Under the pieces are notes generated by a model that was not told the origin of the DNA, made no database searches, and saw only the letters and a list, made by a program, of their open reading frames with translations. Made by a program: the position numbers and the translations under genes. Source: Paramoeba atlantica (Eukaryota > Protista > Discosea). From it: a stretch of 64,000 bases of DNA. The stretch is taken from assembly GCA_977017575.1 (NCBI GenBank), contig CDRNVI010000012.1, positions 1,116,001 through 1,180,000 of the forward strand, written 5' to 3'. The stretch's first letter is position 1. Each line of letters begins with the position of its first letter. Below, piece by piece: positions 1-64,000 of the stretch.

Positions 1-553
1 CCTTCTGCTTTTTGCCTTGCTCCTCCTCCTTCCTCTACGATTTTGCAGATCACAAATGTAACAAGCCTTAGCGTTGATCAAATCACACTCGTTGACGGGT
101 CAACCAAATGGCAGCCACTTCGTTGACAGTCGGGTTTATTGTCAACGAAGTGGCAGTCAATTGGTTGACCCGTCAAAGAAGTAGAGACGTACCCGGATAT
201 TTTACTGTCAACGAAGTGGCAGCCAATTGGTTGACCCGTTCCCAATCCTAACATCTCCGTGGTTCCAAAGCAGATCCTAGGGCTTCTGTTGTTGTTGTTG
301 AGCTCCTTACAGATTCCCATGCGAGGAAGTCGTCGTCGCTACATCGAAAAGGCAGAAGGCTCCGCCTTCTGATTTTTGCCTTGCTCTTCCTCCTTCCTCT
401 ACGATTTTGCAGATCACAAATGTAACAAGCCTTAGCGTTGATCAAATCACACTCGTTAACGGGTCAAACAAATGGCAGCCACTTCGTTGACAGTCGGATT
501 TACTGTCAACGAAGTGGCTGCCATTTGGTTGACCCGTCAACGAAGTAGATACA
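1..553. repeat. Direct repeat (period about 364 bp); each copy contains a ~91-bp palindrome
   Basis: 1-190 recurs at 365-553. The copy at 453-543 has 42-bp inverted arms (2 mismatches) around a 7-nt loop. The first copy is at 89-179 and a half-arm lies at about 201-240. Confidence 0.9.
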
Positions 554-1335
554 TAGCCAAATTTCCTCCCCCTTTTGTAGTTCCGCCTTCAACCCAACAG
601 GTAGTAAATAATGCATTGGAATGATCATTCCCAGGGTTACATTTCACAGGTCGATGTGTAGGGGTGGCATTGTAATGGCATCACGTAAGATGTCGTGATC
701 AATTTCTTACATATGATATGTTTTTTTATAGCTTTTCTAAAATGATCAATCATCTGGCATGCAAAATAAAAAAACTCTTTAAAAATATTTTGATGCAATA
801 CGCAGCATTTAAGCAAAGTATACATTTGTTGGTTTCATTGACAAGTATATTTGATTCTCTATGAACAGTACAACTGAAGCTGCACCGGCCTTTCATTCGT
901 CCAGACGCGGAAAAGTTACAAAGAGTGCTTTGCCTCTAGAATATTCTCTTTCTCGTTTCATAGAAAAAGTAGAAAATCCGCATTCCTCGTGGAAGGCAGA
1001 TAACCCAGCATGTGAGTGGAAAGGAGTGAAATGCGATTTCGGAGGACATTTGCTTTGCTTGGCTTGGGCTAACTATGGCTTGCTTGGGACACTTCTCTGG
1101 CATCATACTCCTCCGATACGAGGAAACTTTTTTGTACATTGTAATTCTTTGCAAGAAAATGTGGATTTGAGTCAACTGGAAGATGCAACAGAGCTGTGCA
1201 ATTTAAGTCACAACAAATTTCAAGGTATGATAGATTTTACGCAATTGCCATCAGGCTTGGATTCACTGTGGCTTTCATACAATGAATTCTCTGGAAAAGT
1301 AGATCTTACAGCCTTGCCCACTGGACTTCGATTGT

Positions 1336-1490
1336 TATTATAGATACAGTTTCTGTACCTTGTTGGTACATTTTGCTAGCCCTTCCTTTCTTTTCCCGGA
1401 AACGGGCATATTCTTACTTTTAAATGCCCGTTTCCGGCTGACGGCTAGCTGGAACTGTCCCTCTTTGTCGCGGAAGTAGGGGACGCACTT
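1336..1490 (+). ncRNA. 5'-truncated spliced leader (SL/mini-exon) RNA gene copy: exon nt ~10-39 plus intron-like stem-loops
   Basis: TATTATAGATACAGTTTCTGTACCTTGTTG|GTAC at 1336-1369 matches 26 of 30 nt of the recalled T. cruzi SL exon 3' part and is followed by the GT donor. A 14-bp stem lies at 1396-1409/1424-1437. The 3' boundary is approximate and no clear Sm site was seen. Confidence 0.8.
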
Positions 1491-1949
1491 CGCACTCTTC
1501 ACCCCTCCCCGGCTCGCTCTCTTCGAGTGAGCTTTCTTCCCTCCCCGGCTCTCTACTTCTCGTGCTTTCTTCTCCCGGGAGCTATGCGCCATGGTGGCCT
1601 CCTTTGAGGACCACTGGGCGTGCTACAGCGGGAGGACACGTTGTATGCGTGTATAGGGGATGCGAACTTGCACCCCTCTCTCCCTACATGCTGTAGCGAG
1701 TGCGGAGGTAACGGACCTCCCCATGATGCATCATGATCCACGATAGACCATCTGACAGCATGAACCCACGGCTTGACCGTGTTGCAGCATGAACCATGGC
1801 TATACGTGCTGTAGCATGACCGATGGGCGACTCGTCTCCTACCTCGCACTCCACTCTCTGTGTGACACCCGTCGTATGCGGGTCATGCGCTGATGGTATC
1901 GGCCGTCACACAGAGAGACGTATCTCTGCGCCACGAGCGTATGATCATA
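1338..1949 (+). mobile_element. SL-headed 612-bp insertion flanked by TA (unclassified)
   Basis: TA at 1336-1337 and 1948-1949. Removal restores the host ORF. No TIRs or poly(A) tail; many hairpins. Confidence 0.65.
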
Positions 1950-2696
1950 ACCCTTCAAAATAACGTATTTTGTGGAACGCTAATTTTAAATTTTCTTCCA
2001 GGTAGCATGAAATTTGTTTCCCTTAGGAACAATCAATTCTCTGGTATACTGCATCTGACTTCCTTGCCCCAGAGTCTACGAAGGATGGATCTGAGTCAAA
2101 ATTCGAAACTAAACGGTGAAATCGATAGGAATTTATTTTCTCCTGATCTCACAATGGTGAGTCTCTAGTTCACCATTTTTTGTCGCAAAAAAATACTCAC
2201 AGCGACTCACAGCGATCTACAGGTACTCAAAGTTTCTGCTATTCCATACAGAATTGCACTCAGTGTTCTAGACTTCTTGTTCAAAAGTTATTTGGTGTAA
2301 AAATAGAATTTACCTTCTCTAAATCTTTTTCTAGAAGATTTTTTTATTTATAAGTAATGTCGGTGTGCTAGCAGCTTCGTTAAAAAGCGGTGGTTGTTGG
2401 TAAACGGGCTTCGCAAATTGCTTCCCACTAACGACGCCGTGTATGGCCTCGCGCGGGCCCTCGCCATACCTCTCCCCTTCGGCTTCACAAATTGTTTCCC
2501 ACTAACGGCGTCACGTATGGCTCAGGCCAGCTCACGCGGGCAAAACCTGGCAAAACTTAACAGGTTTCAACCCTCTTTATTTCTATAGTAATAGAAAATC
2601 AATGAATTTAATCATAGATTCGCATAAATCCTAATTTCTTCTGGTCATCAAAAAGTTTTTTCTTATAAAGTTTCTTATAAAGTTTTTTCTTATTTA

Positions 2697-3003
2697 CTGT
2701 ACCCCTCCTACTTGTTTGTCACTACTTTTCGCGAAAAGGTGACAGATAACTAGGCGGACCAGTGTGCGACAGATAACTAGGGAGGGGGTCTGTCACAAAA
2801 AAAAGGCAGAGCATGGAATTACAGAAACGGTTTTATAATAGCACTACGCACGACCATTCGCTTGAAACACAAAAAGGAAAAATATAAGTTTCATTTTATG
2901 ATTTTTTTTGTCAAAAAGTATTTTACCTATTTTTAAAAAGTGACAGATAACTAGGGGGGGGGAGGGGGGGTGACGTGTGACAGATAACTAGGGGGGGGGA
3001 CAG
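2697..3003. mobile_element. MITE-like element, TA-flanked, imperfect TIRs
   Basis: TA|CTGTACCCCTCCTACTTGTTTGTCA ... TGACAGATAACTAGGGGGGGGGACAG|TA, with four internal GACAGATAACTAGG repeats. Confidence 0.65.
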
Positions 3004-3113
3004 TAATTACAATCATTTATGCAACTCCCAGTAGTCGGTTTACTTTCCCCTAAGCCATTAAGCATGACCAGTCTTTTGAAGTGCCTCTTCCAGTCTTTCG
3101 GGGTTTTCCGACG

Positions 3114-3210
3114 AAAAAAATACTCACAGCTACTCACAGCGAATCACAGCAGCCCACAGCGATTCACAGAAACCCGCACATATCTACAGATACTAACTAC
3201 AGACTCACCA
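3114..3210. repeat. ACTCACAGC(G/T) short tandem repeat; related copy at about 2187-2228
   Basis: AAAAAAATACTCACAGC followed by degenerate 10-mers at both sites. Confidence 0.7.
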
Positions 3211-3513
3211 ATAGTTAAAGAAGGAACGGGAATACTTTCTTGATCACCTGAATTTACTAAGTTTCTGTATCGGTAGGTATGTCAAACTCAAAGTTAAAGC
3301 CTGACTCGTTTTCCCGGATTTTATCGGGATACTTTATTTCTCAGTTTCCTTAAATAGAATGTAAGAAAGAAAGAAAACAAAAGCAGTGAAACAAATTCGG
3401 CTTTCTTTATTTTCTCCTCCGTTGAAAAAGTAAACACGCAAAGTGTGTGCTGCCAAATCCATAATGTTTTTAACTCGAGGTCTATTTTCAGTTATTTTTT
3501 TCTTTTTAATGTC

Positions 3514-3870
3514 ATGCTAGAATCATTTTTCTGCGTACGTGATTTTTTTATTTTGCGCCGTTGGGGTAATAAAATAGAAAATAGTAGGAAAAAGAAATTA
3601 AACGTTCTCAATTCTGCTCAACGCCTTCGTCTTCCCTTACTTGCACAAGCGCCTTGGGGAGCCATTGTGGTCATATCTGCTGCACTTCTTTTTTTTGGGG
3701 CTGATTTCGCCTATGGAGCTTATCGTCGCTACGCGGATCCAACAACAGACAATGAAGAACGAAACCGCGTTCGTGTTCGTAAGCAACAAGAAGCAAAGCA
3801 GTGGGTCCGGGCAGAAACTGTGGCCTATTCAAAAAGTCGTCCGAAAGGATACCGAGGAGAGGATAAATAG
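3514..3870 (+). CDS. Hypothetical small protein with one predicted TM helix
   Basis: Hydrophobic WGAIVVISAALLFFGADFAYGAY followed by a charged tail; same strand as other genes; start uncertain. Confidence 0.35.
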   Translation: MLESFFCVRDFFILRRWGNKIENSRKKKLNVLNSAQRLRLPLLAQAPWGAIVVISAALLFFGADFAYGAYRRYADPTTDNEERNRVRVRKQQEAKQWVRAETVAYSKSRPKGYRGEDK

Positions 3871-4522
3871 AGGGAAATATACACTTTATGTAAATAAATT
3901 AATTAATGGAGACAATGAAGTGTGCCACTTTTTTGGATGACACTGGATGACTAATTTTGTTGATACTCCAGCTTATCTATACCCTCTCACCTTTATAGTT
4001 CATTTGCCAGAACGAACGTTTGCCCGTTCTTCAGGAGAGCATCTGACTTCCGGCTAAGCTCTTTTTTTGATTCGCAGTTTGCTTTTCTTTCGATTTTTTT
4101 CTCTTTTCTAACACCCTTATTGCGCAGGAAATCCCTTTTATACTTTTCGGCTTTCAAAAATAACGAAGCGATAGTGATGGTACGTCTCACTACAAGGTTC
4201 GTTTGTGCCTTCACTCCATGCTCATATCTGTCTTGGACGGCACTCGATCGCACTGGATGACAGTGAACAACTGCAGATTGTCCAATTCAATGATCGTTTT
4301 AGCTTTTCTCTCACACGTTGAACTGGTTGAAGACCGTAAAGGTAGACGTAACAAGCGAAGCTCGTCTAGAAAAGTTCGAAAAACATGAAAAATGATCAGA
4401 AATTGATCACTTTTAGCAGAAATATGATATTTATGCTACAAGCGACACTATTTAAATACGAAATTTTTTGGGTTTTTATCAGCGCCACTTTAATTAAGGC
4501 AACTTTAATTTTCTTTTTTAGG

Positions 4523-4744
4523 TTCTTCGTTAAACGCGGTGGTAGTTTTCAACGCGAAGCGCGCAGCATGAGTGACTTCTAAGTTGAAAGTCTAAATTAA
4601 TTAACGTAAACATTTATTTCTCGTCAGAAATTACGTTAATTAATTTAGGCTCTTCGTTAAACGCGGTGGTTGTTTTCAACTTAGAAGTCATTCATGCTGC
4701 GCGCTTCGCGTTGAAAACTACCACCGCGTTTAACGAAGAGCCTA
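4523..4744. repeat. Two head-to-head termini of a hairpin-ended repeat family forming a nested palindrome
   Basis: 31-bp arms at 4650-4680/4710-4740 (1 mismatch, 29-nt loop), inner 18-bp IR at 4592-4609/4631-4648, and a partial copy at 4523-4589. Confidence 0.9.
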
Positions 4745-4904
4745 AAAAAGAAACATCTCCAAAAGATCATGAATAATCTACTTTTTTTGGGGAAAAAGCT
4801 CGATTTTTCGGCAAAAATTGCGAAATTTTACACCAAATTTGGGCCTTTTTTGATGCCTTCCCATTAGGGGCAGGAGTCGATTCTGTCGAAAAAAACGTCG
4901 CATA

Positions 4905-5845
4905 ATAAACCCCCGCTCACGAAAAGTGACCCCCCTCTCTTTTTTCGTACAAATGTCCGTTTGAGCTGTTTTTTGTTGCATTTTGCAGATCTCAACACAA
5001 GGACTTTGCGCGTGCAGAAATGAGACAAAAAGAAACGAATACGCACAATTTAGAGAAGAATTACCATTTTGTCACTTTTTCGCCCTTCAATCTTATACAC
5101 TCCTTAAGTCGAGAATCAAAACTTAATACTGTTTTGTCGATCACTTTTTGAGTTAAAGAAGACCATGCTTTACATACACATCGGATAAGTGAAGGTTTGT
5201 CCGATGGGGTTTGTTCGTCTACCGCCTCTTGGACCATAGACCAGACGTTTTCTATGGGGGAAAGGTCGGGCGAGTTGGGGGGCCAGTTTCTTAGAACATC
5301 ACTCATTCAATTCTCAATATACTCTTTGGAGGCACGGGCAGTATGTGCCGTTGCCCAATCCTGTTGAAATACACTATTAGGGGGGAAATCTACCTGTTTT
5401 AATGTTTCTGTGTACGTCTCACTTGTAATAGATGTGTCATTGTAGATGTCTCACTTGTAATAGATGGTCACAGGACTCAAAGTGTATTCCCCGCTAGATT
5501 TTTTTTCGTTCAGATATTTTTTGATTATCCTTCTAGAGACGTTAAAATCACGGGATAATTGTTTTATCGGAACACCTTCTGCCTGTCTCATCTTCAACAG
5601 AACCTTACCACTATCCGTAAGCCCCCCTTTTGGGAGCCGATATGGTGATTTGGTCATTTTTGGAAAAAAAAGTTGAAAAACCAATTATGTTTTTTGACTA
5701 AATTTCAAAATCTTAAAATGAGCTAAAAACAGCGGGAACGTACAGATCTCGAAATTTTGAACGAAAAAGTGATACGATAACCCACCGACGCCCCCCTGTG
5801 CTAAAAATAAGGGGGGGTCACTTATTCGTGAGCGGGGGTTTTTAT
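4905..5845 (-). mobile_element. Tc1-like DNA transposon relic, internally deleted, apparent DD35E spacing
   Basis: TIRs AAACCCCCGCTCACGAA(A/TA)AGTGACCCCCC at about 4907-4935 and 5811-5843. HTH-like ORF 5451-5684. Catalytic C-terminus FQQDWATAHTA...*...WPPNSPDLSPIENVW with an in-frame TGA at 5307-5309. Confidence 0.85.
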
Positions 5846-5945
5846 TACTGTGTTTCTCTTTATATTTTCACTGTTTTTGTTCAGTTTTTTTTCAATAATC
5901 GAGGGTAGAGCGGTAGTTATACAACCACCGCAATAAGTTGTTATA

Positions 5946-7665
5946 CTCCCCTTGTCAGAATAAAATACAAATCGATTTTTCGTTGTGGTAAAATCTACCC
6001 CAAAGAAACAGTGCCATTTATACTTTTCAAAAAAAAATCGATTTTTTTTGTGAAATATTTTTTTCCTGAATGCCGTCTGGTAGGCCGTTGTCTGCGAAAC
6101 GAAAGAGTTCAATGACTCATTATGTTTCACAGGGTGGAAGGCCTTCCAATCGTGAGATTGAGCGGCGCGAGGAAGGGTGGAAAGAATTTGTGAGTAATAG
6201 CGGAGAATCTCATATAATGGCTCTTCCGAACATTGTAAGCGAATACATAGAAGAAGCGTCGAACTTGTTCTTCGAAGCCCAGAACTTTCTTTTCATGTCT
6301 TTGGAGGAAAAAATCCGTTCTGTGGCATGTGATGAAGAGTTTGTGGTGAAGATTGGTAGATGGTGTTGTCCAAGCAAAGAAGCAAGAAGATGCCTGGACT
6401 CCTTATTCTACGTTTCGTCGTTGGTTGGATTGCTTGAACATTGTCAACAAATCTTCCAAACGTACCATGAAATTGCTTATCCAGATGATTGGGAGGTTCA
6501 AGGAAAAAACATGATTCTTCGGATTGTCTTTATTGTTTCACATGAGCACAAGGGATCCCCACGGGAAGAACTTATTGTCAACGTGGATGAGACCGGCATT
6601 GCTTACAACAAGCTAGCACAAAGTGGGTTCTGTATGCAGGGTGAAAAACTTTCAAACATCGCAAACTCGGATAAGAGGAGCGCTACACTTCTAGCATGTA
6701 TCGCACTATCAGGCTCTCTTCTTTCACCATTTGTAATTTGGAATGGAAAGCAAGGAAGCTCTCGCGCATCAGTAAAAGAACATTCCCTATCAGTTCAGTA
6801 TCAAACTTCTAACCACTATATCACTGGAGCTATTCTTAAATACGTGGAAAAAAAATTGTTTCCCTATTATGAACGCCAAATTGTCTTTTTGACTGAAAGA
6901 CCATTTCCTGTGCTAGTACTCCTCTGGGACTTGTTCGGTGCATACTTCAAATGAGACAAAGTTATCTTTCACTAGCCAGTGCTGTGTGGGGGGGAAGTAT
7001 CACTGGATACGCATCGTATATGTACCCGCTAGATGCACGGGCAAGCTTCAGCCGTGCGACGTCGGATTATTTAATCGACTAAAGTCGAAACTTTTGCATT
7101 TTCGCATTAAGTCGCTTCTTGAGTACTGCCGAAGTCAAACCCTACAAGGAAAAAGCATCGGAAGCAGCTCATCTATTGGCGGCAAAATATGTAAAAAAAG
7201 GTATTGGAATCACTAGACAATGTCTACCTGGTCTTAAAGGATCCTAAACATATTGAGGCCAATGTAAAAGCTTTCCACGACGTAGGTATATCCATTCAAG
7301 CGCTCACATCTCCCGAGAACATTGTTGAATCTATAAAAAGACAAAGCGTACTATTTAGTCTCAATTATACGACGAGCATCGTATCAGACGATGAAGTGCA
7401 AGAAATTGAAGTAGACGAATACGCACTAGACACGAAGTAAAAGGCAGATTTGTGGATGTATGCTTTTTCTGAATGTGAATGCTTTTTCTTTCTGGGCATT
7501 TATACTTTTTCTCGGCGATTTATACTTTCTCATATTGATTCATCCTTTTTCTGCACGATTGATACTTGTTTGATCCATTTATACTTCTAAAATATAATAT
7601 AAATAGAAATCACCAATTTCCTTTATGTTTTATATTTACTGTATATTTTATTCTGGCAGGGGGAG
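5946..7665 (+). mobile_element. pogo-like (DDE_1) DNA transposon, frameshifted transposase
   Basis: TA|CTCCCCTTGTCAGAATAAAATA ... TATTTTATTCTGGCAGGGGGAG|TA. ORF pieces 6070-6954, 6938-7216 and 7204-7440 carry NVDETG, LLWD and TGKLQPCDVGLF motifs. Confidence 0.85.
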
Positions 7666-7716
7666 TAACCCGTTTTATGAGGTAGAGATTTAGCGAAACG
7701 TTTCTTTTATGCGTTT

Positions 7717-8364
7717 TTAGATGTCCTCTCGCAGCATTGCTTTACAAAATTCAACGCGATTGTTACGCTCGGCCTCTGTTAGAAGAAGTGCGTTTTCTTT
7801 TGAGAGGAGTCTATATCCGTGGTAATATAAAAGGAGGTATCTAATTTTTGTTTTGTGTTCCTCTATACTGGTATCCGGAATAGTATCACTGATTTCTCAG
7901 TTGCATGACTCCGTGACAATGGGTAACTCTATTCGGGGGATGGTTTCTTCAGTGCTCTCCTCGACGTCGGAACTTGAAACTTTTTCTTCCAATATGTTTA
8001 ATAGCTGTCCTTCATATAAAACAGTGGAATCGGGTTGCTCCGTCTTCTCATTGCTATGGTATTCATCAAATCCGCGAGTAGAATCAGTAAAGTTTTCTAT
8101 GGCGTGTTCTTGTTTGGAACTTTCAGACACACCTCGAAGTTCGGTGATTGCTTCGAAAGTCTCCTTATCGCTCCATTCCTCAGTATCACAAGTAGAAGAA
8201 CCAGAGAGATCATCGTCCGGATCCCAATCAAAATCATTTCCTTCACACACAGCAGTTATGTCTGAGGCGGAACTCGATGTTTCAGAAAGTGAGACTGTTT
8301 CGCAAGTGAGCACTTCTGCATCGTCTGATTCGCTATCCAAAAGTTTGAACGTGGAATCAATCAT
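7717..8364 (-). pseudogene. Acidic ORF that continues past a TGA into a Tc1-like linker motif; possible transposon relic
   Basis: Asp/Glu/Ser-rich ORF 7897-8364. The same frame continues after the stop as ...ALLLTEAERNNRVEFCKAMLREDI*. Confidence 0.3.
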
Positions 8365-8956
8365 AAAAAATCAGAAAAAACAAAGGAGTATAAAAGGCAG
8401 ACTATAGTGATATGGCGTAAATGGTCTAATTCGTGAAATTAGAAATATCAAAGCTGTAAATATGAAAGCATAAGTCGAAGAACCCGAAACGACGAAACAA
8501 ATCCGGGTATTTGATTCTCCGACCAAAAAATTAAGCGGTACGGCGGCATGTAGGTAATAAAATTAAAGATCATATTGTAGGAAAAAAGAAACACGAGCTA
8601 ATAACAATTTTAAGCTAGTCACGACGACGTCATACATAATCCACAAAAAACAGAAGACGAAAAGCTCTTTTGGCGCTCTCTAAATGTTACTATATTCTGG
8701 GACGGAGGTGTACCTATACTTTGATAAAATAATGTGACGGGTATGTGGTTTATTATAAATTATATTGTCGCTTTTTTCCGAAATGTGGTGACGGATAACT
8801 ACGGGGGTATAGTACTTGTATTTACAATTAACGTACTTGCAAATTGTGTTCTCACTGTGTTCGGTACTTTTCGATCAATATCACAGGCCAGCATTATTAA
8901 GTTTTTTAACAAACGCTGAAAACAATTTTTTTCTGCATAGTATCTATTAGTCTTCA

Positions 8957-10330
8957 ATGGGTCAGGGAGAACGCCGTGCCGCCATTCTGCGTCGCAGAAC
9001 TGTCGATGAGCAAATTAAATACTGTATTTTGATTGAAGGAGCTTCGATTTTGCGTAAAGAAATTCAGCACAATCCAGAGTCGCAGAGAATACTTCACTGG
9101 TCTTCATGTCTTCCTTCTTCCTATCGTGAACGGATGAACGTTTCGCATGCTTTGGGTGATGGGCAAAAGGCCTCGTTCGACGAGCATGAAACCGACAAAC
9201 AAACCATTGCCCCAGAGGACGGAAGTGTATCTGAATCAGATACTACGGAAGCACAAATCAAGGGTAGTTCCGAATTAGCTTTACAGGTGGGAAATAAAAA
9301 TGTCAGTATTGAAGTAGAAAATCCAGAATTTGTTACAAATCTTTCAAAGGTGTCCAACAAAACGTTTCCATCAAAGGAAGGGATTGAAACGCCCGGAGCA
9401 GAAATTTTAACTGAGATTTCATATTATGAATCACGAAAAAATATTCCGGAAACCGGAATAGACAGTGATGCCAATCCGAATTGTGATTCACATGCTAGGA
9501 ACAAAGACTCTCCACAGAAAAAAGTGTCCAACCGCACCACAGAGCCTTCGCAGGAACTGTCACCCAGTGAGTCACTATCTCGGTGCACCTCCGAGGCGGT
9601 CCGGTTTATTATTGGGGAAAATTTTTCGAAAGCGGTGGCCCGGGGCCTTACGCACCTACAGAAGGATGTAATGGCGTTCTACTGCGTACTACTCGGAATT
9701 ACTGATAAATTGCCTAAAGCAGGAAAGAATATTTTGCTTTGCATGCTTACTAATTTTTTTTACACTTCCCTTTTCGATCGCTATATTGGACCACATAAAC
9801 GGGAGCAACCTTCTCCCCCGCGGGCCACTGCAGTATCATCGGAACTGCCACGGAAATCGAAGCGCATCAAAGACAAAGCCTTTTTGGTGCAAAAAGAGGT
9901 CGCATCAGATACAAGAACTGAAGGTGTGGAGGCAATTGTAAAACCGCGCAAAGCAAAATCCCAAGAAACAAAATATGATTATCATCTCCGGGACGAAGAA
10001 ACTTTTTCTAGATCCTCTTTGACCAACAGCACTGCAGTTAATTTATCTAACACCCCCTTTCCTACGCATGTCGCCAATCATGATATCACTTCGCAGCATG
10101 AGCTTTCTGATCATGAACCTTCGGGTGGGCTTCTTCAAAAGTATGCTCCTTACTTTTATGAAGCATTCGAGAAGTCCCCCATTCTTCCCCTTGCTTCAGT
10201 GCGGGAATGTGTTGCGTTACGCCTTGGTGCAGGCCCCCCTATCACTGAGTTACGATCAGTCGCGCAGCAGCTGCATGACTTGCAACAAATCGCGTATTGT
10301 GTTAGCGATGACATTATGTATGTAATCTAA
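8957..10330 (+). CDS. Hypothetical protein, 457 aa
   Basis: Long ATG-started ORF on the coding strand; no recognised domain. Confidence 0.6.
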   Translation: MGQGERRAAILRRRTVDEQIKYCILIEGASILRKEIQHNPESQRILHWSSCLPSSYRERMNVSHALGDGQKASFDEHETDKQTIAPEDGSVSESDTTEAQIKGSSELALQVGNKNVSIEVENPEFVTNLSKVSNKTFPSKEGIETPGAEILTEISYYESRKNIPETGIDSDANPNCDSHARNKDSPQKKVSNRTTEPSQELSPSESLSRCTSEAVRFIIGENFSKAVARGLTHLQKDVMAFYCVLLGITDKLPKAGKNILLCMLTNFFYTSLFDRYIGPHKREQPSPPRATAVSSELPRKSKRIKDKAFLVQKEVASDTRTEGVEAIVKPRKAKSQETKYDYHLRDEETFSRSSLTNSTAVNLSNTPFPTHVANHDITSQHELSDHEPSGGLLQKYAPYFYEAFEKSPILPLASVRECVALRLGAGPPITELRSVAQQLHDLQQIAYCVSDDIMYVI

Positions 10331-10717
10331 CGAATCAATGGAAATTATCATTGGTGCAATGGACGTGGTACACGCAACGCAAAACTTCGAGAAAAGATTT
10401 GAGCGGTGTCGTATACTAGAATTAAATCCGGATGTCAATGCTATCTCTAGAACTGCGAATTTTTTTCGGACATAACACGTAGAAGTAGACTCGTTGAAAC
10501 CATGATATCTTCATCTATCACCTCTATTTTAGAATCTATTCTTGGAATACATTCTATTCTTCTAGTGTCTCTTCTTCGAATATATTAGGATAGAATTTCT
10601 AACCTACCTGTATGTATCTGCATATTTCATAATCTATTAAACATTGCTCGAAAATCTCCTCCCTAGTCGACCTGAATTTACTTTTTCCCTCACCCCACCC
10701 TCCTACCCCGGACAGTG

Positions 10718-12421
10718 ATGCTCCCCAGTACCCTTCACCGGTGCGCACTCAAAACTTCCCGACACCGTCTTGCCGTCATGGCCCCTTCCCCCGAGCTCGG
10801 CATTACCATCCCCTCCCACGACACCGTTCCACTTCCCACCTCGCCGCTCCCTCCACTTACCCCCACCGGGGTCTTTCCCAAAGGTCAGTCACTACCCTCT
10901 GTAGGAGAGCGTCACACCGAGGCCCTGGGTCCACACCTCCTTCCCTTCACCACGGAACTCACCAAACGCCCCCCGTTGTCCTCTCCCTCCTCCCCAACGA
11001 GTCCCCTTCCCTCAACCACAACCCGTACCACAACTCCCAGTGTCGCCCCCTCTGTCGTAAACACCATCTTAAATCCTGCTGTCGTAAACACAACCCCCAA
11101 TCCCCCTGTCCTCAGCACAACACCCCATTCATCGGTACTCACGACAGCATCGAACTCCGCTGTTCCTTCCTCCCCCTCCCCCCTTTACGACCTCGCGACC
11201 GGACTTCCCTTCTCCCCTGTACTACGCGACGCCCTTCACGAGAAATCCAGCGACTTCTCGTCTTCCTCTTCCTCTTCTTCCTCTTCTCTCTCCTCTCCCT
11301 ACTGGGTCACCGACACCCACCTCGCGGCCTCCGGTGTCGAGCTGCTCCCCCAGTTCCGAGGCAAAGGGTTCGACACCCGTCGCCTGGGAAGACACCCCCC
11401 CGGTCCACAACACCGGTCCAGCCCCCCCGAGCGTCGGTTCGCGCAGGGCCACGATCTCGAGCTCACCCCCACGGAGCAAGCCATGGTCGACGCCGGGGCG
11501 ATGCTCTACCACCTCTCCCAAACCCGTGAGGGGGCCACGCTGGAGGGGCTCCGCGGGCGGCTGGTCCCGACCGACGCGCTCACCGCGGCGCCGTTGCCCG
11601 CTCCCACCTCGAATGTGCTACGGGAGGCGGTGGGGGGCTACCCCACCAGTCAGTGGGTCCGGGAGGAGTTCCTGTGCCTCGGGCTGCGGCCGGCCCCGGA
11701 GGCCCGGGCGATTTGTATCACGGTGGAGGAGACGTATGAGGATGAGGATGAGGCGGGGGGTGGTGGGGGGTCTACGGATTACCTCCACCGCCTGGGGTTC
11801 TCGCGTCGTCCCGTGGCGAGTTACTCGGAGACGTATTACAACCTCGCGGATCTCGTGGTGTCGTCTGAGTTGCTGACGAGGCTGCGGGAGTGTTACCCGA
11901 GGAGTGCGAGTACGCGGAAGTGTTACCGGCCAACGGTGGCGGTGCCATTGCTGAAGGTGGCGCTACGACACTCGCTTACCTCTCCGTTTTGGGTTACCAT
12001 GAAAGGGGCATTGTATGCCGGGTCACGTGTCGTGGATGACTCCCTGGGGGTACGCCCCATGGCGAGAAGTGAGGCCGTGCTGCACAACACGGAGTGCTGT
12101 GCGCAGTCGGAAGATTTTTTGGAACGACTGCAAAGTGGGGTACCTCGAGCGATGTCTGGGTATAACGGAAAGCCGTTCTCCGAGGAGTCACAGTCGGCGC
12201 TGCGGGAGGCCAAGGGGGTCCGAGGGTTCAATAGCGTGTATTGGATGACCCGGAAACAGGCACGGGAGCTGGGGTCGGGGATTCGCCCTGGTTCCGTGTC
12301 GGTGACAGTGCCCATGTCAGGTGGAACTCGGGAATTTTATAACGTGGACCAAACGGAGTCACCCACCCGGATTATGGATCGTTTGCAGTTTTTGGGTCTC
12401 CTGCAGCCAGTGGGCGTATGA
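10718..12421 (+). CDS. Tc38/p38-like protein with 4 divergent ArdC-N-like repeats and a long Pro/Thr/Ser N-terminal region
   Basis: Repeats DLATGLPF..SPYWVT..LYHLSQT; ..TSQWV..YYNLADL; SASTRKCY..SPFWVT..LHNTE; SGYNGKPF..SVYWMTRKQ..FYNVDQT. Presequence-like N-terminus. Confidence 0.75.
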   Translation: MLPSTLHRCALKTSRHRLAVMAPSPELGITIPSHDTVPLPTSPLPPLTPTGVFPKGQSLPSVGERHTEALGPHLLPFTTELTKRPPLSSPSSPTSPLPSTTTRTTTPSVAPSVVNTILNPAVVNTTPNPPVLSTTPHSSVLTTASNSAVPSSPSPLYDLATGLPFSPVLRDALHEKSSDFSSSSSSSSSSLSSPYWVTDTHLAASGVELLPQFRGKGFDTRRLGRHPPGPQHRSSPPERRFAQGHDLELTPTEQAMVDAGAMLYHLSQTREGATLEGLRGRLVPTDALTAAPLPAPTSNVLREAVGGYPTSQWVREEFLCLGLRPAPEARAICITVEETYEDEDEAGGGGGSTDYLHRLGFSRRPVASYSETYYNLADLVVSSELLTRLRECYPRSASTRKCYRPTVAVPLLKVALRHSLTSPFWVTMKGALYAGSRVVDDSLGVRPMARSEAVLHNTECCAQSEDFLERLQSGVPRAMSGYNGKPFSEESQSALREAKGVRGFNSVYWMTRKQARELGSGIRPGSVSVTVPMSGGTREFYNVDQTESPTRIMDRLQFLGLLQPVGV

Positions 12422-12908
12422 ACAACATTCACGCATGGTTTGTGTTTGAGAATGTCTGTTTCTGTTTTTTTCTAAATCATTAATTGTGTTGTAGAGTAAA
12501 ATCACGAAGTAGATCAGAAGTCGGTGTGTAAGTTAATAGGCCTTTTGGTGGGATATTTTTTTACTAAATGCTACTCTGATTTAGAAATGTTTGATTTTTT
12601 ATCTAGCCCTTAGTACACTAGAACCCCTTTTCTCTTATCATGCGTTGTAGATGCGATTCACTTTACTATGAGATACTCAGAAAAGGAACTCTTAAATATG
12701 TATCATATTTCGTAATCACATTGACAAACTTTGTATAAATTCGTAACGATAAGAATCGGGCGGCTTTTATCTTTGTGTCACGGTTTGCACATCATTTTTC
12801 TTTTGTTGGTCAACGGCAAAGCTTTTGTATTTTCATATTTTTGCTCAAAGATTAAGCCGAATCTTACAGGAGATATTCTTTTTATCTTTCCGTGTTTTTT
12901 GCTACCTG

Positions 12909-14306
12909 ATGATTCGACTTTCGTCTAAATGGTTCAAGTCTAGCAAAATTTTTGTTCCGTCTTCCGCTACCTCAACGGGATCCAAGACCGCTCCCTCCGC
13001 CGCTCCTCGTGCTTTAAGTGCTGCCACTGGAAAACCGTATCCCTCCGGCCTGGCCCAAACCCTAAACATTCGCGCATTTCGCTCCAACCTATGGCTCACG
13101 GAAGCCCAAATGGCATTGTGTGGTGTCACGCTACGTGAGGATCAGCGTGGCAAAGGGGTCGTCGTCCCTCGCCGTCCTCGATCCTACACGCTCTACAACG
13201 CCTCACAAACCACTGACTTTGACAAAGTCCGCGCCATGCAGGGAAAGCTTAATGTCACCAACGCCTTGACCGGGAACGCAATCGCCGCCACGGCCGCCGC
13301 AAAACTCACCGCCTCCCTCGGGAACTTCCCCACCAACCAGTGGGTCACACGACACCAAATCCACGCCCTCTCCTTAAAACTACTCCCCGGCGCCACCCCT
13401 GTAGTCATCACACACATCACTCTAAAAAAACGTCCCCCACGAAAACGACCCTTGGCCATTACACACCCCTCCTCCTCCTCCTCCTCCCCCTCTTCTCCCC
13501 CCACCTCATCCACCAAACGTGCCACAACTCTCACAACGGCTCATCTCTCACCTTCTTCGACTTCTACAGCTTCCCCTACATCTCGCTCGTCTTCTTCGTC
13601 TTCACCCTCCCCTTCCCCCACGACCGCTTCTTCTACTGCTACTGTCACTACCACCACTACGACTACTACTACTCACTACTACAACCTGGCTTCTCTCGCC
13701 CACCCCTCCACCCTCTCCCTCGCCCACACCCTCTACCCCCGCTCCGCCCTCTCCCGCAGGCCCTACCACCGCGGCGTCGCCTACCCCTTACTCCGGGTCG
13801 CCCTCGAGCGCGGGTTCCGCTCCCCGTACTGGCTCAGCCGCGACACCGCCGCACGCCGGCGGGTCGGGCTGCGGGAGGGGGCGACCGGGGCCGCGGTGTG
13901 CTTCTACCGGAAGCGAAAGCTGGTGCTGTACAACGCCGAGGAGACGACGGCCCCGGGGAGGGTGGTGCCGCGGGGGGGGACGGGACGAACGGCCCCCCGG
14001 GGGGGTCGGTGGGGTCCCGGGGGGTTGACGTTGCTTCCGAGGTCGGCGATTTCGGGGGGGCAGTACCCGGAGCCGACGCGGTCGGAGTTGTTGGAGGTGG
14101 CGCAGCAGAGAGGGTACCGTTCGCCGTTGTGGATGACACGGCGGCAGGCGGCGCATTTGAATGCGGAGGTGCGAAGCGGGGAGGAGCCGACGGCGGTGCA
14201 TTTTTATAAAGGGTCGCTGGAGTTGTTTAACGCGGAGCAAACGAAGAATCGGTACTTTTTTGCGAATCGACTGAAAAAATTTAGACACGTGCGAAAGAAG
14301 GGGTAA
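12909..14306 (+). CDS. Tc38/p38-like protein, 4 repeats, Ser/Thr insertion in repeat 2
   Basis: SAATGKPY..SNLWLTEAQ..LYNASQT; NALTG..TNQWVT..YYNLASL; SALSRRPY..SPYWLS..LYNAEET; SAISGGQY..SPLWMTRRQ..LFNAEQT. Starts MIRLSSKWFK (mitochondrial-like). Confidence 0.85.
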   Translation: MIRLSSKWFKSSKIFVPSSATSTGSKTAPSAAPRALSAATGKPYPSGLAQTLNIRAFRSNLWLTEAQMALCGVTLREDQRGKGVVVPRRPRSYTLYNASQTTDFDKVRAMQGKLNVTNALTGNAIAATAAAKLTASLGNFPTNQWVTRHQIHALSLKLLPGATPVVITHITLKKRPPRKRPLAITHPSSSSSSPSSPPTSSTKRATTLTTAHLSPSSTSTASPTSRSSSSSSPSPSPTTASSTATVTTTTTTTTTHYYNLASLAHPSTLSLAHTLYPRSALSRRPYHRGVAYPLLRVALERGFRSPYWLSRDTAARRRVGLREGATGAAVCFYRKRKLVLYNAEETTAPGRVVPRGGTGRTAPRGGRWGPGGLTLLPRSAISGGQYPEPTRSELLEVAQQRGYRSPLWMTRRQAAHLNAEVRSGEEPTAVHFYKGSLELFNAEQTKNRYFFANRLKKFRHVRKKG

Positions 14307-15025
14307 GGAGATGAATAAATAGAGGAAACGCTAGCTCGTAAAAAAGGTAATCTCCTTTTTTGGGGGGGCATGTCAGGCGTCCTTTTTGCGGTATCTTGTC
14401 TTGAATGTAAGTTTCGGTGCATTATGGTGCATGCAGTGCGTATCATACACTGCAATGTACACTGCAACGGTGTAACTGCAAACTAATTGTTATTCACTCG
14501 GTAGGAGTAAACCTCTATACTAGAGGGAGGGCGTGGTACTTCACATCCCGTGGCCCACGATTCGCTGGTTTTATAGAGATGAAAACGACATGACCTCTTT
14601 CGTTATGACGATGTAACACTTTCAAGAGCATTTTTCGATCTTCGACAATGGCATGTACGGCTGTCGCACCGTTCTGGGCATCCAACTTATTCGGCTTCAA
14701 TCACCTCGTACACACACATTGTACATTTTACCATTTACCATGACAATTACATCTCCGATTGAAACAACTTTAATTGTTTCTCAGTTCGAATTGTATAGAT
14801 TTAGTATCTCCACCTAGCAAAATTATCTATTTCACAAATTCAGATAATATTTTCACATCCAGCAAACAAAACAAACCACAAAGAAATCCTTTTTTCCACA
14901 CTACCACCCATCCACCCCCAGCCATGCTCCGTTCGGCCGTCCCCACACGGTGAACCTGACCCCACAACACCCAAAACCACCCACCCCAACCCAAAAACAC
15001 ACCCTTCCCCCCTTTTCTCCTCTCC

Positions 15026-16156
15026 ATGTTCCGTCTCTTCCTCCCCTCCCGCACGCCCTTCTCCCCCCGCTCTCTCGCCTACAGCGCCGCCACCGGTGCC
15101 CCCTACCCCGCCGCCACCGCCGCCGAGCTCGCGGCCAAGGGCTACCGCTCCAACCTGTGGCTTACCCGAACCCACGCCGCGTTGGCTGGGGTTGCGCTCC
15201 TCACCGAGGAGATCCCCAACGGCCACCCCCTCCCCCTCTCCCGGGGACTCGTCACGTTATACAATGCCGACCAGACCACCGACCCGGGCCGTATTAACGC
15301 GTTAAAGGGCCAGCTGTTCCCGACACACGCCCTCACGGGGCTACGACTCGGTCCACAGGCCTCGGCAGCGATTGCCGCCTCCGCGCGTGTGATCAGCGGG
15401 GACGCACGCACCTGTAATGAGTGGGTCACGGCACGAGAGTGTGAGATACTCGGGTGGGGACGACGCGGGGGTTCGAAGGAGAGGGCGGGGAAAGGGGTCT
15501 CGGTGGAGGTGGTGGTGGAGCAAACATCGACGGACCCGGACGGGCTGCCGAATGTCACCGAGGTGAGGAAGGTGGTGGAATACGTGAATTTGACGGAGCT
15601 GGAGAGCCCGTGGAGGGTGCGGACGGCGAGGGAGATGTACCCGATGGCGGTGTCCACGGGGCATAAGTACTCGATTGAGCCCGCGCTGGTGTTGTTGAAG
15701 GCGGCGGTCAGGTATGGGTACTCCTCGTGTTACTGGCTCACGTCGGAGGGGTGTAAAGACCTTGGGATTCAGGTGCGTACTCCCGAACAAGGGGTTCACC
15801 TGCTCCTTCCTCGGCGGAACTCCGAGGTGGTGTTGTATAATGCGGACAATACGTTGGGGAGAGCCAACATCGTAAAGGCGGCGTACCGCGCCCGGTTAAA
15901 ACCACGCTCCGCCAAAACAGGCTTGTTGTTTCCCCCGGAAACGGGATCCCAGTTAGAGAAACACCGGGAAGAGCGTGGGTTTGGCAGTCCATACTGGTTA
16001 ACTTACCCCCAAGCCTTCGTGATCGGGGTGAAAATACTCTCTAACGAACGCCCGAAGACAATTATGATGTCTGGTAAAGTGACTAACTTGTTTAACGCGG
16101 ATCAAACGGATAATCCCCGAAAAGTTTGCCTCTATGCCGAGGATGGAAGGTGGTGA
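15026..16156 (+). CDS. Tc38/p38-like protein, 4 repeats
   Basis: SAATGAPY..SNLWLT..LYNADQT through SAKTGLLF..SPYWLTYPQA..LFNADQT. Starts MFRLFLPSR. Confidence 0.85.
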   Translation: MFRLFLPSRTPFSPRSLAYSAATGAPYPAATAAELAAKGYRSNLWLTRTHAALAGVALLTEEIPNGHPLPLSRGLVTLYNADQTTDPGRINALKGQLFPTHALTGLRLGPQASAAIAASARVISGDARTCNEWVTARECEILGWGRRGGSKERAGKGVSVEVVVEQTSTDPDGLPNVTEVRKVVEYVNLTELESPWRVRTAREMYPMAVSTGHKYSIEPALVLLKAAVRYGYSSCYWLTSEGCKDLGIQVRTPEQGVHLLLPRRNSEVVLYNADNTLGRANIVKAAYRARLKPRSAKTGLLFPPETGSQLEKHREERGFGSPYWLTYPQAFVIGVKILSNERPKTIMMSGKVTNLFNADQTDNPRKVCLYAEDGRW

Positions 16157-16602
16157 ATTACACATTTTAGAGCAAGCTCACGCGTCTCGTAACGTTCTTC
16201 AGGTACGTACCTAGACAGTTTGGACTCGTCTTCTTTGCTTAACCAACTCAAATTATTGTGTTGCCCCCACTAAAACAAACTTGCAGATTTTTGTAAAACT
16301 GATTAGATATTAAAGATACGGTACGCAAAATCGTGTTGTAAAGTACATAGCCTACATAAAGTACATCTACGAATTTCTCGGTGTTCCGTTAGACTTAAAC
16401 GTGAAGGCTTGGCGTACACACAGCTTTCTACAATAATCCACATTAGAATAGAATTTTTTACGGAACAACGACTTACAGTAGTACCATTACAGCTTTTTCT
16501 CTTTTTTTATCGTGTTGGACAACTATAATTTTCAATAATCAAAGTCGTATACAAATCATTGACAAAACTCTTATTGGCTTTCCTTACATCCTACACTTTA
16601 TA

Positions 16603-17727
16603 ATGTTGTTTCGGAACCTCTCTTTCTTTGCGAAACAAGTCGCCTCAAAGAAACCCAATTCCACTCTCCCCGCTGCTTCCGCAGTTTCCGCGCTCACCGG
16701 CGCGCCTTATCCCAAAAGCAAAACCACCGAACTCGTCGCCCGTGGGTTCACCTCCCCCGTATGGCTAACAGAGAAACAGATGGAGACCATCGGGGTGGGG
16801 CTGAAGCCCGGGGCCCAGGGAAAAGGTCAAAAGCTCTCCTTCTCGGCCGGAACCTCCTGCACACTCTACAACGCGACCCAGACTACGGACCCTGCGCTGA
16901 TCGAGTCTTTGATGGGTCGCTTGCACCCGACGAATGCGATTACCGGATATGACATTGGTCGTGAGGCCGCGCCTTTGCTGCTGAAGCGTCTCGGGAACTT
17001 TCCTACAAACGAGTGGGTGACGGAAAAACAAGTCTCGGGTCTCGGATTGAAATTAAAACCTAAGGCAAGGGGTGTGGAGATTGAGCTCGCGTTTTCTTCC
17101 CCTTCCGCAGACCCTATAAAGGACGAGGGGCTACTCCTGGATCGTGGGGTGACGGTGACGTATTACAACGTGGGAGATCTCGAGAACCCGGAGGTGGTCA
17201 AACGTGCGAAACGACTGTCCCCGATTTCTGCCTCCACAGGGCGTAAGTATGCGAAGGAGATTGCCGTTCAACTGCTACGTGAGGCACTGCAGAAAAGGTA
17301 CGAATCTCCGTTTTGGTTGACTCAGAATGCGTGTCGAGTTTTGGGACTGACGTTAAAGCCACAGAGCGAGGGGGTGCCGGTCTCGGTTGCGTCCTCGTCC
17401 AAACAGATTGTGCTGTTCAATGCGGACTGCACTAATAACCCCTCCAAGGTGGCTTCAGAGTCGTACAAGGCACAGTTCCAACCACGCTCTGCGGTATCTG
17501 GGGCATTGTATCCCGAGCCCACGAGCTCGGAGCTCTCATCGTTCGCGCTGAAAAACAAGTTCCGTAGCCTTTACTGGCTGACGTACAAACAGGCGAGCTT
17601 CCTAGGGGTGGACATAGTGCCAGGACAGAAACCGGCAGAGGTGTTTTTAGGCTCCGTTTACGTTAAGGTGTACAACGCCGACCAGACCACGAACAAGAAG
17701 AAGGTAGAGGAGCACGCGACCAAGTGA
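16603..17727 (+). CDS. Tc38/p38-like protein, 4 repeats
   Basis: SALTGAPY..GFTSPVWLTEKQ..LYNATQT through SAVSGALY..SLYWLTYKQA..VYNADQT. Starts MLFRNLSFFAK. Confidence 0.88.
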   Translation: MLFRNLSFFAKQVASKKPNSTLPAASAVSALTGAPYPKSKTTELVARGFTSPVWLTEKQMETIGVGLKPGAQGKGQKLSFSAGTSCTLYNATQTTDPALIESLMGRLHPTNAITGYDIGREAAPLLLKRLGNFPTNEWVTEKQVSGLGLKLKPKARGVEIELAFSSPSADPIKDEGLLLDRGVTVTYYNVGDLENPEVVKRAKRLSPISASTGRKYAKEIAVQLLREALQKRYESPFWLTQNACRVLGLTLKPQSEGVPVSVASSSKQIVLFNADCTNNPSKVASESYKAQFQPRSAVSGALYPEPTSSELSSFALKNKFRSLYWLTYKQASFLGVDIVPGQKPAEVFLGSVYVKVYNADQTTNKKKVEEHATK

Positions 17728-18265
17728 GCCGCGGGGTGCGAGGATCACCGGATGTCTGCATGGGAGCGTCTTGATGTGTCATGATTCTCCTCTTTTTGGT
17801 AATTAGTTTGTTTAGATTATATTTTTTACGATATACTGAATGTGTGGTATCACACACACCTCGTCTTCTGAATCTTGGAAAATGTTTAGAAATGTGTGTA
17901 TTCCATAATAAAAATTGGCAATAGAGTACTTTCAGAGTAGAATAGTATGTAATTTTTGTGGCCTTCTTTTCTCTCGCACTATTTATATGATTTCTGGCTC
18001 CTTACACGATACCATTTTGAATACGTAAGGAATCACAATGGAGAACACAAGAGTAACGAAAGTTTTTTAATTCGCAACCCTTGTTTATCCTTCATTTACG
18101 AAATCTTTTTTTAGAGATTTTAGATGGTACTCTACTTATTAAACCCATGGCGGCGAATAAGACATAACCGAAAGAAGGATTTACCGAAAAATAGGCCTTT
18201 GAAGGCTTCACACGTACCTCTCCATTTTTTCTCTCGAAGTTGTTAAGCACCTTTTTTCAACGCTA

Positions 18266-18294
18266 TTTTTCATCCTCTTTTTTTCACTTTTTAG
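18266..18294 (+). promoter_or_regulatory. Polypyrimidine tract plus AG, candidate trans-splice acceptor (example; similar tracts precede many genes)
   Basis: TTTTTCATCCTCTTTTTTTCACTTTTTAG ending 23 nt before the ATG at 18317. Confidence 0.5.
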
Positions 18295-18316
18295 CCCTTT
18301 GAGTTTCGTTCCCGAC

Positions 18317-19090
18317 ATGTTTGATCAAACCCCTCCACAACCCCAATCACTACTTGTGAGCCGATTTCTTCTACCCCATCTTCACGCTACCGATTCCACC
18401 CCCTCCCCTCCCACATCCCATCTCGGCAAATCCCGTCGGTTACTGCACCCACCGGAGGTTGATCTCCTCACCCTCACCCAGCATACCCTGTGGCCGCATC
18501 ACTCTTGGAACCGCGATGTCCAGGCGTGCATGTGGGCCGGTGTGATCTGCGACGTCTCCGGGGAGATCCCCACGGAGCTACGCTGGGCGGGTTTTCTGCT
18601 ACATGGCAACCTTACCTGGGAAGCGCTCCCGCGTACAACACGCCGCGTAATACTCTCTAACAACATGCTGGGAGGGACGCTGGACCTCACCGCATTGCAT
18701 GACATCGTGGAATTCTTCTCTGTGTCGTATAACCGGTTGGGAGGAACGCTGGAGCTGCGCGAGTTGCCTCCAAATATTGCTACTCTAAATGTAGCGCACA
18801 ATCGATTCACCGGAGGGGTGGATCTGCGGATGCTTCCCAATACGCTCACCGGACTGTTTTTACAGGATAACTATTTGAGTGGTGTGGCACACATCCCAAG
18901 CGATCCGGACGCCCGGAAGAATAGAGATCCAAAAACGATAGACCTTACTTTGAACCCGAATTTAATCGTATTTCCCGACGTGGGAATTATCCGAGAAATA
19001 CGGTACGATGGAAGTGCCGAGCCGTGGGAGTATTCCTTCCTGGTTCTTGGCGCTTTGGCCGCAGTTTTAGGTATTGATTTGATTTTTTAA
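18317..19090 (+). CDS. LRR protein with C-terminal hydrophobic segment
   Basis: ACMWAGVIC cap, LPxxLxxLxLxxNxxxG repeats, terminal SFLVLGALAAVLGIDLIF. Confidence 0.85.
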   Translation: MFDQTPPQPQSLLVSRFLLPHLHATDSTPSPPTSHLGKSRRLLHPPEVDLLTLTQHTLWPHHSWNRDVQACMWAGVICDVSGEIPTELRWAGFLLHGNLTWEALPRTTRRVILSNNMLGGTLDLTALHDIVEFFSVSYNRLGGTLELRELPPNIATLNVAHNRFTGGVDLRMLPNTLTGLFLQDNYLSGVAHIPSDPDARKNRDPKTIDLTLNPNLIVFPDVGIIREIRYDGSAEPWEYSFLVLGALAAVLGIDLIF

Positions 19091-19196
19091 TCAAACTGCT
19101 ACAAAAGTTTGACGGGTTGAATATCCAAGTATCGTAATATCTGTTGAAGAAAATGCTTTTTCACTTCAGTAAGCTTTGAACTCATTTTATGTAGTA

Positions 19197-19481
19197 AACC
19201 ATGTTCCAGGATAGTATACCCATGCCCACTTAGTATGCCGACCCCCCCCTTCCCAGCAACAGGAGCGTGATACGTGCCTTTTTTAGAAGCGCCAGAGCAT
19301 TTTTCTAGCAATCACACGGTATTAAATCGCATTTTAAGGTCAAGACACCATTTTTCTAGCAACTACAGATGAGAAACGCGCCGCGAAGCGGCGCGAAAAT
19401 TTTTTTCTGCATTTTAGACAAAATTTAGTATACCGTACCCACTTAGTATACCTACTAGGTATACTATCCTGGAACATGGTT
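19197..19481. mobile_element. MITE, 24-bp perfect TIRs, TA-flanked
   Basis: TA|AACCATGTTCCAGGATAGTATACC ... GGTATACTATCCTGGAACATGGTT|TA; contains the hairpin CGCGCCGCGAAGCGGCGCG. Confidence 0.85.
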
Positions 19482-19525
19482 TAGTACCAAACTGTGCCGT
19501 TTCTTCAGAACTTCAGAAGCTACTA

Positions 19526-19814
19526 CTCCCCCTGTCATTAATAATGATAATCTTAAAAAAGATATCGTTCTATGTGGTGAAGACTCTTAAAAAATTATCA
19601 ACTTATTTTCATGCACGCAAGATTTTCTTAAAAAAAAAGTTTTTTGAACTAAAAAACTACTGGTAAGGTTTCAAAACCGGCCCAAATTCGGGTTAAAATT
19701 TATCATTTTTGACCTGAAAATCGTGTTTTTTGGCGAAAACTATGTACTACCCCTGCCATTAATGATAATGATAATAATAATCTCAAAAATATTATCATTA
19801 TCATTATTAATGAC
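19526..19814. mobile_element. Degenerate MITE of the TA|CTCCCC-terminus family
   Basis: Left end TA|CTCCCCCTGTCATTAATAATGATA; partial inverse ATTATCATTATTAATGAC at about 19797-19814; outermost right TIR bases missing. Confidence 0.5.
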
Positions 19815-20081
19815 TTTTTTTGCACTATTTTCGTTATTTTTCGGAATTTTTATTATACCTGTAGCTAGTTATTGTACCGGGGAGGTACATTAACACGGAC
19901 GGGGGTTTACTTTGATTTATTAGTATTAAGTTATTAGTATAAGTTTCACACATGATTCTATGTTTTTTATAGGATCATCAACTTTTTTCTCGACGATACG
20001 CTCATAACATCTTTATAAGGCATTATTTTCTTATCATTGTATTAGTTTTTTTTTCTTGTGCTAACACGCTACATCGGTAGA

Positions 20082-20948
20082 ATGCTGCAAAATGCATTGT
20101 TCTCTGACCCACATGCCCCTGGACGAAACTCCGAAGCAATCTCAGATACCCCTCCTTGCCGACTGGGAAAAGTAGCTGGCATTATTTTACCTCCACAGGT
20201 TGCTCTCGATCTTTTTCTGCAAAACATCACGTCACGCGATCCTTCTTGGTCCACGGAGAGAGATGTTTGTAAATGGGGACACGTATCCTGCGATGAGAAT
20301 TCCACTCTTCGCAAGCTTATGTGGTCAAACCTTGGTCTTATGGGGACTCTTGCATGGCGCTTTCTTCCGCACAGCCTTGAATTCATACTTCTTGGAGGCT
20401 ATGGCAGTAATAATGAGCTTTCAGGTTCCCTGCCTGCTGCGCACCTCCCAAGGAATTTGGTCACACTGTCGTTGTCGGAGAATAAATTCTCGGGAGAGCT
20501 TTATCTGCTAGACATGCCTCAAACTCTCCTAGATTTGTCCGTTCGTTCGAATTGTTTCTATGGCGTGCTTTACCTTCCTGATTTACCACCTACGGTAAGA
20601 ACATTTAGTGCCTCCTACAATAAATTCTCCGGTCCCCTTGTCCTTGATAAACTCCAAGAATGTATTGTAGAATTGTATCTCACAGCGAATTTATTTGAAG
20701 GGAGTGTTCGATTAGACCAATTGCCATTTACAATGCGTCGACTTCACCTGTCCGACAATAATCTTTCTGGGTGCATTGAACTTCATTCACTACCGGTTAC
20801 TCTTGTTGCGTTGTTTTTACACTGTAACAAGTTTAGCGGACCGCTTGATGTATCTCATGTACCCCAATCACTCCAATCGCTCTATCTTTTCGGAAACCAG
20901 TTCACTTCAGTCTACCCCGAGGTACTTCCATCTTGTGTTAAAATATAG
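20082..20948 (+). CDS. LRR protein (23-aa repeats)
   Basis: VCKWGHVSC cap followed by about 8 LRRs. Confidence 0.88.
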   Translation: MLQNALFSDPHAPGRNSEAISDTPPCRLGKVAGIILPPQVALDLFLQNITSRDPSWSTERDVCKWGHVSCDENSTLRKLMWSNLGLMGTLAWRFLPHSLEFILLGGYGSNNELSGSLPAAHLPRNLVTLSLSENKFSGELYLLDMPQTLLDLSVRSNCFYGVLYLPDLPPTVRTFSASYNKFSGPLVLDKLQECIVELYLTANLFEGSVRLDQLPFTMRRLHLSDNNLSGCIELHSLPVTLVALFLHCNKFSGPLDVSHVPQSLQSLYLFGNQFTSVYPEVLPSCVKI

Positions 20949-21304
20949 AACTGGGGATACCATGAACTCCGAAAACGATATCACTGTATTGGTTGTATAT
21001 TTAATGGTTGTCCTACACTATACACCTAATACACCTGCACCATACTGGGGGTATGTTATCGTGTATTAATGTCGATAGTGTACCCTCCCCTGTTTAAGGC
21101 AGATAGGGTGCTCTGGTGATTCTTGTTTACGGCTCTAAGATCTTTTCAAGCTTTAAGATCTAAAGTCCCTGTTTTTGAAATCCTTTTCAACGTTCTTGTT
21201 CTTTTATTGTTGTACCTATAGCTAGTTATACTGGTGAGTACATAAACCCGGATGGGGGTTTACATTTCCCGTAATGTATTCACTAACACTGGCACCGTGC
21301 TTGA

Positions 21305-22651
<1,347 letters not shown>

Positions 22652-23319
22652 GGTTACAGCGTATAGAGTAAGTGGGTAGCAAAAGGCGTTTTCAGAAACG
22701 CATTAATTGGGCTACTTGAATTGTCATGATTTTGCATTAATGTTGAACTCGTAATCTTCTTGGATTCGAAATTGCGCTGTTGTGGGCTATCTGCTTTTTT
22801 TATTTGCACATCGAAAGGTGTGCATCTCGTATTGTGAAATAATTCTCTTGCGACTAGAGAATAGAATATTTCTGTTGCTTTCTTCTGCTCTGGGAGTGCA
22901 TTTTGTAGTTGCGCTTTTTTGCTATTTCGGGGCCTTTATGTCATGTAGGAAAAAAATATACATGTGTACTGCACGTATTATAGAACACTTTATACTTCGT
23001 GCAGGTCACTATTAGGGTCACTATTAGGTCACTATTAGGTGCACGAGAATGTTTCAAAATGCATTCAGTTGTCCTACACCACTACTCAATCGCTTGTTTT
23101 CCATTGTTTTACCACCGCGTTTAACGAATCTACTATTCCTTATGTAGGTAATGCACGGTAAAAAATATTGATAGATGTACTAAAAACAATTAGAGGATTA
23201 GAGGTGGTCCTCCTTTTAAGGGTCCTTTCGAAATCTAAAGGCATTTTCTTTTTCATGCAAATTAAATTAAAGAAATGTATTTCTATGTACTGCCGTTGCC
23301 ACATTGACCTTCCCTCTAC

Positions 23320-24534
23320 ATGCATTCCGGGTCTCTTGTCTTACATTTTCACGCAACCAGCATTGCACGTGGAGAGCAAACGAAGGTCTTTTCCCAGCCC
23401 TATTGTGCCGTGAGTGCCGCCACGGGGAGAAACTACTCGCTTGCCATTTCCCAAGCGCTTACCCGGCGTGGTTTTCTATCTCCTCTGTGGATCACGGAGT
23501 CTCAGCTTGTACTCGCTAATGTCGCTGTTAAACGTGCACATCGACATAGGGGCTACCGCGCCTACTTGCCAACTCCGGGCACTAATGAGTTCTCGCACGT
23601 GATGTTGTACAATGCAGAGCAGACGACCAACTCCTCTCGGGTGGAATCGTTGAAAGGAAGGTTGGTGCCTGTGTTTGCTCTGACTGGTCAAGAAGTGGCA
23701 GACCGGGCGGTGTCTATTGCGTTGGCCGCCCAAGCCCAGGCTCACCCTAGCAACGCGTGGCTCACAGCGAGGCAAGTAGAGTTTCTTCAACTTCCTTTAC
23801 TTGAGGGGGCGCTCCCGGCGAGGGTTTACATGGCCAAACTTCTGGACGAGGGGGCGCAGAGTTTTCCCTGTTCTTCTGATTCTAACGTAGAGAGCACAAA
23901 ACCAAAGGAGGAGTGCTATTACAACATCAATCAGCTACGTAATCCTGAGGAAGTGGCTCAACTACGCAAGCTGGCTCCAATCTCCTCTAGTTCCGGAAAA
24001 AAATATAAAGAGGAAGTGGCACTTTCACTCATGCGTGCAACACGAGCCAAAGGATTTTCTTCTCCATTCTGGATTACCGCCGGAGCTGTCACCTCACTAG
24101 GGTTACGGCTTATCGATCCCGACGGCGGCACTACAGTACACTTTTTTCATAGGTCCATGTTACTTTTTAATGCGTGTCAAACAGACCAACCGCAGAGGGT
24201 GGCAGCAGAGGCATTTAAGGCGCAATTTACCCCCAGATCTGCGATCTCCGGTAGCTGTTACCCTGAGCAACCCGCAGATATACTTTCCCGTGCCGCGCAT
24301 CGCATGAAGCATAAAAGTCTCTACTGGCTGACCCAAAAACAGGCGGCATTTCTCGGAGTTGAAATCCTGCCAGGTCAAAGTCCCGTGTTCGTATCAATGG
24401 GCGGAGCAAAGATTCGAATGTTTAACGCGGACCAGACCAACAATCGATCTCGAATTGAAGAACGATTCAGGAAAAAAGGTACCCATGAAAAAGAACGTAG
24501 TAGCCTCGACACATCTTCCTCTTTCACACACTAA
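23320..24534 (+). CDS. Tc38/p38-like protein, 4 repeats
   Basis: SAATGRNY..SPLWITESQ..LYNAEQT through SAISGSCY..SLYWLTQKQA..MFNADQT. Confidence 0.88.
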   Translation: MHSGSLVLHFHATSIARGEQTKVFSQPYCAVSAATGRNYSLAISQALTRRGFLSPLWITESQLVLANVAVKRAHRHRGYRAYLPTPGTNEFSHVMLYNAEQTTNSSRVESLKGRLVPVFALTGQEVADRAVSIALAAQAQAHPSNAWLTARQVEFLQLPLLEGALPARVYMAKLLDEGAQSFPCSSDSNVESTKPKEECYYNINQLRNPEEVAQLRKLAPISSSSGKKYKEEVALSLMRATRAKGFSSPFWITAGAVTSLGLRLIDPDGGTTVHFFHRSMLLFNACQTDQPQRVAAEAFKAQFTPRSAISGSCYPEQPADILSRAAHRMKHKSLYWLTQKQAAFLGVEILPGQSPVFVSMGGAKIRMFNADQTNNRSRIEERFRKKGTHEKERSSLDTSSSFTH

Positions 24535-24735
24535 TTCTGATGAAAGGGGACTTTTTTTCCCCGAAAACTTCTTTGACCTCCTCTCATTTTCTTTTCACTA
24601 GGGCTATTTTTCCATTGTATTTTCCTCTTTCACAAAAAAAATCGTTGTTATCATGACACACTCCCGTTTTATCTACACGCTATTCCCTCCCTCTCTTTCT
24701 CTCTCCCTCCTCCTCTCTCTCCCCCTCCACCCCCC

Positions 24736-25860
24736 ATGCAGCCCACCACCCCCTTCGCCCCCTCCGTCCCCGGCTCCCCCACCTTCCTCCCCCCCGAGTA
24801 CAACCTCTCCAGCCCCGACCTCACCCTCGCCCCCCCGCCCCACGCCCCCGCCCTGGAGCTCGAGGGCCCCGCCCAGCTGCTGTACAAACTCGAGGAGGAG
24901 ACCCGAGCCCACAGCGAGCGCGCCCTCGGCCTCCTCGAGGCGCTCCGCGCGACCGTCCAGGCCTACCGCGGGCTCAGCGAGCAGCTCAGCGCGGAGCGCG
25001 CGGAGGCGTACAAATGCCTCCGCCGGGTCGACCGGATTGTCTCGCGGTACGGCTCCGTGGAGGACCCGATCGTCGCCAGTGATGGGTTTACCTATGAGCG
25101 AGGGGTGCTGGAGAGGTATTTGGAGGATTGCGAGCGCGCGTCCCAGACCCCGGTGAGTCAGCAAACGAAGGAGCCGTTGGAACGGACGTTGTACCCGAAT
25201 GCGAGTTTGAAAAAGTTGGTGGATTTGTTGAAAGGGTTGCAGCTGGCGTCGGTGTATAATGCGGGGAGTCCCACGACGGGGGCGGGGAGTCGTGGGCCGG
25301 AGTTTAATGGGAGTGATAGTTTGACGGAGCTGTCGTCCTCGCATGACCATAGTCCGGTAAGTGGGTTGGAGGGTCAACGAGTGGTGAGTACCCCGCACGG
25401 GGGAATATCGCAGATGGCTTCTACAATCTTATCTACACCAACTCCAAATAACGCAGCTGGACACCGGCGAAACCACGGAGTCAGTGGGGGCAGCACTCAA
25501 GGACCGCTCTTGGCGAATGTTACCCCAGGAAACAAACCTTGGGCTCGCCAACGGGGACAGAATCGTGACTCACATTTACAGAAAAGTCCCTCGGACTACG
25601 CTCTGCCGGGGAATTTGGTTATGGGACATTCGAGTACTGGAACTAGCAGGCAAGGGGTTATGGATCACCCCGAAGGCGGCACCCCCCCTCACACTCACCC
25701 TTGTCTACGAATTTACGGCCGGTGTAATTACGGGGAGCGTTGTGTGTATGCCCCTTATCCATATGAGGTGTGTTTAAGCAACTTAAAGGGGAAGTGTCGC
25801 CTCGGTGCACGATGTCCCGAACCTCATCAAGAGATGAAAGTTGGAACCCCAAGTGACTGA
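24736..25860 (+). CDS. U-box domain protein with C-terminal CCCH-like zinc fingers
   Basis: DPIVASDGFTYERGVLERYL..PVSQQTKEPL..LYPNASLKKLV (U-box); CLSNLKGKCRLGARCPEPH (C-x7-C-x5-C-x3-H) preceded by a degenerate finger. Confidence 0.85.
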   Translation: MQPTTPFAPSVPGSPTFLPPEYNLSSPDLTLAPPPHAPALELEGPAQLLYKLEEETRAHSERALGLLEALRATVQAYRGLSEQLSAERAEAYKCLRRVDRIVSRYGSVEDPIVASDGFTYERGVLERYLEDCERASQTPVSQQTKEPLERTLYPNASLKKLVDLLKGLQLASVYNAGSPTTGAGSRGPEFNGSDSLTELSSSHDHSPVSGLEGQRVVSTPHGGISQMASTILSTPTPNNAAGHRRNHGVSGGSTQGPLLANVTPGNKPWARQRGQNRDSHLQKSPSDYALPGNLVMGHSSTGTSRQGVMDHPEGGTPPHTHPCLRIYGRCNYGERCVYAPYPYEVCLSNLKGKCRLGARCPEPHQEMKVGTPSD

Positions 25861-26284
25861 ACGTGGTCACCGGTTGCTTTTAATACTTTCAAATTACCCA
25901 CCAGTTAGTGGTGTAAGATTTGGATCTTTGAAGAAACAGGGCAATATGTGATTTGGTAGGGAGGCTGGAGAAGGCATAGAGGCGTTAGAGATAGTGTACT
26001 GACACAGTACCTAATGAATGAAACTGTTCCTTAGATTGTACATTGCAGTTAAATTAAGCATAGGCATATTTCGTTGTCTTATAGTATACATCATGTATGA
26101 TAGAGGAAGTCGAAGAAGTACATACACTGGATTTCGCTCTATCTCAATTCTGTAATTGCAAACAATTGGTAATCTTAAATTCGGTAGGTCATTTTCTGTC
26201 CTTAATTTTTATAGCAATACTATCTTAAGACATCGTAACCTATTTTCTCTTAGAGTTTCATCCTTCGGGGTACATTTTAAAACT

Positions 26285-28024
26285 ATGAACTCTCGATTAT
26301 CGTCTTCATTAGACGCCATTGAAAAGGTATTCGCCCCTTCTCATCTAAAGTCATTACGAAACCAGCGACGCCAAAATAAATCCACGAACCATATCGAATC
26401 CGGATTCCCTAAACTCACCAATCTATCAATTGCTTGGAGCTTGAATGCAAATTGCCAGAAACATAGAACACCTTGCATACACTCCGTCACGAGTGACTTT
26501 TTTCGACATAAACAAGTCTCAAAAAGATATTACAGCACTCACACCCCTAACACATCCATTGAGGAGGTAGTTCCCCTCTCTTCATCTCTCTCTCCCCTTA
26601 CGACCCCCCGCACCCCTCCCGATACCCCTTCCACCCCTTCCCATCATGATCCTCCCCCTCCCACCCCACACACACCCCAAAATTCCCCTGAACCCCCTCT
26701 CCCTCCGAACCCCACGAACCCCCACCATACAACCCCCACCACCCCCCTCCCCACCCCCCTTCCCTCCACCCCCTCCCTCTGGCCATCCACCTCTACCGCC
26801 GACCCCACCCACGGCCCCCTCCACTACGTCCACGCCGAACTCGATCTCCTCCGTTCCTACCATCTCCCTGCCCTCGCCTCTCTCCCCTCCCCCTCCCCCT
26901 CCCCCCTCTCCTCCCCCACCCCCCTCCCCTCCCCCCTCCACACCGCCGCCACCCACCTCCTCACCACCCCCGGCAAACTCCTCCGTCCCGGTCTCATCTG
27001 CCTCATGGCCTACGCCCTCCTCCCCCTCCCCCTCTCCACCGCCCTCCACACCCAGGTCCGTACCCACCCCACGCTCTACCGCCAACTCCCCACCCCCACG
27101 CAGCTCACCCGGACTCCCCACCAGACCCCCCCCTCACCTTCCCCCCCCTCCTCATCTCCTCAGGCCACAGCGCACCTGCCCTCTGTAGCCTCTGTATCTT
27201 TATCGACTCCTACTACTCCTACGACTACCACTACTCCTCCTCCCATGACCTCCCTTCACCCCATCCTACGCCTCGCTGCCGTCACCGAGCTCATCCACAC
27301 CGCTTCCTTAATCCACGATGACATTCTCGATGGCGCCACGACCCGTCGCGGGCGTCCCTGCTTACATCAGACGGAGCGTGGGGGGACCGCGACCGCCGTG
27401 CTCGCGGGGGACTACCTGTTAGCGAAGGCCTCCGGGGCCCTGGCGGCGCTGCGGGAGCCCGAGGCGGTGGTGTGTATGAGTCGCGCGCTGGAGGACCTCA
27501 CCAAGGGGGAGGTGATGCAACGGGAGGGGGTGGGGGGGGTGCGGGGGTACCTGGAGAAGAGTTACTGTAAGACGGCCTCGTTGCTGGAGAACGCGCTCAG
27601 TGCGGTGGGGGTGGTGTGTGTGGGGGAGGGTGCGCCGGAGAGGAGGTATGCGGCGGATTTTGGGCGACACCTTGGGGTGGCGTTTCAGATTGTGGATGAT
27701 TGTTTGGATTTTACGGGGGATGCGAGGAAGCTGGGGAAGGAGGTGCATGCGGATTTGCAGTCGGGGATCGCGACGCTTCCGGTGCTGTTGGCGGCGGAGA
27801 AGGATGAGGGGGTGCAGGCGCGTGTGCGACGGAAGTTTGAGGTCCCAGGCGATGTGGATTACACACTTGACGTCGTGCAGAAGTTACAGACTGTTCCACA
27901 GGCTCAGCAGTTGGCGTGGCAGGAGTATGAAAAGGCAATGGTCGCGTTGCATCAGTTACATTCTTCTCCGGCTCGGGAGGTGCTGGCGAATGCCGCTTCG
28001 TATGTTCTCTCACGTTCTGAGTAG
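26285..28024 (+). CDS. COQ1: Long-chain trans-polyprenyl (solanesyl/decaprenyl) diphosphate synthase
   Basis: GKLLRP, ELIHTASLIHDDILDGATTRRG (FARM), YCKTASL, FQIVDDCLDF (SARM); long Pro/Thr insertions. Confidence 0.9.
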   Translation: MNSRLSSSLDAIEKVFAPSHLKSLRNQRRQNKSTNHIESGFPKLTNLSIAWSLNANCQKHRTPCIHSVTSDFFRHKQVSKRYYSTHTPNTSIEEVVPLSSSLSPLTTPRTPPDTPSTPSHHDPPPPTPHTPQNSPEPPLPPNPTNPHHTTPTTPLPTPLPSTPSLWPSTSTADPTHGPLHYVHAELDLLRSYHLPALASLPSPSPSPLSSPTPLPSPLHTAATHLLTTPGKLLRPGLICLMAYALLPLPLSTALHTQVRTHPTLYRQLPTPTQLTRTPHQTPPSPSPPSSSPQATAHLPSVASVSLSTPTTPTTTTTPPPMTSLHPILRLAAVTELIHTASLIHDDILDGATTRRGRPCLHQTERGGTATAVLAGDYLLAKASGALAALREPEAVVCMSRALEDLTKGEVMQREGVGGVRGYLEKSYCKTASLLENALSAVGVVCVGEGAPERRYAADFGRHLGVAFQIVDDCLDFTGDARKLGKEVHADLQSGIATLPVLLAAEKDEGVQARVRRKFEVPGDVDYTLDVVQKLQTVPQAQQLAWQEYEKAMVALHQLHSSPAREVLANAASYVLSRSE

Positions 28025-28277
28025 TGGATAAGGAATGTCCGGGGTCACCCCATCGAAGGGTTTGACGTGCATCCGCTGCAATAGCATCTTTTATCTATAC
28101 AAGAGTAACAAGAGTGGTTCGTTAAGTGGCTCGTTAAATTAAGAGACAGATATCAATACCTTTGCATTGATAGGTTTGTATTGGTTTAACTGGAGATTCT
28201 TTCACGTTTAGAATAAAGAAGGTGGTGTTTAAAAGACTCACTTCTCCATATTTTATGAACCTCCTCATACGCTTTAC

Positions 28278-30938
28278 ATGTCAGTCTCTCGACTTTGGTG
28301 GATGGCTCAACAGCATGAGCAAGCTGGAAAATGGATTGCCGCTCTTCAGCTTATCACCGATAATGGTTTATTTCTTCGCAAACTGGCGGACATTCCCTCA
28401 TTAACCCCTGTTCTACGCATTATTATTCGCTGTTGCTACCGCCAAACTATTGAGAAAAACAATCTACGCGCGTTTCAAGCCATTGAAAGCTTGACGCGCA
28501 GTTCCTACGTAGGCGAATATTTTACCCCCTTAGTTTTGGCAGAGGGGTTGGCCTTAGCATACGACGCAGGAAGACAGATAAACCCTTACAACTTGAATTC
28601 GTTAGCGCTGAATGACGACAACTGTACAACAGAGAATTCCGGTGGATTATCCGACTTAACCCCTCATCCGGATATGTCCTTTTCGCCAAACTCATATTAT
28701 TCTATAAAATATGACGAAGGTCCTCGAATGAGGCAAAAGGATTTCTCTCCCAGAGAGCAAGTTTCTTCATTGATGTCAAGGGGTATGTATTGCACGTCAT
28801 TTAGCTCTGGTGCATACTCCATCTTTGAACTTATTTCCCCAGTCGAATATATTGCGGAATGGGTTCGACGAAAAATTATTCGGCATGCTCGGCAGGGTAA
28901 AGCTGAAAATGTTTCTAAAATAGGACAAAGAAACAACTCCACTGACCATTTAACCAATAGTGGTACAACATTTTACCCAGAGATCTTCCAAAAGACGGGC
29001 ATGTGTGCATCGAATAACGATGTGCATCGCGAAACTTCAAGGAAAATAGAGCTTGACGCAGAGGAGTTGGACAGAGTGGATATTTTTGAGCCTGAAACGT
29101 TCTCTTTTCCTTCAACTGTAACACAGGAGTTATCTTCTTACTCTTTATCTCGGGAACGTACTGACTTTCCAAGTGTGCATTTCTGTCCTTTAATTCATGA
29201 ACGTTGCTCGAAGGGGTTCTGGTATGAGTCTCTGCAAGCACTGCAGGACAGCTGTCGTCCAATTGATGGGCATCGTCAGGAAATCGGGGCTGATGTTCTC
29301 TCTTCTGCTTTTAGGGATTCGTTTCCATCTTTTTCTCCCGAAGCCGTTGCATCCCATTTCTCTGCATATCGAATATATCAGCAAGTTCCAACTCTTCATG
29401 AGATTCGCCGAGCGTTTCAGCACACCGTACAGAGTTGGAAGGCTTCGCTACGTGTTTTGGAGGAAAGCCGTGTTCTCTTGAATCGTTGCACTTCTGAATC
29501 TATTGATTCCGTTTTCCCCTCAAATGATATCCAAACAAAATACATCTCTAGCTATGCTCCAAAAAAACTATTTTACCCCGTGATTCAGGAGTATGCATTA
29601 CATTCGATGCGTACCTGCTGGTATGCCTCCTTGAGCTTCTGGAATCAAATTCATGCAAGACTTCCCTCACGTTTTCGTCGTAGGGCTGAGAGCCGAATGC
29701 TCAATATCATGCGACGACATGGACGTTGGCGAGAAGTCTTGCGTTTATGTGGCATAGATTTCTCCTCAAAGCAGCGGATAAAAAAGCGAAACGACAACTC
29801 TGTTGCTACTTCCTTTTCTCAGAACTTTGTTACGACAAACGAAACAGTTGACCCGCTCAGTCCAGTCGAGCTAATGGAGAGCTTGCGCCGGTGCCCGCGC
29901 CTGCTTGCTCCATTGCGACAGGCAATGTGGTGTAGAGGTCTCGCCGCTTCCCACTTTACACGCCAAGTTATCTCCTCACAATCCGCACTACGTCCCGTCG
30001 TACTTCCATGGAAACAGCATAGCAGCAAACCGTCCCTCCAGGACACCTTACACCCGTGCGCTGATTTGCAACACGCACGAGAGATGCTACGACGAATTAC
30101 CTCTCAAGTACTTTGCACGGAAATCGCCTCCGCCATGTCCTATCACACCCAAATGGCTCGTCCTCGGACTGGGCCAGAGTTAGTGGCCCACACACTCTAC
30201 ACGCATGCGTTCCGTGGTCAATGGGAGAAAGCTCTCGCCCTGCACCTCTGTGTGCCTAGCCCGAATAAGCACGAAACGAGCGCCGCACTACTGGCCTGTC
30301 CCCCAGGCATTTTAATACAACTGCTACAACGGGGAGTCCAACAGGAACAGCTCATGCTTCCGTATCGCATGCGTATGCCTTACTACGGTTTGTTGTGTCA
30401 CAGGTTACTCTCGGACACATCGCAGGCATCGTTTTGGTCAACGGCTCTAGCATTGGCAGCGGAGGCCCGAAGTCATAGTACCGTTGCTGTATCAATCAAG
30501 AAGGGGACACAAAACTTGGTTTTTCATGGGGGCATCAGCGGAGAAAAGGATGGCGCTCATTCCTACACCGATGAAATTATACCCCCTCACACTTTTTTAG
30601 ATTTTTGGGCAAGTGCACGTGAGCGGCGATCTACGGGCTACGCAATGCCTATTCGTTTCATTTTACAAAACCTTGGAATGAGGTTGGGATCTCATTGTGG
30701 GACCATGAATTCATTTTCTTTGTGTAGTGTCGAAAATGCTGAAGATGAATTGCCTGATACTTCCTATCAGCATCAAAAAGCAAGCTTGGTAAAACTTGTA
30801 GTAAAGCTTTTGTTGCTCTGTCGGAGCTCTGAGGAGCTTGACTTGGTACATCAACACACTCCATATTTTATCTCACACGAAGTTTCCAAAGAGTTCAAAA
30901 AGTCTTCTGCGCTCATCAATGCATACACACCGTTGTAG
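28278..30938 (+). CDS. Hypothetical protein, 886 aa, probably alpha-helical
   Basis: Long uninterrupted ORF; W-x-x-AL helical motifs; no firm domain call. Confidence 0.75.
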   Translation: MSVSRLWWMAQQHEQAGKWIAALQLITDNGLFLRKLADIPSLTPVLRIIIRCCYRQTIEKNNLRAFQAIESLTRSSYVGEYFTPLVLAEGLALAYDAGRQINPYNLNSLALNDDNCTTENSGGLSDLTPHPDMSFSPNSYYSIKYDEGPRMRQKDFSPREQVSSLMSRGMYCTSFSSGAYSIFELISPVEYIAEWVRRKIIRHARQGKAENVSKIGQRNNSTDHLTNSGTTFYPEIFQKTGMCASNNDVHRETSRKIELDAEELDRVDIFEPETFSFPSTVTQELSSYSLSRERTDFPSVHFCPLIHERCSKGFWYESLQALQDSCRPIDGHRQEIGADVLSSAFRDSFPSFSPEAVASHFSAYRIYQQVPTLHEIRRAFQHTVQSWKASLRVLEESRVLLNRCTSESIDSVFPSNDIQTKYISSYAPKKLFYPVIQEYALHSMRTCWYASLSFWNQIHARLPSRFRRRAESRMLNIMRRHGRWREVLRLCGIDFSSKQRIKKRNDNSVATSFSQNFVTTNETVDPLSPVELMESLRRCPRLLAPLRQAMWCRGLAASHFTRQVISSQSALRPVVLPWKQHSSKPSLQDTLHPCADLQHAREMLRRITSQVLCTEIASAMSYHTQMARPRTGPELVAHTLYTHAFRGQWEKALALHLCVPSPNKHETSAALLACPPGILIQLLQRGVQQEQLMLPYRMRMPYYGLLCHRLLSDTSQASFWSTALALAAEARSHSTVAVSIKKGTQNLVFHGGISGEKDGAHSYTDEIIPPHTFLDFWASARERRSTGYAMPIRFILQNLGMRLGSHCGTMNSFSLCSVENAEDELPDTSYQHQKASLVKLVVKLLLLCRSSEELDLVHQHTPYFISHEVSKEFKKSSALINAYTPL

Positions 30939-32055
30939 AAAATCGAAAACTATAAAGGTTTCGTATACCTAGCAGTCCGCGGGGTACACTCAACACAATT
31001 ATTTGTGTAACAAAAAGCAGGAAAACAAAAATTTGTGAATTTTTTATTGTGCAACATTTTTAAAAATGGAAATTTTATTTTAACTTTCTTGACCAAATTC
31101 TAAAATCGAAACTGTTTTTTAGCCTAAACGAGGGTCCGGTTTAGACTACCTGTGATCTTGTACCATACCGGAGGTGGTGTGGTATTGTGACCCAGGACCA
31201 ATAGCATACCCCCCTGGTTTTTAGCATTTCCCCCTGATTCTCTTTAGCAGTTGTGCTTAAGATATATGGTTGTGCCCTAGAAGTGTTGTGGAATATATGA
31301 GTTCTTTCCTATATATGGTTCTCAGGGTTGTGCCCTATGGTTGTGCCTAAATCCTTTTTTGATTGTGTTTAACTTTCTTTTCAAACGCAATATTTTATTA
31401 GTACTTATCACACGTCCGAATATACACACACATTACATTACTATTCATACCGAATTACCTTCATACCATTACTATTCCAAATCTGTCTTTGAATGGTCTA
31501 GCTTACCAGTGACCGTCCGGAGCAATCCGGAATGATTCGGGTTGGATTGGATTTATCCATACCGCCCACATTTCCTTCAACAAAAAAATTTCTCTACAAA
31601 TATTTGTGCAACAAAAATTTGTGAATTTTCTATTGTGCAACAATTTCAAAAGTTGCACAATCAAAAATTGACAAATTTTGCGAACGCTGTAATCAATACC
31701 CAAGAGTTCTTTTGTTGACCTCCTACAGAAAAATTTTGCTTTTCGAAGCTGACCACTTTAATTCTGACTGCGTCTGAAATATTCGGTAGGCAGAACAGCA
31801 CTGCTAGATCTTGAAATTCTAAATGCAGAGAAAGTAGAACTAATAAGTAGAACATAGAATTAATCAAACTAGCACTAAACTCTATTTGTGCGAGCTAATA
31901 ACTTGTACTGTGGCAACCTTTTTGCTCTTCATTCGTCTTCGTCTTTGTGTTACCTCCTTGCATCTCCTTTACGGAGATAAGTCACTGTCAGCGGTGGATC
32001 ACAATTACTTCTTGAATTCAACAAAAGTTCTTCACAAACTGTAGAAAAAACTCCG

Positions 32056-32289
32056 CATCGGTTCTTACGACCTTTACGAAGTCACGCCGCTTCAGAGATG
32101 AAATATTCCTGAACTTCCATGCGTGATACTTCGCCGGTAACAACCGTAAAAGTAGTGGAAACGGTGTGGTGTGTGTACGTCACGAAAGTAGTACGCTTAG
32201 TCTACTCCCGGTACCACGTATGCACATTCCAAATCCCCTTGAGCCCGCTTGGGCCTTGACGAGGTGAAGAGAAACCATGCATTACACAT
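32056..32289. repeat. ~230-bp dispersed repeat, copy A
   Basis: Highly similar to 51287-51519 and 50825-51000. Confidence 0.9.
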
Positions 32290-32597
32290 ATTTTTTTATA
32301 TCATGATTTTTCAGAGACGCTCTATACGTCCACTGGGTCGTTCTGCGAACTTTTCTAAATCTCTTTCTAAGATGTTTCTACACATTTTTTAGGTATCAAA
32401 CATGTTTTTAGACCAAAATACAAATTTGTAGATAAACAACAAAAACTTAAAACAAAATAGAAATTTGATAAAACCATGCTACTTGATTTGTCATGTCAGA
32501 AGGTCCTTTTTATCTTTACACCTCTGCTTTATTTTTAAATAATTAAAAAGATCTTTACTCTCCCTTGTTTGTCGAATTATTCGGACTTACATTTTTA

Positions 32598-34592
32598 ATG
32601 GGAAACTCGGCGTGTGCCTCTAGAATGGGTATCAACTATCTCCTAGTGTTAATCTTCCAGGGTTGCTTGACTCCAATTTGCTACACTTCTGAAAACAGCG
32701 ATAATGGCTTTGTCAAGAAAGTTGAAATGACAGCGAAAGCTCAAGGGGTGAAATTTGGCTCGGTCAGCTCACGAAGGCCTGCTGGCGCAACTTCTTCTCT
32801 TGACCTCTTACAAGCTGATAGGCAAAATCAGTTGCAGGATCCAGTTGCAGTATCCGCTTCCGCACTTATTTCCATGAGAAGTAACTCCCGCACCGAACTT
32901 CCGCCTCCAACAGTGATGGGAACTCTCATACAGTACATTAAAAACCCTCACGCAAGTTGGCTCAGTGCTCAAAGTCCCTGTCATGCTTACGGAGTTTCTT
33001 GTGACAAGGAGCATAACGTCATAGAGATTTCTTGGTCAAGTCTTAAACTTCACGGTAATCTGACGCTCAGCGCTTTACCGCGTACGCTACACCGTCTGAG
33101 TGTGTCTCAAAACCGTTTACGTGGCTCGTTGCAGCTTTCCACTCTACCTCCGAAATTGCGGTCTTTAGATTTGAGTAATAATATATTTTCTGGAAACGTA
33201 GCAATTGATGACACAGATGAAAACGAAAGTAGCGAGGATAGCCAAGAGACGGGAGACGCTTTAATGTGGCTTCCCCATGGTCTACGTGTTTTAGATTTAA
33301 GCCATAACGAATTCATTGGGCATTTTTCATTCTCCGCGCTTGCATCAGTGGGAATTCTGTTTCTAGATATTAGTCACAACAAGTTTGAGGGGGTTGCGGA
33401 ATTGGCTCAACTCTGGAAGGATATGTATTACCTGCGGATTAGTCATAACTCCTTTTCCTCTTTACGTCTCGGAAACATTCCAGCCAGTTTGCACACATTT
33501 GAAGCCAGTCATAACCGCATTCAAGGAGCAGTTGACTTTGCAGCTCTCAATCCGAACCTCAGCACACTGGATCTATCGTGCAACATGCTCACCGAATCGC
33601 TTGATCTTTCAGCTCTTCCGCGTGGGTTGCGAAACCTTTCTCTCAGCAATAACACATTTGTGGGACCTATACTCTTGCAACATCTTCCCCCACAGCTACG
33701 AATTCTGCAGCTTGACAACAACGCTCTGTGGGGAGCCGTCGATTTCAGTCACTTGCCTTCTACGCTCGATCATTTGGACTTGTCGAACAATAAGTTGGAC
33801 GGAAAGCTTTCGTTGACTTCACTTCCTACGCCATTGCTTCGTCTAGACGTTTCACAAAATGCTTTTTCAGGTGGCATCGACTTACGTGACTTGCCGCCTC
33901 AGCTACGCGAGTTAGATTTGTCCCGCAATCGCCTTGAAGGGTCGTTGGGGAATTCTCTACGCGAACTTCCTGCCACACTCTCTGTGTTAAATCTCTCACA
34001 AAATGCACTTCACGGTGTTCTCGATGTTTGTGCACTTCCCCTTCATCTCCTGGAATTAGATGTCTCGGGGAACAACTTTGATGGCGAGATTTCTCTTGGG
34101 GCTCTGCCCTCAGCGCTGCGTTTGCTTGACATGAGCGGAAATGCCTTCTTCGGCAAGCTTCGTCTGGAGAATCTACCCCCGCACCTGGGGTATTGCTCCT
34201 TTACCTCTAACCATTTTTCCGGTCTTGTCACTCTACAGGGGTTGCCTGCTTCTCTCTTTCACCTTGATCTCAGCCACAACAATTTTGAAGGAAATCTGGA
34301 GGACCTTGCACTCAGCCCCACGCTGGACACTTTGCTACTCGCACACAACGGATTTAATGGAGTGCTAGACTGTCGGATAGTTCCTCCTTCTCTCACAGTA
34401 CTTGACCTCTCGCACAATAGTATCGCGGCTGTCAATCACGAGGATGCGCTCTCGCAGGAGATGGAATTTTTAGATCTCAGTGGGAATCGACTTCAGGGAG
34501 AAGCTGATCTAGATCACTTCCCACCACGATTGTTTTTTGACCTTAGCGAAAATCGAGATCTGCGTTGTGTTTCGGAAGTCACTTCGTATTAG
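32598..34592 (+). CDS. Large LRR protein (about 20 repeats of 23 aa)
   Basis: KNPHASW..PCHAYGVSC cap; regular LPxxLxxLDLSxNxFxGxxDLxx repeats; start uncertain. Confidence 0.92.
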   Translation: MGNSACASRMGINYLLVLIFQGCLTPICYTSENSDNGFVKKVEMTAKAQGVKFGSVSSRRPAGATSSLDLLQADRQNQLQDPVAVSASALISMRSNSRTELPPPTVMGTLIQYIKNPHASWLSAQSPCHAYGVSCDKEHNVIEISWSSLKLHGNLTLSALPRTLHRLSVSQNRLRGSLQLSTLPPKLRSLDLSNNIFSGNVAIDDTDENESSEDSQETGDALMWLPHGLRVLDLSHNEFIGHFSFSALASVGILFLDISHNKFEGVAELAQLWKDMYYLRISHNSFSSLRLGNIPASLHTFEASHNRIQGAVDFAALNPNLSTLDLSCNMLTESLDLSALPRGLRNLSLSNNTFVGPILLQHLPPQLRILQLDNNALWGAVDFSHLPSTLDHLDLSNNKLDGKLSLTSLPTPLLRLDVSQNAFSGGIDLRDLPPQLRELDLSRNRLEGSLGNSLRELPATLSVLNLSQNALHGVLDVCALPLHLLELDVSGNNFDGEISLGALPSALRLLDMSGNAFFGKLRLENLPPHLGYCSFTSNHFSGLVTLQGLPASLFHLDLSHNNFEGNLEDLALSPTLDTLLLAHNGFNGVLDCRIVPPSLTVLDLSHNSIAAVNHEDALSQEMEFLDLSGNRLQGEADLDHFPPRLFFDLSENRDLRCVSEVTSY

Positions 34593-35110
34593 TGAGCATA
34601 ATTTTAGAAAGTGTAGATGAATTTATTTAGAAGATGAAGAATAGAAACTGAAAATAGAATTCAAATTCTAGAGACATAAAATACATGTATGTGCATAGGT
34701 TAACTATAGTTGGAAACGCTCATGTACAACGTTTAGATCGTAGAGTGACCAATAAATTTTATCTCTTCTTCGTACAAAATTGGTTTGGGCTAAGGCATGA
34801 GTCGCTATTCCATTTCTATACTTGACCCACTAACCCTATTTTTATGGCGCAGAAACGAATTTTCTAGAATGCCGTTTTGTCGCTTAAAATGTATAAAGTC
34901 TTTACCTTCTTCACTAAAGATTTTAAAATTAGTAGATTGTTTGCAGTATGATCTGTATTAAAGTGTTATCAATTTCACCAGTAGCGAACTGCAAACTCCA
35001 TTCTTCAGATTATTACGTGGAAATGGTAAAATACTGGAAATTAAGAATTAGGGATTTTTATCCATATTGAATAGAAGTATCAGACCTAGAAACTTAGCAA
35101 TTATTGGTCA

Positions 35111-36175
35111 ATGGAAGAAGAGTATGAAGTTCAGATTAACGCGGAAGACGTTGAAGATAATAAAAAAGATTGCAAAAGTGAAAAAGGGGATCTTTCTTCC
35201 GAGGAAGAAGATGCTTTGCGTTCTCTGCTTAAAGAGGCTATTAATGACGACCGCATAAACATTGATATTCCTCCAATGCGCCTATTTTATTTTCATGTTC
35301 TTTCAAAAAGTCTGACACAACTTGACTGCACGGATGTTATATCACTCTCCGTGCGACGCAATTTACTTCACCAACTTAGCCCGTTTCCTTTTAACATTAA
35401 AAGAACGCTTACCGAACTTGACCTCTTTGATAACAAATTGTTGCACTTGGGGCACATAAATCACATGCCTCATTTGCAAAAACTAGACTTGAGTTACAAT
35501 CAGATTACGTCGATTCCCTCGGATGCTCTTCAGGATCTGCCTTCACTTCAAGAACTCTATCTCATCGAGAATCAAATTTCTAACACAGAAGGCTTAGTTC
35601 ATCTTTCCCGTCTGCGTCTGCTTGAGCTTGGTGGAAATCGTCTTCGTCACATTCCACACGAAATCAGCTCGCTGCATGATCTTGAAGAACTGCATCTTGG
35701 AAAAAATAAAATACACACGATTGAAGGCTTGGAGGATGCAACACGTCTGCGCGTGTTGTCGCTTCCAGCTAATCGGATCAAACATGTTGGTGAGGGATTG
35801 CGACAAAATCTCTCCCTACGAGAGATTTATCTTTCGGAAAATTGTATCGCACACATTGAGGGCTGTGATCACCTTCCTTTTCTAAGGCTCGTAGACTACT
35901 CACGGAATCCTATAGAATCCTTGAACGGAGTAGAAGGCCTATCGAGGGACACGATGGAGGAATTCTGGCTCAGTGAAGGCAAACTTGAGCTGTGGGACGA
36001 ACTTCGAAAGTTATCTTCTCACGAGAAACTCCACACAGTGTACTTTCTGGGAAATCCGTTAGAACGAAATGACGTTCGATACCGTGCTAAAGTGACGCAT
36101 TTGCTTCCCCAGCTTCGGTTTGTGGACTCTTGGCCTATTGCTTCTCGGGCCACAGGGGGTTCTGTGTATAAATAG
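35111..36175 (+). CDS. SDS22: Protein phosphatase 1 regulatory subunit 7 (Sds22-like)
   Basis: Acidic N-terminus; SDS22-class LRRs LTELDLFDNKL, LQELYLIENQI, LELGGNRLR, LHLGKNKI..IEGL; LRR cap YRAKVTHLLPQLRFVD. Confidence 0.85.
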   Translation: MEEEYEVQINAEDVEDNKKDCKSEKGDLSSEEEDALRSLLKEAINDDRINIDIPPMRLFYFHVLSKSLTQLDCTDVISLSVRRNLLHQLSPFPFNIKRTLTELDLFDNKLLHLGHINHMPHLQKLDLSYNQITSIPSDALQDLPSLQELYLIENQISNTEGLVHLSRLRLLELGGNRLRHIPHEISSLHDLEELHLGKNKIHTIEGLEDATRLRVLSLPANRIKHVGEGLRQNLSLREIYLSENCIAHIEGCDHLPFLRLVDYSRNPIESLNGVEGLSRDTMEEFWLSEGKLELWDELRKLSSHEKLHTVYFLGNPLERNDVRYRAKVTHLLPQLRFVDSWPIASRATGGSVYK

Positions 36176-36471
36176 ATGACTTTACAACCTTGGATAAATT
36201 GCACTCCTTGGGCTCATGGATGTCTTCATGTTTTTTGTCCTCGTAGTGTACATACATACCCACATACTGTATCTGTTTTTCGATCTCAAATGATGCATTT
36301 TTTCTCTTTCTTAATTTTCTTCATCTAATGAGTCGATAGGGAAAAGAGAATACAGAAAAGAAGGAGATCACATTTCTTTAGTTACCTGTAAAATGCAAAG
36401 CGGTGTGTAAAGAATTTCTGAAAGATTACTTGTGTAATAATTTACGATAGATTTGTTTACATTGGGATTAT

Positions 36472-36903
36472 ATGGATCGTCTTTATGACATTCAAGATAG
36501 CACGAAAATGGGATTTGCGTTTCTTGTTTGCGGTGCAGCGTTCACTTTCTTGGGTATTGTGCTTTTCTTTGATGGTACACTGATGACAATGGGAAGCTTG
36601 ATTTCACTTGTAGGCATCGTACTCGTCATCGGGACGCGTAGGTTTCTTTCTTATTTTAGTGATCATACCAAGTGGCGGGGAGGGGGGCTCTATCTTTTTG
36701 GTGTGTTTTGTGTACTTCGGGGTCACGCCTTTGTTGGTGTTTTGCTGCAGTGGTTCGGGGTACTCAATCTTTTTGGAAATCTTTTTCCTTTTTTGTTTAC
36801 CGTGCTTCAAGGAGTACCTTATGTAAGCACAGTTTTGCGCCAACCTACAGTCGAGGAATATATTGGCCATAGGCTATGTGGAGTACGTCGCAGTAATGTG
36901 TAG
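36472..36903 (+). CDS. GOT1: Got1-family Golgi vesicle transport membrane protein
   Basis: Four TM segments with LG..LFFD..L..MG..L..VG and G.L..WFG..NLFG..FP..F..L..VP pattern (GOLT1/Got1, not the aminotransferase). Confidence 0.85.
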   Translation: MDRLYDIQDSTKMGFAFLVCGAAFTFLGIVLFFDGTLMTMGSLISLVGIVLVIGTRRFLSYFSDHTKWRGGGLYLFGVFCVLRGHAFVGVLLQWFGVLNLFGNLFPFLFTVLQGVPYVSTVLRQPTVEEYIGHRLCGVRRSNV

Positions 36904-37409
36904 CTTGGTGTCATTTCGTTGTCATGATTATTCATTTCACACTGCACTTTTGGCTTCTTTTGACTACTACCTGTAGCGTTCGGTAACGCATGTCTATGAC
37001 TGGACAAACCGTTGATTGTTGTGATCTCATAGTTATTCCTTGTTATCCCTGCATGACGTGTGTCTTGCCCCAATGAGAAAAAAGGAGACGTCCGTTGGAG
37101 TGTCCAAAATTTGTCAGCTGAACACACCAAAGTATTGTTTGATTCTCCCGGAAATTCAAATCCACACGTGATCCTTGAATCCCCTCGCACCTTAAGTGCT
37201 CTTTAATGTGCTTCTCGAAGCAGATCCCCGTAGCTAGCTTGCGAAAGATGTGCTTTTTACTTTTTCGTTACAACGTAAATAACACGTACCTTTGAAGAAG
37301 TGTGTCCCAACTCGAGTACACGATAATGTAAGAAATTCTTTGTTAGCATTATTTGAAATAAGTGTCTACCTTTAGTTACATTTCTTTGTTTTCTTTATTT
37401 TCTGCGGTC

Positions 37410-40400
37410 ATGTGGCGTATCTCAACTCGGCGTATTCTTTCGACAGACCCCCTCACCGTTCTCATGCGATGGTGTGGATCTTCTACAACAACGGAAACGC
37501 TGACTGGCCCACTTACAGCGAAAATAAGCAAATCTTCACGAAGTACATTACCAGCGCTTTCAATTGATGAAGTAGCCAAAGCGCTTACCTCACTTCGTCG
37601 TGAGCATCAACACACGCTTTCGGCAAAGCAAAAATCCGATACGCGTAAAAAAGCTTTGAAACTCCTTCCTCGGGGCAAGACTGACCACTCAGAAGTGACT
37701 TCAAAAGCGACATGGATTTGGCTTAACAACGGTGTTTACTTTCACGCTCGTCACGAATCCATCGAACCTTACATAACGTGGGCTCTTGAGTGTCCCGACA
37801 AGATTGATAAAGAACATTTTCCGGCTATCTTAAATTCTCTTTCGCATATTTTCCGTCCCGTACAATCCACAGGTCAGCCTCCTGTTATCGGAATCTCTGA
37901 ATCTCTTAAAGAAAAGGCACGTCAGGTATTTGAGGGAGACTTTCTTTCCGTTGCGCTTAAACTCACTCAGTCTGGTCCTATGAAGGGTGTTGACGCTATT
38001 CTTCTTGTCTCGGCTTTCTCGCGCATGAGTGTACTGGAAGACACATTGTACGAAAACCTCGCAAAGTTGCTTCAACCGGAGTTGCCCAAGCTCAAGTTCG
38101 GAGAGCTTGCCAACGTCGCCTCTAGTCTGGCCCGTGTCAGTGTTTTCCCGGAAGAATTCTTTGAAAAAATGCTTCCCCGAGCAAAAGCTACCGTTGCAGT
38201 GGGTAGTCCGAAGGAGATCTCAACTTTGGGAAACGCAATTCTCCGCTCGGGAGCGGAGGACAAGGATTTTTTTAATCTCGCAGCCGTTGCTATGACTGGA
38301 CGCGTCCGTCGTTGTAAATCATATGAGCTTGCAGGGCTGATTAACACTTTTGCAAAGGCCGGAGTGGTGCACGAGGAGACGTCGAGGAGTCTCGTGGAAT
38401 TTGCATCCATTGTTGGAGTGATACATTTCACACGCACCGAGATTTGTTTTGTTTTGCCCGCTATATTGAAATTACCAGCAAAATCTGCAACGCTTTTTGA
38501 AGTACTTGCGCCACGTGTGGTCAAAGAATTAATTCCTACATTAAAGGCATCGGAGGTCCAGGCTCTTTTCTGTGCATACGCTAAAAGCGAGAGTCGAAAA
38601 ACCGGAGAAGTCATTCGAGCTTTACTATCGAAAATCGAAGAATTCAATGATGAATACGGTTCTCAAGAGGCATTGACACTTTTAGACGCTTTGACGAGAC
38701 TTCCTTGGGTACTGTCACGTGCAGAACTTAACTCCTTGTACAAGTCCTTTGAGTTCCGAGCCATGTCTCGTCTCCTTGAGGGTGGAGTCACCGAAGTTGT
38801 TTCTTTTGTTTCTATCTTGTCCCGGGACTCTGAATCATTCGCAATCATGCCAAACATAGTAAAAACGTGTCGTGAGCAGTTAAAGCAAAATCTCTCATCT
38901 ATTTCCGTTCAAGAACTTTCTGTTCTTACGAACGCTCTGAGTCGAGATTGCTGTAAATTTCTTCTCAACGAAGAGATATCCGCCTCTTTGATGGAACAAT
39001 GTCAACGTTTGCTTCCAGAATGCAAAGCTATTGATATTGCTGCTCTTTTGTCTTTTCTGACCAGCGCTAATGCCCAAGGTGGGGAAGCCTTTAGTCGAGA
39101 GGCACTGAAAGCTGTGTCATCCGCTATTCCCCATATGGGAACTACGGAGCTCTCCACTACGGCAAATAGTATCTCCCGTATTTCGATACCCGAAGCTTGT
39201 GACGTGGAACTGTGGAAGAGAATCGAGGACCACGCATGTAAACTAAAAGGAAAGCTTACGGCTACACAAATTGGTGGTCTCATGTCTGCGTTTGTTCGAG
39301 TGCAAATCACTCCGAAGCGATTTTTTAGCGAAATAGTAGACCCACTGGTCACGAGACACGCCATGAGTTTAAGTGCACATGAGCTTTGTGAAATTCTTGG
39401 AGCCTACGCAAAACGCAATTTTGAAGAGGATACCGTTTTTGCGTCCTTAGCGGATCGTGTCTGCCAAGTGGCTCCTCAGTGCACCACACATGAGCTCTCC
39501 ACGATACTCCACAGCTTTGCGAAGTTTGGCATTCGGAACGAGACTGTGTTTTACGACTTCCTACCCCACGTACTGCGGCACGCACCAAAAATGAAGTCTG
39601 CGGAACTCTCTACCGTCATTGTCGCATATGCTCGAATTGGAGTGTGGAATTTACGTGTGTTTACAGCCCTAAGCGAGCGAATGAAGGAAATCCTTGAGGA
39701 GTGCAGCACGCAGGACATTGCCAGCGTTCTCAACGCCTTCGCCAACATGGATATGAAGGACGAGGCGTTCTTTCGGGCATGCGGCGATCGTGTGGTGCAG
39801 CTCTCGACTCAGTGTACTCCACGTGAGATGGTGAGTATTCTCCATGCCTTTCACGAGGTCGATTTCGAACATGATGCACTGTTGAATGAGTTTCTCACCC
39901 GGCTCTCTGCGGAGAACGTGGCACAAAGCCTCTCCATCGGGGACTGCATCTTCATAGCGACCAGCATGCCACGGATTCGTCGCAACGTGGACGAACGCCT
40001 GGCGACTATTTACGACGCCCTCGCACGACGTTTCACCCGAGAGGCCTCACTCCTTCTCCCCACCGCCCTGGCCAGTATCCTCCACGCATTCTACCGCAAA
40101 CGGATCACCGTCCCCTCCGCCGGAGCCATGTTCGAAGCCCTCACCCTCCGTGCCGCCGCGGACGTCGAGAACTACCAAATCCGCAACCTTGCCATTCTCC
40201 TCGGGGCCGTCACCAAAAGCGAGAACGCGTCTCACGTCCCCCTTGCGGCCTTTGTCCCTCGTCTGCTCCAACTCATCCCCCAGTGCAACGCGCATAACCT
40301 TATGACCGTCTCCACCGCGTTCGCGTCGGAATCCGAATCCCTCATCCGTTCCCGAGCCGATACCCCAGACCACAGGGAGGAGAATCCGCATCGTTGCTCT

Positions 40401-41156
40401 CCTGGAACGGCCACAAATGAAGGCGAGGGGTGGGGAGAAGGAGATGGAGGAGCTGGTGGTGTTGGCGTAGAGAGCCACGAGGACGTCCCCTCCCCCCTCG
40501 ACCCCGAGTCCTCCGAACAGGTCCTCGACGCCCTCCTGGCCCGCACCCTCCACCTCCTCCCCTCCCTACGCTCCTACGAGCTCGCCTGGACCCTACGCAA
40601 CCTCACCCTGCTCTCCGCCGCCTCCGGGTCCCTCGAGACCGACCGCGACACGCTGCTCCGGGTCCTCGACAAGGTCAAGGCGCTCCACCCCCACCTCGGG
40701 GGCCGGGACTGCGGGAATCTGCTGCGGGTGTGCGCGCTGCTCGGGGTGGACCCCGGGGAGGAGGTGGTGGAGCTGGTGGTGGGGCGCGCGGTGGTGACCC
40801 TGACCCAGACCCCGCCGCGGGGGGTCGCGGAGACCCTGGACGCGCTGCGGGTGATGGGGAAGGTGGTGCCGGAGTACTTGGGGCGGGTGGTGGGGGAGTA
40901 CCGGCGCACGAGGGGGTTTGAGGGGCAGAGGGGGGAGGTGAGGAGGGTGGTGGAGGAGGCGCTGGGGTATTTTGGGGTGGACTTGGGGGTGGGGGGGAAG
41001 GGGGGGGAAAAGGGAGAAGGGGAAAAGGGAGAGGAGGAAAAGGGAGAGAAAAGGGGGGGGGAGGGGATAGGGGGAGGAGGGGGAATTTTCACATCCATGG
41101 AGAGTGGGAAGGAGGATAGTGTGGTGGATAAGGTTGCAGAAAGGGTTGTGGAGTGA
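37410..41156 (+). CDS. Putative mitochondrial RNA-binding helical-repeat protein (~37-aa repeats; HPR/FASTK/RESC-like)
   Basis: Presequence MWRISTRRILS; repeats such as QCTTHELSTILHSFAKFGIRNETVFYDFLPHVLRHAP (37 aa). Confidence 0.75.
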   Translation: MWRISTRRILSTDPLTVLMRWCGSSTTTETLTGPLTAKISKSSRSTLPALSIDEVAKALTSLRREHQHTLSAKQKSDTRKKALKLLPRGKTDHSEVTSKATWIWLNNGVYFHARHESIEPYITWALECPDKIDKEHFPAILNSLSHIFRPVQSTGQPPVIGISESLKEKARQVFEGDFLSVALKLTQSGPMKGVDAILLVSAFSRMSVLEDTLYENLAKLLQPELPKLKFGELANVASSLARVSVFPEEFFEKMLPRAKATVAVGSPKEISTLGNAILRSGAEDKDFFNLAAVAMTGRVRRCKSYELAGLINTFAKAGVVHEETSRSLVEFASIVGVIHFTRTEICFVLPAILKLPAKSATLFEVLAPRVVKELIPTLKASEVQALFCAYAKSESRKTGEVIRALLSKIEEFNDEYGSQEALTLLDALTRLPWVLSRAELNSLYKSFEFRAMSRLLEGGVTEVVSFVSILSRDSESFAIMPNIVKTCREQLKQNLSSISVQELSVLTNALSRDCCKFLLNEEISASLMEQCQRLLPECKAIDIAALLSFLTSANAQGGEAFSREALKAVSSAIPHMGTTELSTTANSISRISIPEACDVELWKRIEDHACKLKGKLTATQIGGLMSAFVRVQITPKRFFSEIVDPLVTRHAMSLSAHELCEILGAYAKRNFEEDTVFASLADRVCQVAPQCTTHELSTILHSFAKFGIRNETVFYDFLPHVLRHAPKMKSAELSTVIVAYARIGVWNLRVFTALSERMKEILEECSTQDIASVLNAFANMDMKDEAFFRACGDRVVQLSTQCTPREMVSILHAFHEVDFEHDALLNEFLTRLSAENVAQSLSIGDCIFIATSMPRIRRNVDERLATIYDALARRFTREASLLLPTALASILHAFYRKRITVPSAGAMFEALTLRAAADVENYQIRNLAILLGAVTKSENASHVPLAAFVPRLLQLIPQCNAHNLMTVSTAFASESESLIRSRADTPDHREENPHRCSPGTATNEGEGWGEGDGGAGGVGVESHEDVPSPLDPESSEQVLDALLARTLHLLPSLRSYELAWTLRNLTLLSAASGSLETDRDTLLRVLDKVKALHPHLGGRDCGNLLRVCALLGVDPGEEVVELVVGRAVVTLTQTPPRGVAETLDALRVMGKVVPEYLGRVVGEYRRTRGFEGQRGEVRRVVEEALGYFGVDLGVGGKGGEKGEGEKGEEEKGEKRGGEGIGGGGGIFTSMESGKEDSVVDKVAERVVE

Positions 41157-41448
41157 ATAGATAAGAGTCGGTATGAGAAAAATAGGAATTAGGTAACCCA
41201 TCACATTATACTATGTATGTAGTCTTGTGGTTGTTTTGCTATAACTGCGTTAGTTTCACCCTCTTACGCTTGCCCTTATCGCACTATTGTGCTTTTGTAA
41301 AGTTTTGGCGAAACAACTTAAACGGCTATGATCTGTTACTTTATTTCAGAATCTCTTGAATCAGTTTAGAATCACCCTTTTTTTCTTCTCACTCTTTCAC
41401 GTTTTCTCCTTTCTCACTTTTTCTTTCTTTTTTAAAACAACCAATTCT

Positions 41449-42090
41449 ATGGATCCTTCTCACCGGGGATTACTCTACTTCAGTGCCATACCCGCAGGCG
41501 TCACCCCACATGCTCTTGAATTGTTTCTCAACACGGAGTTCGGTGAGGTCGGGCGGCTCCGCCTTACCCCTGCCAACGAGGGCTCCCACACCCGGCGCAG
41601 TGCTCGGCAGCGTTCCTACAAACTCTACACTGAGGGCTATGTGGAGTTTATGGAAAAGGCCGACGCCCGGGACACCGCGCACCGACTAAACATGCAGCCC
41701 TGCACCTTTCTGGGCCGGCGCAATCCGAGTTATGGGCACCTGTGGAATGTGCGCTACCTTCCCGGGATGCGTTGGGAGCATCTTGTGGAGCAAAGGGAGG
41801 AGGAACGCCAACGCAGGCAGCGTGCCTCTCGACAAGAGAAGGCGCGACTCCAGAATTTAAACACACAATACTTTAAACAGGTGATGGAGGCAATGGGGGA
41901 GCAAACCCCTTGTTTGGCGAATACTGAGGAAACTTCGACGACGACGGGCGAAAGGAAAGGTAAGGGCGATTCAGCGGAGGTGAAATGTAGGAAACGAAAA
42001 AAGGTAAGGAAAGGAGTCGAAGACATAAATGAGCTCGCCGCTTTTAAGAATAAGACACCACAAAGAGTATTTCAGGACAATTACCTCTAG
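41449..42090 (+). CDS. ESF2: Pre-rRNA processing protein Esf2/ABT1 (RRM)
   Basis: GLLYFSAIP, YTEGYVEF, LWNVRYLPGMRWEHLVEQ motifs typical of Esf2/ABT1. Confidence 0.88.
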   Translation: MDPSHRGLLYFSAIPAGVTPHALELFLNTEFGEVGRLRLTPANEGSHTRRSARQRSYKLYTEGYVEFMEKADARDTAHRLNMQPCTFLGRRNPSYGHLWNVRYLPGMRWEHLVEQREEERQRRQRASRQEKARLQNLNTQYFKQVMEAMGEQTPCLANTEETSTTTGERKGKGDSAEVKCRKRKKVRKGVEDINELAAFKNKTPQRVFQDNYL

Positions 42091-42176
42091 AGTCGGGATT
42101 TTGCCGTAATCCTCCTGATAGTAGGTTCAGTAGAATCTAAATATCATATTCTTGCGTTAAGAGAATACGTTAATAA

Positions 42177-42911
42177 ATGATAACTTTCCGTGAGAAAAAA
42201 AATCTTTTTGTTGCAATGGAGATGACAATAAGCCATTTTGATGAATTTGGGTACATCATTCCTCTTGAGAAGACAGCGGTAAGACTTTATATGAACTTTA
42301 TTTTATCTTGCATCATACAGTTTTCGAAACTGTTGAAATGTCTACACAGCACTCCGTCCAATAAGAAATTGAATGAGTGTTTCCTTCTTATCCATACCAC
42401 ATCGAAATCACGCAACATCGGGTCTATCCTTCGTAGTGCATCGGCATTTGGCATCAGGGAAGTTCTTGTTGTGGGCCGCAGAAAGGAAACAAATTTCTTT
42501 GGTGCCCATGGCACCCAACGGCGAGCAAATATATCTTTTTTTCATAATTTGGCAGAAGCAGCTCATTTTTTGCGGGATACACACAAATGTCTAATTGTGG
42601 GTGTTGAGATAGCTGAAGGGGCAAAATCCTTGAGTGAATGTTCTCCTTTTTACGCGTCAACGTGCTTTATCTTTGGTAATGAAGGCACGGGTCTCTCTGT
42701 TGAAGATCGCTCTATTTGCGATTATTTTCTCTACATTCCTCAGACGGGGGATGGCACTGCCTCATTGAATGTTGCCACAGCAGCTGGTATCGTGTTATAT
42801 CATTACAATGTTTTATGGGCACGTCATCCAGAGACCTCACGGAAGGGTGAAAAATATTTGCTAAATCAAGCAGCAGAGGAACCCATACTGCTAACTGCTA
42901 ATCCGGATTAG
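42177..42911 (+). CDS. SpoU/TrmH (SPOUT) RNA methyltransferase
   Basis: NIGSILRSASAFG, IFGNEGTGLS, YIPQTG.TASLNVATAAGIVLY. Confidence 0.92.
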   Translation: MITFREKKNLFVAMEMTISHFDEFGYIIPLEKTAVRLYMNFILSCIIQFSKLLKCLHSTPSNKKLNECFLLIHTTSKSRNIGSILRSASAFGIREVLVVGRRKETNFFGAHGTQRRANISFFHNLAEAAHFLRDTHKCLIVGVEIAEGAKSLSECSPFYASTCFIFGNEGTGLSVEDRSICDYFLYIPQTGDGTASLNVATAAGIVLYHYNVLWARHPETSRKGEKYLLNQAAEEPILLTANPD

Positions 42912-43060
42912 CATTTCTATCACGCTTATAGCATGTCGGGGAAGCAGGTCACATCATGTGACTCCCACGTAGAGTTTTCTATAGCGCTTCCCTTGTTTTA
43001 AAACTCGCGAAACAGAATCCGTGATATTTAAGAAGTGGGTAATGGTCAATAGCATTTGTA

Positions 43061-44205
43061 ACCCGGGGAACGGTATATTATTCAATAACGCTATATTATT
43101 CTAATTACACTATATTATTCAAATTAACACTATATTATTCAAATTAACCAGGGGTCCCTAAAAATTTATAGATTTAGTTTATAGTATTTCAAAAAAAATT
43201 ATAGTACTATAAATGCCATTTATAGCACTATAAATACTTTAAAGTGTTTGAGAAACTTTATTTTTAAGGGAGGCTAAAAGGGGTTCAAGAAGCCCAAAAT
43301 TGTATTGGATGTTGTAAGGGATGATCATCTCGGGGGCCTGGCGTTCGGCTCGCAGTTCCGTGGTTGAAAACCCTTTTCTGAGATGGTAGCCTCAGGGAGA
43401 CTCCATGTTGAGGGTGTCAAAAGCTTTCCGAGAACTAGTTGGTCGGCGTCTGTACCATCAGTGAGATGGCAGTGTCAGGGAAGACCACGAGAAGGTCCCG
43501 ACCTTGCTCCCCATGTTCAGGGTGTCAAAAGCTTAGTAAGTTATTGATCGTACTTTCCCCAGGGACACAGCGCAGTCCCTTCGTAAGAAGCCACTTAAGG
43601 TTTAGGTCCTGCAAAGCAGCATTGCTAACCCCATGATTGATTTTCCATAGGAGGTGTCGCTCAAATTCCTGTAATTGTGGTTTCACGGTGAAGGCATCCA
43701 AAGATCCTCGTTCCACACGTTTTTGACGCTGAGTGCTCCGCATCCACTCCTCAAAATTTAGGTCATGACTTTTAGTTCAAGTGCGTGAGGGCCGAGGAGT
43801 AGGAGACTCGAATCCCCTTTTAGCAAAAAAAAGGTTTCTTCGCGCCTGCTTCGCAGACTTGGCATTCGAAATTATGCGTCAACAATTTTAACAAAGTGTG
43901 AAACAACAAACTCCGCCTGGCTTTCGTCGTTCCGTCGCATATTTGGCATTTCTGAGAAACAAAAAAACTAAAATTTAATATACCAGTTTTTATGTATAGT
44001 ATTTAAAAGTTTATAGTACTATAAAAGTACTATAATAAAGGTTTTAAAGCTTTAGGGACCCCTGAAATTAACACTATATTATTCAAATAACGATATATTA
44101 TTCAAATAACGCTATATTATTCAAATAGAGCCGCATAACACTGTATTATTCAAATAACACTATATTATTCAAATTCCGATTTGAATAATATACCGTTCCC
44201 CGGGT
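43061..44205. mobile_element. TA-flanked MITE (25-bp perfect TIRs, 19-bp subterminal tandem repeats) split by a nested hAT element
   Basis: TA|ACCCGGGGAACGGTATATTATTCAA ... TTGAATAATATACCGTTCCCCGGGT|TA; repeats of AACACTATATTATTCAAAT. Confidence 0.88.
43149..44064 (-). mobile_element. Non-autonomous hAT-type element (916 bp)
   Basis: 14-bp TIRs CAGGGGTCCCTAAA; exact 8-bp TSD AAATTAAC at 43141-43148 and 44065-44072. Minus ORF 43525-43743 resembles a hAT transposase N-terminal segment (..NAALQD..LL..G...PGESTINNLL). Confidence 0.85.
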
Positions 44206-44358
44206 TATATTGCGGTGTTTTTCATGCGTTTTTTCTATTTTGTATCTTTTTATCAGTAACATAGTCACAGCATCTATCTATAGTACCGGTACGTACAGAT
44301 CTACGTGGTATTTTTAAGTAAAACTTAAACAAGATGAAAACATAAACAAGAATCCACC

Positions 44359-45258
44359 ATGAAAGAACAGAAAAGGAAGCGTTTTGGGTCCGTTCAAAAC
44401 CGGACGACATCGTTCAAGTTACAGGGCGCAGAAAAGGTTAAATGCTCAACACTTCATCATACAGAAAAGCAGAGCAATCCAACTATTACGTGCAGTACCA
44501 TTGCAACCTGTGCTGAGCAAGAAGTTCGGCGGAAATATCAACAAATGTTAAATATTTTGCGGCAACAGCATGGGACAGAAAACTCATTCAATTTGCTAAC
44601 AAATCCCTTGAATCAGGAGTCCAGGAAAAGTCCCTTGCTACTTATTACTGGACTTCCTTGGTACGTCTCTGAAAGGAAAGTCGTGTACGAATTAAGTATT
44701 CATTGCAAACCGCTCAAGTTATATTTTTATTGTGAAAGCAGCAGTGGCGTTTCTCTTGGATGCGTTTTAGTTGCATGTGCAGAGCCAGAAGTTCTATACA
44801 ATGTGTACTCAATTATGAAGTGTAATTTCGAAGCTCCTACTTCCATCCATATTTTATATCTCCCATCAGATAGCTATAATTCCAGCAAGAAGAATGTTGC
44901 AAACAAGTTGAATGATAATCATGAATCCAATACACACATATCTACGAGTGAGGTGTGCACCTCGTTGGGCCCAACCTTGCTTCCACCATCAGAACTGCTG
45001 GAGAACACTGTTCCTCTCACAAAAGTAGGTGAAGCAGAGCGGAATGACTACGAAGGTAATGATTCACAAAGATCAAGCTCAGTTTTATTCCCGCCAAGTC
45101 AATTGACTCGTATAGAGTGTGGCGGAATGGGAATAAAAGGGTGGGAATTTCGAACGCCATGCCCTTCTATTCCGAACACAGCACATTCTACAGGGTATCG
45201 TTCTCTTCAAACTTTGCAAAGAAGAATTTTAGTATGGAATGAAAGGACACCACAATGA
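44359..45258 (+). CDS. RRM-containing protein, CFIm68/CPSF6-like RRM
   Basis: LLITGLPWYVSE..L...LKLYFY.ESSSGVSLGCVLV resembles the CPSF6 RRM pattern. Confidence 0.6.
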   Translation: MKEQKRKRFGSVQNRTTSFKLQGAEKVKCSTLHHTEKQSNPTITCSTIATCAEQEVRRKYQQMLNILRQQHGTENSFNLLTNPLNQESRKSPLLLITGLPWYVSERKVVYELSIHCKPLKLYFYCESSSGVSLGCVLVACAEPEVLYNVYSIMKCNFEAPTSIHILYLPSDSYNSSKKNVANKLNDNHESNTHISTSEVCTSLGPTLLPPSELLENTVPLTKVGEAERNDYEGNDSQRSSSVLFPPSQLTRIECGGMGIKGWEFRTPCPSIPNTAHSTGYRSLQTLQRRILVWNERTPQ

Positions 45259-45516
45259 AATTCTGTTCTTTTTAAACTTTGGATATAAGATTTTTCGTAG
45301 TTTGGAGTCTTAGTCTATTCCCTGGAGATCGGCAAACTTTCGAAATCCCTGTACAAGTGTGGGAGGTAGGGATATTCGTATAATTTCGTAAGTACACGTC
45401 TTAAAATGAGTATAGTATAATATTATTTATATTGAAAAAACTGTAGTGTTGTACACTAAAGAAAGGAACACTTTCTTATTTAAATGGCACCTACATGACA
45501 CACGGACGTCTGTTCA

Positions 45517-47946
45517 ATGAGTTTTAGATTTATTGCGTTTCGCGGTCTTCGCACGGATACAGCAACGAAGCCTCCACTCAACATTGATAGCATTCTTCGG
45601 CGTTGTTCCGAAATACAAACCTCGGATCAAGCAGTTTCGATGCTCCAACTCTATATGAGCGGCAACGGGTCAAATGGGGACGTGTTAAAGAAAAAGAAGA
45701 CGATCTTTACGATTGTACAACGTCTCCCTGTCTCTGCACGTGGAGATTTGTTGGCTTCATATCTTACTCAACTTGGTTTGGTCCAACACGATGTCTTTTG
45801 CTCCCTTGAATGTCACGTGGGCCCCCTGGCTTTGATAGCTCAGATACGCATTTGTCAGGATGTCGAAGATCTCAAAATATTATGGAATCGTCTGTGTGCG
45901 TTTCTTCGAAAACAAGAATCACCAAAAGTATTGGACCATTTACACCACAATGTACGTAATAAAAGCACATTCTATTTCCTCTCCGATGAGAAAAAATCGC
46001 TTTCACACAGCTCAACGAACATCGAAAGCTCCGGGTTTTCTTCCGTCAAAACGGAATCTGTTGTCGAAGCCTTCAGTCATATTTTTGATATAGTTCTACG
46101 TCAACATCAACATGATCTTTCTTTGGAGTTGATTGACGATTTTTATAATCTATTTTGTACTAGGCTTTCTGAAATCTCTCTGCAAAATCTTGTTACGTCC
46201 TTCACAGAGCACGTAGTTTACGACATGATGACTGAAGGAATTTCACCCCAAAAGGTGGAATATGTTGCACGCCGCATTCTGCCATCCTCCAAGAACAGTT
46301 CTGACATCCCAGGGAAACAGCCGAAATATTTACAGGACGACAATGTGAAAACGACGAATTCACATGAGCGTATATCAGGCATCGAAAATAATGAGAATAT
46401 GCTTCGACCTAGAACTCTTTCAATGTTCTTTCTTTTGCAAGGGTACACTAATCAAATAGACCGACTTGAAGAACTTTGGGATCTGTGCCGTCTCCGAGGT
46501 CTTTTGCTACCGACAAAACCGGTTTGCCTTTCCATTGTAAATGGTTGTCGTTTTCTTCTTGGGGGCTATTCACTGAATGCGGAGATAAGAGATCAGTCGC
46601 GTATCCCCCGTGTGATGGATATACTCCACGATTTGTACCAAATATTACGTTCTTCTGAGCAGAACCGTTTGGATTCAAAGGATTTCGATGAATTCTTGTG
46701 CTCCCTTATAGACGCTTTAAGCGATATTCAAGAATTTTCTGTTAAATTAAAAAGAGTTGCATATAGAGATTCAAAAAAGGTTGCACCTTTAGTCAATTTA
46801 GAGCAGAACTATAGCACCGCAATAAACTTTCTGTCCGAAATATTTCTTGACAACGAGTTTGTACGCCGTCTTTCTCGCGAATATTATCTACGATTGCTAC
46901 GAACTCTGGGGATTTCTGATTACGACAAATGGGCTTTACGCATTCTCGAAGAGATACGTCGACAAGGATACGTATTTAGCACAGTAAAGGAACGTGGGTG
47001 GCTCTTGCAGGCATTGCAATGGCGTTCCATTCCTTCCAAAAAGCTGAACCCTTCCGCGGTGCAGGCGAAGTCAATTGCTCTGCCTTCAAAATTGCCTGCA
47101 AGCTCTACGTACACTTCTATAAGACTTCCTGTGATACCTTCATTTACGTGTATTGACGGAATTCTGCTTGATCAGGAGGCCCCATGCCGAAATGCCAGAC
47201 GTCCGTACACTTCGGAGGACCCTTTCCGCTCTACCTCCGGGGTAGACAAAGATGACTTGAGACTTACAACGTTACTAGCGCAATATTACTTGCGCGCCGC
47301 AATACGATGCGGCCTGTGGTACGGAATACGCGCGCAAAAGCAAATTGGCAACGCTACATGTACATCTTTAGAGGGCCACATTCGTACTCTTTTGCTAGAA
47401 ATGCGAAACACACATCCCTACCTCACCACCCGCATGCTTCGGCAATTGCGAATGAATTGCGATAAATTACAGTCCAGTACGGATCCCACTGAGAAGGGCT
47501 GGACTCCTTTCTCAGTGTTTGCGAAGTGGAAGCATGAACTCGAAAAGCAATTAATAGCAGACTCTTCTATCCAAAAAACTACGGAAACACCGGAACTGGT
47601 CGACAGTTGCACTACACTGACGCTCAGTGATAAGATCTTGAGTCATAAACAGAATAGTGGAAATATGTCGCCGACAAACGCGTTGTTGATGTCATTCGGA
47701 GATGAAATTGTCTTGTGCTCTCTTTGGGCTTCTAGGCAGCTTGACGCTTCTCGTAGCATGGCACAACACTTTGCCAAGAAGACTGTTTCTCCGTCAAAGA
47801 TGCCAAATAAGATAATTTTAGAATCAGAACCGAACAAATTCGACCAGCTTTTGCTCCATTGTTTAAGAAAGCAAACGGAAGATTTGCTATTTATTTGGAG
47901 TTCCAAAGTTCTTAACGGTTTCTTACGAGACGAAAATTTTAAATAA
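45517..47946 (+). CDS. Hypothetical protein, 809 aa, probably mitochondrial (possible degenerate PPR-like helices)
   Basis: Presequence-like MSFRFIAFRGLRT; long intact ORF. Confidence 0.75.
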   Translation: MSFRFIAFRGLRTDTATKPPLNIDSILRRCSEIQTSDQAVSMLQLYMSGNGSNGDVLKKKKTIFTIVQRLPVSARGDLLASYLTQLGLVQHDVFCSLECHVGPLALIAQIRICQDVEDLKILWNRLCAFLRKQESPKVLDHLHHNVRNKSTFYFLSDEKKSLSHSSTNIESSGFSSVKTESVVEAFSHIFDIVLRQHQHDLSLELIDDFYNLFCTRLSEISLQNLVTSFTEHVVYDMMTEGISPQKVEYVARRILPSSKNSSDIPGKQPKYLQDDNVKTTNSHERISGIENNENMLRPRTLSMFFLLQGYTNQIDRLEELWDLCRLRGLLLPTKPVCLSIVNGCRFLLGGYSLNAEIRDQSRIPRVMDILHDLYQILRSSEQNRLDSKDFDEFLCSLIDALSDIQEFSVKLKRVAYRDSKKVAPLVNLEQNYSTAINFLSEIFLDNEFVRRLSREYYLRLLRTLGISDYDKWALRILEEIRRQGYVFSTVKERGWLLQALQWRSIPSKKLNPSAVQAKSIALPSKLPASSTYTSIRLPVIPSFTCIDGILLDQEAPCRNARRPYTSEDPFRSTSGVDKDDLRLTTLLAQYYLRAAIRCGLWYGIRAQKQIGNATCTSLEGHIRTLLLEMRNTHPYLTTRMLRQLRMNCDKLQSSTDPTEKGWTPFSVFAKWKHELEKQLIADSSIQKTTETPELVDSCTTLTLSDKILSHKQNSGNMSPTNALLMSFGDEIVLCSLWASRQLDASRSMAQHFAKKTVSPSKMPNKIILESEPNKFDQLLLHCLRKQTEDLLFIWSSKVLNGFLRDENFK

Positions 47947-48544
47947 TTATTTTATTAACAAATATTTTAAGCGTTCTGCTGCCTTGTTTCTACAAATATT
48001 TTTGAAACATTAATTCGCACCTCTAGGTCCAAAGGACACTTTGGAGTGAAACCTAAAGTTTTATTCCACCCACTATCTTAGCTTTGCTAGGGACTCTTGC
48101 CGCGTAACTTTTTGTCCTCACTCTAAGCGTTGCTTTCTACCAAAACCGGGCAACGCTAGGATACGGGGGGTAAATCTAAGATTGGTAGGGAAGGTGTCCA
48201 GAAAACATGTGGAGGACAGTAACAGATGCCTATGTCACTTTCTCACAGCTATGGCGCCATTCGATTCGACGGCTATTGTGCCGTTCAAAGACGCAATGCG
48301 CAGATACTGCATGCTGCAAAATGAAACTGGTCAGTCTACGACGTGCAAACGGGTGTAATCAATTTTGGAATGTAATAATCTTAATAGCGATACAGTGTTC
48401 CCTAGTTTTGATTTCATCATGCAATTGTTGTAAAGCAATTAAGGAACAATTAAGGGGGTTTACATAACGTCATCTGCATTGACGTTCTTCCATCAAAACG
48501 GAAAAGCAAAACTATTTTTTACGTTACCTTTCTTCTTAATCCGA

Positions 48545-49183
48545 ATGCACATTTTTTGTCCCACTTGCCGAGTGTACAAAGCTCATGGCGCTGACGAGAG
48601 CTCTACTTCACCTTTGATCCGACCGGGACGTATTCGTGGAGCCGCCCTACCGGCGCAATATGCCTTGCACCTGTTCATCCGGAACATCTCCAACCCCCAT
48701 CCCACGTGGAGGGCCGATGCTCCGCCTTCATCGTGGCACGGAGTCGAAGTCGACTTTAACACAGAATCTGTACGTAGCCTCACTTGGATCAATTTAGGCT
48801 TACAGGGAATGCTTCCCTGGTGTGACTGCCCACCCGCACTGGAAAAGTTGAATTTTTGTCGCAATGAGCTCAGCGGCTCCGTTGATTTTGCTGAACTTCC
48901 CGCCAAACTGCGCTTGTTTGCGATTTCGATTAATATGTTTAGCGGGGAGCTCTGTTTTGAGGGAATACCGCCCTCGATAAAGGTATTACAACTGAGTTCA
49001 AACCGGTTTTATGGAAAAGTTGATCTTAGTCCTCTGCTTGGGAGACCGATTCGCCTAGATCTCAGTCAAAATTTTCTTACGGATATTTTTCCTAAAGTAT
49101 CCTTCTCCGGTATAACAATTGGAGTACAATGTAATGAACAGATACATAATTTCTGTTTTTCGGTATCTACTTCTTTTGTATGA
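48545..49183 (+). CDS. LRR protein
   Basis: SNPHPTW..PSSWHGV cap and about 4 LRRs. Confidence 0.82.
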   Translation: MHIFCPTCRVYKAHGADESSTSPLIRPGRIRGAALPAQYALHLFIRNISNPHPTWRADAPPSSWHGVEVDFNTESVRSLTWINLGLQGMLPWCDCPPALEKLNFCRNELSGSVDFAELPAKLRLFAISINMFSGELCFEGIPPSIKVLQLSSNRFYGKVDLSPLLGRPIRLDLSQNFLTDIFPKVSFSGITIGVQCNEQIHNFCFSVSTSFV

Positions 49184-49547
49184 TATACATACTATACTGC
49201 TTCTGTATGACTTTGGGAATTACCAGAAGAAAAGGATCACTGAAATTGAGTGACTGAACCCTATATACATGTATGCACTGAAAATGGCCGTCTATCCTCC
49301 TGAATGCAGTCACACTATTTAGCAGTATTGTTTCCATAATTTTAATTAAGAAGGGAGGCAACTGGCTAATCTGCCGTATTCTTCCATATTCTGCCGATCG
49401 CTGTCCTATTCGGCCTCAGAGGTCAAAAAAATTTATCGAATCCAAAAACCTTTTTGCGGTTCACTTTCGAATTCTGCCATATTCTGTCAATCACCACAGA
49501 CGCGTTGCCCCCCCTCTAAGTTCCGCACTGTACGTGTATCTAATTTA

Positions 49548-50795
49548 CAGTGGTCGTCACTATTCTCAGAATCCGTAATTGAACATTGAAAGGATTTTTT
49601 GATTCTCATTCTCATTTTCGCGACTATTCCCATTTTCGTGTTGATTTTGCCGTTGAACGTTGACAATAAATAGAAAAGAAGTAGAAAAAAATCTTTGGGT
49701 CACCTGCACTCAAACTGTACTCAAAAATACGTTTTTTCAAAACAAATGTTCCCTTCGACCAAATTTCCTTTCAAAGTCGTTCTGAGCGCTATCCACTGTG
49801 CGTGCGCTGGCCAAATGAAGTAGAATACAAGCTTGTAATGTCGCACGATCCCGAGTCTTTACCAATTTCCAGTGGGTAAGATCCATCATTCTTCCTTCTT
49901 GCTCCGTAACTGTTACGAACCAGTAGCCTGTTACGTGCTGACGCCTCCCACGGTTGTACTTACATTTTCCAATAAACGTTTCGTCAACCTGCATCCGGGC
50001 AAATTTTTAGTTTGAAGTCTTCTCCTGATGCGGGGCTGCGTTGCCAAGCGCTCGAATAATTTTCTGCACCACCTTCCGTTGCACTCCACGGTTCTGGTAA
50101 ATCTGCCCAGTACACAAATGGTTTGCGGCGTCTGCCCAAAGAAGTTCGTGTGAAGAGGATCGGAGAGAATTTGCTAATTCGGGCCCGACACAGGCTTCTC
50201 TCATTCGGAAGACGGTGTTGGCAAACCATCATGTCGGGCTTTCCTGGCACATATTGGAGATAGTCCGCCCCATGGAAGTAGCACGCGGCATTTTCAAACA
50301 GGCCATGTGATCTCATCCAGGTTATGGCATCCTCGCCTTGCGGAACACAGCCAATGCTTCGCCACCCCCGAACACAAACAAATCTGGTACACCCCGAGCA
50401 AAGTCGTCTCGCTCGCAAATTTCGCCATACTCTATTTTGAACAACGGGTTGAGTACGAGGTTTCGGATTATTTCCATACAATGCTGTCTCATGTGGAACA
50501 CGCTCTATGACACGATCAAACGCCTCAAGGAACATCATTATGAGTCGATCGGCCTCATTAATTGAGTCGGTCGTGTTCATTTTGGTCTTCTGGCGGGTAC
50601 AATAGGTGTCCCTAGGTATAATAAACCGGACTGTGGTTTACAAATTTTTGCCCAAATTGCACAACAGGGTCCCTTTTGATCCATTCTCATTCTCATTTTC
50701 AAGGCCCTTTTTGAGCTGAACGTTGACACGATAATTTGTCATTCTTGAGAGGGTCATTCTCATTTTCGTGACTGTCATATTGGTGACGATCACTG
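49548..50795 (-). mobile_element. Merlin/IS1595(ISXO2)-like transposase relic inside TA-flanked CAGT TIRs
   Basis: TA|CAGTGGTCGTCAC ... GTGACGATCACTG|TA. ORF 49984-50580 (Cys-rich Zn-ribbon-like) is frameshifted to 49737-49994 QVDETFIGKCKYNRGR..YWFV. Confidence 0.75.
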
Positions 50796-50824
50796 TAGCT
50801 GTTTTTAAAATATACAGGGGTGGG

Positions 50825-51519
50825 CATTCATGCGTGATATTTCGCCGGTAACAACCGTAAAAGTAGTGGGAACGGTGTGGTGTGTGTACGCCACGAAAGC
50901 AGTACGCTTAGCGTACTCCCGGTATCACGTATGCACATTCCAAAACCCCTTGAGCGCGCTTGGGCTTTGACGAGGTGAAGAGAAACCATGCATTACACAT
51001 CACTTTCCCTATTATCATCAGTCCTTTCTGGACTTTCTGTATGTCCTTTCTTTTCTTGTGATGAGTCTTACGCTTCTCAGGCAACCCTCTTCTGAGTAAC
51101 CTGAAGAAAATGAGCACCGAACCCATATATGCACCTGAAAGTCACTATCTTTGCTCTAAAATGCAGTTATACAAATTGGGTCTATGCTGCATTTTTCAAT
51201 TCTACATTATTTATTTTTTCTCCTACTCAAAATGCTTGCTTGTTTTTCACCACAACCTGTGCAGTACCTTTCAAAATTATTTGTCTCATCGGTTCTTACG
51301 ACCTTTGCGAAGTCGCGCCGCTTCAGAGATGAGATATTCCTGAACATTCATGCGTGATACTTCGCCGGTAACAACCGTAAAAGTAGTGGAAACGGTGTGG
51401 CGTGCGTACGCCACGAAAGCAGTACGCTTAGCGTACTCCCGGTACCACGTATGCACATTCCAAATCCCCTTCAGCCTCTTGGGCCATGACGAGGTGAAGA
51501 GAAACCATGCATTACACAT
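50825..51519. repeat. Two further copies of the ~230-bp repeat plus an 81-bp repeat (51060-51140 = 52861-52941)
   Basis: Direct sequence comparison. Confidence 0.88.
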
Positions 51520-51593
51520 CACTTTCCATATTCGTTTCCGTCTAATGTAATAATCTTTTAGAATATACCACATTCCGCTTTAACACTTCTGTA

Positions 51594-51751
51594 AAAGGGG
51601 GGTTCGTCTACGTATTATTAACAACCATCTACTATTAACAATGGTACTATTTCATCTATTAACATTCATCTATTATTACCAAACATTATTATTATTAATA
51701 ATAATATTATTAACAAAAAAGTTTGTTAATAATAGACGAACCCCCCCTTTA
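51594..51751. mobile_element. Small MITE-like element
   Basis: AAAGGGGGGTTCGTCTA ... TAGACGAACCCCCCCTTT around an AT-rich interior; TSD unclear. Confidence 0.65.
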
Positions 51752-51914
51752 GCTAGGTACCATTGCCTGGGGCAATGTTATGATGTTCCATGCGTTTTTT
51801 AGCGTCTCCCCCCCCTAAAAATTTTGTAGACTCCGGAAAAATGAATCAATTTTCTTTTTCAAAATTTTGACGTAACTTTAATTACATCTTCTTCCATTAT
51901 TACGGTTTCCGCCA

Positions 51915-52532
51915 TTATTCTATTAGAATCATCAAGAATAGGTAAGGCGCCAGTACATCGTGTGAAGTTCCATTTTCTGTCGAAAACCGTTCCGCTTCTC
52001 CATAGGGTGTCCTAACGTATGATGTTAAACCCTCGTATATGCTCAAGGTTACTTTAGTGAGACTTTCTGGTATATGAAAAGCTCTTAGAGCATCTTTTAT
52101 TGCCGAGAAGGTGACAGAGGGAAACGCTTGTTTAAAGTCGACGAACGCAATGGCGACGCCTTTGCCTCTTGTGGCTTTGGTGGCTATTTCCACGAAGGTT
52201 GCTTGGGCACCTGCAGTGGATCTGTGTGGGCGAAACCCAACCTGATTAGAGCGCTGCATGTTTTCAACAACTGGCTGTATGCACCCTAAAACCATCCTAT
52301 TCATTATTTTCACAACGTGGTTGACAATGCATACTGGTCACCAGTTTGAGAACTCGTTCAGATTGCCCTTCTTCGGGGGTGGGACTTGTAGAATAGTTTT
52401 CCATTTCTCCACAGCAACTCCGGTTCTCATTACGTCGTTCATAATATTTAGCAACGTACCCAGTAAAGATTCACTTTGAGCCAGAGCTCGAAGAGCCTCT
52501 ATAGGGATATCATCAGATCCAGACGCCTTTCC
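51915..52532 (-). pseudogene. Non-LTR retrotransposon reverse transcriptase fragment
   Basis: GKASGSDDIPIE..QVPPPKKG..NW*PVC..QVGFRPHRST..AFVDFKQAFPSV..DVLAPYLF; in-frame TGA at 52338-52340; QG motif lost. Confidence 0.85.
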
Positions 52533-52973
52533 AAACCCCCTCTACCGATGAGCCACCACGCGAGATTCTCAACACTGCTCCCCTACATGGTCCTCCAGAT
52601 TTTCGATACGCATGTACGCTGACGGAGTACTTTAATAAAGTTCAAGAACGCCAAGAAAATGAAAAAAAAAGAAGTCGATGCAATGGGCGAAGGGTAATAT
52701 ACTGAATAAACGAAGTTTTTCTTTGTTTTCAAAAAAAGTACCTCAAAAAAATCTCATGAAAAGTTAACCTTCCTGTAGCTACTTAACATTCTTGTAGCTA
52801 CTTAATATTCCCCACGGAATGTTAAGCCGGAGTGGTTTAATATTTTGTTCCTTTCTTTCTGATGAGTCTTACGCTTCTCAGGCAACCCTCTTCTGAATAA
52901 CCTGAAGAAAATGAGCACCGAACCCATATATGCACCTGAAAAATATATATTTCATACCAGCTTAACATTTGTC

Positions 52974-54385
52974 TTATTGCGGTGGTTGTATAACTACCGC
53001 TCTACTCTCGATTATTGCGGTGGTTGTATAACTACCGCTCTACCCTCGATTATTGAAAAAAGGTGAACAAAAACAGTGAAAATATAAAGAGGAACACAGT
53101 AATATAATAGAAGAAAAAATATAAAAGGGGGCTCCGGTGGTCCAAAACTGAAAAAAAGAATTCGAAAAAATGGGGGGGGGGGAGCCAAGGGGGGGGGCAT
53201 ACGTCGCGAAATTTTTTTCGATTTTTTTGCTTTTCAAAATCGAGCGCAGGGAAGTGGTAGAGTAGGCCGCGGCGATGACTTTCCACCCCCCCCAGGGGGT
53301 ACCCCCCCTGGTACGCGCGAGAGGGGTCCGACAAGGTCAAAAATTCTGAAATTTTTGGGATGACCCAAAAAACTATTTTTGATCCAAAACAAAATAGAAA
53401 TATTCTTTTTCCAGAATCGACTCCTAAAAAGCATTTTAAGAGTTTAGGACCTCAGCTACCGTTCTGCGACATTGTTTTCGATAGATTCGTCCCCTACCCC
53501 TACTGGTAAGACATCAAAAACGGCCCAAATTCGGGTTAAAATTTCGTAATTTTTGCCGAGAAATCGAGCTTTTTCCCCGAAAAAAGTAGATTTTTCATGA
53601 TCTTTTGGAGATTTTTCTTTTTTAGGCTCTTCGTTAAACGCCAAAATTGCGCAAAAATGGGTAATTTTAGACCTCCCCAGCACCTGATTTGCACGCCTGT
53701 ATAACTACCGCTCTACCCTCTATTATTGAAAAAAAACAGTGAAAAAAATATAAAGAGGAACACAGTAATGTAATAGAAGAAAAATGTGTATTAAAGAGGG
53801 CCCCGGTGGTCCAAAACTCAAAAAAAAATTGAAAAAATGAGGGGTGGGGCATACGTCACGAAACTTTTTTCGAATTTTTTGCTTTTCAAAATCGAGCGCC
53901 GGGAAGTGGTAGAGTATGTCGCGGGGATAATTTTCCACCCCCCCACCTCGGGGTTTTCCACCCCCCCCCCTGGTACGCGCAGTAAGGGTCCGACAAGTTC
54001 GAAAATTCTGAAATTTTTGGGGTGACCCCCAAAAAAAAAATTGATCAAAAACAAAATAAGAACAATATTTTTCCAAAAATCGACTCCTAAAACGTATTTT
54101 GAGAGTTTGGAACCTCAGCTACCATTCTACGACTTTTTTTCGAGAGATTCGCCTCCTGCCCCTACTGGTAAGGTAGCAAACGTGGCACAAATTTTAGTTA
54201 CAATTTCGCAATTTTCGCCGAAAAATCGAGCGTTTTCACCCAAAATAGATTTTTCATGATCTTTTGGCGATTTTTCTTTTTTATGCTCTTCGTTAAACGC
54301 GGAGGTAGTTTTCAACGCGAAGCGCGCAGCATGAGTGACTTCTAAGTTGAAAACAACCACCGCGTTTAACGAAGAGTCTAAATTA
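52974..54385 (+). repeat. Two tandem ~670-bp units of the hairpin-ended repeat family
   Basis: Units 52974-53641 and about 53698-54385. Left end TTATTGCGGTGGTTGTATAACTACCGC (38-bp tandem duplication); 91-bp hairpin at 54286-54376. Ends match 4631-4900 and 5846-5937 in reverse orientation. Confidence 0.88.
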
Positions 54386-54683
54386 AAATACGCTTCTTTG
54401 AACACCTTTTTTCGATCGTTGAACATGAACATGTAAACCACAGTTCAGTTTACCATACCTATACCCCCGCAATATGTTGGGGGGTATATTACTGTGTCCA
54501 CTCCGTTTTGCTATACCCATCCTCCGACAGTAATATCTAAAATCTTAGAAAAGGCCTGACGGAAAAAGTATTTACAAAAAATAAAGGAGATTTCGCGTCT
54601 TTTGACCCTAAACTGGCTTTTTCATAAAATTCGTAAACAAATTTTGCAATAAGTCGCCCCGCTAAGCTAATAGTCCTAACCTG

Positions 54684-55430
54684 ATGCATGCATTTTCGGA
54701 ACACGACGCTATTACTCGTAAAGGAAAAGTGCGTTCTTTTCTCGTTCCTTCTCCTGAGGCCCAGCTGTGGGAATTCGCAAAGCATTTTGACGCCCCCATC
54801 CCGAGTTGGAACGTTAAAACCCCGATAGAGAGCTGGTATGGAATTTTTTACGGAGATAAAATTTGGAGAGTAGAATATTCGTTCCCCCAACTTGGTGGTG
54901 TGCTACGCTTGGAAGTTTTGCCAAGAGGTGTAACTCACTTGTCTCTCACACGTTGTGGCCTGCGGGGACAACTAAACCTAGATGATCTCCCTGGGGGTAC
55001 GGTTGATCTTCATCTCAATAAAAACTTTTTTTCTGGACCCATTTCGTTAGACTTACTTCCTGTAACCCTTCAAATCTTGAATCTTTCGAATAACAGGTTA
55101 TGTGGTTCTTTGTCATTCGACTTATTACCACTATCTTTATTAAAAGTATATTTGCAAAGCAACATTTTCGGAGGTGCTTTTAGGCTACATGAGGTTCCTG
55201 ACACGGTACGCGTTTTAGATTTGAGTAGCAATCGCCTCATGGGATTAGTCAATGTGACAAGCTTTTCGACTCAGAAAAATCAAATTATTAAACTGAGCAG
55301 AAATGAACTCCTTTTCGAGCCTGACATCACGCATCCCAACATTGAAAAGGAGCTACACTCTGACTTTGAACTTTTCCTAATTTCGGCGTCTGTCATTTCA
55401 TGGGTATTTCTTGCCATTTATGCCACTTAA
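54684..55430 (+). CDS. LRR protein with C-terminal hydrophobic segment
   Basis: RKGKV..PSW..PIESWYGI cap, about 5 LRRs, terminal LFLISASVISWVFLAIYAT. Confidence 0.85.
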   Translation: MHAFSEHDAITRKGKVRSFLVPSPEAQLWEFAKHFDAPIPSWNVKTPIESWYGIFYGDKIWRVEYSFPQLGGVLRLEVLPRGVTHLSLTRCGLRGQLNLDDLPGGTVDLHLNKNFFSGPISLDLLPVTLQILNLSNNRLCGSLSFDLLPLSLLKVYLQSNIFGGAFRLHEVPDTVRVLDLSSNRLMGLVNVTSFSTQKNQIIKLSRNELLFEPDITHPNIEKELHSDFELFLISASVISWVFLAIYAT

Positions 55431-55700
55431 CGTTATCGAAAATTTTACCTTTATCGTAAAATTAACGTTATCGAAAATGATGATACAGACGCTGATCAAC
55501 TACTATTTGCGCTTACTTACATAACTTACAACTTGTAGCTTTCCTTCAATTTATCTTTCCTTAATTTATCGTTCCCGTAATATTTACGGGCACTGTACAA
55601 ATTTTTGCGAGCACTGCGCTTACAAGAACGTACAACGTACTCACCTTTTTCTCACACCCATCCCGAATTCTCCCCTTTCCCTTTTACTACCACTTCCCCC

Positions 55701-56456
55701 ATGCACGCAACACGCCTTTCTTCCCTCTCTAACCGCTACACCCTATCCCACCCTCCCCTCCCCACCTCACTCCAACACTTCACCCCTTCCCTTTTCTCCT
55801 TTTCTCGCCCCCGACTCCCACCTCTCTTTTCCCCTCGCATCACCTTTCCCCTCCCTCGTATCGCCTCCCCCTCCCCCTCCTCCCCCTACACCTTTTCCCT
55901 CCCCCCCTACTCCACCACAACCCCCACACGCCATCCCACAACCCCCTCCTCCCCCTCCTCCCCCCGCCCCCCTCTCGAGCCCATGCCCACCAAGGACCGC
56001 TACCCCCCACCCGGGTACAACCCCCACGACCCCCGCACCCCCCTCGCCCTCCTCATCGACGGCTCCACCCTCTCCCCCGCGACCTACGCGGACCGCCTCC
56101 CCCTCCTCACCCACCCCCGCGACCCCCACCCCCGCGGCACCACCTACCTCCCCCTCCTCCACCGCGTCTTCGCCCACACCCTCCCCCCGGACTGGGCCGT
56201 CCCCCTCCCCGCCCTCGGCGTCTCCCCCGAGCCCTTCCGCGTCGAGTCCTTCCTCCCGGTCCGGATGCAGATGGGGGCGGACGCCCACCACCTGGTCGAG
56301 TTCACGGCGGACAACAAGTACCGCGCGGTAGGCTTCGTGTGTGTGGCCGAGGACCGGGGGTATTTCGAAAAGGTGGCGTGGGGGCTGCGGGGGTACGGGG
56401 TGGAGTTCCTGGTGCTGGACAGCGCGGGGGAGTTGAGTGTGCAGAGGGAGGGGTGA
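55701..56456 (+). CDS. Putative mitochondrial protein with degenerate NYN/PIN-like domain
   Basis: Presequence MHATRLSSLSNRY; ALLIDGSTL ... GADAHHLVEF ... LRGYGVEFLVL resembles NYN strand/helix order. Confidence 0.55.
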   Translation: MHATRLSSLSNRYTLSHPPLPTSLQHFTPSLFSFSRPRLPPLFSPRITFPLPRIASPSPSSPYTFSLPPYSTTTPTRHPTTPSSPSSPRPPLEPMPTKDRYPPPGYNPHDPRTPLALLIDGSTLSPATYADRLPLLTHPRDPHPRGTTYLPLLHRVFAHTLPPDWAVPLPALGVSPEPFRVESFLPVRMQMGADAHHLVEFTADNKYRAVGFVCVAEDRGYFEKVAWGLRGYGVEFLVLDSAGELSVQREG

Positions 56457-56639
56457 ATGGGGAGGGGGGAGGGGGGGTAGAGGATGAGAAGGGTAGAGGA
56501 GGAACAGAAAAGAGGCGGGTGGTTTTGATGGAAAGTTTTGCTTTGTCGTTTTTTGTAACATGATAGGGAGGGGTAGAATTTTCTTTTTTTATTGAATCTC
56601 CTGTCTTGGTACTTACATTTGCCCCCCTCCCTTGTTTGC

Positions 56640-57515
56640 ATGATCCTTGAAAATGTTTTCCATCGAAAATTACTGTATCGCACAACCCTCCAGTACACCA
56701 ACGATTATCAAAGGCACAGATTGTGGGAAGGGCTTTATTCTCGAATCCGAAACTCAAGGCGAGCAAATATGCGTTATTTCCACAGTTTTGTCCTGTATCA
56801 TTTCGTGCAGACGGTTCATTTCGTTCTAAAAGAACATCAGTGTCATCCCAAGAGAACCACTTTCAACATATTATTATGCGATATAAAATCCATAAGACGA
56901 TTGAAAATGAAACATCGCAATATCAATCGTGCGACAGATGCCCTCTGTTTTGTACACCCTTTCTCTTTAAATCAACTAGAAACGGCGTTCCGCACCTTGG
57001 AATCTATGGATTCTGTGCTTGAACCTGCCCCGAATGTTCTGGTTGAGAATGATTTGGGAATCATAGCGCTTTGTCCCTGCTACATTATAGGACAGTGTCT
57101 TAGAAAAAGGGGTACCTCACTTGGATGGATAGAAAAGCCTAAAGTAGACCACAATGCCTATCTGAAATCACGTAATACAAACATTTGCATGTCTCATATG
57201 GATAAAACGTTTATTGGCCTCTTGTGGCGACGTACCACTGCGGTAGCCATCCATGTTGGCTTGCATGTGCTAGGTTATACTCACCCGGAATCGTTACCTC
57301 AACGGTATCAGCGTACTGTCTCTAACGGTCTATGTTTCCTTAAGAGAGCGCTTGGGTTTGATTCGACGCAAACGTTAAAGAGTACCTCAATGGCTCAAAA
57401 AGAGCGTCAGCTAGCCAGAAAATATATTTTCAACATTTATCGACGAAAGAGAAGGATTCTTATGGGTCCAGGTGAAAGGTTTGCACGTTTAAGCCCTTTT
57501 ACTCCTGTTGTCTAG
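56640..57515 (+). CDS. Hypothetical protein
   Basis: About 290-codon ORF on the coding strand; no motif recognised. Confidence 0.45.
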   Translation: MILENVFHRKLLYRTTLQYTNDYQRHRLWEGLYSRIRNSRRANMRYFHSFVLYHFVQTVHFVLKEHQCHPKRTTFNILLCDIKSIRRLKMKHRNINRATDALCFVHPFSLNQLETAFRTLESMDSVLEPAPNVLVENDLGIIALCPCYIIGQCLRKRGTSLGWIEKPKVDHNAYLKSRNTNICMSHMDKTFIGLLWRRTTAVAIHVGLHVLGYTHPESLPQRYQRTVSNGLCFLKRALGFDSTQTLKSTSMAQKERQLARKYIFNIYRRKRRILMGPGERFARLSPFTPVV

Positions 57516-57958
57516 CGTAGAACCATTTTTTTCCTGTGTAACTTGTTCAATTTTTGAGAAGCTTTTGAGCCATTCTCACCTAGATACACAAGGGTGGCGA
57601 TTTCTAGATCATACTCCTTGGTTAACACCTCTGTAATACACCTCTGTATAAAGAATTCATTTTTCATTCTTTCCAAAAGCTAGTATTTCTTGTTGACTCC
57701 TAAATACATGTATCTCCTGAATTTGGTTTTTTCTTCGCGATATGTTTTTGGTTTACGTCGCATGTTCTGATGAGTGTTCCGGGACTGAACGTATCCAAGC
57801 AAGTCGCATTTGAGGGGCAGGACTTCCGCAAGAGTACGAACCTGAGCAACTGGTACGCGACATTTCTACTCGTCTTCCATCATGGACATCTCACACTCCC
57901 GCCTGTAAATGGGAGTGCTTCTCCTGCAACACGGACTTGAAAGTAATATGGCTTATCG

Positions 57959-59344
57959 CTAGGAACATGAAGGGTAAGCTTGACCTCCCACATCTCCCTT
58001 TCTCTTTCGAACGCTTGCAATGTGCAAGAGGGTATCTTTTTGGATCACTTTAGCTGCATGAACTCCCGTCAAGCTTACAGGAGCTCGATCTTTCGCGTGG
58101 GAAGCTGTAAGGAGTCCTAGGTAGCATGTTTCGATAGCTACATACGTGCTTGCATCTGTTTCCCAAGCGACCGTCTCGACAAGAGCACCTAGTTCCATTG
58201 AGTCCTATGTAGAGGGTATAGCTTCTTTCCGTATTTCCAAGGACCTGGTATATTCACCAAATTCTGTTTTTCCTTGACGTCTCATGAGACGAATATGCTC
58301 TTGCATTGCCCTACCAAGTCGAGTTGTAGGGGCGTCTTCCTCACTTGAATCGCTCGATGCATCATCCGGTTCGCCGCTGGATGATTCTTCCTCCTCCAAC
58401 ACATCTTCCCCATCAGGAAAGGGCCCTGACGAGTGTTCCGCCATAACTTTCATTAGTTTCTGAAAGCGATGAACAGGAGGAGTCTTAAAAAACATTTGGC
58501 ATAAAATGCTGGCTCGTGATTGGCATCTTTCAATGGTTCGTCCCCAGGTGTGAAAAAAACTTGAACAATGTTGTTTTAGGGTGGCGTGTGCAGGCTCTGC
58601 ATTGTTCGTATGTACAGTGAATCCTGGAGAGTGTTCGCGCGAAAATGCGTCTGCATGACATGTCGTATGACGTCGACAGAATTCGTCTGCTCCACGATAC
58701 GCGCGCCATTCGTCTGTAATAACAAGGGCGTTTCTTCCTGCAATGACGCATCGTATGAAATCATGGCATATGTCCTTGGTACGACGAATTGTAGCCTCCC
58801 AATAAGTCTGTGTAGACTTTCCTGTTTCTGGATCTACTTCGGTTGCTGTTATAAACCAAAATTTACATTGACGCACCTTTCGCCCTCGGTTATGAAGGCG
58901 TCTTCCAATATAGGTTTCATCAACCATTAAGTAAGCCATGAGCGTCTGTGAAGCCCGAATAACTGAGAAGGTTCTTTCTAGCTGTTCAATATCGCGCAGA
59001 ACCTGGCGTTGAGACGGACGAACGCTGAGAGCAATTGAACTTGGAAGGTGGCCCTGAGCGAAGAGCAACCAGATTCGAAATTTGGAAACAATGCTAGTTC
59101 CACTGGGGAAGAAATGACCATATAATGCAATTTTTAATCAGCACTTGCTCCCATTTGCCAATCGTTTGTAGCAGATTCTGCCCAGAGGTCTGACTTCACA
59201 ACGTGGACAAACTGTTGAGCTGCCGAAATCATGGCCTTGAAGCCAAAGAATCACATTTTCCTCGGTAATATCAAGCACTGACTTCACCAAAAGAAGACAT
59301 GCAAATGTGACAACCAGAGCAATCCATAACAGGTGCAATTCCAA
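57959..59344 (-). mobile_element. Merlin/IS1595-like transposase pseudogene
   Basis: 59138-59344 Zn ribbon (CPRC..C..C); 58205-59068 VDETYIGRRLHNRGR, VITDEWRAY, VHTNNAE; in-frame continuation 57959-58198 after a TAG. Termini not identified. Confidence 0.85.
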
Positions 59345-59745
59345 TAAAAAAGAGAATATTTTATAAGGTAGAAGTCTATTTCGATAAAATATACTCTAAC
59401 CTGCGTATTTAGATCATGGACAACCACTTTAATACACTGAAGTATACATTTTCGAGACCGATAAAATGTCTAAAACGCCTAAAAATAGCGTTTTCTTGCT
59501 CATTTCGCACCGACAAAAAGAAGAGGAAAATATTTTCTTTTGCATTTTTTTGGGTACATTTTCATGTCGTTCATCCCGAAAAAATAAACAAGTGCTAAGA
59601 ACAATTTTAAGTTGGTGGGAGGACCAGTATAAAACCACTTTTAAGAAACTTTTGCTGTCTCTTCAAGGGCGCATGGATTTCTTTTTCTTCCTTCAAACTT
59701 CCCTTAACAGACCTCCTTACTTATTTTTTCTCCTTGTGGTGTGCT

Positions 59746-60435
59746 ATGAACTTTGCAGACCCTTCTTCGTCACGATTAGGAAAGGCGCGGAAAATAGCTC
59801 TTCCCCCAGAACACATCTTGTCTGAGTTTGTAGCGAACGTTACGAATCCCCACGAGTCGTGGACCAGCCATACTCCGGCATGTTCTTGGTTCGGACTCAC
59901 CTGTGATTCTAGCGGCCACGTCACCGAGATTAACTGGCGAAACCTAAATGTCGGCGGTCCCCTCCAGTGGGCCTTCCTTGTTTTCTCGTTGCAAAAGATT
60001 GAGCTGACAAAGTTTTCTGCTTTGAAAAATCGATTTTACGGACCGCTTTCTCTCTCCCAATTGCCTCCTACCCTGCGCTACCTCTCTGTCTATGGCAACG
60101 CATTTACAGGATCCATCGATTTAACAAACTTACCCAAGACCATGGAATATTTGTCCGTTGGCGATAATGCTCTCTCTGGGAGCATCGATCTCTCGTGTCT
60201 TCCATCAACGCTACGCTCTTTGGACTTGTCCTATAATATAGATCTCGGAGGGGACATTAACCATAAAGAGCTGCCCGCCTCCCTTACAGAGCTAGAAACG
60301 GAAGGTACAAACATCGATGCAGAAAAAAAAGGGATAACACCCTGGGATTCATTTGATAAAAAGGATTTGGAAAACAGAATGAAGATGCCGGGAATCGACG
60401 AAATGTTTGGGCAAAATGACTTTCAGCTTCCGTAG
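59746..60435 (+). CDS. LRR protein
   Basis: SRLGKA..NPHESW..PACSWFGLTC cap and 4 LRRs. Confidence 0.88.
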   Translation: MNFADPSSSRLGKARKIALPPEHILSEFVANVTNPHESWTSHTPACSWFGLTCDSSGHVTEINWRNLNVGGPLQWAFLVFSLQKIELTKFSALKNRFYGPLSLSQLPPTLRYLSVYGNAFTGSIDLTNLPKTMEYLSVGDNALSGSIDLSCLPSTLRSLDLSYNIDLGGDINHKELPASLTELETEGTNIDAEKKGITPWDSFDKKDLENRMKMPGIDEMFGQNDFQLP

Positions 60436-60692
60436 CCAATTTTGCAAAGGGAAGGTGTACTGCCGTTTGGACGGGTGCGAAATCAAATCAATATTCTGCA
60501 TGAACATAGATATAAATGAATAGTGCGGGTAGAGAGTTTTCATTCGATGCTTCTCAGCGGTTATTTATTATTTTTTGTATGGAATCAACTTCAGTGTGAA
60601 AAAGTTGTTGTCTATCACAATGTGTAGTCCCAGCGTGTGAAATGAAATGAACCTTCACGCTTTTTGTCGCATTTGAACAGACTTTACTTTTC

Positions 60693-61532
60693 ATGTCATT
60701 AAATTCCATTGTCTCCGTCCTTGTGATGCTGGCTCACACTGAAGTGTCTTCTTCATCGGCATGGAAAACTGCAAATCTTTGTTTATGCACAGACAAGAAT
60801 GTCCGTGCGGCAAAGACAAAAGGTGCTTTCTACTCCGACGAAATCTACATGCAACGCTTGATTCAAAAAATATCTTTTGCAAGTCTTGATCAGGTTTTTT
60901 ATTATGGCTACTCTGCTACTGTGGAAGATGCGCAGTCAAGGCCACCCATATGGAACACTCCATGTAAATGGAATGGGGTTCATTGTGACGACGAGTCTCG
61001 AGTCATAGAACTCACGTGGATATATTTTAAGATGCGCGGGGAGATCGATCTTGCGCATTTACCGCCACTTGTGCGTCTAGTTAGCTTAGAGTTTAATCAT
61101 CTCACTGGTTCTCACGACTTTTCTGGTCTTCCCGTTGCTCTTGATAAAATTAGAACAGAAGCAAACCGCTTTGCGTGTCCCGTAGATTTGACTTCCTTAC
61201 CTTCATCTTTGACCATACTATGTGTGTCTCGAAACAAACATTTCGGCGAGGTGGACTTAACGACACTTCCACAGCGGATGACTTCACTGGGTTTACAAAG
61301 AAACGAGTTTTCGGGATCAGCTTCGCTGGCTTTTTTACCTTCCACTTTAGCAGGAATATTTCTGAACAATAACAATTTTTCTGGTGAACTTGATCTGCGT
61401 ACATTGCCGGGATCATTACTTTTCTTATCCGCAGAAAATAATAAATTTACCCGTGTAAGCGGTTTGCAGAACCTGCCACAAAATCTGATTCTGGAGCTTA
61501 ACGGAAACCTTTTTCAGGGTGAATCCTGGTAA
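60693..61532 (+). CDS. LRR protein with possible signal peptide
   Basis: Hydrophobic N-terminus MSLNSIVSVLVMLA; PCKWNGVHC cap; about 6 LRRs. Confidence 0.88.
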   Translation: MSLNSIVSVLVMLAHTEVSSSSAWKTANLCLCTDKNVRAAKTKGAFYSDEIYMQRLIQKISFASLDQVFYYGYSATVEDAQSRPPIWNTPCKWNGVHCDDESRVIELTWIYFKMRGEIDLAHLPPLVRLVSLEFNHLTGSHDFSGLPVALDKIRTEANRFACPVDLTSLPSSLTILCVSRNKHFGEVDLTTLPQRMTSLGLQRNEFSGSASLAFLPSTLAGIFLNNNNFSGELDLRTLPGSLLFLSAENNKFTRVSGLQNLPQNLILELNGNLFQGESW

Positions 61533-62039
61533 CGTGCTCTCAGTCTCTGTCCGCTCCTTACCAACATGATTCTTTTGATCATTTGTTCGTCAGAACTTTG
61601 GAACTACAAAAAAAATGCACCTATCAACGGATACCATGCAAGTTGCTCATACATTGTATTTCATTCAGTTGCTCATACATGTATTTCAGTTGGCTCCGGA
61701 TGACACTGACTGAGGAGAAAATATTTGGTCGATTTTTGGATCATCGGATCCCATTTTTATACTTTTTCCTTTGCTTTTACTAGCTCGATTAGGACCGCAT
61801 GCATAGTTCCTGTCGCGTTTTGACTGACACGAACTGACTAATCATGTCGCGTTCTGGCTGACATTGAGTAGCACGAACTGACACTAACTGACACTGATTA
61901 ACACTGCCTGACTGTATAGTGTCCCATAGACAGGTGCATTCTTTCCGATAGTCGACTACTAGAGTCATCGCCGAGGACTCATTTTTTTTTCCTACGACTG
62001 GTCAAAACTAAGGTACACTTAATTACAGATGCAAATATA

Positions 62040-62364
62040 CTCCCCCTCTCATTAATAATTATAAACCACCAAAAATCATTAAAGGGATCATTTATAGAAA
62101 TTTAATGAGATTATAATTCTGAGTCTCACTTTTATAATTATAAACCTCAAATTCTTCATTTTTTATCTACAAAGACACCTGTACTACATACTTTGCACTA
62201 AAAATTGCTTCCAAGTTGAACGAAGTGTCTCGAAAATCAAGAAATTGAAGTCCATAGTAGGAAAAAATCATTATCGAATCTCATTAATAATTATAAACTA
62301 TAATTATAATTATAAACTAAAAAGGTTTATAGATTATAATTATAATTATTAATGAGAGGGGGAG
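62040..62364. mobile_element. MITE with 24-bp perfect TIRs, TA-flanked (CTCCCC family)
   Basis: TA|CTCCCCCTCTCATTAATAATTATA ... TATAATTATTAATGAGAGGGGGAG|TA. Confidence 0.88.
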
Positions 62365-62580
62365 TAGAACGTTCCTGATCTAAAATTAAAAAGAGGGCGT
62401 CACCTACACGTGAGGGGCTGCGGGGCGCGGGTTCGGTGATGCACACCTGCAGCCCCTCATAATTAACGTCACCCGTCATAGTGTTCTTCACTACACACCT
62501 TCGGCTTGATTTTCTTTTCTTTTTGAAGGCAACTCTTTCTTTACACCCCTCCACCCCTTTCTTCCCCCTCCCCTCCCCCC

Positions 62581-63843
62581 ATGCCCCCGTACAAACCCTC
62601 CGGCCGGTTCCGTTTCTGCATCTCCAACACGCGCAAATCCCACCACCTCATGCCCCGCCGCCCCCACACCCGCGGCAGTGGGGTCGCCAACAAGTCCCCC
62701 GAGGAGTACCCCTCCAGTCTCACCTACGGGTGTACCAAAATGGGACTCGCCTGGTATTACAAGCAACGGCGCCGGGGGCCGTACGCGAAGTTCCCGTGGG
62801 TGGAGTGGAGCCTGGACCCCGTGGGCCACACCCGCCCACCCCGTGACCGTGCGTTCTCGGATCAGCTCCCCAGGGATAATGTCCCGGGGTGGAACATGTA
62901 CCAAAGCGATGGGGAGGACTTTCGTATGGACCCGAGCCAGACCCCGCTGGTGGGGTTAGTCCCGGTGATACAAAAGTATGCGGGGGCGACGTGGGGCTCG
63001 GAAAAGCTACGGGGGTATTTGGTCACGCTCCAGGAGTGGTTTCCGACGGTGCGGGAGGTGGTGAGGTTTTTTGCATCGGATCCCAGGATGGCGATGGGGG
63101 CGACCACGGGTGGGTTGTTTGGTGGGGGTGGGAGTCCCCGGATGACGCTCCCCGGGGAGGGGTGTCCGAGTCGGACAGCGTTGACCATTAGTGCGTTAAG
63201 TACGGGAACGATTGAGCCGTACCATCATGTTCGAGTGAGGAGTTTGGTGGAAATATTGGAACAATCTTCGAAATTCGTTGGTGCTGCGACAAACGAGACA
63301 TCTCTGGATCCGGACAAAGAGAAGAATCTTTCCGCCACACAGAATAAGACTGTCTTTATCCCCGAAGGATTTTTGCTGCATTTCACACTTCTAGTAGAGG
63401 CCGTTGACGATCAGTTTTTTGCGAAGCGCTACCGCAGTGAGCTGCACAGCCAGCACGGTGTGTTGCGTACGCGGCAAGGGGAGCGGTACTACGCTTTGCC
63501 GCATCCCCGAACGGGACCGGCATGGCCGCAGGCAACGGCCCAAGCCGGTCATTATGAGCCTGCTTTCGGCGCGACACGAATGCTCCCGCAAGATCATTAT
63601 GGTGGGTACCCCTCCTATCACAGAAAGCTGTACAACCCTCCTCGGATAACCGCTCCTTTGGATAGTGAGGCGAGTGGAAAAAATGAGGCGGATGTAAAGT
63701 TTCCGCAGAGTGGGACAAAATCGAAAGGGAAGGACACTGGTGAAGAGGAAATCGACGTGTTGAAGGAAAAGATCTTTCCTGGATATTTTCATCCGTCCTA
63801 TGTGTTCGATCGTCCGACGCGTACGAATATGATGCCTCCGTAG
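62581..63843 (+). CDS. Hypothetical protein, 420 aa (basic, Trp/Tyr/Pro-rich; possibly a kinetoplastid mitoribosomal protein)
   Basis: Intact ORF of complex sequence; the ribosomal guess rests on composition only. Confidence 0.7.
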   Translation: MPPYKPSGRFRFCISNTRKSHHLMPRRPHTRGSGVANKSPEEYPSSLTYGCTKMGLAWYYKQRRRGPYAKFPWVEWSLDPVGHTRPPRDRAFSDQLPRDNVPGWNMYQSDGEDFRMDPSQTPLVGLVPVIQKYAGATWGSEKLRGYLVTLQEWFPTVREVVRFFASDPRMAMGATTGGLFGGGGSPRMTLPGEGCPSRTALTISALSTGTIEPYHHVRVRSLVEILEQSSKFVGAATNETSLDPDKEKNLSATQNKTVFIPEGFLLHFTLLVEAVDDQFFAKRYRSELHSQHGVLRTRQGERYYALPHPRTGPAWPQATAQAGHYEPAFGATRMLPQDHYGGYPSYHRKLYNPPRITAPLDSEASGKNEADVKFPQSGTKSKGKDTGEEEIDVLKEKIFPGYFHPSYVFDRPTRTNMMPP

Positions 63844-64000
63844 GATGGGGAATAGTATTGTAGTAAAACTTTTTCCCCGGTGTAATTTTTCTTCAGCTAT
63901 CAAACGCTGTAAATAGTTTGGATTAAAATGAACACGAAGTTGCGTTTGATTCATATTTTAATCTTTTCTGGAAGCATTTTTTTAAGCTACTTGCGTATGC

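Follow-up and report, generated by a model that had tools for sequence, protein, structure and literature searches.

Gene content of the locus

Five complete open reading frames on the forward strand of the window (the whole 64 kb stretch of DNA analyzed here) each encode four ArdC-N/Tc-38 repeats. The genes and the repeat positions assigned by a repeat HMM are as follows.

Gene 1: 10718..12421, + strand, 567 aa, complete ORF, start ATG at 10718; repeats at 11186-11563, 11567-11887, 11894-12136 and 12149-12391 (+)
Gene 2: 12909..14306, + strand, 465 aa from the first ATG, complete ORF; repeats at 13011-13250, 13257-13724, 13734-14000 and 14037-14288 (+)
Gene 3: 15026..16156, + strand, 376 aa, complete ORF; repeats at 15077-15313, 15320-15634, 15638-15895 and 15902-16147 (+)
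Gene 4: 16603..17727, + strand, 374 aa, complete ORF; repeats at 16681-16923, 16924-17211, 17221-17478 and 17479-17724 (+)
Gene 5: 23320..24534, + strand, 404 aa, complete ORF; repeats at 23407-23664, 23668-23970, 23977-24231 and 24232-24477 (+)

The repeats of gene 1 are preceded by a long N-terminal region rich in Pro, Ser and Thr, and repeat 2 of gene 2 carries a Ser/Thr/Pro-rich insert of ~75 aa within its hairpin. The TTG at 12825 given by the ORF lister as the start of gene 2 was discarded as an artefact of the bacterial code, the first ATG being at 12909. Two LRR genes and a GAPDH gene lie between genes 4 and 5; gene 5 is the final array member ahead of a U-box/CCCH gene, which is found 3' of the array together with a polyprenyl synthase. 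The GAPDH matches mostly bacterial-type GAPDHs at 64-67% identity, along with one from Neobodo.

The original prediction had counted 20 repeats in the five genes, and an HMM built from these repeats recovered exactly 20 domains (E 1e-13 to 1e-29 each). It should be noted that this model is circular for its own 20 repeats but informative for the remainder of the window, and when it was run over all six reading frames of the 64 kb it returned no further repeats outside the five ORFs. The repeat motifs that had been described are present in the sequences, and repeat 2 is indeed the divergent one, with N-x-W-V/L and with YYN replacing L-Y/F-N-A-x-Q-T.

The array belongs to a Perkinsela-like kinetoplastid. 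A spliced-leader exon-like sequence is located at 1336-1370, the closest homologues come from Perkinsela and Papus, and the genes of the region all lie on one strand.

Family assignment and phylogenetic position

The predicted match to ArdC-N and kinship with kinetoplastid Tc38/p38 were borne out by Pfam, in which both Tc-38 (PF20054; E 1.6e-21 to 1.1e-41, 76.2-140.8 bits against a gathering cut-off of 23.2 bits) and ArdcN (PF08401; E 7.7e-09 to 4.3e-25) match all five proteins. The respective Tc-38 and ArdcN E-values are 1.6e-21 and 7.7e-09 for gene 1, 5.9e-33 and 4.3e-25 for gene 2, 5.2e-24 and 5.3e-19 for gene 3, and 1.7e-28 (in four stretches) and 3.1e-14 for gene 5. PF20054 matches three to four separate stretches in each protein; with four tandem modules per protein, all five fall within the two to six ArdC-N modules that define the Tc-38 family. 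The modules have the ArdC-N fold. A four-domain model gave a clear score with VIA-align, unlike Foldseek, where the whole model had no match at E <= 0.001 and ArdC was top-ranked at E 2.1e-03; an ESM Atlas feature search gave ArdC-N leads that all stayed below threshold (score 0.82). Family membership and fold are established by this analysis. On the sequence evidence, all five genes belong to the kinetoplastid Tc-38/p38 (RBP38) family, as paralogues from its Perkinsela-like (prokinetoplastid) branch.

Word-indexed protein searches were insufficient for finding relatives, returning only 6 for a gene 4 query and only 10 for a Neobodo RBP38-like query, with no named trypanosomatid in either case, and an exhaustive profile search was needed. 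The closest named relatives are the Perkinsela proteins KNH08381, KNH07939, KNH01405, KNH05906, KNH05611 and KNH07778. In phylogenies, the window genes cluster with genes from Perkinsela, Papus and a related contig (L001), apart from Neobodo and trypanosomatid-type RBP38 (86/93 split). An apparent 90% relative of gene 4, encoded on a further contig (L002), was set aside: at 99.5% DNA identity across 4,963 bases, L002 is from this same organism, and its copy of gene 4 is a fragmented gene call.

Origin of the array

A tree built with 32 repeats of the window and L001 placed all second repeats in one clade (100/100), all first repeats in another (91/87) and all third repeats in another (91/92). 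The fourth repeats require two changes on the free tree, and a single origin remains compatible with the data. Repeats cluster by position rather than by gene, so that, as proposed earlier, the gene was duplicated only after the four-repeat unit had formed. A single recent burst giving rise to all five genes is rejected (AU p 0.01). The AU test does not reject a clade of genes 2, 3 and 4 (p 0.093); in one tree, gene 2 groups with gene 1 and its L001 relative (L001a) at 92/87.

The L001 contig has the same flanks and three of the genes. Its segment 1247-2638 is the orthologue of gene 1 (support 98/97), sharing with it an insert in the loop of repeat 1, and 5582-6712 matches gene 5 in being the last one ahead of the U-box/CCCH gene. 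Genes 4 and 5 fall in one clade (98/97) that also holds two genes of L001 and two proteins of Perkinsela. The array arose by old tandem duplications of a gene that already had four repeats, and the split between gene 1 and genes 4/5, at least, is older than the divergence from the related lineage; repeat history and partial synteny are likewise established. The nearest Perkinsela copies occur as single genes or as one pair. The locus of this pair was considered as a syntenic counterpart and rejected, because the CCCH gene near it is unrelated to the U-box/CCCH gene of the window.

Islands of C-rich and then G-rich composition overlie part of the array, with the following C-to-G skew flips.

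Gene 1: near 11500-11700
Gene 2: near 13800-13900
Gene 3: near 15300

These islands overwrite genes 1-3 and fit the low-complexity inserts found there; the GAPDH and U-box genes are also affected. Their overlap with the array is the more unusual side observation of this study.

Proposed function

Location in the mitochondrion, binding of single-stranded DNA or kinetoplast DNA (kDNA) and a division of labour among the five proteins are all predictions. Genes 1-4 have presequence-like N-termini by a crude residue count, on which the GAPDH control scores similarly, while by the same count gene 5 comes out weak, its N-terminus having just 2 basic residues and, at position 19, an acidic one. Short contigs of a 2015 run (X1) that is possibly RNA, no run being recorded as RNA, cover only 10909-12689 and 15896-16071. 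We favour, as the probable reading, mitochondrial Tc-38 paralogues of a prokinetoplastid that arose from old tandem duplications and bind single-stranded kDNA through four modules. In such a model, the proteins would enter the mitochondrion, where the four ArdC-N modules that follow a short basic N-terminus would jointly form a long interface on single-stranded stretches of kDNA, such as replication origins or unwound intermediates. As has been demonstrated for trypanosome p38/Tc38, they would hold these stretches open and protect them, with the paralogues probably differing in partner or sequence preference.

Even for p38/RBP38, the type member, the target is disputed, since RBP38 was initially described as an RNA-binding protein and its Leishmania orthologues were recovered on telomeric DNA from nuclear fractions. 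It is conceivable, though unlikely, that the modules instead bind single-stranded RNA in the mitochondrion, either pre-edited mRNAs or guide RNAs, whose stability they would modulate. This would fit the original assignment of RBP38, the NCBI name 'mitochondrial RNA-binding protein RBP38' of two Perkinsela relatives and the frequent ability of single-strand binders to take both nucleic acids. However, those names are automatic transfers rather than tests, the solved homologue ArdC binds single-stranded DNA, and knock-down of p38 produces a kDNA replication phenotype. We give still less credence to a role elsewhere than in the mitochondrion for some or all of the proteins, which might then act on single-stranded DNA of the nucleus such as the G-rich DNA of telomeres. 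Although the Leishmania orthologues on telomeric G-strand DNA came from nuclear-enriched fractions and gene 5 lacks a clear presequence, Tc38 has no consistent nuclear signal in T. cruzi, and four of the five N-termini resemble kinetoplastid presequences by residue count.

The composition islands raise a different doubt, namely that genes 1-3 are duplicates in drift or decay, set apart from genes 4 and 5 by local mutation and not by functional specialization, and that only genes 4 and 5 are working. In genes 1-3 the third-codon positions flip from a C fraction of ~0.5-0.8 to a G fraction of 0.5-0.8, inserts rich in Ser/Thr/Pro and in Gly/Arg sit in the matching halves, and genes 1 and 2 were flagged in the tree analysis for deviant composition and long branches. 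Yet all three retain open frames and four recognizable repeats (E 1e-13 to 1e-27 each), the L001 orthologue of gene 1 is conserved down to its repeat-1 loop insert, and the GAPDH and U-box genes, which are surely functional, bear the same islands. Such decay appears improbable.

Beyond the favoured reading of four-module kDNA binders, we would put forward only as a speculation of low probability that prokinetoplastid Tc-38 proteins form an old, partly syntenic array whose members act as a set and of which three of five are at present being rewritten by the C-then-G mutation islands of this lineage. The members might then constitute a mixed coat, or recognize different kDNA classes, the Perkinsela-type kDNA being unusually massive. 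If true, the array would be a natural experiment on the tolerance of a single-stranded-DNA-binding repeat protein to directional mutation pressure. The analysis shortlists candidate origin-binding or ssDNA-coating proteins for kDNA replication in early-branching kinetoplastids. Gene 4, which is also the most canonical of the five copies, would be the first choice among them because it evolves most slowly.

Comparison with known systems

The protein p38/Tc38/RBP38 (Tb927.8.2740), which binds ssDNA at minicircle origins in trypanosomatids, resembles the window proteins in family, size (~340-400 aa), four repeat units and basic N-terminus, but lies in a separate clade. The first repeat of the RBP38 group is degenerate in the alignment. 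At the p38 locus, RBP38 is followed by a Tc-38 paralogue of 752 aa, a dynamin-like GTPase and the IP3 receptor, and the flanks in the window differ; at one trypanosomatid-type locus Tc-38 genes occur as singles or pairs only. An assignment of the window genes to Tc-38.1 (p38/RBP38 orthologues) was rejected, as neither clade nor locus matches.

ArdC of plasmid R388 (PDB 6I89, 6SNA) has a single ArdC-N domain plus a metalloprotease at its C-terminus, in contrast to the four modules without a protease seen here. Pfam found no protease domain in the five proteins and the genes are eukaryotic and chromosomal, so an anti-restriction identity was dismissed. XPC/Rad4, in which a transglutaminase-like domain precedes the beta-hairpin domains BHD1-3, was likewise excluded as an identity: the five proteins lack the former domain and do not match XPC/Rad4 directly in sequence. 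The domain is reported to have been acquired independently (PMC6222260).

The Tc-38-like family was published in 2018 by Krishnan, Burroughs, Iyer and Aravind (PMC6222260), together with its origin from ArdC-N, its repeat number of 2-6 and an expansion to 30 members in Perkinsela. The interpretation in the original prediction is partly supported, and the present work adds phylogenetic and gene-order detail to a published family rather than a new kind of system. The window proteins have tandem ArdC-N modules in common with this family (four here, against 2-6 with 3-4 commonest; PMC6222260), as well as low-complexity expansions in the hairpin loop and linkers and a restriction to kinetoplastids. 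In that study, the Perkinsela expansion is clade Tc-38.12, termed lineage-specific, and gene order is not given (PMC6222260). The clade of the window genes additionally includes Papus and further relatives; the expansion once termed Perkinsela-specific is common to Papus and at least two further relatives, and part of it lies in a conserved array. What is new here is the size of the array, its partial synteny and the C-then-G islands over genes 1-3: compared with the Tc-38.12 copies of Perkinsela, the window holds five genes in one array, three of which are syntenic in a relative.

Organization of the array and history of its repeats

Five neighbouring genes on the forward strand encode proteins of the Tc-38/p38 family, interrupted between genes 4 and 5 and followed downstream by further genes.

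Features of the array and its neighbourhood
10718-12421, + strand: gene 1, complete ORF, 567 aa
12909-14306, + strand: gene 2, complete ORF, 465 aa counted from the first ATG
15026-16156, + strand: gene 3, complete ORF, 376 aa
16603-17727, + strand: gene 4, complete ORF, 374 aa
18299-19090 and 20058-20948: two small LRR genes, between genes 4 and 5
21416-22651: GAPDH gene, between genes 4 and 5
23320-24534, + strand: gene 5, complete ORF, 404 aa
24736-25860: U-box/CCCH gene, downstream of gene 5
26156-28024: polyprenyl synthase gene, downstream of the U-box/CCCH gene

The TTG at 12825 that the ORF lister gives as the start of gene 2 is spurious and comes from its use of the bacterial code. The original prediction of five genes with four motif-bearing repeats each is borne out by these ORFs and by a protein alignment in which every protein has four repeats with the predicted motifs. 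In a six-frame translation of the window, an HMM built from the repeats recovers exactly 20 domains, all in genes 1-5 and none outside the five ORFs.

The history of the repeats was reconstructed from a maximum-likelihood tree of 32 repeats, taken from the five window genes and from three Tc-38 genes on a related 19-kb ENA contig (L001). The repeats cluster by their position in the protein (R1 to R4), with clade support of 100/100 for R2, 91/87 for R1 and 91/92 for R3; the free tree makes R4 paraphyletic, though R4 may also have a single origin. This clustering shows that the four-repeat protein is older than the gene duplications, as had been proposed from the sequence.

Relatives, phylogeny and gene order

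An exhaustive profile search covering 1.84 billion representatives matched 432 proteins at E <= 0.001, the best matches after the L001 genes being transcripts of Papus ankaliazontas and proteins of Perkinsela sp. CCAP 1560/4 (KNH08381, KNH07939, KNH07778, KNH01405, KNH05906 and KNH05611). It should be noted that three of these Perkinsela Tc-38 proteins carry GenBank names that are evident annotation errors: 'tRNA/rRNA methyltransferase' (KNH07939), 'actin' (KNH07778) and 'F-type H+-transporting ATPase beta chain' (KNH05611). The same organism is also represented in other ENA assemblies, by fragments that share 99% identity with genes 1 and 3 and by a 4,963-base contig that matches window 16419-21374 at 99.5% identity.

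BLAST clustering places genes 3-5 with Papus and Perkinsela proteins, and an RBP38-like group, including a Neobodo designis protein, forms a separate cluster of 15 members. The full-length tree likewise splits the window, L001, Perkinsela and Papus sequences from the RBP38-like clade (86/93). In this tree the first L001 gene is the partner of gene 1 (98/97) and the second that of gene 4 (94/90); the latter pair shares one starred clade (98/97) with gene 5, two Perkinsela proteins and the third gene of L001. No L001 counterpart of genes 2 and 3 appears in the trees. A tree constrained to unite all five window genes is worse by 22.7 log-likelihood units and fails the AU test (p 0.01), which rules out an origin of the array in one recent burst.

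Window positions from about 9548 to 38381 are collinear with L001: the upstream gene of L001 matches window 8957-10330 (E 2e-26), and on the downstream side L001 has matches to the U-box/CCCH gene (E 9e-59) and the polyprenyl synthase. Between these common flanks L001 holds three Tc-38 genes, against five in the window, and no LRR or GAPDH genes, so that the block at window 17728-23319 is either an insertion in the window lineage or a loss in the L001 lineage. The GAPDH itself shares 64-67% identity with bacterial type I enzymes and with a Neobodo GAPDH. Its NAD-binding domain carries an insert of roughly 50 aa, and its basic C-terminal tail, which terminates in N-K-L, could be a peroxisomal-type (glycosomal) signal.

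Elsewhere, the closest Perkinsela copies are single genes or one pair (337 and 400 aa; L011, Perkinsela LFNC01000091, 10001-12389) with unrelated flanks. A trypanosomatid-type locus (L007/L008) has the order RBP38-like gene (349 aa), 752-aa Tc-38 paralogue, dynamin-like GTPase, IP3 receptor. It corresponds to Tb927.8.2740 to Tb927.8.2770, since papers on Tb927.8.2770, which we take to be the IP3 receptor, concern the acidocalcisome, Ca2+ homeostasis and phosphoinositide signalling. With a further pair (339 and 350 aa) on a bodonid-like Logan contig of SRR34068980, these loci show that tandem pairs are common in the family. No identical five-gene set, the result that would have deprived the array of all its novelty, turned up in trypanosomatids, the L007/L008 locus holding the RBP38-like gene and one paralogue.

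Composition, expression and proposed function

Inside each of genes 1, 2 and 3 the coding strand turns from strongly C-rich to G-rich (islands at 10600-12400, 13200-14300 and 14800-15800). In 200-nt windows the GC skew begins between -0.5 and -0.7 and climbs to between +0.25 and +0.42, and GC at the switch peaks at 0.74-0.78 in genes 1 and 2, with gene 3 reaching about 0.71. Third codon positions follow the switch (in gene 2, C3 is 0.72 in codons 281-320, then G3 0.70-0.80). It is mild in gene 4 and absent from gene 5, and the same pattern recurs in the GAPDH and U-box genes. Two Ser/Thr/Pro-rich segments, the N-terminal region of gene 1 and the hairpin insert of gene 2, sit in the C-rich halves, and Gly/Arg-rich protein stretches fall within the G-rich halves. 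These islands probably account for much of the apparent divergence, long branches and deviant composition of genes 1-3, and they are a reason for caution in taking the differences as specialisation.

For the array as a whole, we consider it rather probable that its products enter the mitochondrion and act on kinetoplast DNA (kDNA) as a set of ssDNA binders, each of which would bind ssDNA of kDNA through its four ArdC-N modules. This reading draws on family, fold, and the biochemistry of ArdC and p38. For Tc38, binding to TG-rich and UMS ssDNA, a mitochondrial signal and cycling around the kinetoplast have been described (PMC2654453). Less probably, the proteins bind mitochondrial RNA, the original assignment of RBP38, serve a nuclear or telomeric role such as has been reported for Leishmania orthologues, or, in the case of genes 1-3, are drifting copies shaped by mutation.

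By a crude count, to which the GAPDH control gives a similar result, the first 25 residues of genes 1-4 contain three to four Arg/Lys, zero Asp/Glu and four to ten Ser/Thr; in gene 5, by the same crude count, there are two basic residues, and position 19 is a Glu. An upstream in-frame ATG gives the L001 orthologue of gene 4 a presequence-like N-terminus (M-F-R-F-S); the call for this gene, the second Tc-38 gene of L001, begins too late (L001 3991-4107). Polypyrimidine tracts lie upstream of all five genes. A spliced-leader exon-like sequence, ending in CAGTTTCTGTACCTTGTTG followed by GT, lies within an LRR gene region (window 1336-1370). DNA runs of 2023-2024 cover this stretch fully, and no recorded run is RNA; a small run from 2015, whose type is uncertain, yields contigs over 10909-12689 (gene 1 and past its stop) and 15896-16071, of which the former would fit a gene 1 transcript without proving one.

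Comparison with the known Tc-38 family

Tc-38/p38 proteins consist of ArdC-N domains gained at the kinetoplastid base, duplicated to 2-6 copies per protein (3 or 4 commonest), with frequent low-complexity expansions in loops and linkers, and comprise 12 paralogue clades, the twelfth a 30-member Perkinsela expansion (Krishnan, Burroughs, Iyer and Aravind 2018, PMC6222260). The relation of the repeats to ArdC-N and Tc38/p38, put forward as established in the original prediction, is correct and matches that work, and the core of the finding was already published; family and fold stand, but the lineage specificity claimed for the set was overstated. What is added beyond the published family is modest and consists of synteny and phylogeny. 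The N-termini of genes 1-4 and of the L001 orthologue of gene 4 resemble kinetoplastid presequences, on the same crude count and with GAPDH similar, and recall the M-R-R and M-L-R-R starts of the RBP38-like group. The identifier of RBP38/p38 is Tb927.8.2740 (PMC10719067). Among the Tc-38 loci examined, the five-gene array is the largest.
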